In this document: positions 1-64,000 of the stretch, one piece after another
Layout of the letters: each line of letters begins with the position of its first letter
Numbering within the stretch: the stretch's first letter is position 1
NCBI GenBank assembly: GCA_035276765.1
Contig: DATELH010000002.1
Location: 235,671-299,670 of the forward strand
DNA length: 64,000 nt
Reading direction: 5' to 3'
From: Candidatus Saccharimonadales bacterium
Lineage (GTDB): Bacteria > Patescibacteriota > Saccharimonadia > Saccharimonadales > UBA4665
The notes under the pieces: model-generated
Seen by the model: the letters and a program-made list of their open reading frames with translations, nothing else
The model's database searches: none
What the model was told of the DNA's origin: nothing
Position numbers and translations under genes: made by a program

Positions 1-968
1 AGGTAGGCTTGCGTGCCGAGCGCCTCCGCGCCAACACCAAGCAACTAGAGCTTGCCACCAGCACAAGCGCCGATGACATTGCCAGCACTATCGCTACTAA
101 ACAGTACGAGCTCGTGATTGTCGATTCAATCCAAACAGTGGCAACATCAGCAGTGGCTTCGGCAGCTGGGACGGTTTCGCAGATCACTAATAGTACACAG
201 CTTATTTTGGCGGCAGCCAAACAATCTGGTACTGCAGTAGTTTTGGTTGGCCACGTCACCAAAGAAGGCTCGATCGCCGGGCCAAAAGTACTTGAACACG
301 TGGTTGACGTAGTGTTGCAGCTTGAGGGCGACCGCTATGGCGGCTTTAAGGTGTTACGTGCCACCAAAAACCGCTTTGGGCCAACCACCGAAGCTGGCAT
401 TTTTGAAATGGAAGAAGCCGGGCTCATGCCAGTCAAAAACCCGTCAGCTGCGCTGCTGGCTGAGCGGCAGGTGAGCGACGGTTCGGTAGTGCTGGCGACA
501 CTCGAAGGCACGCGGCCGCTGCTCGTCGAGGTACAGGCGCTTGTAAACAAGACGAGTTACGGCTATCCAAAGCGCGCAGCGAGCGGGATCGACCTAAATC
601 GTGTAAACTTGTTAGTGGCGATGCTTGAGCGCCGCACCAAACTGCAACTGGCAGACCAAGACATTTATATTAATATTGTGGGCGGCATGCGCATTACCGA
701 GCCGGCAGCCGATCTTGCCGTTTGTATGGCGATTGGCTCCGCGGCTCGCGGACTGCAGCTGAAAGCGAACGCAGTCGTGTTCGGCGAAGTTGGCCTAAGC
801 GGCGAAGTCCGGCACGTGCCTTATGTTGAAAAGCGCATCCAGGAAGCCCAAAAACTAGGGTTCGAGAGCGCCATTGGCCCAAACCAAAAATCAGGCAAAA
901 AACTGCCCTTACTCCAAGGTGTGAGTGACGTGCGCAGTGCCCTGAACCAATTTCTAGAGAAAGAGTAA
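1..968 (+). CDS. radA: DNA repair protein RadA/Sms, C-terminal portion (5' end lies outside the window)
   Basis: ORF is open to the window edge (track 9..968). It has the KNRFG motif (RATKNRFGPT) and a Lon-protease-like C-terminal domain (GGMRITEPAADLAV, GEVGLSGEVR). Confidence 0.9.
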   Translation, partial: VGLRAERLRANTKQLELATSTSADDIASTIATKQYELVIVDSIQTVATSAVASAAGTVSQITNSTQLILAAAKQSGTAVVLVGHVTKEGSIAGPKVLEHVVDVVLQLEGDRYGGFKVLRATKNRFGPTTEAGIFEMEEAGLMPVKNPSAALLAERQVSDGSVVLATLEGTRPLLVEVQALVNKTSYGYPKRAASGIDLNRVNLLVAMLERRTKLQLADQDIYINIVGGMRITEPAADLAVCMAIGSAARGLQLKANAVVFGEVGLSGEVRHVPYVEKRIQEAQKLGFESAIGPNQKSGKKLPLLQGVSDVRSALNQFLEKE

Positions 969-970
969 CT

Positions 971-1807
971 ATGCAGATAATAGAAATCATTTTACTTATT
1001 TTTATTGCGTACCTTGTGGTCAGCCAGCGCGAAGGCAGTACGCTCCCGAGCTTTTCGCTGGGCGGACAGCGCCGGCGCAAACTGGTGATCGACAGCTGCG
1101 GACTGATCGACGGCCGGATTGTTGACCTCGCACGCACCGGCTTTTTGGCGGATGAGTTCGTGATTCCGCAATTCGTACTCAACGAGCTACAGATGTTGGC
1201 CGACGGCAACGACTCGCATAAGCGCGAACGGGCGCGGTTTGGACTTGATATCGCCCATCAGTTACAGGACGAAGCCGGGCTTTCAACTGCAAGCGTCATA
1301 ATCGACCGCACTACGTTTGCGGACATCGAAGCCACCGATGATAAGCTCGTGGCTCTGGCCAAAAAACTCAAGGCCAACTTGTACACTATCGATTACAACC
1401 TCACCAAGGTGGCGACCGTGGAAGGCATCCGCGTTTTAAATATCAACGAGCTCGCGCAAACCATGCGGCCGGTTAGCTTGCCGGGCGAGACGCTCGAAAT
1501 TAAAATTGTGCAAAAGGGCAGCAACCATGACCAAGGGGTCGGCTATCTTGAGGATGGAACTATGATCGTGGTAGATGGCGCAGCCCGCTTTGTGGGCAAG
1601 ACTGTAGCTGTTACCGTGAGCCGCATGCACCAGACCGTCGCCGGTAAGATGGTTTTTGGGCAGATCAAGCAGCAGCGGCAACAGCCTTCAGCACAGGCTC
1701 ACCGGCAAGCGAGTGCTAAACCGGTCCAACGCGTACAACCACAGGCCAACAAATTGAGCCAGCGCTTTCTCAAAAAACGTCCCGTGCGCCAGCGGATTTC
1801 TTCATAA
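971..1807 (+). CDS. PIN and TRAM domain protein (YacL-like), with an N-terminal TM helix
   Basis: 278-aa ORF with a hydrophobic N-terminus, a PIN-like segment (VIPQFVLNELQMLAD) and a TRAM-like C-terminal beta domain (GETLEIKIVQKG...GKTVAVTVSRMHQT). It directly follows radA, as yacL does in many bacteria. Confidence 0.7.
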   Translation: MQIIEIILLIFIAYLVVSQREGSTLPSFSLGGQRRRKLVIDSCGLIDGRIVDLARTGFLADEFVIPQFVLNELQMLADGNDSHKRERARFGLDIAHQLQDEAGLSTASVIIDRTTFADIEATDDKLVALAKKLKANLYTIDYNLTKVATVEGIRVLNINELAQTMRPVSLPGETLEIKIVQKGSNHDQGVGYLEDGTMIVVDGAARFVGKTVAVTVSRMHQTVAGKMVFGQIKQQRQQPSAQAHRQASAKPVQRVQPQANKLSQRFLKKRPVRQRISS

Positions 1808-1834
1808 AAGTCTCACTATAACCGCAATAAAGTT

Positions 1835-1867
1835 AAAGCCGCAGCTCCTAAATGAGCTGCGGCTTTT
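1835..1867. terminator. Bidirectional intrinsic terminator between convergent genes
   Basis: A 13-bp stem, AAAGCCGCAGCTC / GAGCTGCGGCTTT, with loop CTAAAT. It is flanked by an A-run and a T-run and lies between the PIN/TRAM gene (+) and the PBP gene (-). Confidence 0.8.
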
Positions 1868-1928
1868 GGTACTAATGTTGTGGCTTATGTCGCACTGGTT
1901 GCGTGTCTGTTGTTGCGGGGTCTTGCAG

Positions 1929-4826
1929 TCATTGGGTGAAGGTCACCTGAGCTGTGTCGGTCGCGTCGTACAAAACGCTGTCAATGATCTGGGCGCTGAC
2001 TGTCGCCGGCCCTGGCCCTGTTGGCGTATAGTTGAACGTAACCGTGCTTGGCGAGGACGAAACCGTCTTCGTGTCCACGACGTTGCCGTTTACAAGCAGG
2101 TGCACCGTGCCTGGATACTGGTCGCTTGAGAGTGCCGCCGTGCCCTGACTTACCGTAACCGTGAAGGTACAACCTGCGCCACCACCACACGTGGAAGGGG
2201 CCGTGACTGTTATCGATGGCTTGGCATCGTTACAGTTATGTTTGTCGTCGTTGCCACTGACCGTCGCCGCAGAGGCTCCCTTCACAAAGATGTCGGCAGA
2301 AAAAGCGTTGTCGTTGGCGCCGCTCACTACTTTTTTGGCGAGTTCTGGCGTACAACTGGTGGCCAGCTTGCCGGAAACGACGTCGATAGTCTGCGAAGTA
2401 GTGGTGCCGGGTTTGGCTTGCTGGTACCACGACGGGAAGATGTCGGTGCTGGGGCTCGGGATTTGCTCACCGTTGCTTGAAATCTTGTGGCTCAATACAT
2501 AGGCTGGCAAGTTTTTGATGTCGGTTGGCGCTGTCCAGTTAACTGGCTTGCCGCCGAGCATGTCGTGGGCGCCTTCCATCCAGCCGCGAACGATCGGCTC
2601 GGTCATGGTTTCCATGTTGCCGGTCATTTTTTGGTTGCGCGTGTGGTAACCAACCCACGTAAGCGCAGTGTACTGGGTGGACCAGCTAGCCATCAAGCCG
2701 TCAAAACCATAGTTGGTGGTACCGGTTTTAACGGCGAAGTGCCAGCCTTTGTAACGATGGAATTTATAGCCGAAGCTCTTGAGCGGCGTACAACTGGTGT
2801 CGGTACAGCTGCCGGGCAAGTAACTGGCGCGCGGGTCGGAGGCCATGTCGGTTACGATATAGGCGGAGTCCGGACGAATGACTTGCTTACCAGCCGGCTG
2901 TTTGAACTGGTCGATAACTTTGTTGTTGGAGTCGGTAATCTTCATGATGAAGGTGCGTGGAATGGCATTGCCGAGCCGTGCAATGCTTGCGATGCCATTT
3001 ACGTGGTCATCGAGGTGCAGGTACGCACCGTCACCAATGGCTGAGGCTGTGTAACACTGGGTTTCGTCTTTTTTGCTAGCCGTAAAGATATCAGTACCCG
3101 GCTCGTAACAGTGGTAGCTGTCGCCATCGGGATTATCCATCAAAGCACTCGCCGTACTAATAACCTTGTTGATGGAATCTTTGCGGCCAGGACTTGTGTC
3201 GTTGGGGACTGCACTCAGCATGGCCTTCATAGCAGGAATGTTACGCGAGCCGCCAAGAGCATAGCGAAGGGTGACTGCACCAGGAGTTTTGTTGTCGTAG
3301 TCGGTAGCACAATCGCCGGGGTCAGTGGCCGATGTACGTGCCGCACCTGTACATGGGTAGCCCGGTATCGGCCCGCTGGAATCGTACAGTACTGAGCCGG
3401 CGCCTACATTATTATTGTTATCTATAAATGTGGCGTAGTCGTACGGCTTGAAACTTGAACCAGGCGACACGTTTACGTCGTGGGCGTAGTTAATGCTGCC
3501 GTGATCCGGGTCGCTAAAGTTCGCGCCGCCCACGAGAGCTACAATTTGCCCCGTCTTGTTGTCTTCTGCCACAAATGCCGCTTCGTCACCGCCTTGTTTT
3601 TTGATGGTCGGCAGGTCGTTTTGGACTTGTTGCTCGGCGAGGTTTTGTAGCGTCATGTCAACACTTGTAACCACCTTCCATCCACCGCGGTTTACGGTTT
3701 CTGCACCATATTTTTGCTCGAGTTGATCTTTGGCGGCCAGTACAAAATATGGAGCCTTGATGCCATCGTACTTGGGCTGCTGGGCATGAACTTGCGCCAA
3801 AATATCAACCTTTTTAGCTTCGTCGGCCTGCGCCTTGGTAATCATTTTTTGATCGACCATTTGATCGAGTATGTAATGTTGGCGGCCGATAAGCCCGGCA
3901 GCATCAAAGTAATTGCCGCCGGCTTGTGGGTTGAACTGCGGGCTGCTGTACGGTGAGTAGGCTGTTGGCGCTTTGGGAATGGCGGCCAGCGTGGCGGCCT
4001 GTGCTAGCGTGAGGTCTTTGGCGTCGGTGTTAAAGTAATCACGCGCCGCCGTTTCCACGCCATAGTTCACGCCACTATAGGGCGCAATGTTGAGATAACC
4101 GGTAATAATGTCGTCTTTCGAGAATTCGCGTTCTACTTCGACCGCTAAAATAACTTCTTTGATTTTACGGGTAATCGAGTGATCGGCAGTCCAGTTTTCG
4201 TTTAGCTTAACGAGCTGTTGGGTGATGGTGGAGCCACCTTGTACGCCACCGCCACCGCCGAATACGTCGTGAAGCCCGGCACGCAAAATGCCGCGAACAT
4301 CGAAAGCGCCATGCTTATAAAAGTCTTTATCTTCAATTGCCACGGTGGCTTGTTTCATAAATGGTGAGATCTGCGTGCTTTTAACAGGAATACGCTTAAC
4401 GGCGCCATAATCTTGCCAAAGTACGGTGTTGCCTGTGCGGTCGTAATAGGTGATGCTGCCGCCGACGTTGGTACCGGAAATGTCCTTGATGTTCGGCAAG
4501 TCTTTACGGAAATATGCAAACACGCCGATTACGAGAATAAAACAGGCAACAATGCCAACGCCAACGATTTTGAGAGCCATAATAGCGCCCTGGCGGCTGA
4601 ACCAATATTTAAAGACACGCTTGGGGTGCAGGCGATACAGCATGCGCTTCCAGCGGTTTTTCGGAAGCGTGCTGAGGTACATAGCACGGCGTCGCGCCTT
4701 TGCGTCGCGCCGGGCTTTTACTCGATCGGATAGGCTACGGTTCACCTTGAAAGTACTGCCGCTTTTGGTCGTGAACGTATTCTTGGCTGTACCGCGGCGC
4801 CGTGGTCCCTGGCTGGAGCTATTCAT
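1929..4826 (-). CDS. Class A penicillin-binding protein (PBP1A-type transglycosylase/transpeptidase) with a long C-terminal Ser/Thr/Val-rich extension
   Basis: 965 aa with an N-terminal membrane anchor. GT51 motifs are EDKDFYKHGAFD and GGSTITQQLVK, and the transpeptidase SxxK motif is SPGSSFKPY. About 200 extra C-terminal residues look like a beta-rich (Ig-like) tail. Confidence 0.9.
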   Translation of the reverse strand: MNSSSQGPRRRGTAKNTFTTKSGSTFKVNRSLSDRVKARRDAKARRRAMYLSTLPKNRWKRMLYRLHPKRVFKYWFSRQGAIMALKIVGVGIVACFILVIGVFAYFRKDLPNIKDISGTNVGGSITYYDRTGNTVLWQDYGAVKRIPVKSTQISPFMKQATVAIEDKDFYKHGAFDVRGILRAGLHDVFGGGGGVQGGSTITQQLVKLNENWTADHSITRKIKEVILAVEVEREFSKDDIITGYLNIAPYSGVNYGVETAARDYFNTDAKDLTLAQAATLAAIPKAPTAYSPYSSPQFNPQAGGNYFDAAGLIGRQHYILDQMVDQKMITKAQADEAKKVDILAQVHAQQPKYDGIKAPYFVLAAKDQLEQKYGAETVNRGGWKVVTSVDMTLQNLAEQQVQNDLPTIKKQGGDEAAFVAEDNKTGQIVALVGGANFSDPDHGSINYAHDVNVSPGSSFKPYDYATFIDNNNNVGAGSVLYDSSGPIPGYPCTGAARTSATDPGDCATDYDNKTPGAVTLRYALGGSRNIPAMKAMLSAVPNDTSPGRKDSINKVISTASALMDNPDGDSYHCYEPGTDIFTASKKDETQCYTASAIGDGAYLHLDDHVNGIASIARLGNAIPRTFIMKITDSNNKVIDQFKQPAGKQVIRPDSAYIVTDMASDPRASYLPGSCTDTSCTPLKSFGYKFHRYKGWHFAVKTGTTNYGFDGLMASWSTQYTALTWVGYHTRNQKMTGNMETMTEPIVRGWMEGAHDMLGGKPVNWTAPTDIKNLPAYVLSHKISSNGEQIPSPSTDIFPSWYQQAKPGTTTSQTIDVVSGKLATSCTPELAKKVVSGANDNAFSADIFVKGASAATVSGNDDKHNCNDAKPSITVTAPSTCGGGAGCTFTVTVSQGTAALSSDQYPGTVHLLVNGNVVDTKTVSSSPSTVTFNYTPTGPGPATVSAQIIDSVLYDATDTAQVTFTQ

Positions 4827-4959
4827 CCCGCTAAATGTTCCTCTTATGGTCTTTGTCTATGGCGTTATTATAGCAAACTTGGCCGCCTCGCAAATGCAAT
4901 ATTTTAAAATCTCCAGGTTCGTTTTTTGGCATGTCCACAGATGAGGTATACTGTTTGGT

Positions 4960-6207
4960 ATGAATCTTTCTCAAAACCTGACATGGCGCGGACTCATTAA
5001 AGATAAGACGTTTCAAGACGTGGGCTGGCTTGATGAGCCAAAGACGTTTTACCTCGGGGTAGACTGCAACTCCGCAGACAGCTTGGCAATTGGCAACTTA
5101 GCGGTGTTTATGCTGGCCCGGCATTTGGCGGAAGCCGGCTGGAAAACGGTGCTGCTGGTGGGCGGCGCCACCAGCTTGATCGGCGACCCTGGTGGCAAAG
5201 ACGAAGAACGTCCGCTCAAAAGCCGCGAGGAAGTTGCTGCCAACGTGGCGGCCATCAAAGAGCAAGTGCGTCGCCTCTTCGCACATAACCAGTTCGAACT
5301 CGTCGATAATTATGACTGGTTCAAGGATATTGGCTACCTGGAATTTTTGCGCGATGTGGGCAAGCATTTTAGCATGACCGAACTCGTGCAGCGCGATTTT
5401 ATTGCGACACGCATGGGCGAAGGCGGTGGCGGCATTAGTTATGCGGAATTCAGCTATAACCTGATTCAGGGTTACGACTACTACTGGCTGCACAAAAACA
5501 AGGGCGTCGTGCTGCAAATCGGTGGCTCCGACCAGTGGGGTAACATGCTTTCTGGTGCACCGCTCATCCGCAAAAAAGAAGGCGCCGAGGTGCACGCCCT
5601 CAGTATGCCGCTCATAATTAATAAGGCAACAGGCAAGAAGTTTGGCAAGAGTGAAGCAGGCGCGGTGTGGCTCGACCCAGCCAAAACGACCCCGACGCAA
5701 TTTTACCAGTTTTGGATTAACTGCGACGATGCCGCCATCGAAGACTACTTTAAGTACTACACTATGCTTAGTCGCGAAGAAATTGAGCAAATTGTAGCCC
5801 AGCATGCAGCCAAGCCTGCCGAGCGTCACGCCCAACGGCGCCTGGCGCAAGAGGTCACCGCTATGGTGCATGGAGAGCGCGAAACGCGCATTGCCGAGCA
5901 AGTCACTAACTACATCATCGGTAAAAGTTCGGTGGGCGAAGCGAGCGATGAAGCGCTTGAAGCTCTGCGCAAAGAAATGCCGACCGCCAAAGTTACCGAC
6001 ACGGCGCTATTGGCCGACGTGCTCGTAACCGCTGGCTTGACGAGCTCAAAATCAGAGGCGCTCCGGCTGCTGGCCGATAACGCAATTTATATAAATGGCA
6101 CGGCCACTACCAAAGCTGCGCTCGATCCGAGCGACTTCCAAAACGGCCGCTTACTCATCCGTAAAGGCAAGGTGCTCAAAAATACTGCACTCATCGAAAG
6201 GATGTAG
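4960..6207 (+). CDS. tyrS: Tyrosyl-tRNA synthetase
   Basis: 415 aa class I aaRS with a KMSKS-like KFGKS motif, GGSDQWGN, and a C-terminal S4-like domain. A TATACT box lies 7 nt upstream of the ATG. Confidence 0.93.
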   Translation: MNLSQNLTWRGLIKDKTFQDVGWLDEPKTFYLGVDCNSADSLAIGNLAVFMLARHLAEAGWKTVLLVGGATSLIGDPGGKDEERPLKSREEVAANVAAIKEQVRRLFAHNQFELVDNYDWFKDIGYLEFLRDVGKHFSMTELVQRDFIATRMGEGGGGISYAEFSYNLIQGYDYYWLHKNKGVVLQIGGSDQWGNMLSGAPLIRKKEGAEVHALSMPLIINKATGKKFGKSEAGAVWLDPAKTTPTQFYQFWINCDDAAIEDYFKYYTMLSREEIEQIVAQHAAKPAERHAQRRLAQEVTAMVHGERETRIAEQVTNYIIGKSSVGEASDEALEALRKEMPTAKVTDTALLADVLVTAGLTSSKSEALRLLADNAIYINGTATTKAALDPSDFQNGRLLIRKGKVLKNTALIERM

Positions 6208-6216
6208 TGGTATACT

Positions 6217-7107
6217 GTGACGCATATGACAAAGAAAGCTACCAAGACCACCACAAAAAAGCCTGCGCAAGCAGCATCTGCTACCAAAAAGAAACCGGCC
6301 CAAACGGCTAAGGCTAAAGCGCCCGCCCCTAAAAAACCAGCTGCGCAAAATGTTTTGCGCAAATCAGACCAATACGACGACCCAAGCTATAACTATCTGC
6401 ACTACTGGAATGGCCGTGACTACGAAAACGAGGCCGAGCGTATGGCGATCCGTCGCTTGCTCAAGGGCAAACACTTTAAGCACGCCACCGACATCGGCGG
6501 CGGTTATGGACGTTTGTGTATATTTTTGGAGCAGTATGCCGACAAAGTTACGTTGGCCGAACCAAGCCAGCAGCAACTCGACATTGCCAAAGACTTTTTG
6601 AAAGGCCACCCCGAAATCGACCGCAAGCTCATGCAAGCCGACGACATGAAGTTTAAAGACGGTTCGATCGACTTGCTGACCATGATCCGCGTGATGCACC
6701 ATTTGCCAAATCCTGCTACCGAGTTTTCAGAGATCGCCCGAGTGCTTTCCGATGACGGTTACGCAATTATCGAAGTGGCCAACTACGCCCATGGCCGCAA
6801 CCGGCTCAAGCACTTTTTGAAGGGCAGCAAACTGCCGACTGAACCTGTTGATATCCGTTCGGCCAAAAACATGCGTAAAGATGAAATTCCGTTTGTAAAC
6901 CACAATCCGCACACCGTTATCAGCCAACTCGGCCAGGCAGGCCTGAAGATTGAACGTGTACTTTCGGTATCAAACTTGCGCAGCCCTGGCATTAAAAAAA
7001 TAGTACCACGCGGCGTAATGCTCGCCGCTGAAAGCGTACTCCAACCAATGCTGGCCAGCAGCTTCTTTGGGCCGAGCGTATTTTTCTTGGTTCGTAAGGG
7101 CAAGTAG
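6217..7107 (+). CDS. Class I SAM-dependent methyltransferase with a Lys/Ala/Pro-rich N-terminal tail
   Basis: SAM motif I is DIGGGYGRL. The N-terminal ~45 aa are KKATKTTTKKPAQAASATKKKPAQTAKAKAPAPKKPAAQ. The start is ambiguous between GTG 6217 and ATG 6226. Confidence 0.8.
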   Translation: MTHMTKKATKTTTKKPAQAASATKKKPAQTAKAKAPAPKKPAAQNVLRKSDQYDDPSYNYLHYWNGRDYENEAERMAIRRLLKGKHFKHATDIGGGYGRLCIFLEQYADKVTLAEPSQQQLDIAKDFLKGHPEIDRKLMQADDMKFKDGSIDLLTMIRVMHHLPNPATEFSEIARVLSDDGYAIIEVANYAHGRNRLKHFLKGSKLPTEPVDIRSAKNMRKDEIPFVNHNPHTVISQLGQAGLKIERVLSVSNLRSPGIKKIVPRGVMLAAESVLQPMLASSFFGPSVFFLVRKGK

Positions 7108-7130
7108 TCTTTAGTATCAGGCGTGGACCT

Positions 7131-7224
7131 GTGAATACACTTCTTCGAGGCACACTCGGAAGCGCCGGTATGTTACTTTAGATCATACAAGACGACCATA
7201 TGTGCTGAGGAGAAGTGTATTCAC
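7131..7224. ncRNA. Candidate structured RNA element, copy 1 (unknown family; strand unresolved)
   Basis: A 14-bp outer stem GTGAATACACTTCT / AGAAGTGTATTCAC encloses the GCACA/TGTGC helix, the core GCACACTCGGAAGCGCCGG and an inner hairpin GTATG..CATAC. The same architecture and core occur at 60448..60542 with different stem sequences. Confidence 0.5.
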
Positions 7225-7264
7225 ATAGAAAAAAACAGAGAGCGAGTAAGGGTATACTGAAAAC

Positions 7265-9304
7265 ATGAGTGTTCATAGAGGGGAATTGACTGCGCTCAAA
7301 GGCGTTGGAGTGGAGATGGCAAAAAAGTTGGCGGGCTTAGGGGTTAAGACCGTCGAAGACTTAGTTACGTTTTTTCCGCGCCGCTACGACGATTACTCCA
7401 CTGTCACGGCGATCGCCCAGCTCAAGCCGGGACCGGTGACCATTAAGGCTACCATCAAGCAAGCCAAAGGCCGTTACGTGCGCCGGGGCATGCACATCAC
7501 TGAGGCAGCTGCAAGCGACGAGACGGGCAGTGTGCGTATCGTGTGGTTCAACCAGCCGTACCGCGAAACTTCGCTCAAAAAAGACCAGACCTATTACATC
7601 TCTGGCCAATTTGAGCTGAGCCACCAGCGACTGACAATCATGAATCCGTCAATTGAACTAGCCAGCGATTTTCCGGTGAATACAGCGCGGATTGTGCCGG
7701 TATACCGCGAAACCAAAGGTGTTACCTCGCGGCAAATTCGTAAGTTTGTGCAAGGGGCGCTCCCAGCGATTACACAGGCATCAGAAAGTTTGCCGGGCTG
7801 GATTGTGCGAGAGCACAAGCTGCTTTCGCGATCGGCGGCACTCAAAGCAATCCATTTTCCAGCGAGCGGTGTAGAGCTCGAAGCGGCGCGGCGGCGCTTG
7901 GGCTTTGAAGAAGTGTTCAGCCTAACTCTGGCCAGCCTGCTTAATAAGTACGAGCTATTGGCCGACAAGGCGTTGGCTATCCCGTTCAAAGAGCGCCTGG
8001 CTAAGATGTTCGTGTCGCATTTGCCCTTCACGCTTACCAATGCACAGCGCAAGGTCGTTTGGCATATCTACCAAGACATGACAAAAACGCAGCCCATGAA
8101 CCGCTTGGTTGAGGGCGACGTAGGCGCTGGCAAAACAGTGGTGGCGGCCATGGCGGCAGTGATGGCAATGGAGCAGGGATACCAAGTGGCGTTCATGGCG
8201 CCCACTGAGCTACTCGCCCGGCAACACGCCGAAACTATTTACAAGCTGCTGGAGCCGCTCGGGCTTGGTCATCAAGTTGGCTTGCTGGTAGGCGGGCTCA
8301 AACCAGCCGCCAAAACTGCAGTGCAACAACATATTGCAAGCGGCGACGTGCGGTTTTTGGTGGGCACGCAAGCACTCATCCAGGAAAAGGTCGATATGCA
8401 CAAGCTCGGCCTGGTGATTATCGACGAGCAACACCGCTTTGGTGTGGAGCAGCGCAAGGCGCTCATGGCCAAGGCTGGCCACATGCCGCACCTTTTGAGT
8501 CTAACGGCCACACCCATTCCGCGCTCGCTGGCGCTCACGTTGTATGGCGAACTGGATATTTCCGTGCTCGATGTAAAACCCGGCGGCCGCTTGCCGATTA
8601 TCACCAAAATTTGCTCGCCAGCTTCCCGCAAACAACTGTACGAAGAAATTACCGCGGAACTCAAAACCGGCCGCCAGATGTTTGTAGTCTGTCCACTTAT
8701 TACCGAGTCGTCGGCTATCCAGGCTAACTCCGCCGAAAAAATCTACGAGCAATTCCGCAAACGCGATTTTAAGGCGTGGCGTGTGGGCTTGTTGCACGGC
8801 AAAATGAAACCGGTCGAGAAAAACGAAATTATGGAACGGTTTGTGCGACATGAGCTTGATATTTTAGTTTCAACCACTGTGATTGAGGTGGGAGTAGATG
8901 TGCCGAATGCCAGTGTGATGCTCATCGAGGCAGCCGATCAGTTTGGATTGGCGCAAATCCACCAACTGCGCGGGCGGGTGGGGCGCAGCAGCGACCAAGG
9001 CTATTGTTACTTCATGATGAGCGACTCCAAGGCGCCGCCAAAACGCATTCGCGCGCTCGCCACCATCAGCGACGGCTTTAAACTAGCCGATCTCGACCTC
9101 GAACTTCGCGGCCCGGGAGCTATTTACGGCACAAGCCAACACGGCCCGCTTGATTTAAGAATTGCTAAATTAACAGATGTAAAGCTTATTGCCGAGGCTC
9201 GCAAAACCGCCCAAACTGCTATCGAACGCGGCGAAAACCTGCTACAATATCCAGTATTGTCCGAACGCGTTTCATTACTGCGCGCAGTTACCAACCTAAA
9301 CTAA
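7265..9304 (+). CDS. recG: ATP-dependent DNA helicase RecG
   Basis: 679 aa with Walker A GDVGAGKT, the DEQH box IIDEQHRFGV, QLRGRVGR, and an N-terminal wedge/OB region. Confidence 0.93.
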   Translation: MSVHRGELTALKGVGVEMAKKLAGLGVKTVEDLVTFFPRRYDDYSTVTAIAQLKPGPVTIKATIKQAKGRYVRRGMHITEAAASDETGSVRIVWFNQPYRETSLKKDQTYYISGQFELSHQRLTIMNPSIELASDFPVNTARIVPVYRETKGVTSRQIRKFVQGALPAITQASESLPGWIVREHKLLSRSAALKAIHFPASGVELEAARRRLGFEEVFSLTLASLLNKYELLADKALAIPFKERLAKMFVSHLPFTLTNAQRKVVWHIYQDMTKTQPMNRLVEGDVGAGKTVVAAMAAVMAMEQGYQVAFMAPTELLARQHAETIYKLLEPLGLGHQVGLLVGGLKPAAKTAVQQHIASGDVRFLVGTQALIQEKVDMHKLGLVIIDEQHRFGVEQRKALMAKAGHMPHLLSLTATPIPRSLALTLYGELDISVLDVKPGGRLPIITKICSPASRKQLYEEITAELKTGRQMFVVCPLITESSAIQANSAEKIYEQFRKRDFKAWRVGLLHGKMKPVEKNEIMERFVRHELDILVSTTVIEVGVDVPNASVMLIEAADQFGLAQIHQLRGRVGRSSDQGYCYFMMSDSKAPPKRIRALATISDGFKLADLDLELRGPGAIYGTSQHGPLDLRIAKLTDVKLIAEARKTAQTAIERGENLLQYPVLSERVSLLRAVTNLN

Positions 9305-9307
9305 AAC

Positions 9308-10132
9308 ATGTATTCAGGAACAACACTAACGCCCAACTCCGGCAATTTTGTCGGGGCGCACCAGAAAATTGACCGCTTGGCTCGCAAGTCGCTGCAAGCG
9401 CTTATAAAAACGCAGCACAAATTCCCGGGCATCCGAACGATTTTGCATTTTGAAGGTGCCGGTGGTCCAGACGCCATTAAGCGCAAAAGTCCGGCCGTGG
9501 ACGAGCCCTGGCACTATTTTAACCCTTTTGACGAAGCCGACAACCAGTTGCTTGATATTATCGTTGACCACCACAAAAAGTTAGTAAAGGCGCTCAGGGA
9601 GCGCGATGACGTGCGTGCCGCCTTCGAGGCAGCCTGGATGGCGCACGCCTTGGTTGACGGCCTGACGCCGGCGCATCATTATCCGTACGAAGAAAAATTA
9701 GTGGAGTTGCGTGGTGGCGAGGGTTTGGAAAGCCGTACCACCCTCAAAGAAAAAATGTTCATGCCCGGCGAAACGCGCCGCGAGCGCATGAACAAAAACT
9801 GGAAAATGTGGGGCGCGAAGGGTTTGTTTTCGACCCACTTTATGTTTGAATGGGGCGTGTCGGCAATTTTGGCCCCGTTGTCGCTCAAGAACGCGAAAAT
9901 CAACGAAGACGACATCGCCGAAATGCTGGCACTAGACATCCCCGAATGGTTCACCAAAAAAGCACGTGAGGTAGCCGGTATGGGCATGTACGACGCGTAC
10001 TACCGCTACGGCTGGACGATCCCGCTCGCCAGACAGGTGCGCAGCCAGTTGGCGCCGCTACTGGTGCGATCGGTGACGCTGGCATGGTACCGAGCCCTTC
10101 ATGAAGCAGGAACTTTAGAGGAGAAACAATGA
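9308..10132 (+). CDS. Hypothetical protein, zinc-dependent phospholipase C / P1-nuclease-fold-like
   Basis: 274 aa. The spaced motifs AHQKIDRLA, GAGGPDAIK, WHYFNP and AAWMAHALVDGLTPAHH resemble the His/Asp metal ligand pattern of the zinc phospholipase C superfamily. Recognised by eye only. Confidence 0.45.
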   Translation: MYSGTTLTPNSGNFVGAHQKIDRLARKSLQALIKTQHKFPGIRTILHFEGAGGPDAIKRKSPAVDEPWHYFNPFDEADNQLLDIIVDHHKKLVKALRERDDVRAAFEAAWMAHALVDGLTPAHHYPYEEKLVELRGGEGLESRTTLKEKMFMPGETRRERMNKNWKMWGAKGLFSTHFMFEWGVSAILAPLSLKNAKINEDDIAEMLALDIPEWFTKKAREVAGMGMYDAYYRYGWTIPLARQVRSQLAPLLVRSVTLAWYRALHEAGTLEEKQ

Positions 10133-10662
10133 GAATTATCGCCGGAACGCTTGGCGGCCGTTTATTTGCCGCGCCAAAAGGCCACGTTACACACCCCATG
10201 AGCGACAAAGTTCGGGGCGCACTTTTTAGTATGCTCGGTGAGCTCGATGGCCTCACGGTGCTCGACGCTTTTGCGGGCAGCGGCGCATTGGCTTTTGAGG
10301 CCGTGAGTCGAGGCGCCGAAAGCGCCACGATGATCGAACAAGACCGCAGCGCCCAGACTACCATTACCGAAAACATCAAAAAACTCGATGTCGCAAAATC
10401 GGTGAAACTCATAAAATCCAGCGCGAGTGCTTGGGCGCGCACGCAGCCAGATAGGCTGTTCGATGTGGTATTGTGCGACCCGCCGTACGACGATCTCCAG
10501 CTTTCCACACTCACTACGCTTACGCAACACACCAAAGTTGACGGCATTTTTGTGCTGTCGTGGCCGGGCGGCGAAGAACCGCCTGAGTTTGTAGGCTTGG
10601 TACGCATCGTCAAAAAAGAATATGGCGACGCGCAACTAGCGTTTTACCAGAAGATTTTGTAA
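10129..10662 (+). CDS. rsmD: 16S rRNA (guanine966-N2)-methyltransferase RsmD
   Basis: 177 aa with MRIIAGTLGGR, the SAM motif LDAFAGSGALAFEA and the DPPY motif (VLCDPPYD). It has a 4-nt ATGA overlap with the upstream gene. Confidence 0.88.
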   Translation: MRIIAGTLGGRLFAAPKGHVTHPMSDKVRGALFSMLGELDGLTVLDAFAGSGALAFEAVSRGAESATMIEQDRSAQTTITENIKKLDVAKSVKLIKSSASAWARTQPDRLFDVVLCDPPYDDLQLSTLTTLTQHTKVDGIFVLSWPGGEEPPEFVGLVRIVKKEYGDAQLAFYQKIL

Positions 10663-10677
10663 AATAAGGCCACGCAA

Positions 10678-10761
10678 GGGGACGTGGTGAAATGGTAGAC
10701 ACGCTAGCCTTAGGAGCTAGTGCCGCAAGGCGTGAAGGTTCAAGTCCTTTCGTCCCCACCA
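10678..10761 (+). tRNA. tRNA-Leu (anticodon UAG), CCA encoded
   Basis: Hand-folded cloverleaf with acceptor GGGGACG/CGTCCCC, anticodon loop CTTAGGA, long variable arm TGCCGCAAGGCGT, T-loop TTCAAGT and a 3' ACCA. Confidence 0.9.
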
Positions 10762-10797
10762 AAATGTTATTTTAATGTCCGGCTATGGCTGGGCGTT

Positions 10798-11205
10798 TTA
10801 TATTTCAGCGTCTCCGCCTAGTCTTTTGGCCTCGCTACGCAGTGAAGCGCCCAAATCTTTTTTGACCTTCATGCGTGTAAATTCCTCGCCCTCACTGTTG
10901 GCAACGCTCACATGGTCGCCACGTTGGATTGGCTCCTCCACTAAATTGAGCGGTCCAAACAAATGTGCCCGTCGAAGAATACCGGCAATTTGCAAACCCT
11001 TTGTTATGACGACCGGCTCGGAAAAATAAGGGAATTCGTGTCGCGTGTGCGTGATGCCATCTTCGGCGACAATGAGGTGGTCGATATAATGCAAACCGAT
11101 GCTGCGGAACACTTCTTCTCCGTTGCATGCAGCCTCACCGTACATTATGCCCGCACGCGCCGGATCCATGTACGAAATTTGTAATTCTGGTGGTTGCTCT
11201 GGCAT
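10798..11205 (-). CDS. Hypothetical protein (orphan)
   Basis: 135-aa ORF preceded by a strong SD (TAAGGAGGAAT-ATG). No family recognised. Confidence 0.6.
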   Translation of the reverse strand: MPEQPPELQISYMDPARAGIMYGEAACNGEEVFRSIGLHYIDHLIVAEDGITHTRHEFPYFSEPVVITKGLQIAGILRRAHLFGPLNLVEEPIQRGDHVSVANSEGEEFTRMKVKKDLGASLRSEAKRLGGDAEI

Positions 11206-11250
11206 ATTCCTCCTTATTTACAATATGTAGTGAACACCGCAAGCCTGCCT

Positions 11251-11781
11251 TTAAACTGGTGGTTTTGGCTGGTTAACAATTCGCGAAAGTTCGGCATAGG
11301 CTATATCTAAACGCACCGGCAAGTCTGGGTCCAAAGGGCTGAGCAGTTCTTCGGGCAAGATGAAGGGCGGCTTTTCGAGTTGCCACTCATGCGTAGCCAG
11401 ACGGCCAACAAATGCACACTGTGCGTTGTCGAGCAGCAGGAGTGGGCCGCGGTTTGACGTGCGCGCCATACGGTCGGGCTGCACCACTTCGGAAAGTAGC
11501 CAGCCAAGCTGCTGGGTGACGGTCCAATGCAGCCGTGGGATGCCTGGAAACTCGTGTCGCACGCTGTTTTTTGTGAGCCACCTAGCCGGGTGCAAAACCC
11601 GTACTTCTTTGCCAGGGGTAATTGGCTGCTCGGCAAGGCCTTCCAGCAGGCCGGTAATTTTGCCAAAGAAATGTTCTTGGCGCGTCCGCCTGTGCTCCGA
11701 CGCCGGCTCAAAAGGGATGTCGGCGGCTATTAATTCGTCTCCCTCTCCTCCACCCGGTACTGGCACTTCTTCGTAAAACAT
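11251..11781 (-). CDS. Hypothetical protein (orphan)
   Basis: The track ORF runs 11251..11838. I prefer the internal ATG at 11781 (MFYEEVPVPGGG...) because the TTGCAA-16-TATACT promoter lies inside the longer version. Confidence 0.55.
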   Translation of the reverse strand: MFYEEVPVPGGGEGDELIAADIPFEPASEHRRTRQEHFFGKITGLLEGLAEQPITPGKEVRVLHPARWLTKNSVRHEFPGIPRLHWTVTQQLGWLLSEVVQPDRMARTSNRGPLLLLDNAQCAFVGRLATHEWQLEKPPFILPEELLSPLDPDLPVRLDIAYAELSRIVNQPKPPV

Positions 11782-11817
11782 TTCTTTCGAACACTTCTGT
11801 GGCAGAAAGTATACAAC

Positions 11818-11845
11818 TACTTTACAAAATTGCAACATATTTTGT
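11818..11845 (-). promoter_or_regulatory. Putative sigma70-type promoter for the 11781 orphan operon
   Basis: Minus strand has TTGCAA (11845..11840), a 16-nt spacer and TATACT (11823..11818). Confidence 0.45.
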
Positions 11846-11907
11846 TAAGAGGTCGGCAGTACGCAAAAGGCGCAAAATTTGGTACAATGGCCACGAAGGA
11901 ATTAGCA

Positions 11908-13227
11908 ATGAGTTTATCCACCCAACCCTACAAGGGCGCACGCGACTTTTACCCCGAAGACAAGCGCCTGCAAAAATACATGTTCCGGATCATGCGCGAA
12001 AGCGTCGAACAAATGGGCTACGAAGAGTATGATGCGCCCATTCTGGAGTCGCTTGATTTGTACTTGGCTAAGACAGGCGAAGAAATCGTGAACGAACAAA
12101 CCTATGCATTTGAAGATCGCGGCGGACGACGCGTAGCGATTCGCCCCGAAATGACGCCGACGGTCAGCCGCATGGTGGCGTCTAAACGCCAAGAGCTAGC
12201 CTATCCGCTTCGCTGGTACAGCATTCCCAACCTCTGGCGCTACGAGCGTCCACAGCGCGGCCGTTTGCGCGAACACTGGCAGCTTAACGTAGATTTGTTC
12301 GGCCTGAGCGGCCTTCGCGCCGAAGCTGAAATAATCCAGGTGGCCGACACTATCCTCAAAAAATTTGGCGCCACGCATGACATGTACGAAGTCAAACTCA
12401 ACAGCCGCAAGCTCATGGACTACATTATGGGCGCGTACTTGGGCCTGAATGTCACGCAGGCGCACACTTTGGCCAAGCTGATCGACCGCATGCGCAAAAT
12501 GCCGCCTGAGGAGTTCGAGGCCGAAGCCGAAAGCATCTTCTCACACGGCCAGCGCGAAGAAGGTATGCACATCAAGCTAAAAGGGCTGCTCAAGATCAAA
12601 AACATCGGGCATTTGCCAGAGGCTTTACGCAATCACGCCGCCGCAAAAGAACTTCAGGGCTTGCTCGACACGCTTTATGACAACGGCATCACCAACGCCG
12701 TGTTTGATATTACGCTCATGCGCGGCTTCGATTACTACACCGACGTCATCTTTGAAGTATTCGACAAGCATCCCGAAAACAACCGCTCTATGTTCGGCGG
12801 CGGCCGTTACGACGGTCTGGTCGGCCTGTTTGGCGTTGAGCCAGTACCAACGGTGGGTTTTGGCATGGGCGACGTTACCTTGCAGAACTTTTTGGAGGGC
12901 CACGACCTCTTGCCAACATTGCGCTCAGAAACCGACGTTTACGTTATTCTGATCGGCGACGTCTATGGCAAAGCGCAGCGCGTTATACGCGAGTTGCGGG
13001 CCATGGGACTCAACGTGGCTGTTGATCTCACCGATCGCAAACCCGACAAACAGATCAAAACGGCCACTAAAAAGGACATTCACTATGCGCTATTCATTGG
13101 CGAAAAAGAGCTCGAAGAAGAGCTTTACACACTTCGCAACTTGCACAGCGGCGTCGAGGAAAAGCACAGCGCCTCGCGCATTGTGAGCATCGCCAAAGAT
13201 TACCGCGGCGAGGACGACGACCTGTAA
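11908..13227 (+). CDS. hisS: Histidyl-tRNA synthetase
   Basis: Class II aaRS with YKGARDFYPEDK, RYERPQRGRLREHWQ and GGGRYDGL. The start is chosen at the ATG preceded by AAGGA; alternatives are 11887 and 11830. An extended -10 TGGTACAAT lies at 11880..11888. Confidence 0.92.
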   Translation: MSLSTQPYKGARDFYPEDKRLQKYMFRIMRESVEQMGYEEYDAPILESLDLYLAKTGEEIVNEQTYAFEDRGGRRVAIRPEMTPTVSRMVASKRQELAYPLRWYSIPNLWRYERPQRGRLREHWQLNVDLFGLSGLRAEAEIIQVADTILKKFGATHDMYEVKLNSRKLMDYIMGAYLGLNVTQAHTLAKLIDRMRKMPPEEFEAEAESIFSHGQREEGMHIKLKGLLKIKNIGHLPEALRNHAAAKELQGLLDTLYDNGITNAVFDITLMRGFDYYTDVIFEVFDKHPENNRSMFGGGRYDGLVGLFGVEPVPTVGFGMGDVTLQNFLEGHDLLPTLRSETDVYVILIGDVYGKAQRVIRELRAMGLNVAVDLTDRKPDKQIKTATKKDIHYALFIGEKELEEELYTLRNLHSGVEEKHSASRIVSIAKDYRGEDDDL

Positions 13228-14196
13228 TTAACTGGCTGGCGTAAATACGTCCGGCCGCTGTGCCAAGAAGGCATCAACATCGGCGCGTGACGGCAGGGTG
13301 TCGCGCGATATTTTGAGCGCCGCCACCGCACACGCGAACTCCAAGCTTTTGCGAAGTGCAAATCCTTCGTGGCGCGCCGCAATGAAACCGGCGTTGAATG
13401 TGTCACCCGCGCCAGCCGTGTTGTGAGGCGTTACGTGGAAGGCGGGGACGTGCACGATGTCACCATTTAGCACGCTGTAAGCACCATCGCTTGCGCACTT
13501 AACGGCGATGGTGCCTCCAGCTTTCGCGGTAAAGCGCCGCAACCCGGCTTCAACATCGCTGGCGTGCCAGAGCTCCATAAATTCACCCTGGCTCGGGAAA
13601 TAATAATCGGCCCGTGCCACCAAACTCCGGACGTTAGCTTTGTCTTCGGCTGTAGCGTTTTTGGGTACGCGGCCATGATCTACTACAATCTTGACGTTTT
13701 TTTGCTCGGCACGTTCGGCTAACTGCTCGAACGCTGGCATAAGTTTTTTGAGTTTAAAACAGCCGCCAAGATATAAATAGTCTACGGATTCGAGCAGCGA
13801 CAAAACTTTGCCCACGACCTCATCGGCATGGAGTGCTCGGTTGGCGGTGCCGGCGACAAGCATGATGGTATGGCCGTTTTCGTTTATGGCGTTCACACCA
13901 ATGTTGGTTGAAACGGACGCGTCGGCGATAAGCTCGGGCGCCACGCCTTCCTCGCGCAGTTTTTGCGCCAAAAGCTGGCCAAATACATCGTTGCCCGTCT
14001 TGCCGACGAACGTCGCCGAAAGTCCAAGCTGTGTGCAGACACGAGCGAAGTTAACAGCGGATCCGCCGGGAGTCATGCCGTAGTCGCCGCCGATGGTTTC
14101 GGTTTCGGGCAAAAGTCCGTGCTCGTCGAAAGGAAAACCCGGGATGTGCACGTCCATATAAGCGCTGCCAAGTGTCAGGATGCGCGAACCGTTCAT
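13228..14196 (-). CDS. PfkB-family carbohydrate kinase (ribokinase/fructokinase-like)
   Basis: 322 aa with the PfkB signature GAGDTFNAGF near the C-terminus and an N-terminal GSAYMDV motif. Its stop codon abuts the hisS stop. Confidence 0.8.
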   Translation of the reverse strand: MNGSRILTLGSAYMDVHIPGFPFDEHGLLPETETIGGDYGMTPGGSAVNFARVCTQLGLSATFVGKTGNDVFGQLLAQKLREEGVAPELIADASVSTNIGVNAINENGHTIMLVAGTANRALHADEVVGKVLSLLESVDYLYLGGCFKLKKLMPAFEQLAERAEQKNVKIVVDHGRVPKNATAEDKANVRSLVARADYYFPSQGEFMELWHASDVEAGLRRFTAKAGGTIAVKCASDGAYSVLNGDIVHVPAFHVTPHNTAGAGDTFNAGFIAARHEGFALRKSLEFACAVAALKISRDTLPSRADVDAFLAQRPDVFTPAS

Positions 14197-14267
14197 GCTT
14201 GCATTGTACCATCCTGGCGTGACCCAAGGGTAGCCAAAGCCAATCCGATCTGTTACAGTAGATACTT

Positions 14268-15563
14268 ATGCAAGTATCTAAAAAGAAACTATCCGACACA
14301 AATGTCCAACTTACCATCGTGGCCGACGCTGCGTTGCTGGCGGGCGCCAAAGAGGCGACGTTGCAGCACTTTGCGCGAACCGTCAAAGTACAAGGCTTTC
14401 GCGAAGGCAAAGCGCCGCTCAACCTTGTAGAAAAACAAGTAAGTCCCGAAAGTCTGCAAACTGAATTTTTGGAACACGCTATCAATCTGCTTTATTCGCA
14501 AGCGGCAAATGAGCAAGATTTGCGCCCGGTCGCGCAGCCTCAAGTAAAAATCACCAAGTTTGCGCCATTCGAGGTGCTCGAGATTGAAGCAGAGGTAGAG
14601 GTGCTCGGCGACATCCAATTGCCCGACTACAAAAAGCTCAAGATTACCCACAAAGCAGTCAAAGTGACCGACAAAGACGTAGACGAGGTTATTGCGCAGC
14701 TGCAAAAGCGGGAAGCCCAGAAGACGCCGGTAGAACGAGCAGCTAAAACTGGCGACGAAGTATGGATCGACTTCGCCGGCGTGGACGCCAAAACCAAAGA
14801 GCCAATCAACGGCGCCGACGGCAAAGACTATCCGTTGATGCTCGGTAGCAATACCTTTATTCCGGGCTTTGAAGACAATGTGGTCGGCATCAAGGCTGGC
14901 GAAGAAAAGACCTTCACCATTAAGTTTCCAAAAGATTACGGCGTAAAAGCCCTCCAAAGCAAGGACGTTGCTTTTACGGTCACCGCCAAAAAAGTTGAAG
15001 AGTTAGTTGAACCCAAGACCGACGACGCACTGGCCGCCAAGGTTGGCCCGTTCAAAACACTTGCCGAGTTAAAAGCCGACATCAAAAAGCAGCTAGCCGT
15101 CGAGCAAGAGACGCAAGCCGACCGTGAATTCGCTGACGAAATGGTGCTAGCTATCGCCAAAGATACAAAGGTGGCCATCCCTGCAGCGCTGATCGACGAG
15201 CAGCTCGACCGTATGGAGCAGGACGAAAAACAAAACCTGCTGTACCGCGGCCAAACCTGGCAAGAACACCTAAAGGCTGAGGGCGTCACCGAAGCCGAGC
15301 ATCGTGCCAAAAACAAGCCCGACGCCGAAATGCGCGTGAAGGCCGGTTTGGTCCTCACCGAAATTGCCGACCGCGAAAAGATTACAGTCACGCCCGAGGA
15401 ACTCGAGGTTCGGATGCAGTTACTGCTTGGGCAATATCCCGATCCACAAATGCAAGTCGAACTTAAAAAGCCTGAGGCTCGCCGCGAAATCGCCTCACGT
15501 ATGAAGAGTGAAAAAACCCTCGACAAACTCAAAAGCTACACAGCCAAAACTAAAGCCGCATAA
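14268..15563 (+). CDS. tig: Trigger factor
   Basis: 431 aa with an N-terminal ribosome-binding region (FREGKAP), a central FKBP-like domain (GDEVWIDFAGV...IPGFEDNVVG) and a C-terminal arm domain. Confidence 0.9.
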   Translation: MQVSKKKLSDTNVQLTIVADAALLAGAKEATLQHFARTVKVQGFREGKAPLNLVEKQVSPESLQTEFLEHAINLLYSQAANEQDLRPVAQPQVKITKFAPFEVLEIEAEVEVLGDIQLPDYKKLKITHKAVKVTDKDVDEVIAQLQKREAQKTPVERAAKTGDEVWIDFAGVDAKTKEPINGADGKDYPLMLGSNTFIPGFEDNVVGIKAGEEKTFTIKFPKDYGVKALQSKDVAFTVTAKKVEELVEPKTDDALAAKVGPFKTLAELKADIKKQLAVEQETQADREFADEMVLAIAKDTKVAIPAALIDEQLDRMEQDEKQNLLYRGQTWQEHLKAEGVTEAEHRAKNKPDAEMRVKAGLVLTEIADREKITVTPEELEVRMQLLLGQYPDPQMQVELKKPEARREIASRMKSEKTLDKLKSYTAKTKAA

Positions 15564-15595
15564 GCGTTTGTCGGTAACAGCGCGATAAATATCGC

Positions 15596-15624
15596 TTGCA
15601 AGTTTCCTGAGCAGGTGGTATAAA
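15596..15624 (+). promoter_or_regulatory. Putative promoter (TTGCAA-17-TATAAA)
   Basis: TTGCAA at 15596..15601, a 17-nt spacer, and TATAAA at 15619..15624. It lies upstream of the SD GGAGG and ATG 15648. Confidence 0.5.
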
Positions 15625-15647
15625 TGCATATCCACGGAGGAAACGAC

Positions 15648-15914
15648 ATGTTTGAATTGGATGAACACGCATTTGACCACGAGCAACCAATAGGTCCGCC
15701 AGAAGTCCAGGAAAAGAATGTGCTGAGTTTATATCAGTACTATGCCGCCCGTGATGCCGGTTTTCGTGCCCTTGCCGCGATAACTATGGCACAGTGGGCC
15801 CGCGAAAGCAGTCGCTTGGCGCATCAGGATGCATATCTTCACCTGCACAATTTGGCAGACGTCCTACAGCTTCCACGACCGCCGTTTGAAGCGCCGCGGG
15901 CAGATGTAGCCTAA
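15648..15914 (+). CDS. Hypothetical protein (orphan, acidic/His-rich)
   Basis: The track ORF starts at 15624. I prefer ATG 15648, which sits 7 nt after GGAGG. Confidence 0.5.
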   Translation: MFELDEHAFDHEQPIGPPEVQEKNVLSLYQYYAARDAGFRALAAITMAQWARESSRLAHQDAYLHLHNLADVLQLPRPPFEAPRADVA

Positions 15915-15962
15915 AAAGGGCCATCGACTTCGCTCGCAAGCTGTGTTACAGTAGGGCACTTA

Positions 15963-16631
15963 ATGAGCAGTCCTAATTTTCCTCATGACGACTCAGCCTT
16001 TGAAGATATTGTATCTCGCTTGCACGAGCCAACGGGGCAGCTCGAACCTACTCCCGAATCTCCCATAACTTCCTGGACGCAGCCCTCTCCCCTAGGGCAA
16101 GAAGCGTGCTTGCAACTCGCAGACCAGTCGCTGTACCTCAGGGTGCCACTTATCGACACAGTCGAGCAGGAGCAGTTACTCGGTGAAGACCACCATAAGT
16201 TTCCGCAGTTTGACCGCATCGAAGGGCTTGCTGGATTTGTTCTCACCCAAAGAAGCGGGAAACCTATGGCCGAAGCAGTGCTCGTGCCTCCTGAAGATCA
16301 CAAACCGCAGGCGTTTCTTGAGCGTTGCCAGAACGCTATTAAGCCAACAAGCGGCTTTATACCGGGCGGTCAGGATGTTTTAACGCCACGGGCTTTTAAT
16401 GCATTGCGAGCTTCGAACACGCTTTTCGGCACGTGTGTGGCCCAAGTGACAAATCATCATTACCACGACTCAAAATCTTTTTTGGCGCTCTATGTGCCAG
16501 AAGTATATATCCATGAGCAAGTGTTGCCGCAGAATATGGGCGTTTCCGAAACGCCGCTTGCGTACGCAACCAAGCTCTCCGCTTCTACTTTTCATTGGCT
16601 GTCATATACCTTGCTGGCACGGGAAATGTGA
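15963..16631 (+). CDS. Hypothetical protein (orphan)
   Basis: 222-aa ORF. An extended -10 TGTTACAGT lies at 15944..15952, 10 nt before the ATG. No family recognised. Confidence 0.55.
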   Translation: MSSPNFPHDDSAFEDIVSRLHEPTGQLEPTPESPITSWTQPSPLGQEACLQLADQSLYLRVPLIDTVEQEQLLGEDHHKFPQFDRIEGLAGFVLTQRSGKPMAEAVLVPPEDHKPQAFLERCQNAIKPTSGFIPGGQDVLTPRAFNALRASNTLFGTCVAQVTNHHYHDSKSFLALYVPEVYIHEQVLPQNMGVSETPLAYATKLSASTFHWLSYTLLAREM

Positions 16632-16647
16632 GACAGAACTAGCACTC

Positions 16648-16676
16648 TTGACTCGTGAGTGCTAACTTCGTATCAT
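16648..16676 (+). promoter_or_regulatory. Putative clpP promoter (TTGACT-17-TATCAT)
   Basis: TTGACT at 16648..16653, a 17-nt spacer, and TATCAT at 16671..16676. The SD GAGGAG precedes ATG 16700. Confidence 0.6.
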
Positions 16677-16699
16677 AGGACAGTAACGAGGAGATACCT

Positions 16700-17311
16700 A
16701 TGCAAACAACTGCTCAAGTACTTGTGCCAACAGTAGTCGAAAACGAAGGCCGCTATGAGCGCGCCTACGATATTTACTCGCGCCTTCTAAAAGACCGCAT
16801 CATTTTCTTAGGCCAAGACGTGAACGAAGCCACGGCCAACATCGTGGTTGCACAGCTATTATTCCTACAGGCCGAAGACCCCAAAAAAGATATTTACTTT
16901 TACATCAACAGCCCCGGTGGCAGCGTGTACGACGCCATGGCTATTTACGATACCATGCAGTACATCACGAACGACGTGCAGACCGTCGGCATCGGCATCC
17001 AAGCTTCGGCAGCGGCATTTCTGCTAAGCTCGGGCACCAAAGGCAAGCGGTTTATTTTGCCGAACTCAACAGTGATGATCCACCAGCCATCCAGCGGCAC
17101 GCGTGGTAAGGTGACCGACCAGGAGATCGACTTGCGCGAATCCTTGCGCGTCAAAAAGCTTCTCGAAAGTATCATGGCAGGAAACACTGGCCAAAAGATT
17201 GAAAAAATCCACGAAGACATGGAGCGCGACAAGTGGTTGAGCGCTGAAGAAGCAAAGAAGTACGGGATTGTTGACGGCATTATTACCTCGCCGCCAAAGC
17301 CTGCATCTTAA
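16700..17311 (+). CDS. clpP: ATP-dependent Clp protease proteolytic subunit
   Basis: 203 aa with [16 protein letters not shown], the active-site Ser context [11 protein letters not shown] and the catalytic His context MIHQP. Confidence 0.95.
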
Positions 17312-17361
17312 CTTTTTAAAAACTGTTCGCAATATACACCTGGTGGGCGTATAGTCCATGT

Positions 17362-17925
17362 ATGGAAGTCTATTACAGCCGTCTGCACACGCTCTCTTCA
17401 GTGTTTTTGCAGACGGCTGTTAGTATTCGGCGCGAAGTCACGCCACAGCCGCACGACGCATTTGATTTGGAGAGTGCTGAAATGGAGCGCATCCGTACCG
17501 AGTTTACACAGAAATCCCCACGGCAAGGTGTGGGCTACGTCGCCACGGCAAATGTGCCAAACCTGGCTGGACCGAGGATTGGCTACGCATATGCTCATGA
17601 GTTACAAACAAGGCGTTTTTTCAGCCGGCAACGGTTCGTGGAGGTCGGTGGTATTTGCGTTCGTCACACTTATCGTGGCGCTGATGTTGCGTTGGGGCTC
17701 GCCCATCATCTTTTTGAATCATTCGATGAAGACTTGCCGCTCACCAACGCCGAAGAGACCATGCCGCCGCTGTTAAGTGGAGCACTTGACGACTCGCAAG
17801 ACGCTGGTAGCTTGATGTACGATCACATTCCGCGGACAGTTGGTGAGGCGCGAGAGGCGGTTGAAAAGGCACTGATACGCGCCGCCGAGCAGCCGGCTGC
17901 AGGTGACTCGTGGGGCGGTTGGTAG
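17362..17925 (+). CDS. Hypothetical protein with a possible degenerate GNAT-like segment
   Basis: 187-aa ORF. TATAGT at 17350..17355 lies 6 nt before the ATG. The segment FVEVGGICVRHTYRGADVALGLAHHLFE loosely resembles GNAT motif A. This is weak and by eye only. Confidence 0.45.
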   Translation: MEVYYSRLHTLSSVFLQTAVSIRREVTPQPHDAFDLESAEMERIRTEFTQKSPRQGVGYVATANVPNLAGPRIGYAYAHELQTRRFFSRQRFVEVGGICVRHTYRGADVALGLAHHLFESFDEDLPLTNAEETMPPLLSGALDDSQDAGSLMYDHIPRTVGEAREAVEKALIRAAEQPAAGDSWGGW

Positions 17926-17928
17926 GTC

Positions 17929-18294
17929 ATGGCTGTTTTTGTACGATACGACACGCCGCGCGGCCCGGTGATGGCAGAAACCCTTACGAACTGGAAGAAG
18001 ACGCTGGCGGAAATCGACCCGATCCGAGAGGTTTTGCGCGACGCATATGTGGCAGAGCTCGCTCAAAAACTTGACATTATTGGTAAGGCACCGCTCGACA
18101 AGCACTATAGTCCGAGCAACCACGAAGCGCGCAAACGTTTTGTTGAGGTGACGAAAGACATTCATGACCGCGGGTCGCGGATTACTGTCCTGAGAGACCC
18201 GCGCCAACCAGGTAAACTTCTCGGATTTTCCAAGCTCGGCCCGGCATCGTGCTGTAATTCTGTAAGCAAAGTTTTTAATACGGCTACGGGCTAA
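17929..18294 (+). CDS. Hypothetical protein (orphan)
   Basis: 121-aa ORF starting 4 nt after the previous stop. Its composition looks protein-like, unlike the overlapping minus-strand ORF 17773..18540. Confidence 0.5.
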   Translation: MAVFVRYDTPRGPVMAETLTNWKKTLAEIDPIREVLRDAYVAELAQKLDIIGKAPLDKHYSPSNHEARKRFVEVTKDIHDRGSRITVLRDPRQPGKLLGFSKLGPASCCNSVSKVFNTATG

Positions 18295-18477
18295 ATTAAA
18301 ATAATCTTGACATTTACCCCAAACTCCTGCAAACTTTAGCCTAAGAAGTAGTGTAAGCTGGGCAGTGCTGTAGTTGGTTAACAAACTGTTGCACCAAAAA
18401 CACCAACTTAGGGAACCTTCGCGCGAACCAAAAACCCAAAAAGTTATCAGCCTAAAATAAGGGGAAGTGCTGTATAT

Positions 18478-21400
18478 ATGGCGAAAAGTACCATTACCGA
18501 CGATAAAAAAGCCGGCAAGCGGGTCTATTTCACGAAGCACGACGATGCCATCGACCTACCAAACCTGGTAGATCACCAAAACAAGTCATTCCAATGGTTT
18601 GTTGAGGAAGGCCTTGGCGAGTTGCTTGCTGAAATTAGCCCAATTGACGACTACACCGGCGCAAAGTTGTCTTTGCGTTTCAAAGATTACCACTTTGAAG
18701 ATCCAAAGATGAGCGAATACGACGCCCGCGAAAACAACATCTCGTACGAGGCGCCGCTTAAAGCTGTCGTTGAACTGACCAATAAAGTCACCGGCGAAGT
18801 CAAAGAACAGGAAATTTACCTGGGTGACTTCCCGTGGATGACTAAGCGCGGAACCTTTGTGATTAACGGTGCTGAGCGCGTAGTCGTTTCACAGCTAATT
18901 CGCTCGGCCGGCGTGTTCTTTACTGCTGACCAGCACGGCGCAACTAGCCTTTACGGCGCCAAGGTTATCCCTGGCCGTGGTGCATGGCTTGAGTTCGAGA
19001 CTGCTGCATCTGGTGCACTATACGTTAAGATCGACCGCAAGCGTAAAATTGCTGTCACCACCTTGCTGCGCGCACTTGGCATGACCGAAGCGCAAATGAA
19101 GGACGCCTTCAAACACGTTGACACGGGCAAAGTAAACCACTTGCAAGTCACTATTGAAAAAGACCCGACACGTGGCGCCAACGACGCACTAATCGAAGTC
19201 TACCGCCGTTTGCGCCCCGGCGATTTGGCTACCGTGGACAACGCGCGCAGCCTTATCGAAAACATGTTCTACAACTTTAAACGTTTTGACTTCAGCCGCG
19301 TTGGCCGCTACAAGATCAACAAACGCCTGAACCTTGACGTACCAAACACCGTTGAGAACCGCGTGATGCGCCTCGAAGACTTGATCGCCATTGTTGCTGA
19401 ACTAATCCGCCTCAACAATACCCAAGAGCCTGCCGACGACATCGACAGCTTGGCCAACCGCCGCGTTAAGCGGGTTGGCGAATTGGTACAACGGCAATTC
19501 CGCATCGGCCTGCTTCGCATGGAGCGCAACACCAAAGACCGCATGTCAATGTCCGAAATCGAAGCTGTCACTCCCGGCCAGCTCATTAACGCACGCCCAG
19601 TAGTCGCTGCTGTCCGCGAGTTCTTCGCCAGCTCGCAGCTGTCGCAGTTCATGGATCAGATTAACCCACTTTCTGAACTTGCTTCTAAGCGTCGCCTGAG
19701 CTCGATGGGCCCGGGCGGTCTGAGCCGCGAACGCGCCGGTTTCGAAGTTCGCGACGCGCACGCCACACACTACGGCCGCATTTGCGCGGTTGAAACTCCC
19801 GAGGGCGCCAACATTGGTTTGGTGCTGAACCTCGCAAACTATGCGCGCATCAACGACTTCGGCTTTGTGGAAACCCCTTACCGCAAAGTCGTGAACGCCG
19901 CAACCGCCAAGGACATCGTCGGCCATACTGCCGCTATTGACTTCGAAGACAAAGATGGCAAAGTTATCGTAAAAGCCGGCAGTAAAATCACCGAAGCGGA
20001 TACTAAAAAACTTGCCGCTGTTGATCGCGCAACATGGCCGGTCAAAGCCAAGGTTACGAGCGAAATCGTATGGCTGGACGCCTCGGGCGAAGAATCATCA
20101 GTTATTGCCGGTGCCGGTAACGAAATCGACGAAGACGGCTACTTTGTTGCCGACCGCGTCAGCGCTCGCATGCACCTTAAATCCGGTGAAGTCGACGCCA
20201 ACGAAGTTACTTACATGGACGCAGCCCGTAACCAGATCATTGGTTCATCGGCCGGTTTGATTCCGTTCATCGAGAAGAACTACGTATACCGCTCGCTCAT
20301 GGGTAGTAACCAGCAGCGCCAGGCGGTGCCACTTATCCAGCCAAAAGCTCCTACAGTGGGAACCGGCTTGGAAGCTTCGGTGGCCCGCAACACTGGTCAG
20401 GTAACATTGGCCGAAGCCGATGGCGAGGTCATTAAGGCCGAAGGTACCGAAGTGCTTGTTAAGTATGCCGAAGGTACTGTTAAATACGAACCGCAGCACT
20501 TTATCCGCAGCAACGAAGGCACCTCGATCAACCAAAAAATTGTTGTTAACTCTGGTGACAAAGTTAAAAAGGGTGACGTATTGGTTGAAGGTATGTCGAT
20601 CCAAAACGGCGAACTCGCCCTCGGTAAAGACCTCGTGGTGGCGTTCATGCCATGGAGCGGTTACAACTTTGAAGATGCCATCATCATCAGCCGCAAATTG
20701 GTTGAAAACGATACGCTTACCTCTGTGCACATTGTTGACTTTATGATTGAGGTCCGCGAAACCAAACTGGGGCCGGAAATCGTCACCCGCGACATCCCGA
20801 ACGTTTCCGAAGACGCACTGCGTCATCTGGACGACGACGGTATTGTGCGCATCGGCGCCGAAGTGCACCCAGGTGACATCCTGGTTGGTAAAATTACGCC
20901 AAAGGGTGAGCAAGAACTCAGCAGCGAAGAGCGCCTGCTGCGCGCCATCTTCGGTGAAAAAGCCAAAGAAGTCCGCGACACCAGCCAACGCATGAGCAAC
21001 GGCAAACACGGTAAAGTGGTTGGCGTTAAAATCTTCAGCCGCGAAAACGGTCACGAATTGAAAGCTGGCGTGCTGATGCAAATCCAGGTGTTTGTTGCCC
21101 AAATGCGCAAGATCGCCGTTGGTGACAAGCTTGGTGGCCGTCACGGTAACAAGGGTGTTATTGCCCGCATCATGCCCGCCGAAGACATGCCGTTTATGGC
21201 AGACGGTACTCCGGTAGACATCGTCTTGAACCCGCTCGGTGTGCCATCCCGTATGAACATCGGCCAGTTGTTCGAGACGCACCTCGGCATGGCTGCACGC
21301 GCCCTTGGTTACAAGGTTGCCAGCCCATCATTCAACGGTGTGTCGGCCGAAAAAATCCAAGAGCTCCTAAAAGAAGCCGGCTTGCCCGAAGACGGCAAAC

Positions 21401-22059
21401 AACAGCTGTACGACGGCCGCACCGGTGAAGAATTCAAAGAGCGCACCACGGTTGGTTTGATGCACATGATTAAGCTGAACCACATGGTCGCCGACAAGAT
21501 TCACGCCCGCTCAACTGGTCCATACACCATGGTTACCCAGCAACCACTGGGTGGTAAGGCACAAAACGGTGGCCAGCGCTTCGGTGAAATGGAGGTGTGG
21601 GCACTCGAGGCTTACGGCGCCGCCGCAACCTTGCAGGAAATGCTCACCATTAAATCCGACGACGTTTACGGCCGTTCGAAGGCGTACGAGTCGATCATCA
21701 AGCGTACCGAAATTGTCGGTCCAAAAGTCCCCGAAAGCTTTAACGTGCTCGTGAAAGAGTTGCAAGGTTTGGGCCTGAAGGTTGATTTGGTCCACTCTGA
21801 CAAAGTTGTCGACGCCGAACACGTTTTGGCCAGCCAAATCCGCGATGAAGCTTCGCACCCATCGGACGTTGACGTGCCTGCACCGCTGGCATCAGACGTC
21901 GATGTTACCGAAGAAAGCGCAGTTGACGAGTTTATGGTGATGGAAGATGTGAGCGATGATTTCACCGCGACCGTCCCAACCACCGACGACACGAACGATG
22001 ACACAACGACAATGCTTGCAGATGTCGATGAAGATGAAAATGAAGAGGAGGTAGCGTAA
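18478..22059 (+). CDS. rpoB: DNA-directed RNA polymerase subunit beta
   Basis: 1193 aa with conserved blocks RSAGVFF, GPGGLSRERAG, FEVRDAH, NMGQ-type region MNIGQLFETHLG, and GGQRFGEMEVWALEAYGAA. Confidence 0.98.
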   Translation: MAKSTITDDKKAGKRVYFTKHDDAIDLPNLVDHQNKSFQWFVEEGLGELLAEISPIDDYTGAKLSLRFKDYHFEDPKMSEYDARENNISYEAPLKAVVELTNKVTGEVKEQEIYLGDFPWMTKRGTFVINGAERVVVSQLIRSAGVFFTADQHGATSLYGAKVIPGRGAWLEFETAASGALYVKIDRKRKIAVTTLLRALGMTEAQMKDAFKHVDTGKVNHLQVTIEKDPTRGANDALIEVYRRLRPGDLATVDNARSLIENMFYNFKRFDFSRVGRYKINKRLNLDVPNTVENRVMRLEDLIAIVAELIRLNNTQEPADDIDSLANRRVKRVGELVQRQFRIGLLRMERNTKDRMSMSEIEAVTPGQLINARPVVAAVREFFASSQLSQFMDQINPLSELASKRRLSSMGPGGLSRERAGFEVRDAHATHYGRICAVETPEGANIGLVLNLANYARINDFGFVETPYRKVVNAATAKDIVGHTAAIDFEDKDGKVIVKAGSKITEADTKKLAAVDRATWPVKAKVTSEIVWLDASGEESSVIAGAGNEIDEDGYFVADRVSARMHLKSGEVDANEVTYMDAARNQIIGSSAGLIPFIEKNYVYRSLMGSNQQRQAVPLIQPKAPTVGTGLEASVARNTGQVTLAEADGEVIKAEGTEVLVKYAEGTVKYEPQHFIRSNEGTSINQKIVVNSGDKVKKGDVLVEGMSIQNGELALGKDLVVAFMPWSGYNFEDAIIISRKLVENDTLTSVHIVDFMIEVRETKLGPEIVTRDIPNVSEDALRHLDDDGIVRIGAEVHPGDILVGKITPKGEQELSSEERLLRAIFGEKAKEVRDTSQRMSNGKHGKVVGVKIFSRENGHELKAGVLMQIQVFVAQMRKIAVGDKLGGRHGNKGVIARIMPAEDMPFMADGTPVDIVLNPLGVPSRMNIGQLFETHLGMAARALGYKVASPSFNGVSAEKIQELLKEAGLPEDGKQQLYDGRTGEEFKERTTVGLMHMIKLNHMVADKIHARSTGPYTMVTQQPLGGKAQNGGQRFGEMEVWALEAYGAAATLQEMLTIKSDDVYGRSKAYESIIKRTEIVGPKVPESFNVLVKELQGLGLKVDLVHSDKVVDAEHVLASQIRDEASHPSDVDVPAPLASDVDVTEESAVDEFMVMEDVSDDFTATVPTTDDTNDDTTTMLADVDEDENEEEVA

Positions 22060-25000
22060 TGCGTCGATATTCTTACGGCACCAATATTGCCGACTTTGAC
22101 GCGGTGCGCTTGGCAGTGGCGAGCGCAGCCGACATCCTGGATTGGAGTTACGGTGAGGTAACCAAGCCAGAAACTATTAACTACCGCACCCAGAAACCAG
22201 AACGCGATGGCCTGTTCTGTGAACGCATCTTTGGCCCAGCCAAAGACATTAACCCGCACGACGCAAAATACAAGGGTGTTCGTTCGCGCGAGGCTGCCGT
22301 GGACAAAAACGGCGAACTCGTTACCAAAAGTATCGTCCGCCGCGAACGCATGGGCCACATCAGCCTTGCTGTGCCGGTTGCACACATTTGGTTTTTGCGT
22401 GGCACACCATCAGCCATGGGCTTGTTGCTCGGTACGACGGTTAAAAACCTGGAGCGCGTGGCATACTTTGCAAGTTACATTGTTAAAGGTGTTAACACCG
22501 AAAAACGCGACAAACTGCGTGCCGACAAAGAAGCTGAGTTTGCCGCTGCCCGCGAAGCCATCAAGCTTCGTTACGAAAAAGAAGCCGAAAAAGAAGACGC
22601 CAATGTGAAAGCCTTGGCCGAAATGCAAACCAAAGAGACCGAAGAGCTTGCCAAAGAGTGGGAAGTACTCAAGACGCAGCTCGACAGCCTCGAAAAACTG
22701 CGCATGATGGGTGAAGTCGAATACCGCAACTTGCCACCAGAGCTTCGCGAACTCATTACGGTTGGTATGGGTGGCGGTGCGCTCAAGGAACTGCTTGACG
22801 AAATCGACCTCAAACAACTCATTGCCGACTTGACCGCCGAAGCCGATGAAGCCAAGGGCCAGCGCAAGAAGAAGCTCATGAAGCGTCTGCGTTTGCTCGA
22901 AAGCATGGACCGCGCTGGCATCCAGCCGAGCTCGACCTGCTTGAGCGTCCTTCCGGTGATTCCACCAGACCTACGCCCGATGGTTCAGCTCACCGGTGGA
23001 CGTTTTGCGACATCTGATTTGAACGACTTGTACCGTCGTGTCATCAACCGCAACAACCGTTTGAAGAAACTCATCGAGTTGAATGCGCCGGAAGTCATCC
23101 GTCGCAACGAACAGCGCATGCTGCAAGAAGCCGTTGACGCCTTGATTGACAACAACAGCGCCCGCAGTGGCCGCGCCGTGGCTGCAACCGGCCAACGCCG
23201 CCGTCTGAAATCTTTGAGCGACATGCTCAAGGGTAAACAGGGTCGTTTCCGCCAGAACTTGCTCGGTAAGCGCGTAGACTACTCTGGTCGTTCAGTCATC
23301 GTTGCCGGCCCAGAACTCAAGATCAATCAATGTGGTCTGCCAAAGATGATGGCACTCGAACTGTTTAAGCCGTTTGTTATCGGTGAATTGATCGCCCGCG
23401 AACAAGCGCACAACATTCGTTCCGCGACCCGCATGATCGAAACCGGTGAAACAGCCGTTTGGGACGCACTTGACGAAGTCATTAAGGGTAAGTACGTGCT
23501 GCTCAACCGCGCACCGTCGCTGCACCGCCTGTCAATTCAAGCTTTCCAACCTGTTTTGATCGAAGGCCGTGCCATTCAATTGCACCCGCTCGTTTGTAAA
23601 GGTTTCAACGCTGACTTCGACGGTGACCAGATGGCTGTCCACTTGCCATTGTCTGACGCTGCGCAAGAAGAAGCGCGCACCATCATGGCTGCCAACATGA
23701 ACTTGTTGAAGCCCGCCGATGGTACGCCAATCCTGCACATCGAGCAGGACATGGTGCTCGGCTGCTACTACCTTACCTACGACCGTCCAAGCATCAGCAA
23801 AGAAGTTACGCCGTTTGCAAGCCTCGAAGAAGCACTGATGGCCTTTGATAACGACACTATCAAGTTGCAATCAAACGTCCGCTTGCCGTTCCGCGGTGAA
23901 GTCCGCACCACAACCCTTGGCCGTGTACTCTTTAACGAAGTGTTCCCCGAAGACTTTGAGTACCAAAACGAGCCAATGACCAAGAAAAAACTGCAAAAAG
24001 TCATGGCCGCCATCTACAAACAGTATGGTCAAGCTACCACCGCTGAAATCGCCGACGAACTCAAAGACCTCGGCTTCCACTACGCCACGATGTCCGGCAT
24101 CTCGATGGGCATGGGCGACTTTACCGCAATCGAAGGCATGGACGCCAAGATCGACGAAGGTGAAGACCGCGCCGCAGCTATTTCCGACCAGTACGAGCAA
24201 GGCTTCATCACCGAAGACGAACGCTACCGCTTGACAGTTGAAAACTGGACCAAGATCGACACTCGCGTTCAGGAACTGCTTGCCGAGCAGATGACTGGCG
24301 CCGAAAGCTCAATGGCCATCGCCATCACTTCTGGTGCGCGTGGTAACATCTCACAGATGAAGATGTGTGTGGGTATGCTTGGCGTGTTCTCCGATGCATC
24401 TGGTAACGCCATCGAGCTGCCAATTAAGTCCGGTTACATCGAAGGTTTGAACCCACTTGAGTACTTCACCGGTACTCGTGGTACCCGCAAGGCCTTGATC
24501 GACATCGCCCTGAAGACCGCCGACGCTGGCTACCTCACACGCCGCTTAGTCGACGTAGCGCAAGATGTCTTCACCATTGCTGACGAAGAAGACGACGCAC
24601 AAGACCCCGGTTTTGCCATGCTTCGCGCTGACGCAAACGAGATCGGCGTCAGCTACGCATCACGTTTGGAAGGCCGCTTTGCTGCCGAAGACGTCAAAGG
24701 TCATCTCAAGAAGGGCGAACTCTTTACTAAGGAAATTGCCGCTGCCATTGAAGCAGACGAAAAGATCGACGGCGTCAAGATCATGTCCGTCCTTAGCTGT
24801 ACACCAGTTCGCGGCGTGCCGCAGAAGTCGTACGGCGTTGACCCAGCAACTGGCTTGCTTGTTGTTGACCATCAGCCGATCGGCGTTATCGCCGCGCAGT
24901 CAATCGGTGAACCAGGTACGCAGCTATCGCTCGACTCCAAGCACCGTTCTGGCGCCGTGGTTGCCGACGACACTGCCCAAGGTTTGAGCCGTGTTGAAGA

Positions 25001-25907
25001 GTTGTTCGAAATCCGCACGCCAAAAGGCCAGGCGTACCTTACCGACATTGCCGGCCAGGCAAAAGTTTGGGAAGAAGGCGACCGCTACATCGTACAAGTT
25101 ACTGCCAAGAGCAAAGAGACTGTCACGCTTGAACTCGGCGACCGCAAGGCGCAAGTTGCCAGTGGTTCTGATGTTGCAATCGGTGACGTCGTCGCGGCGC
25201 TCGAAGACGGCAAAGAGCCGATCATTGCGCCAATGGCCGGTAAGATTGAAGTTTCAGAAACTGAAATCTTCATCCACCCTGCAGCGCAAAGCGTGGTCCG
25301 CTACGAAATCCCAGGCTTCAAACAAATGCACGTTAAGGACGGCGACCACGTTGTTGCCGGCCAGCGCCTGACCAACGGTTCGATCAACCTGCCGGAGCTG
25401 ATGCGCTTGCAAGGTGTTGAGCCAACCCAGCGCTACATCATGAACGAAATCTTGCGTATCTTTGCCGGCCAAGGCCAAAACATTGCCGACAAACACCTCG
25501 AGATCATCGTCCACCAGATGTTTAGCCGTGTGCAAATCGAAGACGCTGGCGACAGCGAGTTTGTAACTGGCGACGTCGTGAGCAAGTTAGCAGTTGTTGA
25601 AGCCAACGAAGCGCTCGCAACAGAAGGCAAAGAACTCATCAAGTACAACCAGCTGATCTTGGGTATCACCAAAGCCAGCCTGTCGACCGATTCATTCTTG
25701 AGTGCCGCATCATTCCAGGACACCACTCGCGTCCTGATTGCCGCCGCCACCAGTGGTCGCGTCGACAAATTGTACGGCTTGAAAGAAAACGTCATCTTGG
25801 GCCGCAAGATTCCTGTAGGCACCGGCTTTGCCAAAGACGATGAGGGCGACGACACGGCCACCCAAGCCGATGTTGAGATCGACGCTGAAGTTGCAGCTGA
25901 CGCCTAA
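22059..25907 (+). CDS. rpoC: DNA-directed RNA polymerase subunit beta'
   Basis: 1282 aa with the catalytic [12 protein letters not shown] motif, [15 protein letters not shown] and [13 protein letters not shown]. It has a TAATG overlap with rpoB. Confidence 0.98.
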
Positions 25908-26012
25908 ACCTGTTAAAATTAGTTCATTACAAATCCGAGCCGGGAGCAAAGCGGCGGCCAAGCTGAGGCAAGCAAGGCGGCCGCTCCCATGGCGGAAGAC
26001 ATAGGAGATAAT

Positions 26013-26426
26013 ATGCCAACAATCAACCAGTTGGTCCGCAAGCCGCGCACCAAAATGACTGGCAAGTCCAAGTCACCAGCGCTTCTGAAGGTTGTCAACA
26101 ACCTCAAGAACAAAAACTACGAAAAGCCTGCGCCATTCAAGCGCGGCGTTTGTGTGAAAGTTACAACCAAGACACCAAAGAAACCAAACTCAGCCCTTCG
26201 TAAAGTTGCCCGTGTACGCCTTGGCAACGGCAACGAAGTGTGGGCTTACATTGGTGGCGAAGGCCACAACCTGCAAGAACACGCCGTTGTACTGATACGC
26301 GGCGGCCGCGTGCCCGACCTCCCAGGTGTGCGTTACCACATCGTTCGTGGCGCGCTCGACCTTCAGGGTGTTGCTAACCGCAAACAAAGCCGTTCTAAGT
26401 ACGGTGCCAAGAAGGAGAGCAAGTAA
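26013..26426 (+). CDS. rpsL: 30S ribosomal protein S12
   Basis: [12 protein letters not shown]... and [18 protein letters not shown] lies 5 nt upstream of ATG 26013. The track start at 25989 adds an 8-aa extension that is likely spurious. Confidence 0.96.
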
Positions 26427-26905
26427 TGCCACGGAAAGTTACAAAAGCGCTCGTTCGCGATATCCAACCAGACCGCATGTACAACAGCATCCAGGTGCAG
26501 CGTTTAATTAACCGCGTCATGCGCGATGGTAAAAAGCAACTTGCCGAGCGGCTTGTATACGACGGCATGCAAAAAGCAGCCGACAAGCTCAAGGTTGAAA
26601 ACCCGCTCGAAGTTTTCGAACAAGCCATCAAAAACGTACAACCGCACCTCGAGACCCGTTCTCGCCGCGTCGGTGGCGCAAACTACCAAATTCCTTTCGA
26701 AGTAAAAGGCCAGCGTCAACAGCACCTTACCACCATGTGGTTTGTAGCCGCAGCCCGCGCCCGCAAAGGTATGAGTATGGCCGACCGCCTGGCGCTTGAA
26801 CTCGTTGATGCATACAACGGCCAAGGTACCGCTGTTAAGAAAAAAGAAGACACGCACAAGATGGCCGAAGCCAACCGTGCCTTCGCACACTTCGCCCGAG
26901 GCTAA
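26426..26905 (+). CDS. rpsG: 30S ribosomal protein S7
   Basis: 159 aa with VQRLINRVMRDGKKQLAE and RRVGGANYQIP. Confidence 0.96.
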   Translation: MPRKVTKALVRDIQPDRMYNSIQVQRLINRVMRDGKKQLAERLVYDGMQKAADKLKVENPLEVFEQAIKNVQPHLETRSRRVGGANYQIPFEVKGQRQQHLTTMWFVAAARARKGMSMADRLALELVDAYNGQGTAVKKKEDTHKMAEANRAFAHFARG

Positions 26906-26910
26906 GGCGT

Positions 26911-27186
26911 ATGGGTGAGCACATATCGCAATCACCGCAAGATTTTCCTGCCGGCTTAGAGCATCTAACGAGCTCCGAGCACGCTGCAAATATTCGCGAA
27001 CTCGCAACTACATATAGGGAAAAGCTCGGCGAAAGTGATTTTGATCCGCAAACTATGCAAACAGTTGCAGGAGATATCATTAGTGCTGCCCGACAATGCG
27101 GTATTCCAGACAGTCAAATAGGCGTAATCAGCGTTCTAGCGCTTACCGAAATAGAACCACACCAATCGAACCAAGGAAACTCTTAG
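26911..27186 (+). CDS. Hypothetical protein (orphan) inserted between rpsG and fusA
   Basis: 91-aa ORF, acidic, with no recognisable family. Confidence 0.45.
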   Translation: MGEHISQSPQDFPAGLEHLTSSEHAANIRELATTYREKLGESDFDPQTMQTVAGDIISAARQCGIPDSQIGVISVLALTEIEPHQSNQGNS

Positions 27187-27210
27187 CAGTAAGCTACGTA
27201 AAGGGGCAAT

Positions 27211-29298
27211 ATGGCAGGAACCAAATATAAACTACAAGATCTACGAAACATCGGTATTATCGCGCACATCGACGCCGGTAAGACCACAACCACCGAAGGC
27301 ATTTTGTACCGCACCGGCTTGAAGCACAAAATCGGTGCCGTGCACGAAGGTGAAACCACTACCGACTGGATGGCCCAGGAACGCGAGCGCGGCATTACCA
27401 TCGTGTCTGCCGCCGTAACCTGTTACTGGAAGGGCAAGCAGATCAACATTATCGACACACCCGGCCACATCGACTTTACCGTAGAGGTGGAGCGTTCCTT
27501 GCGCGTACTCGATGGTGCTGTGGTAGTTTTCGACGGCAAGATGGGCGTGGAATCACAATCCGAAACCGTTTGGCGCCAAGCCGACAAATACGGCGTGCCG
27601 CGCATCTGCTTCATCAACAAGATCAACCAAACCGGTGGCGATTTTTATAAGTCACTCGACTCTATTCACGCCCGCCTCAACAAGCGCGCCTTCCCAATCC
27701 ACCTGCCGATTGGGTTCGAGCAGAGCATCAATGGTGTTGTCGACCTTGTTACCATGAAAGCTTACACCTACAAAGAATTCACCGACCACGAATTGGTCGA
27801 AAGCGAAATTCCTGCCGACATGCTCGACAAGGCCAAGAAGTACCGCAGCTTGCTCATCGAGAACGCTGTGGCCGAAGACGAAGCCTTGCTCGAAAAATTC
27901 TTTGAGGTTGGTGAAGACGGCTTAAGCGAAGACGAAATCAAGCAAGCCGTTCGGAGCGCCATTTTAAGTGGCACATTCTTTGCCGTAACAGGCGGTGACG
28001 GCCGCGGTGTGATCGTGGAAAAACTACTCGACCTCGTAACCGAACTTTTGCCAAGTCCAGAAGACCGTGGCTCTGCCTGGGGTACGCATCCAAAGACTGG
28101 CGAAGAGATCGAGCGCAAATCATCTGAAACCGAGCCGTTTGCCGGGCTGGCCTTCAAAATCGCAACCGACCCATTTGTCGGCAAGCTCGCTTATTTCCGC
28201 GTGTACTCGGGCAAACTCCAAGCCGGCTCGTACATCCTCAACAGCTCAACCGGCGAGAAAGAGCGCGTGGGCCGTATCGTCCGCATGCAAGCCGACAAGC
28301 GTGAAGACGTGACCGAAGTTTCTGCTGGCGACATCGCCGCAATTGTTGGCCTGAAGGGCACGACCACCGGTAACACGCTGTGTGAAGCCAACAACCCCAT
28401 CGTGCTTGAATCTATCGACTTTCCCGAACCACCGGTGTCTATCGCCATTGAGCCAAAGACCAAAGCCGACCAAGAAAAAATGAGCATCGCCTTGCAGCGC
28501 CTGGCCGAAGAGGACCCGACTTTCCGCGTGAAGGTCGACGACGAAACTAGCCAGACTATTATTAGCGGCATGGGCGAGCTGCACCTCGAAATTTTGGTTG
28601 ACCGCATGAAGCGCGAATTCAACGTGGAAGCGAACATTGGCCAGCCGCAGGTTGCATATCGTGAAACTATCCGCAAAGATGCCGTCGAAGTCCAAGGCAA
28701 ATTTGTCCGCCAAAGCGGTGGCCGTGGCCAGTATGGTGACGTCTGGCTTCGCCTTTCGCAAAACGAAAAGGGCGCTGGTTTCGAGTTTATCAACTCAATC
28801 AAGGGTGGTGTGGTCCCGGGTGAATACATCAAGCCAGTTCAACAGGGTATTGAAGAAGCTATGAACAACGGTGTGATCGCTGGCTATCCGGTTGTCGACC
28901 TCAAGGTCGAACTGTACGACGGTAGCTATCACGAAGTTGACTCGAGCGAAATGGCCTTCAAGATCGCCGGTTCGATGGCATTGCAAGACGGCGTAAAGAA
29001 AGCAAATCCTGTACTGCTTGAGCCCGTCATGAAGGTTGTCGTGGTGACGCCCGAAGAGTTTATGGGCGACGTCATCGGTGATCTCAACAGCAAACGTGGC
29101 CGCATCGAAAGCATGGAAGACTTGCCGGGCGGCGTTAAGGAAATCACCGCTTTCGTGCCACTGGGTGAAATGTTTGGTTACACAACCAACCTGCGTTCGA
29201 TGACGCAAGGTCGGGCCAGCTCAAGCATGGAGCTCGACCACTATGCGGACGTGCCGCCGCATGTCACCGAAGCCATCATCGCCAAGCACGCTAAATAA
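27211..29298 (+). CDS. fusA: Elongation factor G
   Basis: 695 aa with G motifs [14 protein letters not shown] and NKID-like INKINQ, plus typical EF-G domains IV and V. Confidence 0.97.
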
Positions 29299-29325
29299 TA
29301 GCCGCCAAAGGCCTGATAAAATTGA

Positions 29326-29356
29326 AAAACCATCTGTAAAAGGGTGGTTTTTCTTT
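29326..29356 (+). terminator. Intrinsic terminator after fusA
   Basis: Stem AAAACCATC / GGTGGTTTT (one G-U pair), loop TGTAAAAG, followed by TTCTTT. Confidence 0.65.
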
Positions 29357-29379
29357 GGCACAAGCCTTATCATGGTTTG

Positions 29380-29670
29380 GTGGAAGATATATCTAAAATT
29401 ACCAAACTCCGCGAAGAGATCGACCGGATCGACGAACAACTAGTGGCGCTTCTGAATAAGCGTGCGCAAGTGTCGCTCAAAATCCGCGTAGCCAAGGGCA
29501 GCTCCAGCATTTACCGCCCCGAGCGCGAAGCAGAAGTCATCAACAATGTGACTGCTGCAAGCAAGGGGCCGCTTTCTGGCGAAGCCATCGCCACGCTGTT
29601 TCACACAATCATTTATGTGTGTCGTAGTATCCAAGAGGTAAGTTTGCCCGAAAAGGCGCCGCGCAGGTAG
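29380..29670 (+). CDS. Chorismate mutase (AroQ-type, monofunctional)
   Basis: ITKLREEIDRIDEQLVALLNKRAQVSLKIRVAK...IYRPEREAEVI matches the AroQ helical pattern. The track start at 29344 overlaps the fusA terminator, so I prefer GTG 29380, which lies 6 nt after TATCAT (29368..29373). Confidence 0.7.
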   Translation: MEDISKITKLREEIDRIDEQLVALLNKRAQVSLKIRVAKGSSSIYRPEREAEVINNVTAASKGPLSGEAIATLFHTIIYVCRSIQEVSLPEKAPRR

Positions 29671-31062
29671 CTATTTGGTTGGCTTAGCCGGCCGGGCAAC
29701 ATACGTGCGGGTAGTGGAGCCGGCCAGCACGGCAGTTTTTCGCGCACGCACAAGTGCGGACACAGGCTCGGCTTGCGGATTGCGCTGCTCGGGTTTCTCG
29801 CCCACATATTGCCGCGTTGTTGCACCATGCAGTACGCTGCCACGCAGGGCATTGCGGTCGGCAAAGGCTTGGGCGATTTTCCGTTCCGGGTGTTCGTCGC
29901 CCAATACAAGGTCGGCCCGAGAAAGCTCGCGCGATTGACGCACGTATTCGGCAATGACCAGCTCGTCGTACAGCTTTTGCGTCTCTTTGGAGACGTTTTT
30001 GCCAGATACAATTAATACGAATGCTTCATCACCGGTAGCGTGTTCTCGTGCATAGGCCATGGGGAGAGCGGCAGCCGGCTCTACCTCAACACCCAACTGG
30101 TCGCTGAGGTAGCGACGGGCTTGTGCCAAACGCAACTTGTCGACCGTTGCAAACGAGTCCACAAAATCCTTATTGGCGGCGACGGCTAGGTTTCGCGCGT
30201 TCAGGCTTTCCTCGGTGATGGCAAGCGCATCGCAATCGGTATCTAGTTCACCTGATAAGAACAGGTCGACCGACTCCTCACCGGCTTGGATTTTAGCTAC
30301 GGCCCGGCCCGCTGCATCGGTGTTTTCGGGTTGCACTGCCACGACTTCAATGTTTGGCCCGAGCTCTCCAGTTGCCTGCGCCTCGCGAATGGGGAGGGCG
30401 ACACCCAGCACCAAGCCGAGCCCGGCCGCCGGCACAAGAACGACTGCTTTTTTATCGCCCTGTCCAAGTCCGCGTGCTTTGAAGTCTTCGACGAGTTCGT
30501 TACCGACACTCAGCTGGCCAGCAACTACATCTTCGTGGCCAAACGGTCCTACAACAGCCACGCCCGGTTCGCCCTCTCGCGCTTCGGCGGCAGTTTGCGC
30601 CAGTTTGAATGTCTCGTGAAAGTGAAGGGTGGCACCACCTTCGGCAAGCGGCGTCGCTTTGGCTTCGCTTGCCGATTTGGGCAGTTCGATCACTACTTCT
30701 TTGCCGTATTTTTTGCCAGCCAGCAGTACGCCACGACCGTGGTTGCCCGTGCTGTAGGTGACGATGGTGTTGGCTTCGGTTTGCATCACTGCGTTCGTAG
30801 CGCCGCGCCGCTTGTATGAACCGCTGTCTTGCTCGTACTCGGGCTTGACCAGCACGGGGCTGCCGTTGAGTGCGTCAACCTCTAAAAGTTCGGTGCGGGC
30901 CACGCCCATTTCGCCGTAAAACTGTGCGCGGTATTCAGTCTCGTCGCGCAGCGGCTGGCCGCGGTCGAGCACTTCGCGCGCCACCACACTGCTATCGGGC
31001 AATTCGGCTAAACTGAGCGGCCTCTCCGCAGGTAGTGGCGTTTGTTCAAGCGTTGCAGTCAT
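29671..31062 (-). CDS. PLP-dependent threonine/serine dehydratase-like enzyme (fold type II) with N- and C-terminal extensions
   Basis: 463 aa with the PLP-lysine context SGSYKRRGATN, YSTGNHGRGV, VAGQLSVGNELVEDF, VVAVQPENTDA, EPAAALPMAY and LIVSGKNV. The SD AAGGAG lies 5 nt before the ATG. Confidence 0.75.
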   Translation of the reverse strand: MTATLEQTPLPAERPLSLAELPDSSVVAREVLDRGQPLRDETEYRAQFYGEMGVARTELLEVDALNGSPVLVKPEYEQDSGSYKRRGATNAVMQTEANTIVTYSTGNHGRGVLLAGKKYGKEVVIELPKSASEAKATPLAEGGATLHFHETFKLAQTAAEAREGEPGVAVVGPFGHEDVVAGQLSVGNELVEDFKARGLGQGDKKAVVLVPAAGLGLVLGVALPIREAQATGELGPNIEVVAVQPENTDAAGRAVAKIQAGEESVDLFLSGELDTDCDALAITEESLNARNLAVAANKDFVDSFATVDKLRLAQARRYLSDQLGVEVEPAAALPMAYAREHATGDEAFVLIVSGKNVSKETQKLYDELVIAEYVRQSRELSRADLVLGDEHPERKIAQAFADRNALRGSVLHGATTRQYVGEKPEQRNPQAEPVSALVRARKTAVLAGSTTRTYVARPAKPTK

Positions 31063-31079
31063 GATTTCTCCTTATAATA

Positions 31080-31108
31080 AAAATCCCCGGAGTTGTTCCG
31101 GGGATTTT
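31080..31108 (-). terminator. Intrinsic terminator of the putative Ile attenuator
   Basis: Minus strand reads AAAATCCCCGGA-ACAAC-TCCGGGGATTTT followed by TATTAT. It lies immediately 5' of the SD of the dehydratase-like gene. Confidence 0.75.
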
Positions 31109-31138
31109 GACTAGCTAAAATTTTAGTATGCCATTAAA

Positions 31139-31195
31139 TCACCCGGCGCTCGGGAGGATAATAATGGCAATAATGTTTTGGCGTGTCACCAACAT
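31139..31195 (-). CDS. Putative attenuation leader peptide MLVTRQNIIAIIILPSAG (18 aa)
   Basis: Hand translation of the minus strand gives five Ile codons among codons 8-13. The stop TGA lies inside the anti-terminator arm. The ATG is 7 nt after a CATACT -10 box. Confidence 0.6.
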   Translation of the reverse strand: MLVTRQNIIAIIILPSAG

Positions 31196-31202
31196 ATGCG
31201 CA

Positions 31203-31231
31203 AGTATGTACCTTAATGCTTAAAAATGCAA
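31203..31231 (-). promoter_or_regulatory. Putative promoter of the Ile leader (TTGCAT-17-CATACT)
   Basis: Minus strand has TTGCAT at 31231..31226, a 17-nt spacer, and CATACT at 31208..31203. It sits back-to-back with the tuf promoter. Confidence 0.55.
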
Positions 31232-31238
31232 ATTTTAC

Positions 31239-31267
31239 TTTACACCGGAGTTAGTTTTCGATACAAT
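31239..31267 (+). promoter_or_regulatory. Putative tuf promoter (TTTACA-17-TACAAT)
   Basis: TTTACA at 31239..31244, a 17-nt spacer, and TACAAT at 31262..31267. The ~70-nt leader ends in AAGGAG. Confidence 0.6.
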
Positions 31268-31340
31268 ACTCTGGTCACTGGTGTGAGTTCTTTACGTTCA
31301 TCCGCCACACAGTACTAAAGTTATAAAGGAGTCATCTTTA

Positions 31341-32525
<1,185 letters not shown>

Positions 32526-32543
32526 TTGATCGTGTAACCACCC

Positions 32544-32579
32544 AAAATACCCGGGACGAAACTCCCGGGTATTTTATTT
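32544..32579 (+). terminator. Intrinsic terminator after tuf
   Basis: A 12-bp stem AAAATACCCGGG / CCCGGGTATTTT followed by ATTT. Confidence 0.85.
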
Positions 32580-32606
32580 GCAATAACACCTATAAAAAGC
32601 TATAAT
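32578..32606 (+). promoter_or_regulatory. Putative rpsJ promoter (TTGCAA-17-TATAAT)
   Basis: TTGCAA at 32578..32583, a 17-nt spacer, and TATAAT at 32601..32606. Confidence 0.65.
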
Positions 32607-32689
32607 ACACACCATATATTAATTATGCCGAGAACTCGGTTGTGAAAAACCAACAGAGGTTACGGCATCGCACGAGAAGGATTTACCCT

Positions 32690-33016
32690 ATGGTTGAACC
32701 CAAAAAAGACCAAAAACAACGGATCCGTATTCGCCTGAAGGCTTACGACCACAAAGTAATCGACCAAGCCGCAAAGCAAATCGTCGATACAGCGTTGCGC
32801 ACCGGCGCAACCATTGCCGGTCCAATTCCGCTGCCAACCGACCGCAGTGTCTTTACCGTGGTTAAAAGTCCGAACGTCTACAAAAAAGGCCGCGAGCAGT
32901 TCGAAATGCGTGTCCACAAGCGCCTGATCGATGTCACCGACCCGACACCCAAAACCATCGACAGCCTGACCAATCTCAGCCTGCCTGCCGGTTGCGATGT
33001 CGAAATCAAGATGTAA
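32690..33016 (+). CDS. rpsJ: 30S ribosomal protein S10
   Basis: [26 protein letters not shown]... The start was chosen at the ATG after GAAGGA. The track start at 32642 adds 16 basic residues that are likely spurious. Confidence 0.95.
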
Positions 33017-33038
33017 TTCCTCTAATATTTATGAAAGG

Positions 33039-33062
33039 TCGCCCGGGCTAACGGGCGATTTT
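33039..33062 (+). terminator. Intrinsic terminator directly after rpsJ
   Basis: Stem TCGCCCG / CGGGCGA, loop GGCTAA, followed by TTTTC. Confidence 0.6.
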
Positions 33063-33067
33063 CATGC

Positions 33068-33622
33068 ATGTCTTCAATCTCTACGCATGAATTTTTGATT
33101 CCTGCGGAGCTTCATAATTCGCAGGCAGAGCATGCGGCGGCGGCATTTTCGAGCGAGCTGGCGCAGCTGCTTGACGCGTACGAACATCCGGACTACTTGT
33201 TGCTGGCCTACTATGCAGCAGACAAGCCGCCGCTTTCCAATGGTGGCAACCAACTGCAGCCACCGCCTGGCTATCCACCGGCGTTTGAGCTCAGCAAACG
33301 TAGCTCGAATACGTATGAAGCAGAGGCAGTGCTGCCGTTTTCGACTAAGGTGGTAGGGGTGGGTACCTGCGCCGTCGCTTTTAACGTGCTAGTGCCACCA
33401 GAGGGCTACGTCGGCCTGCCCATCAGGATCAACAAGCTTGCCCGGCATTTTTGGATGGGCGCCGGCCGGCATCAGTTCAGCAATATTTCCGCCAAGCAGC
33501 AAGAAGCTTCAGCGGCCATCAAAGGCTTGGCCGATAGTTTGCATGAACTGCGCACAGGCAAGAAAATAGTAGGTGGGAAGTATGCCTGGTGGTGCGACGG
33601 CAGCATGGGCGAGCCGTGCTAA
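33068..33622 (+). CDS. Hypothetical protein (orphan)
   Basis: 184-aa ORF with no family recognised. Confidence 0.5.
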   Translation: MSSISTHEFLIPAELHNSQAEHAAAAFSSELAQLLDAYEHPDYLLLAYYAADKPPLSNGGNQLQPPPGYPPAFELSKRSSNTYEAEAVLPFSTKVVGVGTCAVAFNVLVPPEGYVGLPIRINKLARHFWMGAGRHQFSNISAKQQEASAAIKGLADSLHELRTGKKIVGGKYAWWCDGSMGEPC

Positions 33623-33623
33623 C

Positions 33624-34460
33624 TTAAGCTACTTGCGTAGCTCGAAGTTTCTTGGCCGCAGCTTGGTGTGCAGCCCGGACAGCTTGCCCGATATTGTGCG
33701 ACGTATAATAATGGTAGGCGGCCGCAGCATCGAACACATCGCCGCAGCCTACAGAATCAATAATTTGCTCTGGCGGTATGGGAGTAGTTGGAATATGTGC
33801 GGCTTGGCTGCGCGTGAATACGCTGGCGCCTTTTTCACCCTGAGTAACAATAATCTTACCTTTGAGCTCTTTTGACCATTCTGCGGCCAAGGTCAGGGCG
33901 GCGGGACTATCTTCTTCGGAATAAATGGCAAGATCGAAGGCCGGCAAAATAATTGACGCCTCTACAAAATCGCGTGGCACGACGAGTCCTTCAGGGGTAA
34001 TGGCGCGCAAATATCCTTGCGGGCACAAAACTTTGAGTGCTTGCGGTCGGACATGATGCATGAGTTTGGCGATATATGCTGGCGAGTAGTTCGGCAGGAG
34101 CGTAGCCACAATAACAATGTCGGCTTGCTCGAGTTCAGAAATAGCCGCCGCAGTCAGTTCGGGTTCACCGGCGTATTCGATATTGTAGCAGCGCCAAATC
34201 CGTGGCTGAACGCTGGTATCGTTTTCGTAGCGCAAGCTCTGAGCTTGTGTTGGCTGCTGCGCAATAAACCGAACGCCTGGAGTATAGGGCAGCAAGTCAG
34301 GCCCGTACTGCGTCAATACGCCAGCTTGCAAGCCATACATTCGCCGAAACACATCTTCGATATACAGTACGGATGAGCCCCAACCGGTGTACGAAGCATG
34401 CTCAGTGGTATTCTGGTCGATGCACACATGTCCAACAATAACGATTTTGGATGTTTTCAC
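33624..34460 (-). CDS. PfkB-like carbohydrate/nucleoside kinase family protein
   Basis: 278 aa with N-terminal KIVIVGHVCIDQN and a C-terminal signature-like VGCGDVFDAAAA. It uses a GTG start. Confidence 0.6.
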   Translation of the reverse strand: MKTSKIVIVGHVCIDQNTTEHASYTGWGSSVLYIEDVFRRMYGLQAGVLTQYGPDLLPYTPGVRFIAQQPTQAQSLRYENDTSVQPRIWRCYNIEYAGEPELTAAAISELEQADIVIVATLLPNYSPAYIAKLMHHVRPQALKVLCPQGYLRAITPEGLVVPRDFVEASIILPAFDLAIYSEEDSPAALTLAAEWSKELKGKIIVTQGEKGASVFTRSQAAHIPTTPIPPEQIIDSVGCGDVFDAAAAYHYYTSHNIGQAVRAAHQAAAKKLRATQVA

Positions 34461-34510
34461 TCTGCAAGCGAGTATAGCAGCTTTTTGCCAAAGTGCGGTA
34501 CACTAAATGC

Positions 34511-34807
34511 ATGCCAAAACGAAAACAAAAATCTGTGAGTACGCGCGCCAAAATCGCCACTGCCAGCCAAGAATACGACAGCGTGTTTCTGCTAAAAATC
34601 GCGCTCTATCTCATACTGGGCTCGATGTGGCTTAAGTTGTCGCACGGCAATAATGTGCAGTTACCAATTCCAGTAGGATTGGTGGTGGGCGTTGTGTTTG
34701 CATTCCACGACCATTTCCAAATCGACCGCAAAATCGAATATGCAGTGTTGCTCGTCGCCATGCTCATTGGCTTTTTTATGCCGTTTGGTTTGTATATTAG
34801 CTTTTAA
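34511..34807 (+). CDS. Small membrane protein (2-3 predicted TM helices)
   Basis: MPKRKQKS... is followed by hydrophobic segments. TACACT at 34499..34504 lies 6 nt before ATG 34511. The track start is 34493. Confidence 0.55.
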   Translation: MPKRKQKSVSTRAKIATASQEYDSVFLLKIALYLILGSMWLKLSHGNNVQLPIPVGLVVGVVFAFHDHFQIDRKIEYAVLLVAMLIGFFMPFGLYISF

Positions 34808-34834
34808 TAACCTCACCGTGCTAAGATGTAAAGC

Positions 34835-35215
34835 ATGTTTGAGACAGGCAAATCAGAACTTGCGCCCCGCTCGCTCTTGGCGGCAGCAATGGCTAGCGGC
34901 GCACTGCTTTTAAGTGCTTGCGGACAAACAACGCCGCCCACTCCCGAGAATGTCCAAAGCGAAATACAATACGTACAACTACCTAATGTGAAGACGCCAA
35001 AAGGCGAACCAGTAAAGTGTGTGCTGTACGCCAACGGCTCGCGGAACACGCAAGATTCGCATTCTTGGTTTGCGCTAACCTGCGACTTTGCCGGCGCGGC
35101 GCAGTTTCCGGCTGGTCAATTCCCACCAGCGCCCAACGACCTAGCGCCAACGCCAATGTCTTCACTTGCTTCTATTCCACAAACCAGTACTCCGCTGCCA
35201 GCCTCCACACACTAG
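34835..35215 (+). CDS. Putative lipoprotein
   Basis: Signal peptide with lipobox LLLSAC-G. An extended -10 TGCTAAGAT ends 7 nt before the ATG. Confidence 0.6.
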   Translation: MFETGKSELAPRSLLAAAMASGALLLSACGQTTPPTPENVQSEIQYVQLPNVKTPKGEPVKCVLYANGSRNTQDSHSWFALTCDFAGAAQFPAGQFPPAPNDLAPTPMSSLASIPQTSTPLPASTH

Positions 35216-35238
35216 ACAATGTGTAGAATACACAACAC

Positions 35239-35268
35239 ATTGACAGGAGTAGCGGTTTGCTGCTACAC
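35239..35268 (+). promoter_or_regulatory. Putative promoter for rplC and downstream genes (TTGACA-18-TACACT)
   Basis: TTGACA at 35239..35244, an 18-nt spacer, and TACACT at 35263..35268. It would give a ~150-nt leader before rplC. Confidence 0.55.
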
Positions 35269-35427
35269 TGTTCTGGTATAGCAAATTTCTGTACTTGGTG
35301 ATTTGGGAAGGTCCGATCGTAACAGATCAGAAACCGCCCGGAGCCGAGCCTTTTTATGTCACTGGCATAAAAATAGGTGGAGCAACAGATAAACATTGCG
35401 GCGGCCAAGCGCTTGCATGGAGATACT

Positions 35428-36045
35428 ATGAAAGCACTCATCACCCGAAAGGTTGGCATGACGAGTACCATCGCTGAAGACGGTACTGTGCAGGCTATTA
35501 CCTTGCTTTCCGCTAGTCCTTGCGTCATCACGCAAGTCAAAACCGATGAAAACGACGGCTACGTGGCCGTGCAGCTCGGTTTTGAGGAAGCAAAAGAAAA
35601 AAACGTTGCCAAAGCGCAGCAAGGTCACTTTAAGGCAGCCGGCGTCCTCCCGAAGATTATTCGTGAGTTCCGCGTTCCCGAAATCACTGAAGACCTCAAG
35701 GTTGGAGAAAAAATCAACCCCGAGGTCTTTTCAATTGGCGACGCAATCGACGCTACCGGCACCAGCAAAGGTAAAGGCTGGGCTGGCACCATCAAGCGTC
35801 ACAACTTCCACCGGGGTCGCAAAACACACGGTGGCCGCAGCTACCGCCGCCCTGGTTCAATCGGTTCAATGTACCCTCAGCACATTTTCAAGGGCAAAAA
35901 GATGGCTGGCCAGATGGGCTACGAGCAAGTAACCGTCAAGAACCTCAAGGTTGCTTTGGTTGATACTGAGCTCGGCGTGATCGGTGTTACTGGCGCCGTG
36001 CCTGGTCCGCGCAAAGGCATCGTCGTTATCAAGGAGGCAAAATAA
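35428..36045 (+). CDS. rplC: 50S ribosomal protein L3
   Basis: MKALITRKVGMTS... and GKGWAGTIKRHNF. GGAG precedes ATG 35428. The track start is 35377. Confidence 0.95.
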   Translation: MKALITRKVGMTSTIAEDGTVQAITLLSASPCVITQVKTDENDGYVAVQLGFEEAKEKNVAKAQQGHFKAAGVLPKIIREFRVPEITEDLKVGEKINPEVFSIGDAIDATGTSKGKGWAGTIKRHNFHRGRKTHGGRSYRRPGSIGSMYPQHIFKGKKMAGQMGYEQVTVKNLKVALVDTELGVIGVTGAVPGPRKGIVVIKEAK

Positions 36046-36683
36046 TGGCTGTTTCTACTTTTACCAAGAGCGGCACCAAAGCCACCACTACGGCCAAGCT
36101 CAACAAAGACGTATTTGAAGTGATGCCCGAAAACCACGACTTGCTCAAGCTCGCCTATGTTGCATATTTAGCCAACGGCCGCGAAAACCTGGCCGTCGTA
36201 AAGACGCGTGGTTTAGTAAGCGGCGGTGGCCGCAAACCCTGGAAACAAAAGGGCACCGGCCGCGCACGTTTCGGCTCAAGCCGTAACCCAATCTGGCGCG
36301 GTGGCGGTATCGTCTTCGGCCCAACCGGTGAAGAAAACTACACCAAAAAAGTCCCGGTCGTTGTCAAGCGCCAGGCAATTCGCCAAGCATTGAGCCTGGC
36401 CGCAAGCGAAAACCGTATCAAAGTTATCGAAACGGTCGCTAGCAAAGACGGCAAGGTTGCAGCGGTTGCAGACTTGCTTGCCAAGATTGATGCCAAGGGG
36501 TCGGTGCTGATTGCCGTTGACCACAAAGAAGATTTGCTGGTGCGCGCAACCAATAACTTGCCAAATGTTAAGCTCGTGCAGGCAAACTACCTCAACGTCT
36601 ACGACATCTTGAACGCTGACGTTGTAGTGCTCACCGAAAAGGCCCTTGCAATGGTCCACGAATGGCTCGGAGGTAAGAAATAA
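36045..36683 (+). CDS. rplD: 50S ribosomal protein L4
   Basis: 212 aa with KPWKQKGTGRARFGS, in the expected S10-operon position. Confidence 0.95.
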   Translation: MAVSTFTKSGTKATTTAKLNKDVFEVMPENHDLLKLAYVAYLANGRENLAVVKTRGLVSGGGRKPWKQKGTGRARFGSSRNPIWRGGGIVFGPTGEENYTKKVPVVVKRQAIRQALSLAASENRIKVIETVASKDGKVAAVADLLAKIDAKGSVLIAVDHKEDLLVRATNNLPNVKLVQANYLNVYDILNADVVVLTEKALAMVHEWLGGKK

Positions 36684-37069
36684 TGGAAAGCAAAACACTG
36701 GTACTCAAACCTCGTTTGAGCGAAAAAACCTATGGTCTCAGTGAAACTGGCAACGTATACGTATTTGTTGTGCCAGGCGACGCCACCAAGCACACCGTAG
36801 CCCGCGCCGTAGAAGTCCAGTTCGAGGTAACGGTTTTAACCGTGAACATGGTCAACGTAAAAGGCAAGGTGAAGCGAACTGTCAAAAAAGGCGGCCGCGC
36901 AGTAAGCGGCGCTCGTTCAGACACCAAAAAAGCCTATGTAACACTCAAGGCTGGCGACAAACTGCCATTCTTTGAGAGCATCAAAGAAGAAGAGCAAAAG
37001 GCCGAAGAAACCGAAAAGAAGCTCGCCAAAGCCGCTGAAAAAGCAGCTAAGAAAGAAGGGAAGAAGTAA
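36683..37069 (+). CDS. rplW: 50S ribosomal protein L23 (with Lys/Glu-rich C-terminal tail)
   Basis: 128 aa. The L23 core is LKPRLSEKTY...YVFVVPGDATKHTV, and the tail is EEEQKAEETEKKLAKAAEKAAKKEGKK. Confidence 0.93.
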   Translation: MESKTLVLKPRLSEKTYGLSETGNVYVFVVPGDATKHTVARAVEVQFEVTVLTVNMVNVKGKVKRTVKKGGRAVSGARSDTKKAYVTLKAGDKLPFFESIKEEEQKAEETEKKLAKAAEKAAKKEGKK

Positions 37070-37905
37070 TGGCCATTCAAGCACATAAGCCGACCACTCC
37101 TGGCCGCCGAGGCATGACGAGCCAGGACTTCGATGGTATTACAACCAAGAAGCCGTTGCGCTCGCTTGTTGTGAGCAAGCGCCGCACCAACGGCCGCAAT
37201 AACCAAGGTCGCATTACCACCCGTCACCGCGGTGGTGGCGCTCGCAAGTTCTACCGTTTGGTAAACTTCGCGCTCGAACAAGGCGCTACCGCGACAATTG
37301 AACACATCGAGTACGACCCGAATCGCTCAGCCCGCATCGCCCGCATCAAAGACGACAAGGGCACATACCACTACATTCTCGCTTCGGGCGGGATGCAGGT
37401 AGGCCAAACCATTCACAGCGGCGAAGAGGTGCCTATTGAAAATGGCAACCGCTTGCCACTCAAAAACATCCCTGTCGGTAGCACCATCCACGCAATCGAG
37501 TTGCAGCCAGGCCGCGGCGCTCAATTGGTACGCAGCGCTGGCAACAGCGCCCAGCTGATGGCCAAAGAAGGCGAGTACGGCCAAGTCCGCTTGCCATCGG
37601 GCGAAGTCCGCTTGGTTCATCTGGAATGCACTGCCAGCCTCGGCACCATCGGCAACGAGCAGCACCAGAACATCAAGATTGGTAAGGCTGGCCGCAACCG
37701 CCACTTGGGTAAGCGCCCGGGTGTCCGCGGTGTTGTCATGAACGCCGTCGATCACCCGCATGGTGGTGGTGACGGCGGTCGACACCGTATGGCAAAGGCA
37801 CCACGCACGCCTTGGGGTCAAAAGACCCTGGGCTACAAGACCCGCCGCCGCAAGAGCACTAGCCAGTTTATCGTAAGAAGCCGTCACGCGGCCAAGAGAA
37901 AGTAA
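37069..37905 (+). CDS. rplB: 50S ribosomal protein L2
   Basis: 278 aa with GRNNQGRITTRHRGGG and VMNAVDHPHGGG. Confidence 0.97.
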   Translation: MAIQAHKPTTPGRRGMTSQDFDGITTKKPLRSLVVSKRRTNGRNNQGRITTRHRGGGARKFYRLVNFALEQGATATIEHIEYDPNRSARIARIKDDKGTYHYILASGGMQVGQTIHSGEEVPIENGNRLPLKNIPVGSTIHAIELQPGRGAQLVRSAGNSAQLMAKEGEYGQVRLPSGEVRLVHLECTASLGTIGNEQHQNIKIGKAGRNRHLGKRPGVRGVVMNAVDHPHGGGDGGRHRMAKAPRTPWGQKTLGYKTRRRKSTSQFIVRSRHAAKRK

Positions 37906-37916
37906 GAGGTTAACCG

Positions 37917-38192
37917 ATGAGTCGTTCACTGAAAAAAGGACCATTTATTGACCCCAAGCTTGCTAAAAAGGTAAGCCAGCTGGGGGCAGAAGACCGCACT
38001 ATCATCAAGACCTGGGCTCGCGCAAGCGTCATTGCGCCTGAGTTCGTTGGCCGCACGTTCGCCGTGCACAACGGCAAAGTCCATGTCCCGGTGTTTGTTA
38101 CGGAAAACATGGTCGGCCACAAATTGGGTGAGTTTTCACCAACCCGTAAATTCCGCAGCCACGGCGGTAAACTAGCGAAAGGTAAGAAGTAA
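37917..38192 (+). CDS. rpsS: 30S ribosomal protein S19
   Basis: [12 protein letters not shown]... and [23 protein letters not shown]. Confidence 0.97.
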
Positions 38193-38569
38193 TGGCAGTT
38201 ACAGCAATCGCAAAAGGCGTTCGCATGAGCCCCCGCAAAGTTGGCGTTGTGGCCGCTTTGGTTCGTGGCCGCACAGTGGCTGATGCGCTCACTATTTTGG
38301 AGCACACGCCCCGCCGTTCAGCACTGCCCGTTAAAAAAGTGATCGAGAGCGCCCGCGCTAACGCCGATCACAACCACAACCTCAAACCAGACACCTTAAC
38401 GATCACCCAGATCACCGTAACCCCCGGTGTTCGCTTGAAGCGCTACCGCCCGGCATCACACGGCCGCGCGTTGCCATTCCAGCGCCGCACGGCACACATT
38501 CGCGTGGTGGTTGACGGCGAAGCCCGCCAAGCCAAGAAGCCAGTCAAGGCCGAGAAGGAGGCAAAATAA
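38192..38569 (+). CDS. rplV: 50S ribosomal protein L22
   Basis: VRMSPRKVGVVAALVRGRTVADAL, in the expected operon position. Confidence 0.95.
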   Translation: MAVTAIAKGVRMSPRKVGVVAALVRGRTVADALTILEHTPRRSALPVKKVIESARANADHNHNLKPDTLTITQITVTPGVRLKRYRPASHGRALPFQRRTAHIRVVVDGEARQAKKPVKAEKEAK

Positions 38570-39198
38570 TGGGCCAAAAAGTTAATCCAATTAGCATGCG
38601 CCTTCAGGTCAACAAGGACTGGCGGAGCAAGTGGTTCGTAGGCAAGCAAGAGTACGCAAAGTACTTGGCCGACGACCTCGAAGTACGCCGTCTGATCCAG
38701 AACAAACTGGGTTCGCGTGCTGCAATTAACAAAGTTGACATCGAGCGCTCACCAAGCCTCGTGACCGTTACCATTTCAACCGCGAAGGCTGGTGTGGTGA
38801 TCGGCCGCGGTGGTGCTGGCGCCCAAGAGCTGAAAGCTGCGATCGAAAAGATCTACGGCACCCAGACCCGCGTTAACATCGAAGAGATTAAAAAGCCAGA
38901 GTTGTACGCAAAATTGGTCGGCGAAAACATTGCCCACCAGCTTGAGCGCCGCATGAACTTCCGCCGCGCGATCAAATCTGCCGGTGCAAGCACCATGCGC
39001 GCTGGCGCCAAAGGTATTCGCATTGAAGTTTCTGGCCGCTTGAACGGTGCCGAAATGTCACGCCGCGAAAAAGAAGTGCAAGGCTCAGTGCCACTACACA
39101 CGCTTCGTGCCGACATCGACTACGCACTCGTTCCAGCCCAGACCACTGCCGGCATTATCGGCGTAAAGGTCTGGATTTATAAAGGGGAGGTAAACTAA
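38569..39198 (+). CDS. rpsC: 30S ribosomal protein S3
   Basis: [12 protein letters not shown]... with a KH domain and [12 protein letters not shown]. Confidence 0.97.
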
Positions 39199-39199
39199 C

Positions 39200-39613
39200 A
39201 TGTTAGTCCCAAACCGAACCAAGTTCCGCAAAGTGCGCAAAGGTAAAATCCGCGGCGTCGCTACCAGCGGTAACTACATCGCCTTTGGTGAATTTGCCCT
39301 CCAGTGCCAAGAGCACGAGCGCATCACCAGTCGCCAAATCGAGTCAGCTCGTCAGGCAATGACCCGCTATATTAAGCGCGGTGGCAAAATCTGGATCCGC
39401 ATTTTTCCGCACACGCCGGTGACTCGTAAGCCACTCGACGTGAAAATGGGTAGCGGCAAAGGCAATCCTGAATTTTTCGTAGCAAAGGTCCGCCCTGGTA
39501 CGATCCTGTTTGAAATGCAAGGTGTAAGCGAAGAGACCGCACGCGAAGCGATGCGCCTCGCCGCCCACAAACTGCCGGTAAAAACTAAATTCTTGGTGAA
39601 GGAGGAGGCGTAA
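39200..39613 (+). CDS. rplP: 50S ribosomal protein L16
   Basis: [15 protein letters not shown]... and [13 protein letters not shown]. Confidence 0.97.
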
Positions 39614-39614
39614 T

Positions 39615-39815
39615 ATGAAAATCGTCGACATCCGTAAACTCTCAACAGAAGAGCTGACCACCGAGAGCACGAAACTTCGCGCCGAAATTGCAGAACTCCA
39701 GCGTCGCCTGCACCTCGGCGAAGTCCAAAATGTGCGCGTTGTCCGCAACAAGCGCAAGGACCTCGCGCGCATGTTAACCGTGCTGGGTGAACAACTCGCG
39801 AAGGAGACAAACTAA
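39615..39815 (+). CDS. rpmC: 50S ribosomal protein L29
   Basis: 66 aa, helical, with [21 protein letters not shown], in the expected operon position. Confidence 0.92.
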
Positions 39816-40120
39816 TGGCAAAAACACTAACAGGCGTGGTTTCGAGCAACAAGGCTGACAAGACAATCGTTGTCTCTGTACAGACCAGCAAAAACCACCC
39901 GCTGTACCGCAAAAAGTACTACGTGACCAAAAAATTCATGGCTCACGATGAAAAGAACGAAGCCGAGGTTGGCGACAAAGTCGTCATTACCGAAACGCGT
40001 CCTTTGAGCGCCCACAAGCACCACAAGCTGGAACGCATCGTGGAAAAAGCCGCCATCGAACACGTTGAAAGCGAAACTCCGGCTATCGCCGCAGAAGCCG
40101 ACGAAAAGGAGCAAGCATAA
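39815..40120 (+). CDS. rpsQ: 30S ribosomal protein S17
   Basis: [20 protein letters not shown]...[12 protein letters not shown]. About 20 aa of acidic C-terminal tail. Confidence 0.94.
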
Positions 40121-40488
40121 TGATTCAACAAGAAAGCCGGTTGGTTGTCTGTGACAACAGCGGTGCAAAAGAAATTTTGTGCATCCGCGTGCTGGGTGGT
40201 ACCCGCCGCCGATACGCCCGCGTCGGCGATATTATCGTCGCAACCGTTAAAGACGCAAATCCACAAGGCACTGTCAAAAAGAAGTCTGTTATTAAGGCAG
40301 TCGTCGTGCGCACCACCGAAAAAATCCGCCGCAAAGACGGCTCAACCATCAAGTTTGATGACAACGCAGCCGTCGTTATCGGCGACGACAAACAACCGCG
40401 TGCCACCCGTATTTTCGGGCCCGTGCCACGCGAACTGCGCGACCAAGGCTACAGCAAAATTGTCAGCCTCGCGCCGGAGGTACTCTAA
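40120..40488 (+). CDS. rplN: 50S ribosomal protein L14
   Basis: [18 protein letters not shown]... and [11 protein letters not shown]. Confidence 0.97.
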
Positions 40489-40817
40489 TGGAAAAAGTAT
40501 TTAAAATCCGTCTGAAAAAGGGCGACACCGTGATGGTTCGTTCGGGCAAGTACAAAGGCAAAACCGGCAAAGTCCTGGCCACACACCCGCGCGAAAACAA
40601 GGTAACGGTTGAAGGCATTAACATTGTTAAAAAACACGTCAAGCCAAACCGCACCAACCCACAGGGCGGTATTATTGAGCTCACCAAGCCAATAGACGTT
40701 TCAAAAGTTGGTATCTACGACACGGCCGCCAAAAAGCCGTCACGCATCGGCTACACAATTGCTAAGGACGGCTCAAAAACACGTGTTATGAAAACCACTG
40801 GAAAGGAGATTAAGTAA
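40488..40817 (+). CDS. rplX: 50S ribosomal protein L24
   Basis: KKGDTVMVRSGKYKGKTGKV (KOW motif), in the expected operon position. Confidence 0.95.
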   Translation: MEKVFKIRLKKGDTVMVRSGKYKGKTGKVLATHPRENKVTVEGINIVKKHVKPNRTNPQGGIIELTKPIDVSKVGIYDTAAKKPSRIGYTIAKDGSKTRVMKTTGKEIK

Positions 40818-41407
40818 TGGCTGAAAAAACTGCAACCAAAGCTGCAAAAGCTGTCACTACTGTACGTCTCCGCGAGCAGTACAACACGAAATTCGCCGCT
40901 GAACTCAAGAAAGAACTCGAGCTAGCAAATGCACACCAGGTTCCAAAGCTTGAAAAGATCGTCGTGAACGTTGGCCTTGGCCGCGCCAAAGACGACAAAA
41001 AGGTAATCGAAGCTGCAACCAACACGCTGCGTAAAATCACCGGTCAAGAACCAGTGCAGACCATCGCCAAAAAGTCGATCGCCGGCTTTAAGCTACGCGA
41101 AGGCAACATGATTGGCCTGAAAGTCACCCTTCGCGGCGACAAAATGTATGAGTTTATGGACCGCTTGATTACGATAGTGCTGCCACGTCTCCGCGACTTC
41201 CACGGCGTAGGTAACAAGGCTTTCGACAAATCCGGCAATTTCAGCCTTGGCCTTACCGACCAGTCCGTCTTCCCAGAGCTCACATTCGACGAAACTACCA
41301 CAGCGCACGGCTTGCAGGCGGTATTCGTTATCAACTGCCAAGAAGCCGCACACGCCAAGGCATTGCTGCAGAAATTCGGCATGCCATTTGAAAAGGAGAA
41401 CAAGTAA
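40817..41407 (+). CDS. rplE: 50S ribosomal protein L5
   Basis: 196 aa with [26 protein letters not shown] and LPRLRDFHG. Confidence 0.96.
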
Positions 41408-41676
41408 TGGCTAGGAAATCAAACGTAGCCCGCGACTTGAAGCGCCAAAAGATGATCCAGCGTTACGCCGCCAAGCGCGCCGAGCTGAAAGCTTTGGGCG
41501 ACCAAGAGGGCTTGGCAAAACTGCCACGCAATTCGTCACCGACTCGCTGGAAAAATCGCTGTGGCGAAACCGGCCGTCCGCATGCATACATGCGCACGTT
41601 CGGCCTGAGCCGCATTGCATTCCGCGAACACGCAAGCAAGGGCGAAATCCCTGGTGTAACGAAGTCGAGCTGGTAG
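41407..41676 (+). CDS. rpsN: 30S ribosomal protein S14 (89-aa form, no CxxC zinc motif seen)
   Basis: [20 protein letters not shown]...[24 protein letters not shown]... Confidence 0.94.
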
Positions 41677-41690
41677 GAAGGAGATAGAAT

Positions 41691-42086
41691 ATGGTTTCAA
41701 CTGACCCCATCGCTGACATGCTCACTCGGATCCGTAACGCTATTGCGGTGCGCAAGAACGAGATCACATTGCCGCACTCAAAAGTAAAGCAATCCGTTGC
41801 CGAACTTTTGAAGGAAAACGGTTTTATCGCCGACCTCAAGGTTGCCGACGCCACCGTTGGCAAGAGTCTGAAAATTGTTATCAACGAAACAGACCAAAAC
41901 GCTGTCATCACCGAGATCGCCCGGTTGAGCAAGCCCGGTCGTCGCGTATATTACGCGTCGCGGGACATCCCAACCGTCAAGCGCGGCCGCGGCATCGTCA
42001 TTGTCTCGACCTCAAAAGGTCTGATGACTGGCGACAAGGCCAAAAAACTTGGCGTCGGCGGCGAGCTGATCTGTAAGGTATATTAA
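41691..42086 (+). CDS. rpsH: 30S ribosomal protein S8
   Basis: DPIADMLTRIRNA... and GGELICKVY. Confidence 0.96.
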   Translation: MVSTDPIADMLTRIRNAIAVRKNEITLPHSKVKQSVAELLKENGFIADLKVADATVGKSLKIVINETDQNAVITEIARLSKPGRRVYYASRDIPTVKRGRGIVIVSTSKGLMTGDKAKKLGVGGELICKVY

Positions 42087-42104
42087 TCAAGTAAAGGAAA
42101 ATCG

Positions 42105-42644
42105 ATGAGTCGAGTAGGAAAACTACCCATTCAAATCCCGAGCGGTGTGACAATCACTGTCGACCCCGATTTCGTAACTGTTGCCGGCCCAAAAGGCACG
42201 CTCAAACAGTTTACGATGCCGGGTGTTAACGTTGCCGTTGAAGGCGACCAAGTGGTCGTAACCCGTGCAAACGACGAGCAAACCGTTCGCGCTAAGCACG
42301 GCCTGATGCGCGCACTCGTAAACAACATGGTCAACGGCGTTGCCACTGGCTTCAGTAAAAAACTTGAAATTAACGGCGTTGGTTTCCGTGTTGCAATGCA
42401 AGGCGCCGACCTCAAGTTCAACCTTGGTTTTTCACACGATGTCATTTACAAACTGCCAACTGGCGTCACTGCTACTATCGAGCAGAACACGGTTACTATT
42501 ACCGGCATCGATAAGCAGCAGGTCGGCCAAGTTGCCGCCGAAATCCGCGCCCTCAAGAAGCCTGAACCTTACAAGGGCAAAGGTATCAAGTACGCTGATG
42601 AACGCATTATCCGCAAGAGCGGTAAGTCAGGTAAGGACAAGTAG
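42105..42644 (+). CDS. rplF: 50S ribosomal protein L6
   Basis: MSRVGKLPIQIPSGV... and PEPYKGKGIKY. Confidence 0.96.
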   Translation: MSRVGKLPIQIPSGVTITVDPDFVTVAGPKGTLKQFTMPGVNVAVEGDQVVVTRANDEQTVRAKHGLMRALVNNMVNGVATGFSKKLEINGVGFRVAMQGADLKFNLGFSHDVIYKLPTGVTATIEQNTVTITGIDKQQVGQVAAEIRALKKPEPYKGKGIKYADERIIRKSGKSGKDK

Positions 42645-42646
42645 TT

Positions 42647-43003
42647 ATGAATAAACTTGCACACAAATTACACAACCTTGCGCTTCGCAAGAACCGGGTA
42701 CGCTCGACGATTTTCGGCACGGCAACGCGCCCGCGCTTGAGCGTACACATTAGCAACCGCCACATTACAGCCCAGCTGATTGATGATGACGCCCACAAGA
42801 CACTGGTTTACATCTCGACTGTTGGCAAAAAAGCTGCCGCTGGCACTTTGACTGAACGCGCCACTTGGGTTGGCGCCGAAGTCGCCAAGAAGGCCAAGAC
42901 TGCCAAGATTACCGCCGTCGTTTTTGATCGGAATGGCCGTATTTATCATGGCCGGGTAAAGGCTTTGGCCGACGCAGCACGTAACGCAGGATTGGAGTTT
43001 TAA
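42647..43003 (+). CDS. rplR: 50S ribosomal protein L18
   Basis: RPRLSVHISNRHITAQLIDD... and FDRNGRIYHGRVKALADAAR. Confidence 0.95.
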   Translation: MNKLAHKLHNLALRKNRVRSTIFGTATRPRLSVHISNRHITAQLIDDDAHKTLVYISTVGKKAAAGTLTERATWVGAEVAKKAKTAKITAVVFDRNGRIYHGRVKALADAARNAGLEF

Positions 43004-43005
43004 TC

Positions 43006-43671
43006 ATGGCTGAAAACAACGTTACAGCACCTGCTGCAGCCGCAGAAGCAAAGGCTATGCAGCAACATCAACAAGGCCAAGGTGGCCGCGGCGCTCGTGG
43101 CAACGGCGGACGCCCTGGTGGCAATGGCCGGCGTGACCGCCGCCCAGAAATCGCACCCGAAGAAAAGCAATTCGATGAACGCGTCGTACACATCGACCGC
43201 GTTGCCCGCGTGGTCAAAGGCGGCCGTCGCTTTCGCTTTCGTGCATTGGTCGTGGTGGGCGACCGCAAAAACCGTGTCGGCATTGGTATCTCAAAGGGTG
43301 CCGACGTGACCGCCGCCGTCACCAAAGCTACTGAGTCCGCCAAAAAGCACCTCGTAACCGTCAACCTGTACAAAGGTACTTTGCCACACGAAGCAGAGGC
43401 AAAGGTGAGTGGTGCACGCATCTTGCTGAAACCAGCAAGTGCCGGTACTGGTTTGATCGCCGGCGGTGTGGTCCGAACAATTTTGGAAGTTGCCGGCGTT
43501 CGTAATGCTCTCAGCAAGTCGCTCGGTTCAACCAACAAAGCCAACACCGCATATGCCACTATCGCCGCTTTGCAGTCGATCGAGCCGGCTAAAAACTGGG
43601 TCACAGCTGCGCAAGCGAAAGTCAAAAAAGCTCCTGCAAAAACTAAGGCTACTGCCGAAGACAAGGAGTAA
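43006..43671 (+). CDS. rpsE: 30S ribosomal protein S5 (with ~55-aa Gly/Arg-rich N-terminal extension)
   Basis: S5 core is RVARVVKGGRRFRFRALVVVGD...GTGLIAGG. The N-terminus is GQGGRGARGNGGRPGGNGRRDRR. Confidence 0.95.
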   Translation: MAENNVTAPAAAAEAKAMQQHQQGQGGRGARGNGGRPGGNGRRDRRPEIAPEEKQFDERVVHIDRVARVVKGGRRFRFRALVVVGDRKNRVGIGISKGADVTAAVTKATESAKKHLVTVNLYKGTLPHEAEAKVSGARILLKPASAGTGLIAGGVVRTILEVAGVRNALSKSLGSTNKANTAYATIAALQSIEPAKNWVTAAQAKVKKAPAKTKATAEDKE

Positions 43672-43676
43672 TCGCC

Positions 43677-44174
43677 ATGAAATACAACGAACTACAAGTA
43701 TCGAAAAACAAAAGTGCGAAGCGTGTTGGCCGTGGCATTGCTGCCGGGCAAGGTAAAACTGCCGGCCGAGGCACCAAAGGCCAGATGTCACGCACCGGTT
43801 CAAGCAAGCGCCCCGGCTTTGAAGGTGGTCAAAACCCCCTTATGCAGCGCTTGCCAAAACTGCCTGGCTTCCGCTCGTTCAAGCCAGTCGTCGAAACCGT
43901 ATACACCGGTGAACTCGACCAGTTCAGCGGCAAGACGGTCGATACTGCAGCGCTTGCAGAAAAGCATCTGATTTCAAGCCCTTACGTCCGCGTAAAGTTA
44001 CTCGTAAAGGGTGACGTTACTAAAAAAGTAACAGTAAAACTGCAAGCTGCAAGTAGCGCTGCGGTTGCAGCTGTTGAAAAAGCCGGTGGCAGCTTCGAAA
44101 AAGTTGCACAGACTGGCCGCACAACAACCAAGACCGAGAAAGTCTCGCGCGCAGCCAAAAAGCAAAAGGCCTAA
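43677..44174 (+). CDS. rplO: 50S ribosomal protein L15
   Basis: KRVGRGIAAGQGKTAGRGTKGQ. It directly follows rpsE with no rpmD (L30) ORF between them. Confidence 0.95.
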   Translation: MKYNELQVSKNKSAKRVGRGIAAGQGKTAGRGTKGQMSRTGSSKRPGFEGGQNPLMQRLPKLPGFRSFKPVVETVYTGELDQFSGKTVDTAALAEKHLISSPYVRVKLLVKGDVTKKVTVKLQAASSAAVAAVEKAGGSFEKVAQTGRTTTKTEKVSRAAKKQKA

Positions 44175-44195
44175 AAGCCATAGCTTTCTAAAACA

Positions 44196-44226
44196 AAACC
44201 GCCTTCCGAACGAGGCGGTTTATTTT
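44196..44226 (+). terminator. Intrinsic terminator after rplO
   Basis: Stem AAACCGCCT / AGGCGGTTT followed by ATTTTT. Confidence 0.75.
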
Positions 44227-44326
44227 TAATCCTGCTAGTCGATGTAAATTTATGCTTTAATACTTACAAACGTCCAGCTTTTATGTATACTAAAGGAAAC
44301 ACATCTGAATGAGGTAAAATAACTGC

Positions 44327-45826
44327 ATGAACTGGAGAATTATTGCTAAGTCCTTGGGCCATAAGGATATGCGCAAACGCATTTTTGCGGTGCTCGGTAT
44401 CCTGCTTGTATTCCGTATTTTAGCGCACATTCCGGTGCCGCTCGGCGACCCTAAAACGCTCCAGCAAGTGCTGCAAAACTTATTTACCTCAAGTCAAAGC
44501 AACGGCTCCGACTTACTAAGTTTTATCAACGTACTATCTGGCGGCGCTCTAGCTAACTTTTCAATTATGATTGCCGGCCTGGGACCGTACATTAACGCGT
44601 CGATTATCATGCAGCTGCTCACCAAAGCGGTGCCAAAACTTGAGGCGCTCCACAAAGAAGGCGAGTACGGCCAGAAGAAAATCAACCAGTACACGCGCCT
44701 TATTACGTTCCCGCTGGCGATTGTGCAATCCGTTGGCGCCATTTATTTGATTAGCAAAACGGCGAGCAGCATCGGTGGCGTTGGCGACATAACCGCGCAC
44801 GCCACGCTTATGCAGTGGGTGCTCATGGTGGCAGCACTGACTGGTGGTTCGATGCTCCTTATGTGGCTCGGTGAACTCGTAACCGAACAGAGTATTGGAA
44901 ACGGTATTTCACTTTTGATTACGGTGGGTATTGTGAGCAGCTTGCCGAGCACCGTAACGAGCTTGGTACACACTATGACCTCAAGTGCCGATAAATGGGT
45001 ACTCTGGGGGCATAAACTGCCGGTGAGCAAGTCTGGAGCGCTGTTTGGACTTATCATGCTGGTGGCGGTGGTTGTAGTGACGTGGCTTGTGGTGATGCTC
45101 AACGAAGCGGCGCGGCGCGTAACCGTCAATTACGCCAAACGTGTGCAGGGCAACCGCACCTACGGCGGCGTTACCACAGTGTTGCCGATCAAATTGATTA
45201 CCGCTGGCGTCGTGCCGATCATCTTTGCGGTGGCTTTTCTGAGCGTACCAAGCTTTGCCGGCCAATTGCTGGCCAACGGCCACAGCACGCATTGGCAACA
45301 TTTTGGCAGTAATCTGGTAACGTGGTTCCAAACGCCATCGGCCTCAACCTTCGCAGCTGGCGGCTTCACGCCATATATTTATCCGCTCACGTACTTTTTC
45401 TTGGTGTTTATTTTTACTTTCTTCTACACAAGCGTGACATTCAACAGTAAAGAGATTGCCGAGAACCTGCAAAAGCAAGGTGGCTTTATCGAAGGTGTGC
45501 GCTCCGGTCTGCAAACCGAAAAACACCTCGGCAAAACAGTGAGCCGCCTTACACTGTTTGGCGCGTTCAGTTTGGGTGTTCTGGCGCTGCTGCCAATCAT
45601 TGCGCAGATTTTCTTAAAGACGAACATTGCCCTGGGCGGCACTAGCGTTTTGATCTTGGTCTCCGTATCGCTCGAGACGCTGCGCGCCACAGAGTCGCGC
45701 GCTCTCATGGTCACTTACGACCAATACTCACAGCCCGATTTCTTTGAAGACATGAGCGAAGAGGATATCGAAAGTCCCAAGAAACGGCGATTCAGTCTCA
45801 TTCCGTTCCGTCGGCGCAAGCGTTAA
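44327..45826 (+). CDS. secY: Preprotein translocase subunit SecY (with ~50-aa charged C-terminal extension)
   Basis: 499 aa and multi-TM, with GPYINASIIMQLL and GISLLITVGI. Confidence 0.95.
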   Translation: MNWRIIAKSLGHKDMRKRIFAVLGILLVFRILAHIPVPLGDPKTLQQVLQNLFTSSQSNGSDLLSFINVLSGGALANFSIMIAGLGPYINASIIMQLLTKAVPKLEALHKEGEYGQKKINQYTRLITFPLAIVQSVGAIYLISKTASSIGGVGDITAHATLMQWVLMVAALTGGSMLLMWLGELVTEQSIGNGISLLITVGIVSSLPSTVTSLVHTMTSSADKWVLWGHKLPVSKSGALFGLIMLVAVVVVTWLVVMLNEAARRVTVNYAKRVQGNRTYGGVTTVLPIKLITAGVVPIIFAVAFLSVPSFAGQLLANGHSTHWQHFGSNLVTWFQTPSASTFAAGGFTPYIYPLTYFFLVFIFTFFYTSVTFNSKEIAENLQKQGGFIEGVRSGLQTEKHLGKTVSRLTLFGAFSLGVLALLPIIAQIFLKTNIALGGTSVLILVSVSLETLRATESRALMVTYDQYSQPDFFEDMSEEDIESPKKRRFSLIPFRRRKR

Positions 45827-45972
45827 GCATGGCCGCATTCGAGCTAGCGCAGATCCTCGGCCTTTTGGGCCAAGAAAATCATGCACGAGGGCATAGCCTT
45901 TCGTAGTTCGTAAAATTGTTCGCGTACTTCTTTGGTACGTACGCCGGTAACCACGATCATGAACGCCATGAA

Positions 45973-46239
45973 ATGTTCGCAACATTGGACGAACTTGTAC
46001 TCGCCACTCGTGATGAGATGGGTCGTATTATTGAAATTCCTATGGGTCCCGACGAAGACGGTATCGTGCATGGATTCCACGTAACCGACTTTGCTCCGCA
46101 CGCAGTAATTAATCGTTCCGATGACGCCGGAGTTCTGTATGAAGCACAGAACTGGACCTCTTCAAACTATCACAACTTTGAAGGCACCGACCAAACGCTC
46201 ATTCTGCCAAATCTCGCTGTCCCTGAAAAAGTGTTGTAA
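45973..46239 (+). CDS. Hypothetical protein (orphan) in the position where adk/map usually lie
   Basis: The track ORF runs 45916..46239 with a TTG start, and the first in-frame ATG is at 45973. Competing minus-strand ORFs overlap it, so the coding call is tentative. Confidence 0.3.
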   Translation: MFATLDELVLATRDEMGRIIEIPMGPDEDGIVHGFHVTDFAPHAVINRSDDAGVLYEAQNWTSSNYHNFEGTDQTLILPNLAVPEKVL

Positions 46240-46278
46240 TCCCCACCGAAGGCTGCTATAATCTATCCAGTTATATTT

Positions 46279-46500
46279 ATGGCTAATAATAAGCAAGTTA
46301 TCGAGTTGACCGGGACAATTATCGAGACCCTCCCAGGGACTCAGTTCAAAGTCGAACTTGAGAACGGCCATCAAATAATAGCTCACGTTGCCGGTAAAAT
46401 GCGGAAACACTACATCCGGATTGTGCCAGGTGACAGCGTGACGGTCGAGTTGACACCCTACGATCTTACGAAGGGCAGAATCACCTATCGCAAATCATAA
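46279..46500 (+). CDS. infA: Translation initiation factor IF-1
   Basis: 73 aa with [44 protein letters not shown]. An extended -10 TGCTATAAT lies at 46254..46262. Confidence 0.96.
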
Positions 46501-46545
46501 TATTAAGCAGTGTGTCGTGCACTAACGAAAGGGAGTACGATCCGT

Positions 46546-46659
46546 ATGAAAGTACGTGCGAGCGTTAAGCCAATGTGCGCTATGTGCCAATCGGTTGTCC
46601 GAGGTGGCAAGCGTTACATTATTTGCGAAAAACCAAAACATAAGCAGAGGCAGGGTTAG
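46546..46659 (+). CDS. rpmJ: 50S ribosomal protein L36
   Basis: Not in the ORF track because it is under 60 aa. Hand translation gives [37 protein letters not shown]. The SD AAGGGAG lies upstream. Confidence 0.92.
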
Positions 46660-46661
46660 TC

Positions 46662-47048
46662 ATGGCTCGAATTTCAGGTGTTACCATTCCGAGCGAAAAG
46701 CAAGTCCATGTGGCTTTAACCTACGTGTATGGCATTGGGCTAAAGTTCAGCAAAGATATCCTGGCTGCCGCCAAGGTTGAGCAAACTGTGCGCGTCAAAG
46801 ATCTGACCGACGCCGAGATCGGCCGCATCCAAGAGGTCATCAACGGCAGCTACACCGTAGAAGGTGAACTGCAGCGCATCGTTGCCGGCAACATCAAGCG
46901 CCTTAAAGACATCAACGCATACCGTGGCATGCGCCACAAACAAAACCTTCCGAGCCGCGGCCAGCGCACCAAAACCAACGCCCGAACCCGCCGTGGCAAG
47001 AAGCTGACCGTGGGCGGTACTGCTAAAAAGGTAGCGTCGAAGACGTAG
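46662..47048 (+). CDS. rpsM: 30S ribosomal protein S13
   Basis: MARISGVTIPSEKQVHVALTYVYGIG... and RGQRTKTNARTRRG. Confidence 0.97.
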   Translation: MARISGVTIPSEKQVHVALTYVYGIGLKFSKDILAAAKVEQTVRVKDLTDAEIGRIQEVINGSYTVEGELQRIVAGNIKRLKDINAYRGMRHKQNLPSRGQRTKTNARTRRGKKLTVGGTAKKVASKT

Positions 47049-47063
47049 GATGAGGATATAGAT

Positions 47064-47456
47064 ATGGCAGATACAACTACACCCAAGAAGAAAAAAGCAA
47101 AGCGTACCGTGGCCGCAGGCCAAGTGCACGTGCTTGCAACTTTCAACAATACTATTGTTACCTTTACCGACGCTAACGGCGGCGCTTTGACCGCTGCCAG
47201 CGCAGGCGGTTGCGGTTTCCGCGGTTCCAAAAAGGGCACCGCATACGCAGCACAAGTTGCCGCCGAAAAAGCCGGCCAGGCCGCAAAGCAACTGCACGGC
47301 TTCAGCAAAGCTGACGTATATGTAAAAGGCGTTGGCCTCGGCCGCGACGCCGCCATTCGCGCGCTGAGCGGTCTGGACATCCAGGTAGAAAAAATTGTTG
47401 ACGTGACAGGCGTGCCACACGGTGGCGTCCGTTCTAAGAAAGCACGTAGGATTTAA
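47064..47456 (+). CDS. rpsK: 30S ribosomal protein S11
   Basis: GQVHVLATFNNTIVTFTD... and VTGVPHGGVRSKKARR. Confidence 0.97.
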   Translation: MADTTTPKKKKAKRTVAAGQVHVLATFNNTIVTFTDANGGALTAASAGGCGFRGSKKGTAYAAQVAAEKAGQAAKQLHGFSKADVYVKGVGLGRDAAIRALSGLDIQVEKIVDVTGVPHGGVRSKKARRI

Positions 47457-47458
47457 TC

Positions 47459-48076
47459 ATGGCACGAGATACACACTCCATCGTCAAAATGAGCCGTCGC
47501 GAGGGCTACGCCCTTCACCCGAAAGCTCACAAAGCACTTGCAAAGCGCACCACCATGCCTGGCCAAGCTGCCAACGCCCGGATGCGCAACAAGCCAAGCC
47601 AGTACTCGCTCCAACTCCGCGAAAAGCAGAAAGTTAAGCGCTTGTACGGTTTGCTTGAAAAACAATTCAGCAACCTCATGAAAGAAGCCGGGCGCAAGCA
47701 AGGCCAAGCTGGTGAAGTGCTCCTGCAATTACTTGAGCAACGAGCCGACAACGCCGTATACCGCGCCGGGTTCGCCTCGAGCCGTCGGGCTGCCCGCCAG
47801 CTCGTAACCCACGGCCACTTTTTGTTGAACGACCGCCGCGTTGACGTGCCGTCGATCCGCCTCAAGGCTGGCGACGTATTAACCGTCCGCGAGCACAGCA
47901 AACACACCGAATACTTCAAGAAAATTGACGACATCAGCCCCGCACCCTCAACGACCCCCGGTTGGATGAAAGTTAATCGTAAGAAAATTGAACTGCAAGT
48001 TGTAGGCGCGCCAGCTCGTGATGACGCTGAGCCCGAAATCAACGAGCAATTAATTGTGGAATACTACTCACGCTAA
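47459..48076 (+). CDS. rpsD: 30S ribosomal protein S4
   Basis: 205 aa with [17 protein letters not shown] and an S4 domain [26 protein letters not shown]. Confidence 0.96.
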   Translation: [205 protein letters not shown]

Positions 48077-48093
48077 GGGAGGATGAGCTAGAT

Positions 48094-49044
48094 ATGTCAA
48101 AAATGATTCACACGCCAGGTATCGTCAAGGTTGACGATCACAGCGACACCAGCGCCACCTTTGCGATCGAGCCGTTGCACAGCGGCTATGGCATGACTTT
48201 GGGCAACTCACTTCGCCGCGTTTTGCTTTCGAGCATTTCCGGAGCAGCCATCACGAGCTTTAAGATCGAGGGTGCAACCCACGAGTTCACCACCGTTGCT
48301 GGCGTCAAAGAAGATGTTGTCGACATCATGCTGAACTTGAAGGGCATCCGTTTCCGCGTCTTTAGCGACGAGCCGCAAACGCTGCGCATCACTAAAAAAG
48401 GCAAGGGCGCCATTACCGCCAAAGACATTGCCGTTAACGCCGACGTTGAAGTCGTAAACCCAGGTCACGTTATCGCAACTTTGGACGACGACAAAGCTAG
48501 CTTTGTTATGGACTTGGTTGTTGAGACCGGCCGCGGCTATCGCACCATCGACGAAAGTGCCGCCAAGAAAGCCAGCGACCAAATCGCCGTTGACGCCATC
48601 TTCAGCCCCGTCCTGCGCGTCCGCTACAAAGTTGAGAACACCCGCGTGGGCCAGATGACCGACCTCGACAAACTGCTTATCACCATCGAAACCGATGGCA
48701 CTATCAGCCCGAGCGACGCTTTCGAGGAGGCATCAGCCATTTTGGTCAACCAATACACCGCACTGGCTGGCAAGACCCGCGTTGAAGCCGCCCAGCCACT
48801 TGGCGTTCCTGCCCAAGCTGCCGACGACACTACCAGTCAAACAAGCGACGAACCAACTGCGCTTGACACGTCGATCGAAGACCTCAACCTGTCGGCCCGC
48901 ACCACCAACGCTCTCATTAACAACGACATTCACACCATCAAAGACTTGTTTTCTTTGAGCGATGCCGAACTGCGTGACCTCAAAGGTTTCGGCAGCAAAG
49001 CACTCGACGAAGTGAAAGAGAAACTAGCAGAGTTGGAGCTATAA
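48094..49044 (+). CDS. rpoA: DNA-directed RNA polymerase subunit alpha
   Basis: 316 aa with GYGMTLGNSLRRVLLSSI and the C-terminal domain LNLSARTTNALINNDIHTIKDL. Confidence 0.96.
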   Translation: MSKMIHTPGIVKVDDHSDTSATFAIEPLHSGYGMTLGNSLRRVLLSSISGAAITSFKIEGATHEFTTVAGVKEDVVDIMLNLKGIRFRVFSDEPQTLRITKKGKGAITAKDIAVNADVEVVNPGHVIATLDDDKASFVMDLVVETGRGYRTIDESAAKKASDQIAVDAIFSPVLRVRYKVENTRVGQMTDLDKLLITIETDGTISPSDAFEEASAILVNQYTALAGKTRVEAAQPLGVPAQAADDTTSQTSDEPTALDTSIEDLNLSARTTNALINNDIHTIKDLFSLSDAELRDLKGFGSKALDEVKEKLAELEL

Positions 49045-49045
49045 G

Positions 49046-49504
49046 ATGCATCGTCACGGATACAAAGGCCGAAAACTGCACCGCGAGCGCGACCAACGTG
49101 AAGCGCTTGTGAAGGGTTTGGCCGACTCGCTCATCAAGTACGAGTCGATCGAAACCACCCTTCCAAAGGCCAAAGAAGTGGTGCCTTACATCGAAAAATT
49201 AATCACCAAAGCCAAAAAGGGTGACTTGCACAACCGCCGTCAAGTAATCAGCAAACTGCAGACTGTGGCGAGCGCACACAAGCTGGTCGACGAAATTGCG
49301 CCAAAGATGGGCGGCCGTGTGAGCGGCCACGTACGCATCACCAAAACCCGCTTGCGCCGCGGTGACAATGCCCAAATGGCAAAGGTGAGCTTTGTTGATG
49401 ACCTCAAAGAAGCGCCGGTAGCAAAGGCCGCCAAGCCAGCTACCGAAAAAACTCCTGCAGCCAAGAAAGCTGCGCCAAAAAAGGCAGAAAAGGAGACTAA
49501 ATAA
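49046..49504 (+). CDS. rplQ: 50S ribosomal protein L17 (with Lys/Ala-rich C-terminal tail)
   Basis: MHRHGYKGRKLHRERDQREAL...IETTLPKAKE. The tail is APVAKAAKPATEKTPAAKKAAPKKAEKETK. Confidence 0.95.
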   Translation: MHRHGYKGRKLHRERDQREALVKGLADSLIKYESIETTLPKAKEVVPYIEKLITKAKKGDLHNRRQVISKLQTVASAHKLVDEIAPKMGGRVSGHVRITKTRLRRGDNAQMAKVSFVDDLKEAPVAKAAKPATEKTPAAKKAAPKKAEKETK

Positions 49505-49947
49505 TGAAAACTTACAGCGCAAAGCCAACTGACGTTGTGCGCAAGTGGTACGTTATTGACGCCTCCGAAGCGCCACTCGGCCGTGTCGCCACACAAGCCG
49601 CCAAGTTGCTCACCGGCAAAGACAAGCCGATGTTCACGCAACATATCGACTGCGGCGACTATGTGGTTATCGTCAACGCCAAAAACCTGGTAGTTACCGG
49701 CAACAAACTGCAAGATAAAATGTACTACCACCACAGCCATTTCCCAGGCGGCCTCAAAGAAGCAACTTTGGCTGAAAAGATGGAAAAAGACCCCACCCAC
49801 GCGCTTGAACATGCCATTCGCGGCATGCTGCCAGTAAACAAATTGCGCGATGGCCGTTTGGCCCGCCTCAAGGTTTACGCCGACGCAGACCACAAGCACG
49901 AGGCACAAAAGCCGACCACCATCTCACTAAAGAAAGGGAGCAAATAA
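49504..49947 (+). CDS. rplM: 50S ribosomal protein L13
   Basis: WYVIDASEAPLGRVATQAAKLLTGK... and YYHHSHFPGGLK. Confidence 0.96.
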   Translation: MKTYSAKPTDVVRKWYVIDASEAPLGRVATQAAKLLTGKDKPMFTQHIDCGDYVVIVNAKNLVVTGNKLQDKMYYHHSHFPGGLKEATLAEKMEKDPTHALEHAIRGMLPVNKLRDGRLARLKVYADADHKHEAQKPTTISLKKGSK

Positions 49948-50342
49948 TGGCTCAGAACTATTTTTACGCCCTCGGCCGTCGTAAGGCTGCAACAGCCCGT
50001 GTTCGTTTGAGCAGTGGCAAAGGCACCATTACCGTTAATGGCAAGCCCGCTGCTGAGTATTTTGCCGAAAGCAAAAACTTGCTCACCGACCTCGAAAAGC
50101 CGTTCGCCACTTTACAGCAAGAGAACAAATACGACATTACTGTCCGTGTTGATGGCGGCGGTCACGCCGGTCAGGTTGACGCCATCCGCCTTGGCATTGC
50201 CAAAGCTTTGACGCAGCTGAACGAAGACTTCAAGAGCACACTTAAGCGCGCCGACCTCTTGGGTCGCGACGTACGCACCAAAGAGCGCAAGAAGTTCGGC
50301 CTCAAAGGCGCCCGCAAACAACGCCAGTTCACCAAGCGTTAA
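49947..50342 (+). CDS. rpsI: 30S ribosomal protein S9
   Basis: GRRKAATARVRL... and GLKGARKQRQFTKR. Confidence 0.96.
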   Translation: MAQNYFYALGRRKAATARVRLSSGKGTITVNGKPAAEYFAESKNLLTDLEKPFATLQQENKYDITVRVDGGGHAGQVDAIRLGIAKALTQLNEDFKSTLKRADLLGRDVRTKERKKFGLKGARKQRQFTKR

Positions 50343-50375
50343 TCGCTTCTCGAACTTGCGGTTATACAAAAACCA

Positions 50376-50404
50376 AAAACCTCTCGGAATTCCGGGAGGT
50401 TTTT
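50376..50404 (+). terminator. Intrinsic terminator after rpsI
   Basis: AAAACCTCTCGG-AAT-TCCGGGAGGTTTT. The pairing can extend outward (TTATACAAAAAC / GTTTTTGTATAA). Confidence 0.75.
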
Positions 50405-50417
50405 GTATAATCAAATC

Positions 50418-50954
50418 ATGTCTAAACTTATTCTTTTGAACGGCGCGGTTGCCGTTGGCAAATCCACCATAACCGAACGCTACCTAAACGAACATCCGCT
50501 GGCCCTCGGCATCAGCGGCGACAACATAATTGTCATGCTTGGTCAGTGGCTCCAGCATGAACCCGAAGCGTGGAACATGGTTTTTGAATTTACGAAAGCG
50601 CTTACAGCAACACACCTAAAAACTGGTCACGACGTTGTGCTTCCATATTTGCTCGTCCATCCCGGTCACGTCGAAGCGTTCGAAGCTTTAGCGCAGCAAC
50701 ACAATGCGCAATTTTACGAAGTCTTGCTCTATGCCGACCGAGAAGACGCCATTCAGCGTGCCTTACAGCGTGGCACCTGGGGCGAACCAGGCTCGCCACC
50801 ACTTACCGCCGCTGATCGGCCCATCCTCGAAGAAAAGTATGACACCATGATGCAAATCGTTTCCGCGCGGCCACAGACCATCAAAATACCAGCCACTAAA
50901 GGAGCGGTAGAGGAAACGTATGCGCAATTCCTCGCAGCTATTTCCAGGCCATAA
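50418..50954 (+). CDS. P-loop NTPase / small-molecule kinase-like protein (AAA_33 / zeta-toxin-like fold)
   Basis: Walker A is LLNGAVAVGKST, and it is ~178 aa. TATAAT at 50406..50411 lies 6 nt before ATG 50418. The track start is TTG 50403. Confidence 0.6.
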   Translation: MSKLILLNGAVAVGKSTITERYLNEHPLALGISGDNIIVMLGQWLQHEPEAWNMVFEFTKALTATHLKTGHDVVLPYLLVHPGHVEAFEALAQQHNAQFYEVLLYADREDAIQRALQRGTWGEPGSPPLTAADRPILEEKYDTMMQIVSARPQTIKIPATKGAVEETYAQFLAAISRP

Positions 50955-50964
50955 GTTACTGCAT

Positions 50965-50993
50965 TTGCAAACCAATACAAAACAAGCTACACT
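50965..50993 (+). promoter_or_regulatory. Putative promoter of the aromatic leader peptide (TTGCAA-17-TACACT)
   Basis: TTGCAA at 50965..50970, a 17-nt spacer, and TACACT at 50988..50993. The ATG follows 6 nt downstream. Confidence 0.55.
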
Positions 50994-50999
50994 GGCACC

Positions 51000-51074
51000 A
51001 TGAAAACCTTGCAAGCCGCAGCCTTTTATTGGTTTACCGACACTCGTGTGGCGGCTTGTTCTGTGCGTTCATAA
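51000..51074 (+). CDS. Putative attenuation leader peptide MKTLQAAAFYWFTDTRVAACSVRS (24 aa)
   Basis: Hand translation. Consecutive Phe-Tyr-Trp-Phe codons at 51024..51035 are flanked by mutually exclusive pairing segments and followed by a terminator. Confidence 0.5.
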   Translation: MKTLQAAAFYWFTDTRVAACSVRS

Positions 51075-51094
51075 AAGACCAAAAATGCCAACAG

Positions 51095-51119
51095 AAACCG
51101 CCGCACCCAGGCGGTTTTT
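51095..51119 (+). terminator. Intrinsic terminator of the putative aromatic attenuator
   Basis: Stem AAACCGCC / GGCGGTTT, loop GCACCCA, followed by TTAATTT. It lies 20 nt upstream of the SD AAAGGAAG of orf 51140. Confidence 0.65.
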
Positions 51120-51139
51120 AATTTCAGAAAGGAAGAAAT

Positions 51140-51442
51140 ATGATAACAAATAGGGAAAACGCACCCGCCCTCACAGTAAGCGGCATGGAGCTGCGCGAGT
51201 TAATTACGGACCGCAAAGTACCCGAGGCATTAACAGTCCCGGCGGATGCAAGCGACTCGCTAGCCCTTGCCAAGGAGAGGACGGCTTTGTTGTATGCCTC
51301 AGTTGAGGCGCGCTCCATGCGGCCACCGCTCAAAATTGGCGGTGTTGTGCTGCACAATACGAGCGAAATAAACTTGGCCGGGGCCGGCATGCTCGCCAAT
51401 ATTCGCGCCGAACAAGCTGGTTTACCGCAACCTGAGGTATAA
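51140..51442 (+). CDS. Hypothetical protein (orphan), probably co-transcribed with trpS
   Basis: 100-aa ORF with SD AAAGGAAG. It ends 10 nt before trpS. Confidence 0.5.
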   Translation: MITNRENAPALTVSGMELRELITDRKVPEALTVPADASDSLALAKERTALLYASVEARSMRPPLKIGGVVLHNTSEINLAGAGMLANIRAEQAGLPQPEV

Positions 51443-51452
51443 TAAAACCAAT

Positions 51453-52487
51453 ATGAGTAAACCAGTTATCTTAACAGGGCTGCGGGCCAATAACGACCTG
51501 ACGCTCGGCAATTATTTGGGTGCATTGTTGCCGCTCATTGATATGGCCAAAACTCGGGCCGACGAGTTTGACGTGCACTTGTTTGTGCCCGACCTGCATA
51601 GTTTTACGACGCCCATCAACCATGGCACGTTGTACCAACAAACGCTCGACAATTTGCGTATTTTCGTGGCCGCCGGCTTGCCGCTCGACCATCCGAGCGT
51701 GCATATTTACCGCCAAAGCTACATCCCAGCACACAGCGAGCTCACCTGGATTTTAGACTGTTTTACTGGTTTTGGCGAAATGAGCCGCATGACGCAGTTC
51801 AAAGACAAATCAGCCAAACTGCACGACGATCGCATTAGTGTTGGGCTGTTCAATTATCCGGTGCTGATGGCTGCCGATATTTTGCTATATAACGCTACCT
51901 ACATTCCGGTGGGTGATGACCAAACTCAGCACCTGGAGTTCACTCGCGACATCGCTGAGCGCATGAACAAACAGTTTGGCGGCGGCTTGTTTGTGGTGCC
52001 AGCGCCAGTACCCAAGCAGCACGATTTTTTTGGCAAAGACCAAGGCCTGCGCATCCGTGACCTCCAAGACCCCACCAAAAAAATGAGCAAAAGCGACGAT
52101 ACCGGCAAAGGCGTGCTCTTTTTGAACGACAATGTAGCAGATACCGTCAAAAAGGTTATGAGCGCCACCACCGATAGCCATGCAGACATCCAATACGACA
52201 TGGCCGCCCGCCCCGGTGTCTCTAACTTGCTGCAAATATTATCGCTGCTGAGCGGCCGCCCGATGGAAAAAGTACTCAGCGAGTGGCAAGGCCAGCCCAG
52301 TTACGGCGAGCTGAAAAAAGCGGTTGCGACGCAAGTAGAGGTGTTTTTGCTGGACTTCCAAAAGCGTTTGGCCGCCGTTGACCAGCAAGCTTTGCTTACA
52401 AAACTCGTCGATGACGAAGCCAAAATGAATGTTATCGCGGGCGAGACGCTAGCACGTGTACAAAGGGCAGTGGGGCTACGGCCTTAG
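51453..52487 (+). CDS. trpS: Tryptophanyl-tRNA synthetase
   Basis: 344 aa with the HIGH-region variant LTLGNYLGAL, GDDQTQHLEFTRDIA and KMSKS (KKMSKSD). Confidence 0.94.
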   Translation: MSKPVILTGLRANNDLTLGNYLGALLPLIDMAKTRADEFDVHLFVPDLHSFTTPINHGTLYQQTLDNLRIFVAAGLPLDHPSVHIYRQSYIPAHSELTWILDCFTGFGEMSRMTQFKDKSAKLHDDRISVGLFNYPVLMAADILLYNATYIPVGDDQTQHLEFTRDIAERMNKQFGGGLFVVPAPVPKQHDFFGKDQGLRIRDLQDPTKKMSKSDDTGKGVLFLNDNVADTVKKVMSATTDSHADIQYDMAARPGVSNLLQILSLLSGRPMEKVLSEWQGQPSYGELKKAVATQVEVFLLDFQKRLAAVDQQALLTKLVDDEAKMNVIAGETLARVQRAVGLRP

Positions 52488-52492
52488 CGCAT

Positions 52493-53374
52493 ATGCGGCA
52501 CGTCACGTATCACCCTGATCCCGAGGGCGAGCCCACGCGCGCCGAAGCGCCGCGGCTCGACGTGTTTGTGCTCGACAACATGCCGCGCCTCAGCCGGGCA
52601 TTTGCGCAAAAACTGTGTGACCAAAGCAAGGTGACGGTCAATGGCAAGACCGCCAAAGCCGGCTACAAGCTGCGCGGCGGCGACCAAGTTGCCATCGACT
52701 ACGACGAAGCCGAGCTCGACCAAATTCCGCCCATCGACCTGCCTATTTTATACGAAGACGACGACTGCGTTGTCATCAACAAACCAGTTGGCGTGCTCAC
52801 TCATAGCAAGGGTGAATTTAATCCCGAAGCCACCATTGCCACCTTCATGCGAGACAAATTACAGGATATGGGCGGCAACCGCGCAGGCATTGTGCACCGG
52901 TTAGATCGGGCAACGAGCGGTGTAATTATTTGCGCCAAAAACGTGCGTGCGTTGAGCTTTTTGCAAAAGCAATTTTCGCAGCGGAAAGTCAAAAAGACCT
53001 ACAATGCGGTCGTCGTGGGCGTGCTTGAACCAGCCGAAGCCATCATCGACATGGCTATCGAGCGCAACCCCAAAGCCCCAGCCACTTTCCGCGTCGGGCC
53101 GAACGGCAAGTCTGCTATCACTCACTATAAAACCCTGCAAACAGGCGCAAGCAACAGCTTGGTTGAGCTCAAACCCGAAACCGGTCGCACGCACCAGCTG
53201 CGCGTCCATTTGGCGCACGTTGGCCATCCAATTGTTGGCGACGTTTTGTACCACGGCAAGTCCGCCGACCGCCTTTACTTGCACGCACTCAGCCTCGAAA
53301 TTACCTTGCCAAACCGTGAACGAAAAGTGTTTAAAGCGCCGTTGCCCGCCGCATTTAACGCTATACTTAAATAA
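52493..53374 (+). CDS. RluA-family rRNA pseudouridine synthase (RluD-like, with N-terminal S4 domain)
   Basis: S4-like RLDVFVL...KVTVNGKTAKAGYKLRGGD. The catalytic motif is HRLDRATSGVII, followed by GRTHQLRVHLAHVGHPIVGD. Confidence 0.9.
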   Translation: MRHVTYHPDPEGEPTRAEAPRLDVFVLDNMPRLSRAFAQKLCDQSKVTVNGKTAKAGYKLRGGDQVAIDYDEAELDQIPPIDLPILYEDDDCVVINKPVGVLTHSKGEFNPEATIATFMRDKLQDMGGNRAGIVHRLDRATSGVIICAKNVRALSFLQKQFSQRKVKKTYNAVVVGVLEPAEAIIDMAIERNPKAPATFRVGPNGKSAITHYKTLQTGASNSLVELKPETGRTHQLRVHLAHVGHPIVGDVLYHGKSADRLYLHALSLEITLPNRERKVFKAPLPAAFNAILK

Positions 53375-54238
53375 ATGAGACTTGTTTTACATCCCCGGAC
53401 CATGCAAGAGTTGACGGCCTTGCGGCAAAATCCCACGCATGCAGTGGCGCTGGTTGGGGCACGTGGTAGCGGCAAACGCACGCTGGCCGAGCAAATCGTC
53501 GCCGAAGTGCTCGGCATTGAAAACGAAAAACTCCCAAACCACCCATACTTTTTGCAAGTAAACCCAGACGAAACAACCGTTTCGATCGAGCAAGTTCGCG
53601 AATTGCAGCATTTTACGCAACTCAAAACCATTGGCAGTGCGCCAATCCGCCGCGCCGTAATTATTTTGGGTGCCGGCTACATGACCACCGAAGCGCAAAA
53701 CGCTTTTCTAAAATTACTCGAGGAACCGCCAGCCGATACCATGCTAGTACTCACCGTCGAAAATGAGCGAGCGCTGTTGCCGACCATTATGTCTCGCGTC
53801 CGGCCAATCCCAGTCCGCCAGGTTCCAGAAGCTGCCGTGCGCGCGCACTTCACCGAAAATTTCGACCAAGCTGCCGTCGAAAAAGCCTATTTTTTGAGTG
53901 GCGGGCTGCCCGGCCTCATGCAAGCATTATTGCAAGATGAGCAGACACACCCGCTAGTGGGAGCCGTAGCCACTGCCAAAAACATACTGCAAAAGCCAAC
54001 ATTCGAACGGTTGTTGCTCGTCGATGAACTGAGCAAAAAGAAAGACGAAGCCCGGTCTACACTGCAAGCACTCCAGCAAATTGCCGAAACCGGTCTGCAA
54101 GGCGCCGGCAAGCAACACGACAACGCCAAAATAAAGCGCTGGCATACTGTGCTAACAGCGGTGTACGAAGCCGAAAAGGCCTTTGCGGCCAATGCTAACG
54201 CCAAGATTGTTCTCACAAATCTCATGCTTGCATTCTAA
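53375..54238 (+). CDS. holB: DNA polymerase III subunit delta'
   Basis: 287 aa with an AAA+ P-loop-like GARGSGKRTLAE and the clamp-loader box AQNAFLKLLEEPP, followed by SRV/SRC-type MSRVRPI. Confidence 0.8.
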   Translation: MRLVLHPRTMQELTALRQNPTHAVALVGARGSGKRTLAEQIVAEVLGIENEKLPNHPYFLQVNPDETTVSIEQVRELQHFTQLKTIGSAPIRRAVIILGAGYMTTEAQNAFLKLLEEPPADTMLVLTVENERALLPTIMSRVRPIPVRQVPEAAVRAHFTENFDQAAVEKAYFLSGGLPGLMQALLQDEQTHPLVGAVATAKNILQKPTFERLLLVDELSKKKDEARSTLQALQQIAETGLQGAGKQHDNAKIKRWHTVLTAVYEAEKAFAANANAKIVLTNLMLAF

Positions 54239-54261
54239 TTTTTTGCTATAATAAGGCAAGC

Positions 54262-54915
54262 ATGTATGAGTTGGCATTTATAGTCGGGTTCGGGTGGTTG
54301 GCCTACCATAACGCACACATTCACGACGACGAATTCGCCGGTGCGTCGCGCAAGATCGGCGACCGTTTAGGCAAATTATGGGATATCGCGCACCAAGGCA
54401 TGCGCGAAAACCGCTTTTTGCGCGCCGAAAAAGCGTTGCTCACCATCCTGAAAATCGACGAAAAAAATGCCGCAGCCTATAACCGCCTCGGCATTTTGTA
54501 CGCCAAACAAAAAGAGTACCGCGACGCCATCGACTGCTTTGAAATCGCTTCGAGCATCGAGGCTACGCCATCGAGTCTGCACAACCTCGGCCTCATTTAC
54601 TATGAAACCGAAAACTACGAAAAGGCAGCCATCGCCTTTGAGCAGGCGCTCAAGCTGGAAGACAGCTTAGCTGCTCGTCACGTCGCCTACGCCAAAGTTC
54701 AGGAAAAACTCGGCAACGAAAAAATGATGTTTCAGTCACTTGAAAAAGCAGCCGACCTCGAACCAAACAAAGAAACCTACACGCTCCTACAGCACGCCTA
54801 TGAATCGCGCGGCATGCAAGCTCAAGCCGATATGATCGAGCAAAAACTTAAAAAACTCATCGTGCCCGATGGTCGCCCGAAGCGCATCGTGCGTCCGCGG
54901 CGAGTGGTTGTATAA
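54262..54915 (+). CDS. TPR repeat protein
   Basis: 217 aa with several 34-aa TPR-like units (AAYNRLGILYAKQKEYRDAIDCFEIA, LHNLGLIYYETENYEKAAIAFEQALKL). An extended -10 TGCTATAAT lies at 54244..54252. Confidence 0.75.
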   Translation: MYELAFIVGFGWLAYHNAHIHDDEFAGASRKIGDRLGKLWDIAHQGMRENRFLRAEKALLTILKIDEKNAAAYNRLGILYAKQKEYRDAIDCFEIASSIEATPSSLHNLGLIYYETENYEKAAIAFEQALKLEDSLAARHVAYAKVQEKLGNEKMMFQSLEKAADLEPNKETYTLLQHAYESRGMQAQADMIEQKLKKLIVPDGRPKRIVRPRRVVV

Positions 54916-54917
54916 CA

Positions 54918-55361
54918 ATGCCGGAGCGACCTGTCGAAATTGCCCACATCAGATGTGAATCGGGCAAATACGTGCGAGCGCCATTTCCGCCAGCGCCGCC
55001 GATCGATGTGGTCATAGGGTATCTTGCCCAAACCAATGCGGATCTCGTCCTCTATCCGCCCGAGTACGCGGGCGATATTACGCCGGCGGGCTGGAAAGAA
55101 GAAGTGGGGCAGTTAGACTCGTATCTTATAAAAGTGAGTGAAAACGGCGGGGAAGCGGATATTTCGGTAGCGCACAATGAGATGCAAGCCCAGGGTCAAA
55201 GCGCAGAAAACCTTCACCACCTTTCGCCAGACAGCTTACAAGACTTCACCTATATTGGCGTGCAAAATAATAAAAACCTCATTATTGGAGGTGTTGTACT
55301 CTGCGTCACTACTGACATGGTAGATGGTTTGCGCCGGATATTTCCCGAGGGACAGCTATAA
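54918..55361 (+). CDS. Hypothetical protein (orphan)
   Basis: 147-aa ORF with no family recognised. Confidence 0.5.
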   Translation: MPERPVEIAHIRCESGKYVRAPFPPAPPIDVVIGYLAQTNADLVLYPPEYAGDITPAGWKEEVGQLDSYLIKVSENGGEADISVAHNEMQAQGQSAENLHHLSPDSLQDFTYIGVQNNKNLIIGGVVLCVTTDMVDGLRRIFPEGQL

Positions 55362-55385
55362 AAAGAGCCGCATAAGCGGCTTTTC
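55362..55385. terminator. Bidirectional intrinsic terminator between orf 54918 (+) and rpmG (-)
   Basis: AAAGAGCCGC-ATAA-GCGGCTTTT, flanked by an A-run and a T-run. Confidence 0.75.
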
Positions 55386-55583
55386 TTATTTTTTGACTTC
55401 GTTTCGGCCCAAGTTTTTCTTGGTTTCCGTAAAGAGTACGTGACGGCGAAGCTTAGGACTGTATTTGCGCAAGCTGAGTTTTTCAGGAGTGTTCATCGTA
55501 TTTTTGGTAGTGTAATAGATGCGTTCGCCAGATTCTTCGCTGACCAAGCCAATGATTTTGCGCTTATCGCCTTTTTTTGCCAT
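55386..55583 (-). CDS. rpmG: 50S ribosomal protein L33
   Basis: [55 protein letters not shown] plus a short basic tail. No Cys zinc motif is present. Confidence 0.9.
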
Positions 55584-55646
55584 GATATATACCTTTTATA
55601 AAAACAACTACTTGTAATTTTAACAGATGTAAACCGAAATGTAAAC

Positions 55647-55721
55647 TGGAGCCGAAGACGAGGATTGAACTCGTGACCCCCGCCTTACCATGGCGGTGCT
55701 CTACCACTGAGCTACTTCGGC
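55647..55721 (-). tRNA. tRNA-Thr (anticodon GGU), CCA encoded
   Basis: Hand-folded, with acceptor GCCGAAG/CTTCGGC, anticodon stem CCGCC/GGCGG, loop ATGGTAA and T-loop TTCAATC. Confidence 0.9.
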
Positions 55722-55758
55722 ACATACAATTCTTCGAAGCTCGAGTTTCATATGGTAT

Positions 55759-55843
55759 TGGTGCAGGGTGAGGGATTCGAACCCCCGAAGGCTGAGCCAG
55801 ATGATTTACAGTCACCCGTGTTTGACCGCTTCACTAACCCTGC
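55759..55843 (-). tRNA. tRNA-Tyr (anticodon GUA), long variable arm, CCA encoded
   Basis: Hand-folded, with acceptor GCAGGGT/ACCCTGC, anticodon loop CTGTAAA, variable arm TGGCTCAGCCTTC and T-loop TTCGAAT. Confidence 0.9.
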
Positions 55844-55866
55844 GTGTTAAAGTTCCGGGCAAGGCT

Positions 55867-55942
55867 TGGAGCCGACAGAGGGATTCGAACCCACGACCCG
55901 CTGTTTACAAAACAGCCGCTCTAGCCACTGAGCTATGTCGGC
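55867..55942 (-). tRNA. tRNA-Thr (anticodon UGU), CCA encoded
   Basis: Hand-folded, with acceptor GCCGACA/TGTCGGC, anticodon stem GCTGT/ACAGC, loop TTTGTAA and T-loop TTCGAAT. There is one U-U mismatch in the T stem. Confidence 0.88.
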
Positions 55943-55965
55943 CTGTTTTGCCCGAACTACCGGTG

Positions 55966-55994
55966 TATTTTAGCAAGAAATAGCCGTTTGGGCA
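55966..55994 (-). promoter_or_regulatory. Putative promoter for the tRNA-Thr/Tyr/Thr-rpmG unit (TTGCCC-17-TAAAAT)
   Basis: Minus strand has TTGCCC at 55994..55989, a 17-nt spacer, and TAAAAT at 55971..55966. This is ~24 nt upstream of the first tRNA. Confidence 0.5.
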
Positions 55995-55995
55995 A

Positions 55996-57930
55996 CTATT
56001 CTACTTTGGAGAGGTCGAGCACTGTGTTGATGAGTTCGGCATGGCTCCATACCAGCGGTGTCACGCTGATTGCTACACCGCTTTCAGGGTCGAACTGCTC
56101 GCTGAGCATGCCGCTTGGCAGTTGGCGATCGGCAATCCACCGCACCAAGTTCTTAGTCATTTCAAAATCGCCGATACTGGCGTAGTACTGTGCAATCCAG
56201 GCGGTGCAAACAATCCAGGGGTTGCCTTTGTACTGCGATTTTGACAAAAAGTAGCCGTCGTGCTCGAAGCGGATAACTCCGCCGACTGGACTGGAGTTTT
56301 GTAAACGGTCGATGGTTTGCTTGATGGTGCTTTTGAGTCGTGGGTCGTCAAGCGGCAATTTGGCAAACATGAACGGCCCGTAGAAGTTGGAGGCGTCGAG
56401 CGTGTCGTCGTATTGTAAATCGCCGTTTTCTTGCAGCAAAAAGCCCTTGCGGAAATAGCCATCGGGGTGGTATAGGCTGTCGAGGCCATCGCGGATTTTG
56501 TCGGCAGCCTTTTGCCAGCGCACGGCATCGTCGGGGTGGTTGAGCGCTGTTGCCAGTTCAGTGGCAGTTTCGAGCGCTGCGATTACCGTGCAGACGGTGT
56601 AGGTTGAGGTAAGGAATTTTTGCTCCCAAAGGTCGTAGCTGGCGTGCGGCAGGCCGGTTTCGCGGTCGATAAAGTCAGCCATAAACGCTGAACAGCGCGC
56701 AATAAAGGTGTCGTAAAAGCTTTCAATGAAGGCGAGGTCGTTGCTTGCGCGATAATATTCGCCCAACATGTAGACAACCATAGCGGTCTCGTCTTCTTGA
56801 ATGGCAAGCTCTTTGTGACGGCCGTGCACCAGTGGGTGCCACGTGCTGCCGATAGCGCGGTCGGGCTGGTATTTGTGCATGAGGTAACCGTCGCGGTGCA
56901 TGGTGTCGCGGGCAAACAAGAAGAATTTTTTTGCTTCCTCGAATTGGCCAAGGCGAATGAGCGGCCACAGCGCGTAACCAGCGTCGCGCGGCCAGCAGTA
57001 GCAATAATAATCGCGGCCAAAATTGAAGATGCTGGAATCGCCGCTAGCCAAAATGGAACCGCGCTCGTCGCAGTGCGCCTTGATGACGAGCATGCTTTTG
57101 GTGACAGTGTCGCGGTAGGTTTCGGGCACTTTTTGGAGTGTGTCGGCGCTCACCTTGAGCCACTGCAGCCAATGTTCGCGCGTGATGTGGATGCGATTGT
57201 CGATGGGATAATACTTGAGTTTGGTGTGAATGACTTGCGCGTCGCTCTGGCTGTCGGCGGCAATGACCCAATAATCGACGTCGAATGAGGCTTTACCCGG
57301 CGTAACATGCCGAAATCTGAGCACTGAATCCACACCTCCATGTTCGATGGCATTGTTGGACAATTCGCCGTCTTCAGCGTCTTTAAAGGTGCCCGCTTTG
57401 CCCTCGATGGCGTAGTTGCCAATGGCATACTGGTCGAAACTGCCGTCATTCATGAACTTGCCGGCGATGAGCAAACAACAGCGGCCTTTGTAGTCCAAAA
57501 TGTAGTCGTCATCGGGCACGAACATGGCGGTGTCGGCGCGGCCGGCACGCGAAATCTGAAATACTTGGTGCAAGAACAGCCGGATGTCGCGTTCGCCATC
57601 GGCGTCATTGGTCACATGCACACGACGGATGAGCGCGTTGTACTCGGCATCAACGAAATCGGTAAAATCAAGCGTTACCCGTAACTCATCGGACTGCATG
57701 CGAATTTTGCTTACCAGGGCATTTGGCTCAAAATCACTGTTGATGCGCCACGTGCCGTCGTTGGTCCAATGGAAGTTGCCATCCACCCACACACCGATTT
57801 TGTGCTGCGAACTGCGTGCGTTGGTGAGGTTGTCGAGCCCAACGTACGGATAATAAAAGTCATGCACCAGCCCGCTTTCGTCTAAGCCCACGAACAACTG
57901 GCCATTACTCAAAACAACTGGCCGGCCCAT
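55996..57930 (-). CDS. Glycoside hydrolase family 15 protein (glucoamylase / glucodextranase-like)
   Basis: 644 aa with an N-terminal beta-sandwich and an (alpha/alpha)6 catalytic region. Motifs are YCWPRDAGYALWPL, EQFDPESG and PLVWSHAE. Confidence 0.8.
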   Translation of the reverse strand: MGRPVVLSNGQLFVGLDESGLVHDFYYPYVGLDNLTNARSSQHKIGVWVDGNFHWTNDGTWRINSDFEPNALVSKIRMQSDELRVTLDFTDFVDAEYNALIRRVHVTNDADGERDIRLFLHQVFQISRAGRADTAMFVPDDDYILDYKGRCCLLIAGKFMNDGSFDQYAIGNYAIEGKAGTFKDAEDGELSNNAIEHGGVDSVLRFRHVTPGKASFDVDYWVIAADSQSDAQVIHTKLKYYPIDNRIHITREHWLQWLKVSADTLQKVPETYRDTVTKSMLVIKAHCDERGSILASGDSSIFNFGRDYYCYCWPRDAGYALWPLIRLGQFEEAKKFFLFARDTMHRDGYLMHKYQPDRAIGSTWHPLVHGRHKELAIQEDETAMVVYMLGEYYRASNDLAFIESFYDTFIARCSAFMADFIDRETGLPHASYDLWEQKFLTSTYTVCTVIAALETATELATALNHPDDAVRWQKAADKIRDGLDSLYHPDGYFRKGFLLQENGDLQYDDTLDASNFYGPFMFAKLPLDDPRLKSTIKQTIDRLQNSSPVGGVIRFEHDGYFLSKSQYKGNPWIVCTAWIAQYYASIGDFEMTKNLVRWIADRQLPSGMLSEQFDPESGVAISVTPLVWSHAELINTVLDLSKVE

Positions 57931-57931
57931 A

Positions 57932-59146
57932 TTACACCTGCATTCCTTTCTCGCTCAGCCGAAACTTAAGGTCGTGATACGCATTCATAAACGCCACAAA
58001 AGCGTCGTACGGATTTTCGTACGGGCTGAAATAGGCATGGATGTCGCCGTCGTTGAACCATTTTGTGCACATGTAGTAAAAGTGGTCGGAGGTTTGCAGC
58101 TTGCGCCAGTCTTCGATGAGCGTCAGGTCGCCCGTGTGCAGGATTTTGTCTTGCAAAGCGTATAATTCGGTGATGGCCGATGCCTGCATGCTGTTACCCA
58201 GCCAGGCGCTCAGGTCGCGCTCGGTGTCCGCCCAGGTGATGGTTTGCGGCACGTCTACGTGGTCAACCGGCTCAAAATGGTCGATTACTTCGCTCACCGT
58301 CATAAAAGTATGACCTCGTGTTTTGAGCCACTGCTTTGGCAAGTGCTCCAAAAAGTCAAAAATGCCAGAGTCGCGCCACTGGTGTTCGCCAAATGTTTCG
58401 TAGTCCATGAACAAGTTAAAGTTGGTGGCGTCGCCGCTTTCACTGAGCCAATGCGAGAATTTGTCGGCGGTCAACGGCCACTCGCTCCAGTTGTGATCGC
58501 CAAAGCGAAAAGCGATGTCGTCGCTAAGTTTGTAGTTTTTCATGAGCAGCCGGATGTTGTTTGTGTATGCCGGCTGGTATACAAAGTTCGGGCTGCGCCA
58601 GCCCAATACTTTGTCCCAGCCTTCGGTGAGAATGCCTTTGTAACCGGCTTTGTCCGCCCAATAGGCGAGGTCGTTGTTGTACGAAAGTTCAGTGTTGCGG
58701 AAGACTTGCGGCGTCTGACCAAACACTTCCTGCACTTTTTTGCGATGCATCTGCACTTGCGCTTCGAATTCGCTGCGCGAGTAAAAGAATGCCAGGCTGT
58801 GGTGATAGGTTTCGGCCACGATCTCGACGCGGCCAGTGCGCGTAAGCTCTTTGAAAGATTCCAGCACGTGCGGCGCCCAGCGCTCCAACTGTTCTATGAC
58901 GGTCCCGGTAATCGAAAGGCTCAACTTGAACTCGGGATGCTCGTTCAAAAGTTGCAGCAAGTGGCGGTTAGCTGGCAAGTACGATTTTTCGGCAACTTTG
59001 TGGATAATGCGCTCGTTGTTGGTGCGATCTTCGTAGGCGGCGTCGAAATAATTGTGGTCAACACCAGCGTCAAAAATGGTGTAATGCCGCACGCGAAACG
59101 GTTGATGTACGTGCATGTAAAACACGATCGCTTTTTGCTGGCTCAT
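57932..59146 (-). CDS. Glycoside hydrolase family 57 protein (alpha-amylase / alpha-glucan-processing)
   Basis: 404 aa with N-terminal FYMHVHQPFRV, ITGTVIEQL and DYETFGEHQW, typical of GH57. Confidence 0.75.
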   Translation of the reverse strand: MSQQKAIVFYMHVHQPFRVRHYTIFDAGVDHNYFDAAYEDRTNNERIIHKVAEKSYLPANRHLLQLLNEHPEFKLSLSITGTVIEQLERWAPHVLESFKELTRTGRVEIVAETYHHSLAFFYSRSEFEAQVQMHRKKVQEVFGQTPQVFRNTELSYNNDLAYWADKAGYKGILTEGWDKVLGWRSPNFVYQPAYTNNIRLLMKNYKLSDDIAFRFGDHNWSEWPLTADKFSHWLSESGDATNFNLFMDYETFGEHQWRDSGIFDFLEHLPKQWLKTRGHTFMTVSEVIDHFEPVDHVDVPQTITWADTERDLSAWLGNSMQASAITELYALQDKILHTGDLTLIEDWRKLQTSDHFYYMCTKWFNDGDIHAYFSPYENPYDAFVAFMNAYHDLKFRLSEKGMQV

Positions 59147-60357
59147 GCCGCTACTCCTTGCAAGTGCTGGTCGTACACTTTGAACAATTTGTCGGCCGAG
59201 GTATCCCAGGACAGCTTTTCGAACTCGTGATAGGCGTTTTTGTGCAGCTCATCGCGCAAGGAATCGTTTTGCATGACCGCAGTAATTTTGTTGGCCATTT
59301 CGGCCACGTCCCAAAAATCAACCTTGAGGCAGTTGAGCATCACCTCGGAAACGCCGGATTGCTTGCTTACCAGCGCTGGCGTGCCGTAGCCCACAGCTTC
59401 GAGGGCGGTAAGTCCGAATGGTTCTGAGATGGACGGCATAACAAAGAGATCGGCAATGCCATACGAATCGCGCCAATGCTTGCCGCGCTGAAACCCAGTA
59501 AACACGACATTTTTGGCGATGCCGAGATCGGCGCTTAATTGCAGCAACTCAAAATATTGTTCACCACTGCCAACGATGAGAAAAATAGTTTTAGGCACGC
59601 GTGCGATGACTTCTTTGGCGGCGCGCAGCAAGTTGGGCAAACCCTTTTGAATGGTAAGGCGCCCCACGTTCGTGACCACGCGGTAGCCTTGAGCGCGCAT
59701 AGCGGTGAGGTATTTATAGGAATTGTCACTGTCGAGCATTTGCATTTCGTTTGGGTTGATGCTGTTATGAACCACAGCAATTTTGTCGGCAGGAATGTTG
59801 TACTCGCGTACGATGGCACGTTTGGTGTGTTCGCTCACCGCAATTATTTGGTCGGCCATCAAGACCGCTAGCGATTCAATTTCGCGCACCAAGGGGTTGC
59901 CGCCGTACTCGTGGCCGGCGCGGTCGGCTTCGACGGAGTGGAAATGGACGACCAGCGGACAGCCTTTGTATTGCTTGACGCGCAAAGCCGCGCGAAAGGT
60001 GAGCCAGTCGTGCGCATGCACCACGTCGAACTCGCGCCCGCTTCCGCGCACCATGCTATCGACGGCGAGTTCGTACATGCGCTGCTGGCCATGGATATCG
60101 ACCCATTCTGTACGTCCATCGCTGTAGATGTATTTGTAGCTGTCGTAGGCGATGCCGGACTTTAAAACTTCGGCAACGCCTTGCGGGTGTGCCGCGGTGA
60201 CGGTCATGAAGCCAATGTTATGCTCGGCTTTGTAGGGCAGCACAAACTCAATATCGGCACCTTTTTTTGCGAGCGACTTACACAGCTCGTAGCAAGCGAC
60301 CCCGAGTCCACCACTATTATTGGGAGGTAGCTCCCACCCGAGCATCAAGATCTTCAT
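59143..60357 (-). CDS. Glycosyltransferase, glycogen-synthase-like (GT-B fold, GT4/GT5)
   Basis: 404 aa with MKILMLGWELPPNNSGGLGVACYEL, HAHDWLT and the C-terminal EPFGLTALEA motif. It overlaps the GH57 gene by 4 nt. Confidence 0.75.
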   Translation of the reverse strand: MKILMLGWELPPNNSGGLGVACYELCKSLAKKGADIEFVLPYKAEHNIGFMTVTAAHPQGVAEVLKSGIAYDSYKYIYSDGRTEWVDIHGQQRMYELAVDSMVRGSGREFDVVHAHDWLTFRAALRVKQYKGCPLVVHFHSVEADRAGHEYGGNPLVREIESLAVLMADQIIAVSEHTKRAIVREYNIPADKIAVVHNSINPNEMQMLDSDNSYKYLTAMRAQGYRVVTNVGRLTIQKGLPNLLRAAKEVIARVPKTIFLIVGSGEQYFELLQLSADLGIAKNVVFTGFQRGKHWRDSYGIADLFVMPSISEPFGLTALEAVGYGTPALVSKQSGVSEVMLNCLKVDFWDVAEMANKITAVMQNDSLRDELHKNAYHEFEKLSWDTSADKLFKVYDQHLQGVAA

Positions 60358-60391
60358 CGCCCTCTTTTGGTTACATTGCTCTTCTAGCCCG

Positions 60392-60421
60392 ATTATAATA
60401 CGTTTTACGCCTTAAACACAA
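60392..60421 (-). promoter_or_regulatory. Putative promoter of the GT-GH57-GH15 operon (TTGTGT-18-TATAAT)
   Basis: Minus strand has TTGTGT at 60421..60416, an 18-nt spacer, and TATAAT at 60397..60392. The SD AGAGGG precedes ATG 60357. A plus-strand TATAAT at 60394..60399 overlaps it. Confidence 0.4.
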
Positions 60422-60447
60422 CCGTTTTATAGCATAGTCTGCTGCTT

Positions 60448-60542
60448 GTGGGAGCGTCTTTTCTAAAGCACACTCGGAAGCGCCGGCATGCTATAAAAAG
60501 CATGCAAGGTGACCCGTATGTGCCGTGAAAAGACGCTCCCAC
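60448..60542. ncRNA. Candidate structured RNA element, copy 2 (unknown family; strand unresolved)
   Basis: A perfect 16-bp outer stem GTGGGAGCGTCTTTTC / GAAAAGACGCTCCCAC encloses GCACA/TGTGC, the core GCACACTCGGAAGCGCCGG and an inner hairpin GCATGC-TATAAAAA-GCATGC. It is the homologue of 7131..7224. Confidence 0.5.
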
Positions 60543-60556
60543 AGTCCGTACGCACT

Positions 60557-61771
60557 CTATTTAGTTAAGCGTTCGAGGGCGAGCTCAAAAGCGGCTTGTT
60601 TGAGCCCTAAGCCGTTCTTTTCGGCATACTTGAGCATGTCTTTGGTGGCCGGCACCAAAATATCTGTTAACTTTTTGTTTACTTCCGCCTCGCTCCAATG
60701 CGCAGCCTTTTGGTTTTGGTCCCATTCCAAGTACGACACGATTACGCCACCGGCGTTCGCGACTACATCGGGCAAAATGTCTTTCCCGTGTTTGAGCAAG
60801 TACACTTCCGCAGCCTTGCTGACGGGGCCATTAGCAAGCTCGACGATAATGTCGGCCTGGACTTGGTCCATGTTGGCTTCGACCACAGCGTCTTCGAGTG
60901 CGGCAAGCACCAGAATGTCAGCCTTGGCACTAATGATCGCTTCGGGTGCGGCAGTCGGTGTGCCTTTGAGATCGGTAAGTTCTTCGGGGCGGGGCACAGC
61001 GCCAGCTTTGCCTTCAAACTTCTCGACATCAATGCCATCTTGCTTGGCCCAGGTATTTTTGCTATTTGCAATGGCGACTAGTTTGATGTTCGGGTAATCT
61101 TTTAACACTTTACCGAAAAAGTAGCCCACGTTGCCGAAGCCCTGCATAGCTACGGTGAGCGGTTTGTCGAGCAGACCTTTCGCGCGCAAATACTCAACCA
61201 AGGCGATCACGCCGCCACGGCCGGTTGCCGCCTCGCGGCCTTCTGAACCTCCGTTGTCCATGGATTTGCCCGTAAAGCTACCTTTGTCGGGTGCGCCGAT
61301 GGTTTTTTCATATTCGTCAACCATCCAGTCTATGATCTCGGCGTTGGTGTTTACGTCGGGCGCGGGGATGTCCTTGCCCGAGCCAATGTGCGGCGCCAGG
61401 TGCTTCGCGTAGTTTCGAGCTAGCATTTCCACCTCGGCCTTGCTGAGCGCGCGCGGATCAACCGCTATGCCGCCCTTACCGCCGCCCATGGGAATGTTGA
61501 CGGCTGCCGTTTTGAGGCTCATAAGGGTGGCGAGCGCCCGCACTTCGTCGATGTTCACGTTGGGATGAAAGCGGATGCCGCCCTTGAATGGTCCAAGGCG
61601 ATTGTTGTGCTGCACGCGAAAAGCTTGGTATTTTTTGCCGCCCGTTTCGACTTCGAAGACGTGTTCGGCTTCGGCCTCGATTAAGGCTTCGATGGTTTTT
61701 TCGTCATATCCTAATCTTTGAGCCGCCTCCCGGATAGTGGCTTGGGCGGTCGCTAGCATTGATTTACTCAT
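60557..61771 (-). CDS. gdhA: Glutamate dehydrogenase (Glu/Leu/Phe/Val dehydrogenase family)
   Basis: Motifs KGGIRFHP, PMGGGKGG and a GFGNVG Rossmann motif. I prefer the start at MSKSML... (61771) because TATACT (61784..61779) lies 7 nt upstream. The track start is 61855. Confidence 0.9.
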   Translation of the reverse strand: MSKSMLATAQATIREAAQRLGYDEKTIEALIEAEAEHVFEVETGGKKYQAFRVQHNNRLGPFKGGIRFHPNVNIDEVRALATLMSLKTAAVNIPMGGGKGGIAVDPRALSKAEVEMLARNYAKHLAPHIGSGKDIPAPDVNTNAEIIDWMVDEYEKTIGAPDKGSFTGKSMDNGGSEGREAATGRGGVIALVEYLRAKGLLDKPLTVAMQGFGNVGYFFGKVLKDYPNIKLVAIANSKNTWAKQDGIDVEKFEGKAGAVPRPEELTDLKGTPTAAPEAIISAKADILVLAALEDAVVEANMDQVQADIIVELANGPVSKAAEVYLLKHGKDILPDVVANAGGVIVSYLEWDQNQKAAHWSEAEVNKKLTDILVPATKDMLKYAEKNGLGLKQAAFELALERLTK

Positions 61772-61863
61772 GCCAACCAGTATAGCGCCGGCCCGCCAGC
61801 CTCCGCACCGTTTTAAACACAACGGTTTTTCGGAGGACCAGCCTCGTCCTCCCACGATCTGCT

Positions 61864-62586
61864 ATGCTTATAAATATGCTGACCCGTCTGTTATCCACCA
61901 AGTTGACACCGGCCACCACGTCGGTCCTGCTGATTTTACTCTACAACGATTGGATGCTAGCGCCACTGTTAAACCCTGCGATGTCAACGCGCGTGTCGCT
62001 TATTAGCGAGATCAGCGCACGCACCCAGCCATACCACTGGGTATTCCAAACGCTTGATATTTTGGGCGGCGTACTTGTTTTGGCATTGTTGCCGTGTTTA
62101 TTCCGGCTGCTGCAAAAACGGCCGGCCGCTTGGCGCTGGCTGCTTTTTATAGGGGTTGGATTGATTGGTGCCGACTCGATCATCGACGCCTCATTGCCAA
62201 TCAGCTGCGCGCCGAGCCTCGACGTCCATTGTACGCTTGGCACTTTTCGCTCATACCTTACCGACGCACATATGATCGAAAGCTCGCTCGTGGGAGTCGT
62301 TACTTTTATTACGCCGCTGCTATGGTGGTTTCATTTTCGCAAAACGCGCGCACTGCTCGCCCAGTCCAGCGGTTTGTTCGTTTTATTGCAGCTAGGTGTT
62401 GGATTGGGCGTAATGCTTGCGCATCGCAACGAAACAGCAGTCGTGGGCCTGTTACAACGTTTTTATGAGTTGAACATTAGCACTTGGTTGGCCGTGGTTA
62501 TTGGCTCGAGCATCCGCGCCGCCCAAAAGCACCGTGCCAACCGCAAGATACTGGCCCATGCCGTAGAATCGCTCGAAGCGGCTTAA
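61864..62586 (+). CDS. Integral membrane protein (about 6 TM helices; DUF998-like by eye)
   Basis: 240-aa hydrophobic ORF with an SLISEISAR motif after TM1. Confidence 0.55.
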   Translation: MLINMLTRLLSTKLTPATTSVLLILLYNDWMLAPLLNPAMSTRVSLISEISARTQPYHWVFQTLDILGGVLVLALLPCLFRLLQKRPAAWRWLLFIGVGLIGADSIIDASLPISCAPSLDVHCTLGTFRSYLTDAHMIESSLVGVVTFITPLLWWFHFRKTRALLAQSSGLFVLLQLGVGLGVMLAHRNETAVVGLLQRFYELNISTWLAVVIGSSIRAAQKHRANRKILAHAVESLEAA

Positions 62587-62694
62587 TAGTAGAACGGCTC
62601 GGGGGTTAAATATTTCATATCGTCAGGCCAGGAAGCTCGCTATACTCGACGTTTGTAGTGCGCGCTACCCCACAACGTAAAAAGGAGATGCCTA

Positions 62695-62799
62695 TGAATG
62701 AACTCATCATAAGCGGAACAATAACTTTTACCGCTGTGCTTGCGTGGCTCAGCGGGGGAATGAGCGCTGGCGGTATGGGCAGCATATCGCCACATTAAG
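62695..62799 (+). CDS. Small hydrophobic peptide (34 aa) MNELIISGTITFTAVLAWLSGGMSAGGMGSISPH
   Basis: Not in the ORF track. Hand translation. A strong SD AAGGAG lies 6 nt upstream, and the gene is followed by its own terminator. Confidence 0.5.
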
Positions 62800-62819
62800 C
62801 CTTTAGTGTGAGCAGTTCG

Positions 62820-62850
62820 AGCGGTCCGTCCCTACTCGGACCGCTTTATT
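62820..62850 (+). terminator. Intrinsic terminator after the small peptide gene
   Basis: A 9-bp stem AGCGGTCCG / CGGACCGCT, an 8-nt loop, followed by TTATTATT. Confidence 0.7.
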
Positions 62851-62862
62851 ATTGGCGTAAAA

Positions 62863-63816
62863 CTATTCTGTTTGGGAGTCGGACGACGCGATGCTGACCG
62901 CAACTTTGCCTTTGACGCTTCCGGTTTCGAGTGCCTGGAAAGCCTGTTGCACTTGCTCGAGCGGAAATACTTTATCGACGTGAATCGTCACGGCGCCGTC
63001 CTCGATAAGCTTCGTGAGTGTGTCGAGCGATTCTATTGAGGTTTGCGTCAGCTGATGGATAGCCGTTACGCCGTATTGATTCATGAGGTTTTCATTTGGC
63101 TGCTCAACCATCGAGACAATCATGCCGCCGCGATGCACCACTTTGAAAGAACGCTCGTACGTGGAACCGCCGACGGTGTCGTACACGGCATCAAAGTCGT
63201 GGAGCGCTTCAAAATTTTGAGTCTTGTAGTCGATTACTTCGTCGGCTCCAAGGCTGCGCACGTATGCAATGCCGTCACCGGTTGCTGTAGCTGCCACGTA
63301 CGCACCCAAGTGTTTGGCGATTTGAATGGCGATTGTCCCGATGCCGCCCGCACCACCATGAATAAGGATTTTTTGACCGGCGTGCAATTGCATGTGCCCC
63401 ATAATAACTTGCACGGCGCTCAAACCGGTGAGCGGCGCCACGGCGGCCGTTACGAAATCAACATTGCGCGGCATGCGGGCAACTTCACGGCCTTGGGTAA
63501 CGGCGAACTCCGCGAGCGCGCCACTGTTGCGGGCGCTGGCCTGCGCCTGACCATACACATTGTCACCGCGCTTCAGGTGATCCACGCCGTCACCAACTTC
63601 TTGCACGATGCCCGCGAAGTCGCCGCCCAGCGTCACTGGCAACTGCATGCCAAGCAAATCCTTTACGGCGCCTTCGCGCACTCTTATATCCCACGGGTTG
63701 ACCGAAGCGGCATGCACTTCAACCAAAACGCCACCCGGTTTCACACTGGGCTTTGCAACTTCCACTATTTGGATTTTGTCGGCGTGTCCGTACTCTGAAA
63801 TCTGTGCTGCTTTCAT
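62863..63816 (-). CDS. NADPH:quinone oxidoreductase / zinc-type alcohol dehydrogenase superfamily (MDR) protein
   Basis: 317 aa with a GroES-like N-terminal domain (VLVEVHAASVNPWD) and the Rossmann motif ILIHGGAGGIGTIAIQIAK. The SD AGGAGG lies upstream. Confidence 0.85.
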   Translation of the reverse strand: MKAAQISEYGHADKIQIVEVAKPSVKPGGVLVEVHAASVNPWDIRVREGAVKDLLGMQLPVTLGGDFAGIVQEVGDGVDHLKRGDNVYGQAQASARNSGALAEFAVTQGREVARMPRNVDFVTAAVAPLTGLSAVQVIMGHMQLHAGQKILIHGGAGGIGTIAIQIAKHLGAYVAATATGDGIAYVRSLGADEVIDYKTQNFEALHDFDAVYDTVGGSTYERSFKVVHRGGMIVSMVEQPNENLMNQYGVTAIHQLTQTSIESLDTLTKLIEDGAVTIHVDKVFPLEQVQQAFQALETGSVKGKVAVSIASSDSQTE

Positions 63817-63869
63817 ATCGTACCCTCCTTGTACTTACTATTGTATAGGAATGGGTTTGTGTGTACAGC

Positions 63870-64000
63870 TCAGGCGGCTGCTTCGATGCTTTCAAGCACC
63901 CAATCTGTCCGAAGCTTGCCCGCTTGGTGAAGCGCACGGACCTCTGCCAGCGCCAGCCACTTGGCATCGAGTAGTTCGTCGAGATTAGGCGTAAATTCGC
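63870..64000 (-). CDS. 3' end of an unidentified CDS (5' part outside the window)
   Basis: The minus-strand frame is open from the window edge. It reads ...EFTPNLDELLDAKWLALAEVRALHQAGKLRTDWVLESIEAAA with a stop (TGA) at 63872..63870. Not in the ORF track. Confidence 0.4.
   Translation of the reverse strand, partial: EFTPNLDELLDAKWLALAEVRALHQAGKLRTDWVLESIEAAA

Follow-up and report, generated by a model that had tools for sequence, protein, structure and literature searches.

Two hairpins with a common core

The DNA analyzed here, a 64,000-nucleotide stretch of a Saccharimonadales genome that we refer to as the window, carries two hairpins of about 96 nt on the same strand, each in an intergenic spacer (Table 1). 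Copy 1 begins 23 nt past the stop codon of a methyltransferase gene and precedes recG; tandem genes lie on both sides, and the element is in the sense orientation. Copy 2 begins 14 nt past the GDH stop codon, in the spacer shared with a glycosyltransferase gene, and is antisense to both of these tandem neighbors. A first-pass annotation had described the pair as one structured element with a common architecture, and its placement of both copies held, with stems one T-A pair longer than described (7130-7225 and 60447-60543). The outer helices are, as it had proposed, unrelated in sequence and paired in both copies, with 14 bp in copy 1 (15 Watson-Crick pairs when the extra T-A pair is counted, then a U.G and a C-G pair) and 17 bp in copy 2. 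Also present are the GCACA/TGTGC helix, the inner hairpins GTATG/CATAC and GCATGC(T)/(A)GCATGC, in which a U-A pair of copy 1 is replaced by a compensatory C-G pair in copy 2, and the 3' strand AAG..GA.CC..TATGTGC. In copy 1, the 19-nt core supplies the 5' strands of helices P2 (GCACA), P3 (CGG), and P4 (CGCC), with the loops CU and AAG, and the opposing 3' strand is less conserved, with one C deleted and one C.A mismatch. The GAG of the adjoining purine loop meets GA at 7207-7208 in tandem G.A/A.G pairs, G7149 itself being paired with U7206.

Exactly two occurrences of the 19-mer GCACACTCGGAAGCGCCGG exist in the window, and allowing up to three mismatches adds none. Its chance expectation is 0.02 and none of 100 shuffles gave two matches, which bears out the annotated claim that the identity exceeds chance. 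Both copies fold more stably than shuffled sequence, with minimum free energies of -40.8 kcal/mol (z = -6.9) for copy 1 and -58.3 kcal/mol (z = -10.8) for copy 2. A covariance model run over the whole window with filters off recovered only copies 1 (97.7 bits) and 2 (94.7 bits), the best remaining match scoring 15.7 bits (E = 0.13), and the two are the sole long-range inverted repeats of their size in the 64 kb. They are about 80% identical, over the core only, and are old relatives within one genome rather than products of a recent burst. Small open reading frames in the element are limited to a GTG frame of 17 codons in copy 1 and, in a related copy (L049), a spurious one of 65 aa; neither is conserved. 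The composition profile was governed by coding-strand effects and uninformative about replication-strand bias.

Table 1. Positions of the two hairpins, their parts, and neighboring sites in the window
Feature	Position	Strand	Remarks
Copy 1, complete hairpin unit TGTG...CACA	7130-7225	+	96 nt; inverted repeat I1
Copy 1, variable outer stem, 5' arm	7130-7146	+	Pairs with 7209-7225
Copy 1, variable outer stem, 3' arm	7209-7225	+	
Copy 1, GAG of purine internal loop	7147-7149	+	Read directly from sequence and fold
Copy 1, invariant 19-nt core GCACACTCGGAAGCGCCGG	7150-7168	+	
Copy 1, inner hairpin P5 (GUAUG/CAUAC), apical loop UUACUUUAGAU	7168-7188	+	From fold
Copy 1, 3' strand of core, AAGACGA-CCATATGTGC	7189-7205	+	
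Copy 1, insertion-site flank GGCGTGGACC	7120-7129	+	Kept in L011 empty site
recG, TATACT -10-like box	7253-7258	+	Conserved in relatives; sequence comparison only
Palindromic -10 box ATTATAAT	60392-60399	.	CTATAAT in relatives
Copy 2, complete hairpin unit TGTG...CACA	60447-60543	+	97 nt; inverted repeat I2
Copy 2, variable outer stem, 5' arm	60447-60463	+	17 perfect pairs with 60527-60543
Copy 2, variable outer stem, 3' arm	60527-60543	+	
Copy 2, invariant 19-nt core	60468-60486	+	
Copy 2, inner hairpin P5 (GCAUGCU/AGCAUGC), loop AUAAAA	60486-60505	+	From fold
Copy 2, 3' strand of core, AAGGTGACCCGTATGTGC	60506-60523	+	
Copy 2, insertion-site flank GTCCGTACGCACT	60544-60556	+	Reverse complement ..GTGCGTACGGAC

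A family with variable arms and a conserved center

Two additional members were found in other Saccharimonadales DNA (L049 and L102). Their outer stems, of 15 and 30 bp, are each different again, and their inner helices carry compensatory changes. The 19-nt core is identical in copy 1, copy 2, and L049, and L102 carries the variant GCAC-CTCGGAAGCGCG. Units of the family measure about 96-130 bp and have outer stems of 14-30 bp around a core made up of P2 GCAC(A), a CU/YA loop, P3 CGG/CCG, an AAG/AC loop, and P4 CGCS/SGYG. Beyond GCACA/TGTGC, likeness runs about 10 nt further on each side (UUCU.RAG/GAGGAA); the outer-stem arms are mutually unrelated across the four copies, and nearly all of their pairs are Watson-Crick. 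TG...CA is common at the hairpin ends, with TGTG..CACA in two copies and TTGCC..GGCAA in two. The apical loops had been annotated as unrelated, a view that the larger family corrects: the loop core UACUUUAGA of copy 1 recurs in L049 and L102, copy 2 being the exception.

Pairing holds in 96% of the pair cells of the four-copy alignment, and double changes affect 13 of 32 pairs; any DNA palindrome would equally yield such counts, and the copies are too few for covariation statistics. Pairing as good was reached in none of 500 shuffles, slid controls gave 30-55%, and RNAalifold recovered the same fold independently. In P4, C-G pairs give way to G-C pairs through G.U intermediates, and the series in P5 are A-U/G-C and G-C/G.U/A-U. 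A U.G pair beside the purine loop is kept in three of the four copies, and tandem G.A pairs occur in copy 1 and in L049, whose purine loop is arranged in the same way. The annotated retention of architecture under changing stems thereby extends to both further copies. The antisense strands fold almost as well, the sense strand being favored in all four copies by only 1-7 kcal/mol (RNA ddG of 3.0, 0.8, 2.1, and 6.7 kcal/mol).

Comparison with Rfam, a check that the first-pass annotation had proposed, found no family at gathering score for any copy. At the gathering threshold, Rfam 15 returned four tRNAs only from the whole window. Searched at E<=10, the four copies gave scores of 10-24 bits against cut-offs of 40-107, no family recurred between copies, and no ribozyme model matched. 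These sub-threshold matches were mostly miRNA-precursor-type hairpins, with weak, unrelated Cyano-1 and RT-2 matches next to copy 1.

Screening the roughly 10 kb that follow the window on its right (L106), together with about 170 kb of DNA from six related genomes, yielded L102 as the single addition. Scanning a metagenome collection with a 17-mer gave 58 matches, 57 of them by chance in high-GC DNA, and over the whole collection the exact 17-mer produced just one additional family match. One match that seemed plausible, L013, was rejected as a member, as its folding is no better than that of shuffled sequence (z = 0.03). In GTDB genomes, the pattern ACTCGGAAGCGCCGGN{8,38}AAGNNGACC gave one chance match, in Solirubrobacterales coding DNA, a near-empty result that is uninformative on the spread of the family because the pattern was over-strict (L102 has neither CGCCGG nor AAG). 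Five scans of viral contigs, with three core patterns and two outer-arm sequences, gave chance matches only, none of which has the fold, and nothing to suggest that the variable arms came from phages as "spacers". Among Logan contigs, two, each from a different species, terminate within the element, at model positions 20 and 22; ending at the same model position is the behavior expected of an assembler at a repeat. As far as seen, the family consists of rare, undescribed palindromic insertions of about 100 bases in a narrow Saccharimonadales clade, with a patchy distribution of four distinct copies in 236 kb of clade DNA.

Empty sites in related genomes

Relatives whose flanking proteins are 80-86% identical to those of the window have empty sites at both window positions. 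The intergenic region orthologous to site 1 lacks the element in L011 and L010, and in L011 it reads ..AGTATCAGG..GCGGAC|TATAG. Site 2 is likewise empty in L097, L098, L099, and L100. In L097, L098, and L100, where the glycosyltransferase is 83-85% identical to that of the window, the spacer between the GDH and glycosyltransferase genes is 110-120 nt long, compared to 199 nt in the window. Removal of the 97 nt of copy 2 leaves GCGTACGGAC|AGCAGC, compared to the uninterrupted CCGTACGGCC|AGCCGC of L097, and 13 of 16 positions are identical across this junction (manual count on the alignment). At both window sites the junctions fall exactly at the base of the hairpin, and with the junctions fixed by the empty sites, no direct repeat indicative of a target-site duplication lies beside either copy. 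The whole hairpin, including its variable stem, is a discrete unit that is present or absent at orthologous sites, which speaks against the earlier dismissal of a DNA-level mobile repeat.

Two ways in which the arms might have arisen were ruled out by the same sites. The empty sites contain neither arm, so the core was not inserted into an existing host hairpin, nor were the arms copied from flanking DNA; they have no other match in the 236 kb. The sequence GCGT(N0-2)GGAC directly borders the two window copies, but its side with respect to the core is reversed between them, and it is not adjacent to L049 or L102. The presence/absence difference may reflect either insertion or precise deletion.

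Genomic context and flanking signals

The intergenic contexts of the four copies are all unrelated to one another, and the copies are found in both orientations relative to their neighbors. L049 is flanked by divergent genes and has no co-directional gene upstream, and L102 lies between convergent genes, beginning about 15-35 nt past the stop codon of a HAD-hydrolase gene. The recG -10-like box, for which a promoter scan was negative at scan thresholds, stands between copy 1 and the recG start codon, which places copy 1 outside the recG leader. The ATTATAAT box similarly stands between copy 2 and the glycosyltransferase start codon; together with GTTACA on the + strand, it is also the only promoter-like site able to drive copy 2 in sense. 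As both window copies are upstream of the neighbor's -10 box, they are not 5'-UTR riboswitches, and a role as a riboswitch or other 5'-UTR regulator of recG or the glycosyltransferase gene is ruled out by position and orientation. A promoter scan of the four copies found nothing consistent, three of them having no promoter-like site before the sense strand. A terminator scan and direct reading of the flanks found no U-tract or terminator-like site at any of the four copies on either strand; canonical hairpin-plus-T-run terminators occur elsewhere in the window (31075-31113 and 50374-50405).

Interpretation of the family

We favor, tentatively and with slightly less than even confidence, the reading that these are low-copy, non-autonomous palindromic insertion elements, akin to REP, ERIC, and the ends of IS200/IS605 elements, that form an RNA hairpin when transcribed. 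We infer that mobility underlies the presence/absence pattern from the empty orthologous sites, with their junctions at the hairpin base and no flanking direct repeat. The four unrelated contexts, the position of the window copies upstream of a -10 box rather than in a leader, and the lack in the four copies of a U-tract after the stem or a consistent promoter point the same way. So do the common ends, the patchy distribution with Logan contigs ending as at a repeat, and the nearly equal folding of both strands, as expected for a DNA palindrome. The mobile unit would be the entire hairpin, comprising the copy-specific outer stem, the purine-rich internal loop, the asymmetric core, and the variable apical hairpin. 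Its folded single strand would be recognized by a trans-encoded enzyme, absent from the window, for which the asymmetric, non-palindromic core would serve as recognition module and give the hairpin polarity, a role comparable to that of the imperfect hairpins used by the Y1/HUH transposases of IS200/IS605 and REP elements. Cutting and joining by this enzyme at the foot of the stem would leave no target duplication. If element lineages persist only with hairpin and core intact, the stems would vary by compensatory substitution and the core would stay fixed. When part of a neighboring mRNA, a copy would form an RNA hairpin of very high stability (-40 to -90 kcal/mol), which may impede 3' exonucleases or read-through in the manner of REP and ERIC elements.

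Some observations fit an insertion element less well. No transposase was found in the 20 window ORFs (Pfam scan) or among the precomputed Pfam calls around L049 and L102, the copy number is low, with no recent burst, and the opposite orientation of the core relative to GGAC at the two window sites makes a strictly strand-specific single-strand transposition awkward. The U.G and tandem G.A pairs, one-strand purine loops, common apical loop, G.U intermediates, and stabler sense strand are also more typical of selected RNA.

These last features belong to the case for a structured ncRNA, the main alternative, possible but doubtful, under which a trans-acting or protein-binding sense hairpin would exist in few paralogous copies with fast gain and loss; its function would reside in the surface of the internal and apical loops, whereas pairing is all that would be required of the long basal stem. 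Every helix is kept in the four copies, and the pairing that exceeds all shuffles, the double changes, the P4 and P5 compensatory series, and the independently recovered fold are all consistent with such an RNA, which would be new since it matches nothing in Rfam. The U.G and tandem G.A pairs, the confinement of purine-rich loops to one strand, the apical loop conserved in three genomes, and the sense strand stabler in all four copies mildly favor an RNA role. However, most copies have no promoter-like site before the sense strand and none has a terminator, copy 2 runs against the direction of the operon around it, and L049 follows no co-directional gene. Close relatives lack exactly the hairpin at orthologous sites, perfect Watson-Crick stems of 14-30 bp are unusual for selected RNA helices, the antisense strands fold nearly as well, and the pair counts are of the kind that any palindrome yields. 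The first-pass annotation had read the pair as a functional RNA rather than a DNA-level repeat. Of that reading, the conserved architecture, the paired but changing stems, and the lack of an Rfam match stand, whereas unit insertion, unrelated contexts, and folding of both strands tell against it, and the evidence does not show an ncRNA as opposed to a DNA-level repeat. Its further suggestion of a ribozyme finds nothing pointing that way. A small self-cleaving RNA, whether of a new class or diverged from the twister, hairpin, pistol, or hatchet ribozymes, is highly improbable: it would fit the general features only (a compact hairpin of several helices that has conserved internal loops and belongs to no known family), but the ribozyme models match none of the copies, the predicted folds contain neither a pseudoknot nor a multi-helix junction, the context is atypical of bacterial ribozymes, and the mobility pattern is explicable without catalysis.

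The positions of the copies also bring to mind a cis-acting 3'-end element of the upstream gene, either a terminator that lacks a U-tract or an mRNA-stabilizing hairpin working in either orientation, with the common core reflecting mere shared descent. REP and ERIC elements act as 3'-end or stabilizing hairpins of mRNAs, three of the four copies begin within about 35 nt of a stop codon, and all four hairpins are extremely stable on both strands. We nevertheless consider this unlikely. The divergent genes around L049 leave it without an upstream gene end, U-tracts are lacking from all copies even though the window contains canonical terminators, the same gene ends in relatives carry no such element, and the invariant asymmetric core and conserved apical loop are left unexplained. 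A mobile structured RNA module, whose core and apical loop would bind protein or be catalytic and whose RNA or DNA copy would spread as a blunt hairpin, seems to us quite improbable; its 14-30 bp stem could then be a functional variable part, such as a processing substrate or a programmable duplex.

To our knowledge, there are hardly any descriptions of interspersed palindromic elements from Saccharibacteria and other CPR bacteria, and the small genomes of these bacteria are usually held to be repeat-poor. The family reverses the usual pattern of conservation, in that its ends are variable yet perfectly paired and its center is invariant and asymmetric, and this combination, with no target duplication, suggests recognition of a folded single strand rather than of duplex terminal repeats. 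Should there be a partner enzyme, the family would offer a compact system in which to study how DNA transposition is directed by structure in an ultra-small genome. Were the sense RNA the active form instead, it would be a new ncRNA class, and a mobile RNA module, if true, would be a new CPR-specific class of bacterial RNA element, unrelated to REP elements or MITEs. Whichever reading applies, the element provides a ready marker of recent genomic change in the clade and is a source of assembly breaks.

Comparison with known systems

Several known systems resemble the family in part. REP/REPIN elements, mobilized by RAYT (Y1/HUH) transposases, are likewise short, extragenic, imperfect palindromes that are non-autonomous, are recognized as a folded single strand, and leave no target duplication; they also persist for long in a lineage, lie mostly in intergenic DNA near gene ends, and as RNA hairpins stabilize the upstream mRNA. 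However, REPs are 20-40 nt long, have a conserved GTAG/CTAC head, and are similar in sequence, with tens to hundreds of copies near a RAYT, whereas members of the family are 96-130 nt long, have no GTAG head, and share only the internal asymmetric core between unrelated arms. Their copy number is low (two in 64 kb), and no RAYT was found in the DNA examined.

ERIC, Correia (NEMIS), and RUP elements are closer in size, being intergenic palindromes of about 100-150 bp that are polymorphic for presence or absence and are transcribed with their neighbors, and in ERIC the center is also the best-conserved part. They differ in having conserved terminal inverted repeats, a TA (or other) duplication, and copies that can be aligned end to end, whereas the ends of the family share only TG..CA or TTGCC..GGCAA, its stems are wholly different, and it leaves no duplication. 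Presence/absence polymorphism, as in classical MITEs, is seen in the family, and common terminal repeats and a target duplication are not; terminal arms that are unrelated from one copy to the next and the missing target-site duplication rule out a classical MITE.

The IS200/IS605 elements (IS608 and ISDra2), with their subterminal hairpins, and their miniature derivatives (PATEs) also have neither a target duplication nor terminal inverted repeats, and irregularities in their hairpins give polarity. Their short flanking target, a fixed 4-5 nt directly 5' of one end, may have a counterpart in the GGAC that abuts both window copies. In these elements, however, two separate small hairpins mark the left and right ends in a fixed orientation to the target, whereas the family has one large hairpin, its core faces opposite ways relative to GGAC, and no TnpA was found. 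Integron attC sites differ in their conserved outer ends (RYYYAAC/GTTRRRY) and in their cassette arrays next to an integrase, compared to the variable outer ends of the family, which has no attC boxes and occurs as solitary copies between housekeeping genes. The likeness to attC lies in structure that is conserved over sequence, a variable terminal hairpin, unpaired bases that mark the strand, and, for attC, recombination as single-stranded DNA.

Two hairpins with a common architecture

The first-pass annotation had described a two-copy structured element, and re-examination of sequence, folding and inverted repeats showed its structural description to be correct. Within the window the 19-mer GCACACTCGGAAGCGCCGG has exactly two matches (7150-7168 and 60468-60486), even with up to three mismatches tolerated, against a chance expectation of 0.02, in keeping with the earlier estimate. 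Both copies fold much more stably than shuffled sequence (z = -6.9 for copy 1 and -10.8 for copy 2), and the window has no other inverted repeats of such size and spacing. The covariance model suggested in that annotation, applied unfiltered to the full 64 kb, returned copies 1 and 2 only (97.7 and 94.7 bits; runner-up, 15.7 bits).

From the outside inward, both hairpins consist of an outer stem (14-17 perfect pairs) whose arms are unrelated in sequence between the copies, an internal loop, P2 (GCACA/UGUGC), a CU/UA loop, P3 (CGG/CCG), an AAG/AC loop, P4 (CGCC/GGUG, with GACG rather than GGUG as the 3' strand in copy 1) and a variable hairpin, P5. Each unit starts with TGTG and ends with CACA. 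A 13/14 core match (CTCGGAAACGCCGG) at 59344-59357, some 1.1 kb from copy 2 and inside the coding sequence of the glycosyltransferase, has no hairpin, scores 9.3 bits with the model and is most likely due to chance.

Coordinates of the hairpins and of neighboring or related features (window positions unless a contig is named)
Feature	Location	Strand	Remark
Class I methyltransferase	6217-7107	+	upstream neighbor of copy 1
Copy 1	7130-7225	conserved core on +	96-nt hairpin
-10-like box TATACT	7253-7258		between copy 1 and recG start codon; conserved in relatives
recG	7265-9304	+	downstream neighbor of copy 1
Single tRNA	10678-10758	+	long variable arm
Three-tRNA cluster	55650-55942	-	beside rpmG (L33)
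GT4 glycosyltransferase (GT)	59143-60357	-	flanks copy 2
-10-like box ATTATAAT	60392-60399		between copy 2 and glycosyltransferase start codon; conserved in relatives
Copy 2	60447-60543	conserved core on +	97-nt hairpin
Glutamate dehydrogenase (GDH)	60557-61855	-	flanks copy 2
402-aa gene	L010 (site 1 relative) 8750-9958		orthologous to window 7108-7264, between methyltransferase and recG; no Pfam hit
Fourth copy	L102 ~14197-14325	-	
Tandem duplication	L102 14326-14345	-	ATTTCGATTC ATTTCGATTG
Ku and LigD (NHEJ)	L098 1971-5162; L100 1822-5016 (site 2 relatives)		
Seven consecutive ORFs	L106 237-6378 (just past right edge of window)		no Pfam hit

Presence and absence at orthologous sites

At the copy 2 locus, the GDH-GT spacer measures 110-120 nt in three relatives (glycosyltransferase 83-85% identical) versus 199 nt in the window. 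All three lack the element and keep the promoter-proximal block AAAACGGTTGTG...CTATAAT...AAAAGAGGGCGATG. Subtracting 60447-60543 from the window leaves ..GCGTACGGAC|AGCAGC.., which agrees with ..CCGTACGGCC|AGCCGC.. in one of these relatives (L097) at 13/16 positions by hand count on the alignment, a match whose chance probability we roughly estimate to be of order 1e-3 or less. At the copy 1 locus, one relative (L011) reads ..AGTATCAGG..GCGGAC|TATAG.., with no element, and in another (L010) the place is taken by an unrelated 402-aa gene of secreted-protease-like type. The closest relatives, whose RecG is 86% identical, have this gene at the same spot, and its product combines a hydrophobic N-terminal segment with a TAAHC motif resembling that of trypsin-type serine proteases. 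The methyltransferase-recG spacer looks like a hot spot for indels.

Breakpoints fall at the foot of the stem at both window sites, and no target-site duplication accompanies either window copy. The unit that is present or absent is thus the whole hairpin, copy-specific arms included. This pattern excluded two other origins, namely insertion of the conserved core into pre-existing host hairpins and formation of the arms by inverted copying of the flanks; the arms had no other matches in the clade DNA examined or in viral contigs. Because the two differences are clean and hairpin-exact, without flanking direct repeats, insertion would explain them more easily than precise deletion. In both window targets (7121-7129 and 60544-60553), GCGT(N0-2)GGAC abuts the hairpin, with the core in opposite orientations relative to the motif; it is absent next to the third and fourth copies and could be a target preference or a coincidence.

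Further copies in related genomes

Of 58 matches to the 17-mer ACACTCGGAAGCGCCGG in a metagenome scan, 57 were chance matches in high-GC DNA and one was a true third copy, L049 (OEHO01002344.1), with a 19-mer identical to that of the window copies. Its outer stem (TTGCCCTCAGCCATT/AATGGCTGAGGGCAA) is a third unrelated sequence, its P5 stem (UGUGC/GCACA) is also distinct, and it lies between rpsT and a divergently transcribed gene of unknown function. Running the model on DNA around orthologues of the flanking genes, fetched from related genomes, added a fourth copy, L102 (GCA_040383985.1; RecG 80% identical), between convergent genes. This copy has a 30-bp outer stem with one U.G pair, a core variant (GCACAC to GCAC-C), a compensatory C-G to G-C change in P4 (CGCC/GGYG to CGCG/CGUG), and P4 and P5 joined in a single continuous helix. 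The exact 17-mer is too narrow for this variant, as is the strict pattern that gave a single, chance match in GTDB representative genomes. The census is four distinct copies in 236 kb of clade DNA; the ~10 kb past the right edge of the window adds none.

Copy 1, L049 and L102 have the apical loop UACUUUAGA in common, and L049 and L102 both have TTGCC...GGCAA termini. The tandem duplication in L102 adjoins the 5' end of its hairpin, whose first three bases are the last TTG of the duplication, and CGATTC lies immediately 5' of the TTGCC end in L049; the two TTGCC-type copies thus share flank or terminus similarity (CGATT..TGCC ... GGCAA.AGC). Two Logan contigs, one from the window species (L009, 1-69) and one from the species of GCA_040383985.1 (L103, 6730-6777), break off within the element, immediately 5' of CUCGGAAG (model positions 20 and 22). 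These breaks suggest either more copies per genome, with at least 30 nt of core in common and different upstream sequence, or a hairpin-related drop in coverage.

Pairing, strand and known RNA families

In a model-guided alignment of the four copies, standard pairs fill 96% of pair cells and 13/32 pairs have changed on both sides, counts that with four sequences are descriptive rather than a statistical test and that any family of DNA palindromes would match. None of 500 column shuffles reached the observed pairing values, a shift of the partner strand along the alignment by 1-3 columns lowered pairing to 30-55%, and unguided RNAalifold returned a fold identical to the model's. The new copies keep their pairing with new stems, the behavior that the first-pass annotation had taken as the mark of a functional RNA. 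Double changes lie mostly in the outer stem, where the copies are simply unrelated in sequence; in the core, one compensatory change and two G.U pairs fall in P4, while P5 contributes three covarying pairs, with a G.U intermediate.

The sense strand, which carries the core, is the more stable in all four copies (RNA ddG 3.0, 0.8, 2.1 and 6.7 kcal/mol), and DNA parameters preserve the direction of the difference. There are eight G.U cells on this strand and four A.C cells (G.U on the opposite strand). A U.G pair adjoins the purine loop in three of the four copies, tandem G.A/A.G pairs lie next to P2 in copy 1 and L049, and purine-rich internal loops occur on the sense strand only. This evidence, weak but consistent, favors sense.

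Rfam 15 at gathering thresholds found four tRNAs and nothing else in the whole window. With the threshold relaxed to E<=10, scans of the four copies yielded mostly weak miRNA-precursor-type hairpin matches and a few other sub-threshold ones, with no family recurring between copies; riboswitch, SRP, 6S, Y-RNA and self-cleaving ribozyme models matched none of the four. The hairpin family is real and undescribed in Rfam, in line with the earlier failure to place it in a known RNA family.

Genomic context

The window's RecG matches a protein from a 'Candidatus Saccharimonadales bacterium' MAG at 100% identity, and its locus is also present on ENA and Logan contigs. The core runs in the same direction as the neighboring genes at copy 1 and in the opposite direction at copy 2, and both copies lie outside the 5' leader, since a conserved -10-like box separates each from the downstream start codon. 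The block AAAA(C/T)GGTTGTG(C/T)TT (60414-60428; AAAACGGTTGTGTTT on the minus strand), which precedes the glycosyltransferase -10 box by about 15-20 nt, is kept in all relatives, although the remaining spacer cannot be aligned; this block could serve as a -35/operator region of the glycogen-type gene cluster. In relatives, only a few kb separate Ku and LigD from the DUF998-GDH-GT cluster; the window genome has the seven ORFs in place of that stretch.

Mobile element or structured RNA

We tentatively read the family as palindromic insertion elements built around a conserved recognition core, a reading that falls a little short of an even chance. The family picture rests on four copies. Their patchy, low-copy distribution in unrelated intergenic contexts and in either orientation, the clean presence/absence without duplication, the TG..CA ends in common, the foldability of both strands and the stopping of Logan contigs from two species at one model position all point to a small non-autonomous palindromic element. 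A centre that is invariant and asymmetric, with ends that are variable yet perfectly paired, suggests recognition of a folded single strand: a trans-acting enzyme would bind that strand and cut at the base of its stem, and element lineages would be under selection to retain the hairpin. Y1/HUH transposases recognize a folded single strand and cut at the stem foot at IS200/IS605 ends and REPs, and recognition and cutting of this kind would best explain the conservation pattern seen here. No transposase was found among 20 ORFs scanned in the window, nor next to the other copies.

The main rival, a true structured ncRNA, is possible though distinctly less probable, and it draws on the strand asymmetries in stability, U.G and G.A/A.G pairs and purine-rich loops. 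Against an independent RNA gene, however, copy 1, L049 and L102 have no promoter-like site ahead of the sense strand, and that of copy 2 (GTTACA-18-TATAAT, 60370-60399) overlaps the neighboring gene's own palindromic -10 box. The mobile-element and structured-RNA readings are compatible rather than exclusive: REP, ERIC and Correia elements are mobile DNA that doubles as RNA hairpins. A passive 3'-end hairpin is improbable; no T-run follows any copy on either strand and a terminator scan was negative, and ordinary hairpin-plus-T terminators are present at other places in the window. A ribozyme is very unlikely, given that no self-cleaving ribozyme model matched the four copies.

The first-pass preference for an ncRNA or ribozyme over a MITE thus stands in part: whole-hairpin presence/absence tells against an exclusively RNA reading, and the family is indeed not a classical MITE, as it has neither shared terminal repeats nor target duplication. 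Size, the missing GTAG head and copy number likewise set it apart from REP elements.

Follow-up and report, generated by a model that had tools for sequence, protein, structure and literature searches.

In the enterobacterial ilvGMEDA (ilvL), thr, his and trp leaders, the regulatory codons form a run within a short ORF, the stop codon of which lets an unstalled ribosome mask segment 2 of the transcript. The 1:2, 2:3 and 3:4 helices of these leaders are mutually exclusive, the terminator immediately precedes the first structural gene, and ilvA, which encodes threonine deaminase, is among the genes under ilvL control. Mycobacterial short ORFs with Cys codon runs have been reported as acting largely without a canonical intrinsic terminator. 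These polycysteine ORFs are leaderless and attenuate the downstream operon in response to Cys (bioRxiv 10.1101/834739). In Corynebacterium glutamicum, the ilvBNC leader peptide IlvL (MTIIRLVVVTARRLP) is, according to PMC11857589, which cites Morbach et al. 2000, translated without a ribosome-binding site from a transcript that starts 1 nt from the start codon.

The element described here precedes a threonine-deaminase-like gene in a Candidatus Saccharimonadales MAG, so that the CPR-like host suspected in a preliminary description of this DNA is indeed a member of the CPR; the whole stretch of DNA that was analysed, 64 kb in length, is referred to as the window. The overall design follows that of the enterobacterial leaders in the codon run, the stop placement, the exclusive helices and the terminator in front of the gene. 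The ilvBNC leader is an attenuator of a branched-chain amino-acid gene in which three hairpins act as anti-antiterminator, antiterminator and terminator (PMC11857589), and the present element would be alike in both respects; IlvL contains mixed Ile, Val and Leu codons and serves a common-pathway operon, whereas the present leader has a run of Ile codons only and would serve a single threonine-deaminase-like gene, with a leader RNA of about 120 nt compared to 292 nt. The ilvBNC leader has no sequence similarity to the Saccharimonadales leader, which comes from a CPR host. A short, probably leaderless ORF with a run of codons for a single amino acid is shared with the mycobacterial Cys ORFs, although here Ile would be sensed in place of Cys and, unlike in the mycobacterial case, a strong intrinsic terminator is present.

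Leader ORF and promoter

The preliminary description had outlined, on the minus strand, a TTGCAT-17-CATACT promoter followed after 7 nt by an ATG, an 18-codon ORF with five Ile codons in a six-codon stretch, a segment 2 that spans the leader stop codon and can pair with the 5′ half of a terminator with a U-tract, and directly behind it AAGGAG and the ATG of a PLP gene. All of these elements were located at the positions given for them (Table 1), the promoter hexamers being separated by a 17-nt spacer and the ATG of the PLP gene lying at 31062, and the pairing of segment 2 was reproduced by a constrained fold. At least five Ile codons per six occur once in the six frames of the 64 kb, namely in the leader, where a mean of 0.025 is expected by chance and 2% of first-order Markov simulations contain any such run.

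Table 1. Positions of the leader elements and neighbouring features in the window
Feature	Position	Strand	Details	Basis
-35-like hexamer, leader promoter	31226..31231	-	TTGCAT	sequence reading
-10-like hexamer, leader promoter	31203..31208	-	CATACT; 7 nt (tgcgcat) 5′ of leader ATG 31195-31193	
Leader ORF	31139..31195	-	MLVTRQNIIAIIILPSAG*; 18 codons + TGA (31141-31139)	sequence reading
Regulatory codons	31157..31174	-	ATT ATT GCC ATT ATT ATC (5 Ile in 6 codons)	sequence reading
Segment 2	31146-31136	-	CCGGGTGATTT; spans stop codon	sequence reading
1:2 hairpin	31129..31169	-	anti-antiterminator and possible pause hairpin	MFE and centroid fold; RNAalifold consensus
2:3 antiterminator	31098..31146	-	CCGGG-U-GAUUU..UGGC with GUCA-AAAUC-CCCGG	constrained fold
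3:4 intrinsic terminator	31076..31108	-	12-bp stem, loop ACAAC, U-tract; AAAATCCCCGGA / acaac / TCCGGGGATTTT at 31108-31080, further T beyond	fold, -19.1 kcal/mol
Shine-Dalgarno of PALP gene	31068..31073	-	AAGGAG; 6 nt past U-tract	sequence reading
Regulated PALP gene	29671..31062	-	463-aa PLP enzyme, threonine deaminase/serine racemase fold	Pfam PALP 4e-42
tuf promoter	31239..31267	+	TTTACA-17-TACAAT; divergent, back to back with leader promoter	scan, 10/12 matches
Chorismate mutase (AroQ)	29344..29670	+	convergent with PALP gene, abutting	family-model match

Eleven further loci were recovered beyond the window, and together with it they give ten distinct canonical leaders and one divergent version (relatives are designated by L numbers where they have to be told apart). 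The leader comparisons cover the relatives whose upstream DNA was retrieved, all of which belong to one clade and are not independent sequences. With 11 distinct leaders in the sample, the element is rare; a scan of species-representative genomes with the single PALP protein gave zero matches, a family-profile scan of such genomes gave one locus with a leader identical to that of L001, and a DNA-pattern scan of metagenomes gave one locus, which is L013.

Each of the ten canonical leaders contains a homologous leader ORF, 17-23 codons in length, with the Ile run always in frame. The run, whose conservation in relatives had been proposed as a check, is invariant in these leaders as ATTATTG(C/T)NATTATT and is located 21 or 24 nt downstream of the ATG, while codons 2-7 vary freely (MLVTRQN, MSTVNRV, MLRANNQ, MSCNRSQM, MMRINAQ). 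The stop codon lies inside or just 3′ of segment 2, and where indels further upstream change the reading frame, UGA and UAA, which overlap in GUGAUUUAA, replace each other as the stop. Start, Ile run and stop are thus constant in frame and in placement with respect to the helices, and the remaining peptide varies. Ile codon usage in the runs amounts to 45 ATT and 4 ATC, and this near-absence of synonymous variation could reflect a constraint at the RNA level. The conserved frame, start and stop, along with the promoter spacing and a Shine-Dalgarno sequence in one relative, suggest that the leader ORF is probably translated.

The TTGCAT-17-CATACT promoter is retained in L001, L003, L005, L011, L013 and L015, with TTGCTT as the variant in L013. 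Nine of the ten canonical leaders have a -10-like box 6-7 nt ahead of the ATG, and the gap is 7 nt in seven lineages, constant in length and different in sequence. In L009 and L012 the box is an unrelated one, TTTACA-17-GACAAT, at 6 nt from the ATG, and the one remaining leader, that of L006, has AGGAGG 9 nt upstream of its ATG in place of the -10-like box. Judging by the -10 spacing, the leader transcript probably starts at or within 1-2 nt of the start codon. Such a start had been regarded as unusual, a view which does not hold: TAnnnT is found 6-7 nt before the ATG in 10 of the 58 long ORFs of the window and is enriched at gene starts, and precedents are known from Corynebacterium and Mycobacterium. 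From the promoter spacing at the window ORFs, leaderless starts look routine in the host genome. A consensus promoter and terminator scan of the window did not pick up the leader promoter, which matches the sigma-70 consensus at 8 of 12 positions. An alternative main promoter, TCGAAA-18-TAAAAT, which would result in a 30-nt 5′ UTR, was rejected since its position is that of the tuf -35 region on the opposite strand and it is missing in L011, where TTGCAT-17-CATACT-7-ATG persists despite a different genomic context.

Alternative helices and their conservation

The 177-nt leader region folds at -49.7 kcal/mol (z = -3.75), which none of 200 shuffles equalled. In the 1:2 hairpin, UGCCAUUA (31169-31162) pairs with UAAUGGCA (31136-31129) in an 8-bp stem that encloses AUC/GAU and CCCG/CGGG, and the 5′ strand consists of Ile codons 2-5 themselves. 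An upstream pairing of segment 2 had been proposed before as a weak alternative; the pairing does exist, although with its 8-bp stem and -18.6 kcal/mol in the window it is not weak, and in the relatives the hairpin has -11.9 to -17.3 kcal/mol.

The effect of a ribosome parked over Ile codons 1-4 was modelled as a thermodynamic prediction on an RNA cut off ahead of segment 4, as it would be co-transcriptionally. Under these conditions all ten canonical leaders adopt the 2:3 antiterminator as their MFE structure (-13.9 to -19.6 kcal/mol; -17.9 kcal/mol in the window). Measured against dinucleotide shuffles of the part upstream, the antiterminator is the more stable in each of the ten canonical leaders, with z between -1.8 and -3.7 (-2.4 in the window) and no more than 15 of 300 shuffles reaching its stability. 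A ribosome placed on the stop codon of these leaders leaves almost no competing structure (0 to -1.5 kcal/mol), and the terminator is therefore unopposed. The terminator has -14.4 to -19.4 kcal/mol across the ten canonical leaders, its core UCCCCGG/CCGGGGA is invariant and its loop freely variable in ten relatives, and in every relative segment 2 mimics segment 4. These constrained folds, in line with the folding check suggested earlier, gave the predicted alternation of antiterminator and terminator, and the proposed 1:2 / 2:3 / 3:4 logic applies to the window and to every relative with upstream DNA. In full-length equilibrium folds with the ribosome on the Ile codons, the terminator wins in four of nine cases (the window, L001, L006 and L011), which makes the model dependent on co-transcriptional kinetics. 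The leader terminator was not listed by the consensus scan of the window, because the T residues on which the scan relies are taken into A/U extensions of its stem; in L009 this terminator was detected.

In the antiterminator alignment, 91% of the cells are paired across 10 sequences. Compensatory double substitutions were found in 0 of 21 pairs by RNAalifold and in 0 of 10 pairs by antiterminator pair counting; the pairing is thus conserved only because the sequences are, there is no covariation behind the helices, and the search for compensatory changes that the preliminary description had suggested returned no double change. The inner antiterminator stem, for which MAFFT gave no register, was inspected sequence by sequence, and the sole compensatory-looking change is UGGC/GCCA to UAGC/GCUA in this stem of L006. 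The leader element belongs to no known Rfam family, be it a leader family such as His_leader, Thr_leader or Leu_leader, or the T-box. At gathering score the whole window yields four tRNAs and nothing else, and a permissive search of the leader region gave sub-threshold matches only, the best of them to His_leader with 27.6 bits against a threshold of 49. In this it differs from the enterobacterial leaders, which are members of Rfam families and are led by a Shine-Dalgarno sequence, whereas the Saccharimonadales leader is probably leaderless.

The putatively regulated gene and its neighbours

A threonine-deaminase-like PLP gene lies downstream in all 11 leader versions, canonical and divergent, and the leader accompanies this gene in every relative with upstream DNA. 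The distance from the terminator end to the ATG of the structural gene is 21 nt in the window and 21-50 nt in the relatives, which leaves no room for a promoter in between, and expression of the PALP gene would hence require read-through. The PALP proteins of the relatives have 44-66% identity, except in L013 and L015, where the protein is from another PALP subfamily and has 25%.

Threonine deaminases are the top matches of the protein in both a PDB profile search and Foldseek, the latter with TM 0.8 to IlvA catalytic domains and E = 4e-19 to E. coli IlvA. The identity to IlvA and TdcB is 25-29%, and the family motifs comprise STGNHG, EPAAALP, a Gly-rich loop and SYKRRGA, the last of which contains the catalytic Lys and does not vary within the family. 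Scores are 3-4 times too low for all NCBIfam equivalog cut-offs, the best IlvA models giving 98.9 against 411 and 98.7 against 577 bits. The catalytic domain of PLP fold type II is common to the PALP enzyme and IlvA/TdcB, yet the ACT-like C-terminal domain of IlvA has no counterpart: no Pfam domain is found past residue 354, the NCBIfam matches end at the catalytic domain, and residues 387-463 form a low-confidence tail (pLDDT <50). The earlier naming as threonine-dehydratase-like is therefore appropriate at the level of fold and superfamily, but the protein is without the Ile-binding regulatory domain and is no curated IlvA equivalog. As that domain is a feature of IlvA, feedback by Ile would act here on transcription and not by allostery. 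The family is tiny and was seen only in Saccharimonadales-type loci recovered here. Saccharibacteria are generally described as amino-acid auxotrophs and no other ilv gene is found within the 64-kb window, so that a role of the enzyme in the Ile pathway is putative. The pairing of the PALP gene with chorismate mutase recurs in L003, L005, L006, L009, L013 and L015; a literature search on Saccharibacteria, threonine dehydratase and chorismate mutase returned nothing specific.

Proposed mechanism, alternatives and implications

The element is probably an attenuator of the ribosome-mediated, leader-peptide kind, acting on transcription and sensing charged tRNA-Ile. The structures are computed, and onto them we infer the position of the transcription start, the translation of the ORF, the stall, and termination or read-through in vivo. 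In the proposed mechanism, TTGCAT-17-CATACT would direct transcription to start at or beside the A of the ATG at 31195, and a 70S ribosome would begin on the 5′-terminal AUG and translate the 18-codon leader. When Ile-tRNA is plentiful, the ribosome would reach the UGA in segment 2 and cover this segment, upon which the 3:4 terminator would form and RNA polymerase would halt 21 nt short of the PALP gene. Under a shortage of Ile-tRNA, the ribosome would stall on the five wobble-read AUU/AUC codons and melt the 1:2 hairpin, and segment 2 could pair with segment 3 while segment 4 has yet to be transcribed; the terminator would then be blocked and the threonine-deaminase-like gene transcribed. With zero translation, the window sequence would be expected to form 1:2, with termination to follow.

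Control by a metabolite or a protein, where a riboswitch or an RNA-binding protein would set 1:2, 2:3 and 3:4 and the ORF would be incidental, is quite unlikely. The helices together with the unpaired AUUAU before the stem and GGCAUAC are conserved without synonymous drift, as expected under RNA-level constraint, but an incidental ORF would not hold its ATG 21 or 24 nt upstream through variable sequence, nor would it account for two unrelated promoters 6-7 nt before the ATG, with a Shine-Dalgarno sequence in a third version, or for stop codons that fall in segment 2 in either of two frames; moreover, no Rfam family matches at gathering score and the best sub-threshold match, His_leader, is itself a leader-peptide attenuator. 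Still less probable is an independent small gene for a hydrophobic micro-protein or a small RNA, in which the Ile run would belong to a functional peptide, with the PALP gene expressed by constitutive leakage through the terminator. Promoter, ORF and terminator do make up a complete unit of about 120 nt, IIAIII is hydrophobic and the Ile run does not vary at the nucleotide level. The peptide outside the run is, however, unconserved and its C-terminus changes frame between relatives, the unit stays with the threonine-deaminase-like gene even after the swap for a 25%-identical one, and the mimicry of segment 4 by segment 2 would be needless for a plain small gene.

The least likely of these alternatives is that stalling at the Ile codons acts on translation of the PALP gene or on mRNA stability, or that the hairpin insulates the tuf promoter or stops antisense transcription. 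A symmetric hairpin with an A-tract, stem and U-tract could work on both strands and the leader promoter is back to back with that of tuf; nevertheless, the plus-strand stem has just UUUUG after it and the hairpin persists in three relatives in which tuf is no neighbour (L006, L009 and L011), while the AAGGAG of the PALP gene is outside the hairpin and sequestered in no predicted fold. Taken as an attenuator, the Saccharimonadales element is a well-supported addition to the leader-peptide attenuator class.

To our knowledge, gene regulation in CPR/Patescibacteria is almost uncharted. A full-text literature search found no paper that pairs Patescibacteria with transcription attenuation and no regulatory, attenuator-type leader peptide reported in Saccharibacteria, in agreement with the earlier remark that leader-peptide attenuators had not been described in the CPR, and as far as this search shows the present one is the first we could find for the radiation. 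An extended scenario, which we regard as improbable, is that CPR epibionts monitor their own tRNA-Ile charging by a leaderless attenuator, the first in the radiation and one of tight transcription-translation coupling, and so switch on a threonine deaminase that stands alone and is free of allosteric control, with chorismate mutase as its constant partner and without the rest of the Ile pathway, Ile hunger thereby triggering manipulation of host metabolism. Within this scenario, threonine deaminase and chorismate mutase, as the first committed, normally feedback-inhibited steps to Ile and to Phe/Tyr, might supply or deregulate a pathway that the host completes, and the retention of the leader over an enzyme gene exchanged for a 25%-identical one would suggest selection for the regulated function.

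If the attenuator reading is true, minimal CPR cells would couple translation to transcription termination in the classic way, would initiate routinely on leaderless mRNAs, and would sense the shortage of a single amino acid that is thought to come from the host. The leader element is short and self-contained, and a small, Saccharimonadales-restricted pair of threonine-deaminase-like families would have its expression tied to Ile supply, which would offer a handle on the starvation behaviour of these epibionts.

The leader and its predicted alternative folds

The putative attenuator occupies the intergenic stretch between divergent tuf and the gene of a threonine-deaminase-like PLP enzyme (PALP), back to back with the tuf promoter. 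The promoter, open reading frame, terminator and gene start placed by the preliminary description are all exact on the minus strand. After its ATG the leader ORF reads TTG GTG ACA CGC CAA AAC ATT ATT GCC ATT ATT ATC CTC CCG AGC GCC GGG TGA, and a 30-nt linker separates it from the terminator in the window. At least five Ile codons within six occur once in the six frames of the 64 kb, against 0.025 times in simulation.

Features of the leader and its surroundings
Feature	Position	Strand	Remark
fusA	27211-29298	plus	
Chorismate mutase (AroQ-type, small)	29344-29670	plus	convergent with PALP gene
PALP gene	31062-29671	minus	
PALP gene start	AAGGAG 31073-31068, ATG 31062	minus	gene length 463 aa
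Terminator hairpin AAAATCCCCGGA-acaac-TCCGGGGATTTT	31108-31080	minus	further T run 3′ of stem
Leader ORF	ATG at 31195, TGA at 31141-31139	minus	product MLVTRQNIIAIIILPSAG
Leader promoter, -10-like CATACT	31208-31203	minus	7 nt to leader ATG
Leader promoter, -35-like TTGCAT	31231-31226	minus	17-nt spacer to CATACT
tuf promoter TTTACA-17-TACAAT, near-consensus	31239-31267	plus	8 nt from leader -35 on other strand
tuf	31341-32525	plus	
rpsJ	32642-33016	plus	

The 177-nt leader stretch has a fold energy of -49.7 kcal/mol (z = -3.75), and its unconstrained fold contains the terminator (segments 3:4) and an upstream anti-antiterminator hairpin (1:2), in which UGCCAUUA, covering Ile codons 2-5, is paired with UAAUGGCA, with AUC/GAU and CCCG/CGGG inside. 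The 1:2 pairing, formerly called weak, had been undervalued, as the hairpin alone scores -18.6 kcal/mol. Intrinsic terminators of the same style are located behind other genes of the window, for example after rpsJ and before 50403, so the terminator is of a native type. The attenuator is outside every Rfam family; its best sub-threshold match, at 31075-31170 on the minus strand, is to His_leader (RF00514), itself a leader-peptide attenuator; this match extends over the whole model and reaches 27.6 bits, where the gathering score is 49 (E = 0.012).

For the switch, the 5′ part of each leader was blocked to 11 nt past the A-site codon as a stand-in for the ribosome, and co-transcriptional folds were computed on RNA ended just after segment 3, the state before segment 4 is made. 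With the ribosome on Ile codons 1-4, such RNA is predicted to form the 2:3 antiterminator in all ten canonical leaders (-13.9 to -19.6 kcal/mol), and with the ribosome on the stop codon a residual structure of only 0 to -1.5 kcal/mol is left; the terminators score -14.4 to -19.4 kcal/mol. The 2:3 pairing proposed earlier is predicted here too, although longer than first drawn: CCGGG-(U)-GAUUU pairs with AAAUC-CCCGG, and UGGC from the 3′ strand of 1:2 adds a further helix with a GCCA/ACCA-like conserved element immediately 5′ of segment 3. The antiterminator beats dinucleotide shuffles of the upstream part in 10/10 leaders (z between -1.8 and -3.7); for no leader did more than 15 of the 300 shuffles match its stability. 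At equilibrium the terminator is still favoured in the full-length RNA of the window and loci L001, L006 and L011, so the attenuation model needs the usual kinetic argument. The compensatory changes that the preliminary description had proposed to look for did not appear: RNAalifold gives double changes at 0/21 pairs, and counting over ten antiterminator pairs likewise gives 0, with 91% of the cells paired. A single change, from UGGC/GCCA to UAGC/GCUA in L006, looks compensatory. The frozen sequence may reflect coding together with a three-way constraint, segment 2 mimicking segment 4 and both matching segment 3.

Conservation of the leader and exchange of the regulated gene

The PALP family is very small, with 8 clusters among 5.8 billion proteins (44-66% identity), and the loci sampled include the DNA around all 8, one GTDB representative and one JGI metagenome contig, L013, found purely by a leader-derived DNA pattern. 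Relatives carrying the gene and lacking the element had been named as one refuting test of the attenuator reading; the element was found in every relative with retrievable upstream DNA, and none lacked it. The ten canonical leaders (window, L013, L015, L003, L005, L001, L006, L011, L009, L012) share an invariant ATTATTG(C/T)NATTATT core, 21 nt downstream of the ATG (24 nt in L009 and L012) and always in frame. The intervening residues differ (MLVTRQN, MLVQNHV, MLVHNKA, MLVARQT, MLVTSQT, MSTVNRV, MLRANNQ, MMRINAQ, MSCNRSQM, MSCTSSQM), and some indels 3′ of the Ile run are not multiples of three. The frame closes at the UGA or UAA of the overlapping GUGAUUUAA or, in L001, 12 nt further on, so that the stop is in every case inside segment 2 or shortly past it. 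The loops of the terminators are unconserved (acaac, aaac, aacaacc, aaauc, aau, caacc, ccauaa, auaaaua, aacacca), and the stem core UCCCCGG/CCGGGGA is invariant. The Ile codons of the leaders are 45 ATT and 4 ATC; in the window's long ORFs ATC is the more frequent of the two (53%, versus 40% ATT). Since AUU is wobble-read, this bias may sharpen the sensor; it could equally stem from a constraint at the RNA level.

L013 shares with the window both the leader and the arrangement tuf / PALP / chorismate mutase / fusA, and its EF-Tu and chorismate mutase are 96% and 67% identical to those of the window, versus only 25% for the PALP protein. A second small PALP family (P0028-P0031, 481-482 aa) is thus defined by the protein of L013, and two more of its members, at L015 and L016, have an Ile leader. 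As the leaders of L013 and L015 are nearly the same as that of the window despite the second-family gene, the enzyme gene looks swapped in place, under a retained layout and leader, at 6783-8371 of L013 and 435-2022 of L015, compared with 29671-31195 of the window. The leader of L016 (341-512), also before a second-family gene, is divergent: a 38-codon ORF with AAAGG 6 nt 5′ of its ATG contains six scattered Ile, one II pair lies just 5′ of a CCCG..CGGG element, the terminator is strong, and the antiterminator is predicted only with the ribosome on the II pair.

Leaderless initiation and genomic setting

TTGCAT-17-CATACT, exactly 7 variable nt and the ATG recur in the window, L001, L003, L005, L011, L013 (with TTGCTT as the -35-like box) and L015, and L011 keeps this promoter despite a different genomic context. 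For L009 and L012 a promoter scan picked up an unrelated TTTACA-17-GACAAT 6 nt 5′ of the ATG, and in L006 AGGAGG, 9 nt 5′ of the ATG, replaces the leaderless box. Three different ways of serving one leader ATG argue that it is likely used. The leaderless start had been judged unusual, but 10 of the 58 long ORFs in the window have a TAnnnT box whose end is 6-7 nt 5′ of the first ATG, versus about 1 at other spacings, which suggests that leaderless mRNAs are routine in this Saccharimonadales genome. Most of these ORFs are recognisable genes (for example TyrRS, RecG, PfkB kinase, DNA polymerase III delta′-like, GDH-like), with a TATACT/TACAAT-like -10 box 6-7 nt 5′ of the start and without a Shine-Dalgarno sequence. 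Box-plus-start sites are seen at 4960, 6226, 7265, 14196 (minus), 17362, 50418, 53375 and 61771 (minus). Other attenuators also provide precedents for the leaderless leader peptide proposed here: that of C. glutamicum ilvBNC has no ribosome-binding site and a transcript starting 1 nt before the start codon (PMC11857589), and leaderless attenuators with Cys runs occur in mycobacteria (bioRxiv 10.1101/834739).

The PALP protein of the window is 100% identical to HKR81799.1 of a Candidatus Saccharimonadales MAG that includes a 950-kb contig, so the CPR-like host had been guessed correctly. The cassette of chorismate mutase, PALP gene and leader (29344-31340) sits between fusA and tuf in an otherwise conserved str-operon order, and the rest of the window encodes ribosomal proteins, rpoBC, aminoacyl-tRNA synthetases and sugar-polymer enzymes. 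The chorismate mutase is convergent with the PALP gene in the window, L003, L005, L006, L009, L013 and L015 and usually abuts it, with adjacent stop codons in the window (29670/29671), and the pairing persists at loci outside fusA-tuf, in L009 with a MarR gene between. Neither other ilv genes nor a tRNA-Ile gene were found within the 64-kb window; a tRNA-Thr(GGT), tRNA-Tyr(GTA), tRNA-Thr(TGT) cluster is present at 55647-55942 (minus), far from tuf. A GH15, GH57 and GT4 (glycogen/starch synthase-like) cluster (55996-60357, minus) and the adjoining Glu/Leu/Phe/Val-type amino-acid dehydrogenase (60557-61855, minus) would not be expected in a reduced genome.

The regulated enzyme and the nature of the element

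Pfam detects only PALP (residues 52-354) in the window protein, and its NCBIfam matches (EutB, serine/threonine dehydratases, IlvA) reach 80-113 bits, where the cut-offs are 330-800. Threonine deaminase 1ve5, serine racemase and IlvA top the PDB-sequence profile search, and the AlphaFold model (mean pLDDT 78; residues 12-386 mostly >85) is closest to the catalytic domains of E. coli IlvA and other threonine deaminases, followed by serine racemases (best match E = 4e-19, target-normalised TM ~0.8). The family does not vary at SYKRRGA, which contains the catalytic Lys, at STGNHG, at the Gly loop or at EPAAALP. By these results the enzyme is threonine-deaminase-like, not demonstrably IlvA; the PLP catalytic fold is common to both, whereas neither Pfam nor the model reveals an ACT-like regulatory domain in the window protein. 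Residues 387-463 are of low confidence in the model; this long, basic C-terminal tail (window 29671-29900) ends in a family-shared motif, (L/W)AG(A/S/T)T..R..(Y/L)V, and could act as a signal for interaction or for export.

In its testable features the leader matches leader-peptide transcription attenuators, and the element is quite probably one by mechanism, a reading that the alternative folds and the relatives support as far as sequence analysis reaches. An independent gene for a micro-protein or sRNA is improbable, given that the peptide shows no conservation beyond the Ile run and the unit always accompanies the PALP gene. The lack of synonymous drift in the leaders would suit a switch controlled by a ligand or protein, which is a less likely reading from sequence alone, as it does not account for the conservation of the reading frame and of the placement of start and stop. 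Translational control is not favoured, as the Shine-Dalgarno sequence of the PALP gene is outside the hairpin, nor is a role for the other strand, as the hairpin is kept where tuf is not a neighbour.

As a leader-peptide attenuator, the element would provide Ile feedback on the PALP gene in place of the missing allosteric domain, and an Ile-only leader would coherently fit the sole step private to the Ile branch. What would set this attenuator apart is the lineage of its host, a leaderless setting that seems routine there, its control of an orphan enzyme and its apparent survival when the gene under it was exchanged.

Follow-up and report, generated by a model that had tools for sequence, protein, structure and literature searches.

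A probable leader-peptide attenuator with a single conserved Trp codon upstream of the trpS operon in Candidatus Saccharimonadales

Saccharibacteria are described as ultra-small epibionts whose genomes are reduced and which can synthesize only a limited range of compounds (PMC7427843). Almost nothing on gene regulation in these organisms was found in the literature searched. How might such a cell control the production of tryptophanyl-tRNA synthetase? The question is raised by an element at 50965-51119 of a 64,000-nucleotide stretch of DNA (the window) from a Candidatus Saccharimonadales bacterium (TM7/CPR), which lies 5' of the tryptophanyl-tRNA synthetase operon and comprises a predicted promoter, a 24-codon ORF, a putative anti-antiterminator pairing, an antiterminator helix and an intrinsic terminator. 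A first-pass annotation had read it as an attenuator in which a ribosome stalled at aromatic codons favours antitermination, and all of the sequences and coordinates quoted there proved exact on re-checking. The features, all on the + strand, are as follows.

50965..50993, +, promoter, -35 TTGCAA and -10 TACACT (sequence verified)
51000..51074, +, leader ORF of 24 codons plus stop, MKTLQAAAFYWFTDTRVAACSVRS (20 of 21 aligned homologues have an ORF in the conserved UGG frame)
51005..51023, +, segment 1, putative 5' strand of the anti-antiterminator, its core CAAGCCGC at 51012-51019 pairing with 51051-51058 (duplex energy)
51024..51035, +, putative regulatory codons Phe-Tyr-Trp-Phe, TTT TAT TGG TTT (W in 22/22 leader peptides)
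51048..51069, +, segment 2, 5' arm of the antiterminator and partner of segment 1, inside the leader ORF (RNAalifold consensus helix)
51084..51104, +, segment 3, 3' arm of the antiterminator, of which 51093-51102 doubles as the 5' arm of the terminator (fold, and covariation with segments 2 and 4)
51093..51119, +, intrinsic terminator, stem 51093-51102 with 51110-51119, loop 51103-51109, T-run 51115-51119 (terminator scan)
51129..51442, +, orf100, first gene after the attenuator, SD AAGGAAG at 51129-51135 and CDS 51140-51442 (orphan small protein)
51453..52487, +, trpS, tryptophanyl-tRNA synthetase (Pfam tRNA-synt_1b, PF00579, E = 1e-55)

Folding energy is a modest argument for such an element when taken alone: the 132-nt leader has a z-score of -2.7 against shuffles, and the whole 185-nt gap one of -1.15. 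On comparison of sequences, homology is the decisive evidence against chance. When a covariance model was trained on the relatives, the window element scored 95.9 bits (E ~1e-17); the model finds no second copy in the 64-kb window and nothing significant in 715 kb of trpS loci from outside the Saccharibacteria (best E = 0.61). Homologous elements are present at at least 22 distinct Saccharibacteria loci, always 5' of the trpS operon, including every one of the 12 loci retrieved for the nearest relatives of TrpS. The genes upstream of the element vary (rpsI, an rsmB-like gene, AAA_33, or minus-strand genes). The comparison with related genomes that had been proposed at the outset shows that the ORF, its single in-frame Trp codon, the antiterminator and the terminator are kept in 22 elements. 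A further 27 Saccharibacteria trpS loci, among them Nanosynbacter, Saccharimonas and a locus in which trpS lies 65 nt after rpsI (L001), have no element in the available upstream sequence, several of these contigs being too short to judge; the element is therefore clade-specific rather than universal.

No Rfam family accounts for the leader. At gathering thresholds, Rfam matches in the whole window consist of four tRNAs only. Over 50700-51600 no Rfam family matches at E <= 1, and a search at E <= 10 returned five chance-level matches (E = 2.8-9.5) that include neither T-box nor Trp_leader, the best leader match being Phe_leader, which reaches 16.6 bits where 55 are required (E = 7.7). An Ile element 20 kb away, previously cited as having the same design, is real and does share that design: it lies on the minus strand of the window at ~31075-31196, contains five Ile codons and precedes a gene for a PLP-dependent enzyme.

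The promoter consists of a -35 at 50965-50970 and a -10 at 50988-50993 separated by a 17-nt spacer, with 6 nt between the -10 and the ATG at 51000, exactly as first described. It agrees with the consensus at 8 of 12 positions, a weak match, and for this reason is not listed by a generic promoter scan. Given so short a distance, the transcript probably begins at or very near the ATG, which would make the ORF leaderless or almost so. The arrangement recurs among relatives. A promoter scan of 15 elements placed the end of the best -35/-10 match 6-10 nt 5' of the leader start codon in 14 of them, and an SD-like motif was found for 2 of 20 leader ORFs versus 18 of 20 downstream genes. At two loci (L081 and L165) no promoter or leaderless arrangement of their own was detectable.

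The leader ORF runs for 24 codons from the ATG at 51000, as annotated, and its Trp codon, the eleventh, is at 51030-51032. Homologous ORFs in the UGG frame have 21-27 codons and start with ATG or GTG, 9-11 codons 5' of the UGG; in the other two frames a start codon lies no more than 12 codons upstream in only 2/26. The W is invariant and is at codon 10-12 throughout, W codons making up 0.9% of the codons in the window's genes. In 20 of 22 leader peptides it forms part of an aromatic run of 2-6 residues: F or Y occupies positions -3 to -1 in 45-77%, and position +1 is F in 17/22, followed at +2 by T in 16/22. The most distant members, L111 (KNWR) and L104 (TAWQ), have the W without a flanking aromatic codon, and the F and T after W are missing from distant members.

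The spacing between the W codon and segment 2 is held at 18-20 nt in 19 of 20 ORFs, irrespective of frame. The ORF ends 16-36 nt beyond the point where segment 2 begins, and the distance from W to stop varies from 12 to 18 codons. Beyond position +2 the peptide occurs in three reading frames and is not conserved, with no conserved Pro, and the 5' half of the ORF is variable in sequence. The segment 2 arm is itself read in all three frames (VAACSVRS vs RGGLFRVFA, for example), and therefore it is the RNA and not the peptide that is conserved there. From the sequence, we infer that the leader ORF is translated.

Do the RNA segments form the competing helices that attenuation would need? Covariation was counted on the model-based alignments A4 and A6, the MAFFT alignments A1 and A3 being poor at the 5' half and at the terminator 3' arm. 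In the window, the antiterminator pairs 51048-51069 with 51084-51104 over ~18 bp (-18.6 kcal/mol). The pairing of GTGGCGG (51048-51054) with CCGCCGC (51098-51104), the antiterminator as first proposed, is present and includes one G-U pair, but the helix is not limited to these 7 bp and extends to 16-18 bp. Across the family it comprises 16 consensus pairs, with 92.5% of cells paired and 8/16 pairs changed on both sides, and it is also the consensus structure returned by RNAalifold. Its score was reached by 0 of 500 shuffles, a count that is not a probability because the alignment was fitted to the structure of the model and the sequences are related; slid controls pair at 41-61% only.

The terminator, with arms AAACCGCC/GGCGGTTT and a T-run at 51095-51119, was described correctly at first pass, and the same hairpin (-14.4 kcal/mol) is found by a generic terminator scan. 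In 21 sequences 97.9% of its cells are paired, and 4/9 pairs have changed on both sides. As alignment columns 119-127 are common to the two helices, antiterminator and terminator are mutually exclusive. Compensatory changes, for which a search had been recommended, are seen in both 2:3 and 3:4; one locus (L102) offers an example, with GUGACGGC / GCCGUCAC / GACGAC. In all 15 elements folded, the terminator hairpin is the less stable of the two.

Pairing between segments 1 and 2 was tested by duplex energy against shuffles, given the poor MAFFT alignment of the 5' half. In the window, CAAGCCGC (51012-51019) and GCGGCTTG (51051-51058) are perfectly complementary, in agreement with the annotation, and the 1:2 duplex has an energy of -18.8 kcal/mol, compared with -13.0 +/- 2.6 for shuffles (p = 0.026). 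Across the family (mean z = -1.9) the results are divided, with p <= 0.05 in 11 of 20 elements and shuffle-level energies in 9 of 20. The position of segment 1 differs between subgroups, and in many members it takes in the start codon.

Two further observations concern the stretch around and after the W codon. The two codons that follow it, UUU ACC, are strongly conserved, the F at +1 and the T at +2 nearly as much so as the RNA helices. The attenuation model gives no account of this conservation, which neither the pairing test nor the logic of a stall window explains. A partner scan of the conserved UGGUUUACC block indicated that UGGU can pair with ACCG of segment 3 in 92% of cells, a pairing that escapes the covariation test because both sides are nearly invariant. 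A local hairpin between columns 44-47 (the codons after W) and 56-59 (the start of segment 2) was considered and rejected: it is paired in 73.8% of cells, a value equalled by 438 of 500 shuffles.

The effect of a ribosome on these structures was modelled by masking. This is an equilibrium folding model and was treated as supportive only, 9/22 elements showing no antitermination at W. The probability of the terminator falls below 0.5 in 13/22 elements when a ribosome is placed at W, and exceeds 0.5 in 17/22 when it is placed at the stop codon. In the window it rises from 0.25 at W to 0.76 three codons on and 0.94 at the stop. The switch point, where seen, is usually within two codons of W, and every codon upstream of W is permissive for antitermination. 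The terminator wins at every ribosome position in 6/22 elements, and in 8/22 the free RNA already favours the antiterminator.

The element is very probably a leader-peptide attenuator that raises expression of orf100-trpS under a shortage of charged tRNA-Trp and possibly also of tRNA-Phe or tRNA-Tyr. The stalled-ribosome reading of the first-pass annotation is supported by the ORF, the W, the antiterminator and the terminator conserved in 22 elements, and we infer the dependence on Trp. There is only one Trp codon here versus two or more in well-studied trp leaders, and for this reason its sensitivity to Trp is uncertain. The anatomy is that of the window and its relatives; the dynamics that follow are modelled on classical attenuation at E. 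coli trpL and pheST, whose logic they would share. Transcription would start at or a few nucleotides from the ATG at 51000, and a ribosome would load on the leaderless 5' end. When Trp-tRNA is plentiful, the ribosome would pass F-Y-W-F and enter, still within the ORF, the 5' arm of the antiterminator (51048-51069). With segment 2 occupied, segment 3 would be free to pair with segment 4, and the terminator at 51093-51119 would release a transcript of ~120 nt. If no ribosome engages, segment 1 (51012-51019) would pair with segment 2, leading again to termination. A ribosome stalled with UGG (51030-51032) in the A site would cover segment 1, its front edge a few nucleotides short of segment 2, which starts 18 nt downstream. 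Segment 2 could then pair with segment 3 as soon as the latter is made (-18.6 vs -14.4 kcal/mol for the terminator), the terminator would be blocked, and RNA polymerase would read into orf100, trpS and probably the genes beyond.

The genes that would be controlled in this way are those first described, an SD-led 100-aa orphan ORF followed by trpS. Orf100 has no Pfam domain, and a search of 5.8 billion proteins returned only the protein itself, so that it could not be used as an anchor for relatives. Further downstream are PseudoU_synth_2 (RluD-like), a gene whose counterpart in relatives matches DNA_pol3_delta2 (holB-like), a TPR-like gene and a 147-aa ORF, with gaps of 5, 0, 23 and 2 nt; the next strong terminator past trpS detected in the terminator scan is at 55363-55384. 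The order trpS, PseudoU_synth_2, DNA_pol3_delta2, TPR is kept in relatives. An SD-led gene begins 11-34 nt after the element in every case, and the slot of orf100 is filled in relatives by unrelated small ORFs or aromatic-pathway genes. Genes behind the element include DAHP synthase of class I or II and prephenate dehydratase, and always trpS. In an all-against-all BLASTP of the small ORFs, matches were found between close relatives only. A resemblance of orf100 to ORFs of 94 aa and 97 aa (L161 and L163) was discarded, the alignment being unconvincing.

Other readings of the element can be weighed against these data. It is possible, if rather doubtful, that the attenuator senses all three aromatic amino acids or general translation speed and not Trp specifically, as a stall at the Phe/Tyr codons before W would free segment 2 equally. 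The frequency of F or Y before the W and of F after it fits such a sensor, as does the permissiveness of all upstream codons in the masking simulation; some of the operons encode enzymes that also serve Phe and Tyr (DAHP synthase or prephenate dehydratase), and in C. glutamicum the AroR leader (F-Y-F) governs a DAHP synthase operon (PMC11802643). However, the sole invariant residue is W, which the KNWR and TAWQ leaders retain without aromatic neighbours, trpS is the one gene constantly downstream, and W always stands at nearly the last permissive codon, which suggests that it is the codon under selection. Far less credible is a hairpin that simply ends transcription of AAA_33, the gene upstream, or of some gene for a small peptide or sRNA, the ORF and pairings having arisen by chance. 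The modest fold z-scores and weak promoter match would suit it, but the element accompanies the trpS operon in settings with at least five different genes upstream, and an SD-led gene follows it closely in every case. Its antiterminator covaries, which a plain terminator would not need, and as a protein sequence the C-terminal half of the leader peptide shows no conservation. An equally improbable suggestion is a T-box-like or TRAP-like device in which tRNA-Trp or a protein would recognize the UGG and the ORF would be incidental. In Firmicutes trpS is under T-box control (general knowledge; PMC1262725), and the UGGC conserved in segment 2 resembles a T-box bulge; yet that same UGGC is kept in a W-less copy carried by L091. 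An untranslated RNA would not keep an ORF in the UGG frame in 20/21 elements while its 5' half varies freely. Against a true T-box stand the Rfam result over 50700-51600, a length of ~120 nt, which leaves no room for Stem I, and a 5' half that is a conserved ORF of variable sequence.

The conserved codons after W invite bolder proposals. W-F-T might act as an arrest-like peptide, with the pause set by the peptide together with tRNA-Trp, and might even sense free tryptophan, like TnaC. This we consider quite improbable. The F and T are conserved almost as strongly as the helices, lie beyond the permissive stall window and are involved in a single proposed pairing which shows no covariation, and classical leaders seldom have just one W codon. 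Against this, the C-terminal half occurs in three frames and is unconserved, with neither a conserved Pro nor a conserved stop context. Distant members dispense with the F and T, the terminator is intrinsic and not Rho-dependent, and induction by high Trp would be senseless for trpS. The complementarity of UGGUUU to AAACC of segment 3 (92% of cells) may also provide a reason at the level of RNA. A hybrid of attenuation and nascent-peptide action (W-F-T, UGG UUU ACC) is unlikely, only slightly less so than the pure peptide switch; if true, a single Trp codon would suffice to hold the ribosome where the antiterminator is freed. Equally unlikely, and a separate matter, is that the element represents the first cis-regulatory RNA class specific to Saccharibacteria/CPR, which would then govern a Trp/aromatic 'supply' operon whose first slot holds lineage-specific small proteins. 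Nothing on attenuators in Saccharibacteria was found in the literature searched.

On the preferred reading, an attenuator responding to charged tRNA-Trp, the sequences describe what looks like a known mechanism at work in a new RNA family, in bacteria that have been little studied. A textbook principle would thus be carried to a new phylum, with no new principle revealed. A conserved and covarying attenuator implies that transcription and translation are coupled tightly enough for ribosome position to serve as a sensor, and Saccharibacteria appear to use leaderless initiation for regulatory ORFs. It is further implied that TrpRS would be tuned to the supply of charged tRNA-Trp, as would DAHP synthase or prephenate dehydratase in some lineages; this supply is probably set by what the cell obtains from outside. 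The covariance model of the family is ready for annotating Saccharimonadales genomes.

Among known systems, E. coli trpL (Rfam Trp_leader) and pheST and pheA (Rfam Phe_leader) have the same 1:2 / 2:3 / 3:4 architecture, with regulatory codons at positions where ribosome stalling releases segment 2, and pheST is itself an aminoacyl-tRNA synthetase operon. The E. coli leaders differ in having an SD before the ORF and at least two regulatory codons, whereas the start codon here would be at the 5' end. Peptides of the TnaC type have a conserved W...D...P, a fixed distance from W to the end and Rho-dependent termination; membership of this class is ruled out by the variable distance from W to stop, the lack of a conserved Pro and the intrinsic terminator.

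The earlier suggestion that neither a trpS example nor a leaderless one had been described overstated the novelty of the element, precedents existing in Streptomyces and mycobacteria. The attenuator of the auxiliary trpS of S. coelicolor has reportedly been studied experimentally, to go by the title of a 2010 article by Vecchione and Sello in J Bacteriol 192:3565 (cited in PMC4787780). Classical attenuators have also been predicted upstream of trpS in Streptomyces, including trpS2 of S. avermitilis (PMC1262725). These have in common with the present element a leader peptide with one or more Trp codons, alternative hairpins and a TrpRS gene controlled by charged tRNA-Trp. They belong to another phylum, however, and the covariance model finds nothing in the Streptomyces/actinobacterial trpS loci fetched. 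The Saccharibacteria element is distinguished from them by a single W within an aromatic run, a probably leaderless ORF and a variable first gene.

The aroR leader peptide of C. glutamicum (Phe-Tyr-Phe) precedes aroF and its DAHP synthase operon (Neshat et al. 2014, reviewed in PMC11802643). It combines an aromatic run, ribosome stalling and a DAHP synthase operon, and several relatives of the window element likewise precede DAHP synthase. AroR has no Trp codon and reportedly responds to Phe (PMC11802643), in contrast to the invariant Trp and constant trpS of the Saccharibacteria. Leaderless short ORFs encoding polycysteine act in mycobacteria as Cys-responsive attenuators (bioRxiv 10.1101/834739). 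Like the leader ORF proposed here, they start at the 5' end of the transcript, lack an SD and set the expression of an operon by amino-acid supply, although the amino acid is a different one. Actinobacterial cys leader peptides have been reported without obvious terminators (PMC1262725); the Saccharibacteria element, in contrast, has a clear intrinsic terminator and a covarying antiterminator.

Upstream of orf100 and trpS, in a window whose gene content includes ribosomal-protein, rpoA, rpoB/C and tuf genes, lies a putative leader-peptide attenuator. The coordinates and sequences quoted for it in the first-pass annotation all proved exact on re-checking, and its parts are as follows.

50965-50993, plus strand: promoter, -35 TTGCAA, 17 nt, -10 TACACT, 6 nt before the start codon
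51000-51074, plus strand: leader ORF, product MKTLQAAAFYWFTDTRVAACSVRS, with Phe-Tyr-Trp-Phe codons at 51024-51035
51012-51019, plus strand: segment 1, CAAGCCGC, perfect complement of segment 2, GCGGCTTG, at 51051-51058
51048-51054, plus strand: GTGGCGG, pairing with CCGCCGC at 51098-51104
51095-51119, plus strand: intrinsic terminator, found by a generic scan
51140-51442, plus strand: orf100, led by a Shine-Dalgarno (SD) sequence
51453-52487, plus strand: trpS, Pfam tRNA-synt_1b

The promoter was not listed by the generic scan and matches the consensus at only 8/12 positions. The fold z-score is -2.7 for the leader alone and -1.15 for the entire 185-nt gap. Taken by itself, the evidence in the window makes the case for an attenuator suggestive, not compelling.

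Related trpS loci were taken from genome and metagenome collections. As the closest TrpS in public collections is only 78% identical, the comparative evidence all comes from different species. BLASTN with 50955-51452 as the query matched ten Saccharibacteria loci in the region before trpS. Each has -35 and -10 promoter boxes with a start codon a few nucleotides past the -10, a short ORF whose Trp codon sits in a run of aromatic codons, the conserved stretch GTGGCGGYTTGTTCYGTGCGTT and a terminator, AAACCGCC...GGCGGTTTTT. Of ten TrpS proteins among the closest (72-78% identity) whose contigs were also sought, nine gave DNA, comprising 12 loci, and the element is present in all 12. A covariance model built on 12 of the relatives' elements gives the window element 95.9 bits (E about 1e-17), finds no second copy within the 64-kb window and also detects weaker, more distant members (L111, L104/L105/L113). 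Over 715 kb of trpS loci belonging to other phyla it yields nothing significant (best E = 0.61). The ORF, Trp codon, antiterminator and terminator of the first-pass annotation do, then, recur upstream of trpS in related genomes.

In 20 of 21 aligned elements a conserved UGG lies inside an ORF of 21-27 codons, with ATG or GTG 9-11 codons upstream; a comparable start occurs in the other two frames in 2/26 only. This Trp codon is codon 10-12 in all cases and is invariant in 22/22 leader peptides; in the genes of the window, 0.9% of codons are for Trp. The share of Phe or Tyr before it is 77% at -1, 50% at -2 and 45% at -3. In the 5' half of the ORF the sequence is free to vary and the frame remains open. 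Measured from the UGG, the antiterminator arm starts 18, 19 or 20 nt downstream in 19/20 ORFs and 24 nt downstream in one, and in every case the ORF reaches 16-36 nt into the arm or beyond it. Single-nucleotide differences in this spacing mean that the arm is read in each of the three frames (...VAACSVRS, ...RGGLFRVFA, ...LWRLSS); selection at the arm acts on the RNA, not the peptide.

The stretch UGG UUU ACC (W-F-T; 51030-51038, columns 37-45 of the model-based alignment A6) is conserved nearly as well as the helices, with Phe at +1 in 17/22 and Thr at +2 in 16/22 peptides. UGGUUU and the AAACC of segment 3 could form base pairs, for which covariation is not informative since both sides are invariant. 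A local hairpin proposed for the UUU ACC stretch shows no covariation. The UUU ACC block falls outside the codons where stalling would favour read-through.

In 14/15 elements scanned, 6-10 nt separate the best -35/-10 match from the start codon, and an SD-like motif precedes 2/20 leader ORFs as against 18/20 genes after the terminator. These features fit a leader ORF that would initiate at or adjoining the 5' end of the transcript. In two loci (L081:758-878 and L165:2561-2698) the element begins 17-21 nt past the rpsI stop and lacks a -35/-10 promoter that can be recognised as its own; in these two cases the message for the leader ORF would be the ribosomal-protein transcript instead of a leaderless RNA.

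The family consensus given by RNAalifold is not the terminator but a 16-bp antiterminator, GUGGCGGUUUGUUCnGUG paired with CAUnGAAGAAACCGCCAC. Across 21 sequences, 92.5% of its cells are paired (slid controls 41-61%) and 8 pairs have changed on both sides; for the 9-bp terminator, also across 21 sequences, the figures are 97.9% (slid controls 47-59%) and 4 pairs, bearing out the covariation sought in both helices. Shuffles as high, to be read as indications and not as probabilities, the helix alignments being fitted to the model and the sequences related, numbered 0/500 for the antiterminator and, for the terminator, 0/500 by covariation score and 1/500 by count of pairs changed on both sides. 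An ACCGCC strand is common to the two helices, so that only one can form at a time, and a three-way compensation is visible by eye in one relative (L102), where GUGACGGC / GCCGUCAC / GACGAC replaces the GUGGCGG / CCGCCAC / GGCGG of most members. In the window, the GTGGCGG/CCGCCGC pairing first described is present as part of a longer helix, 51048-51069 with 51084-51104, of -18.6 kcal/mol, compared with -14.4 kcal/mol for the terminator hairpin; the antiterminator is the more stable in 15/15 elements folded.

For the 1:2 helix the result is mixed. Pairing exceeds that of dinucleotide shuffles in 11/20 elements (mean z = -1.9), including the window (p = 0.026), and does not in the remaining 9/20. 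Segment 1 differs between subgroups: one uses the extreme 5' end, start codon included (AUGAACAAAC with GUUUGUUC), and the one to which the window element belongs uses CAAGC(C), nt 13-20.

A ribosome paused with UGG in its A site would cover segment 1, its front edge just before segment 2. Segment 2 would be left free, the antiterminator would form and transcription would go on; a ribosome translating onward would sit on segment 2, allowing the terminator to form. This was simulated by masking a 30-nt footprint codon by codon and computing the probability of the terminator hairpin. In this equilibrium model, which ignores the order of transcription and is supportive only, the probability in the window is 0-0.3 through the Trp codon, 0.8 one codon on, 0.76 three codons on and 0.9 by the stop. 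Of the 22 elements, 13 have a value below 0.5 at the Trp codon and 17 a value above 0.5 at the stop; where a switch occurs, the last permissive codon is usually <=2 codons from the Trp codon, and in 6/22 the terminator is favoured at every ribosome position.

Classical ribosome-mediated attenuation is the best explanation of the observed parts, conservation, covariation and spacing, with dynamics and a Trp dependence that we infer. Given the conserved parts, covariation and Trp-codon spacing in relatives, which support the original interpretation, the element is very probably a Trp-responsive leader-peptide attenuator. A T-box or protein-binding switch is a weaker reading of an element that is too short for a Stem I, has a conserved ORF and matches no Rfam family (the top leader match is Phe_leader, 16.6 bits against a threshold of 55). 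Arrest by a TnaC-like peptide is also the weaker account, given an intrinsic terminator and a peptide whose C-terminal half is unconserved. The Phe and Tyr codons may serve as sensors as well as the Trp codon. A plain terminator or small-peptide gene fits less well with the covarying antiterminator and with an element that travels with trpS. The gene upstream varies (AAA_33 in the window; elsewhere rpsI, an rsmB-like methyltransferase gene or minus-strand genes) and the trpS-containing operon lies downstream in every case; thus the element is not the terminator of the upstream gene.

Within the operon that the attenuator would control, trpS is the constant, and the gene right after the terminator varies.

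L085:1034-1999, L082:118-1083, L090:1110-2039, L168-L170:about 1938-2990: DAHP synthase class I
L171:1750-2961: DAHP synthase class II
L081:889-1743: prephenate dehydratase
L104/105, L113: Asp/Glu racemase
L011 only: weak GNAT acetyltransferase match (L111 counterpart without Pfam match)
L011, next protein: AstE/AspA family match (scan of the L011 protein)
Window, L002, L083, L091, L095, L102, L150, L161-L167, L172: SD-led small ORF, 59-112 codons

The aromatic-pathway genes among these are consistent with Trp, or aromatic amino acids, as the signal. DAHP synthase and prephenate dehydratase are unexpected in soil Saccharibacteria, a group described as limited in biosynthetic capabilities (PMC7427843). 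The DAHP synthase frame of L090 is broken in two (206 + 81 aa). The small ORFs differ in almost every lineage, matching one another only between close relatives, and a search of 5.8 billion proteins gave no homologue of orf100; each fills the entire gap between terminator and trpS, which makes translation probable.

Downstream of trpS in the window, with gaps of 5, 0, 23 and 2 nt, come a PseudoU_synth_2 gene, a DNA_pol3_delta2-counterpart gene (assigned from matches of the relatives' counterparts), a TPR-like gene and a 147-aa ORF. Given this close spacing and the position of the next strong terminator, the attenuator may head a longer operon.

55363-55384: this next strong terminator, a bidirectional hairpin, AAGAGCCGC AUAA GCGGCUUUU, ending the plus-strand gene run from the attenuator
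55647-55942, minus strand: tRNA-Thr(GGU), tRNA-Tyr(GUA), tRNA-Thr(UGU) cluster, just past the hairpin

The 'Ile element' of like design mentioned in the first-pass annotation is evidently one on the minus strand.

31075-31196, minus strand: second attenuator of like design, -35 TTGCAT, -10 CATACT, 7 nt before ATG
31081-31110, minus strand: its terminator, AAAAUCCCCGGAACAACUCCGGGGAUUUUU
29671-31062, minus strand: gene, preceded by an SD, for a 463-aa PLP-dependent enzyme (Pfam PALP, E = 4e-42), possibly threonine dehydratase

Its leader ORF product, MLVTRQNIIAIIILPSAG, has five Ile codons in seven, and the 122-nt stretch has a fold z of -5.9. One relative, L091, carries two tandem trpS elements, 2218-2355 and 2654-2786, with a 59-codon ORF between them. 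In the upstream one both the antiterminator and the terminator are retained but the Trp codon is absent, MRMQRMNKQTCVSHISVAACSVHL; this copy may be a degenerate duplicate, or an expression platform re-used with other regulatory codons.

In the literature searched, nothing relevant was found on leader peptides, attenuation or riboswitches in Saccharibacteria/CPR. The earlier claim of novelty does not hold in its original form: neither a trpS attenuator nor a leaderless leader ORF is new, classical attenuators before trpS having been predicted in Streptomyces (PMC1262725) and leaderless short ORFs having been reported as Cys-responsive attenuators in mycobacteria (bioRxiv 10.1101/834739). Similarly, an aromatic leader, F-Y-F, lies upstream of the DAHP synthase operon of C. 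glutamicum (PMC11802643). What is new is the RNA family itself, which is without an Rfam counterpart, the host group, Saccharibacteria, and a Trp codon that is single and precisely placed. Mechanistically the element holds no surprise; it provides a clean, testable first example of leader-peptide attenuation in Saccharibacteria.
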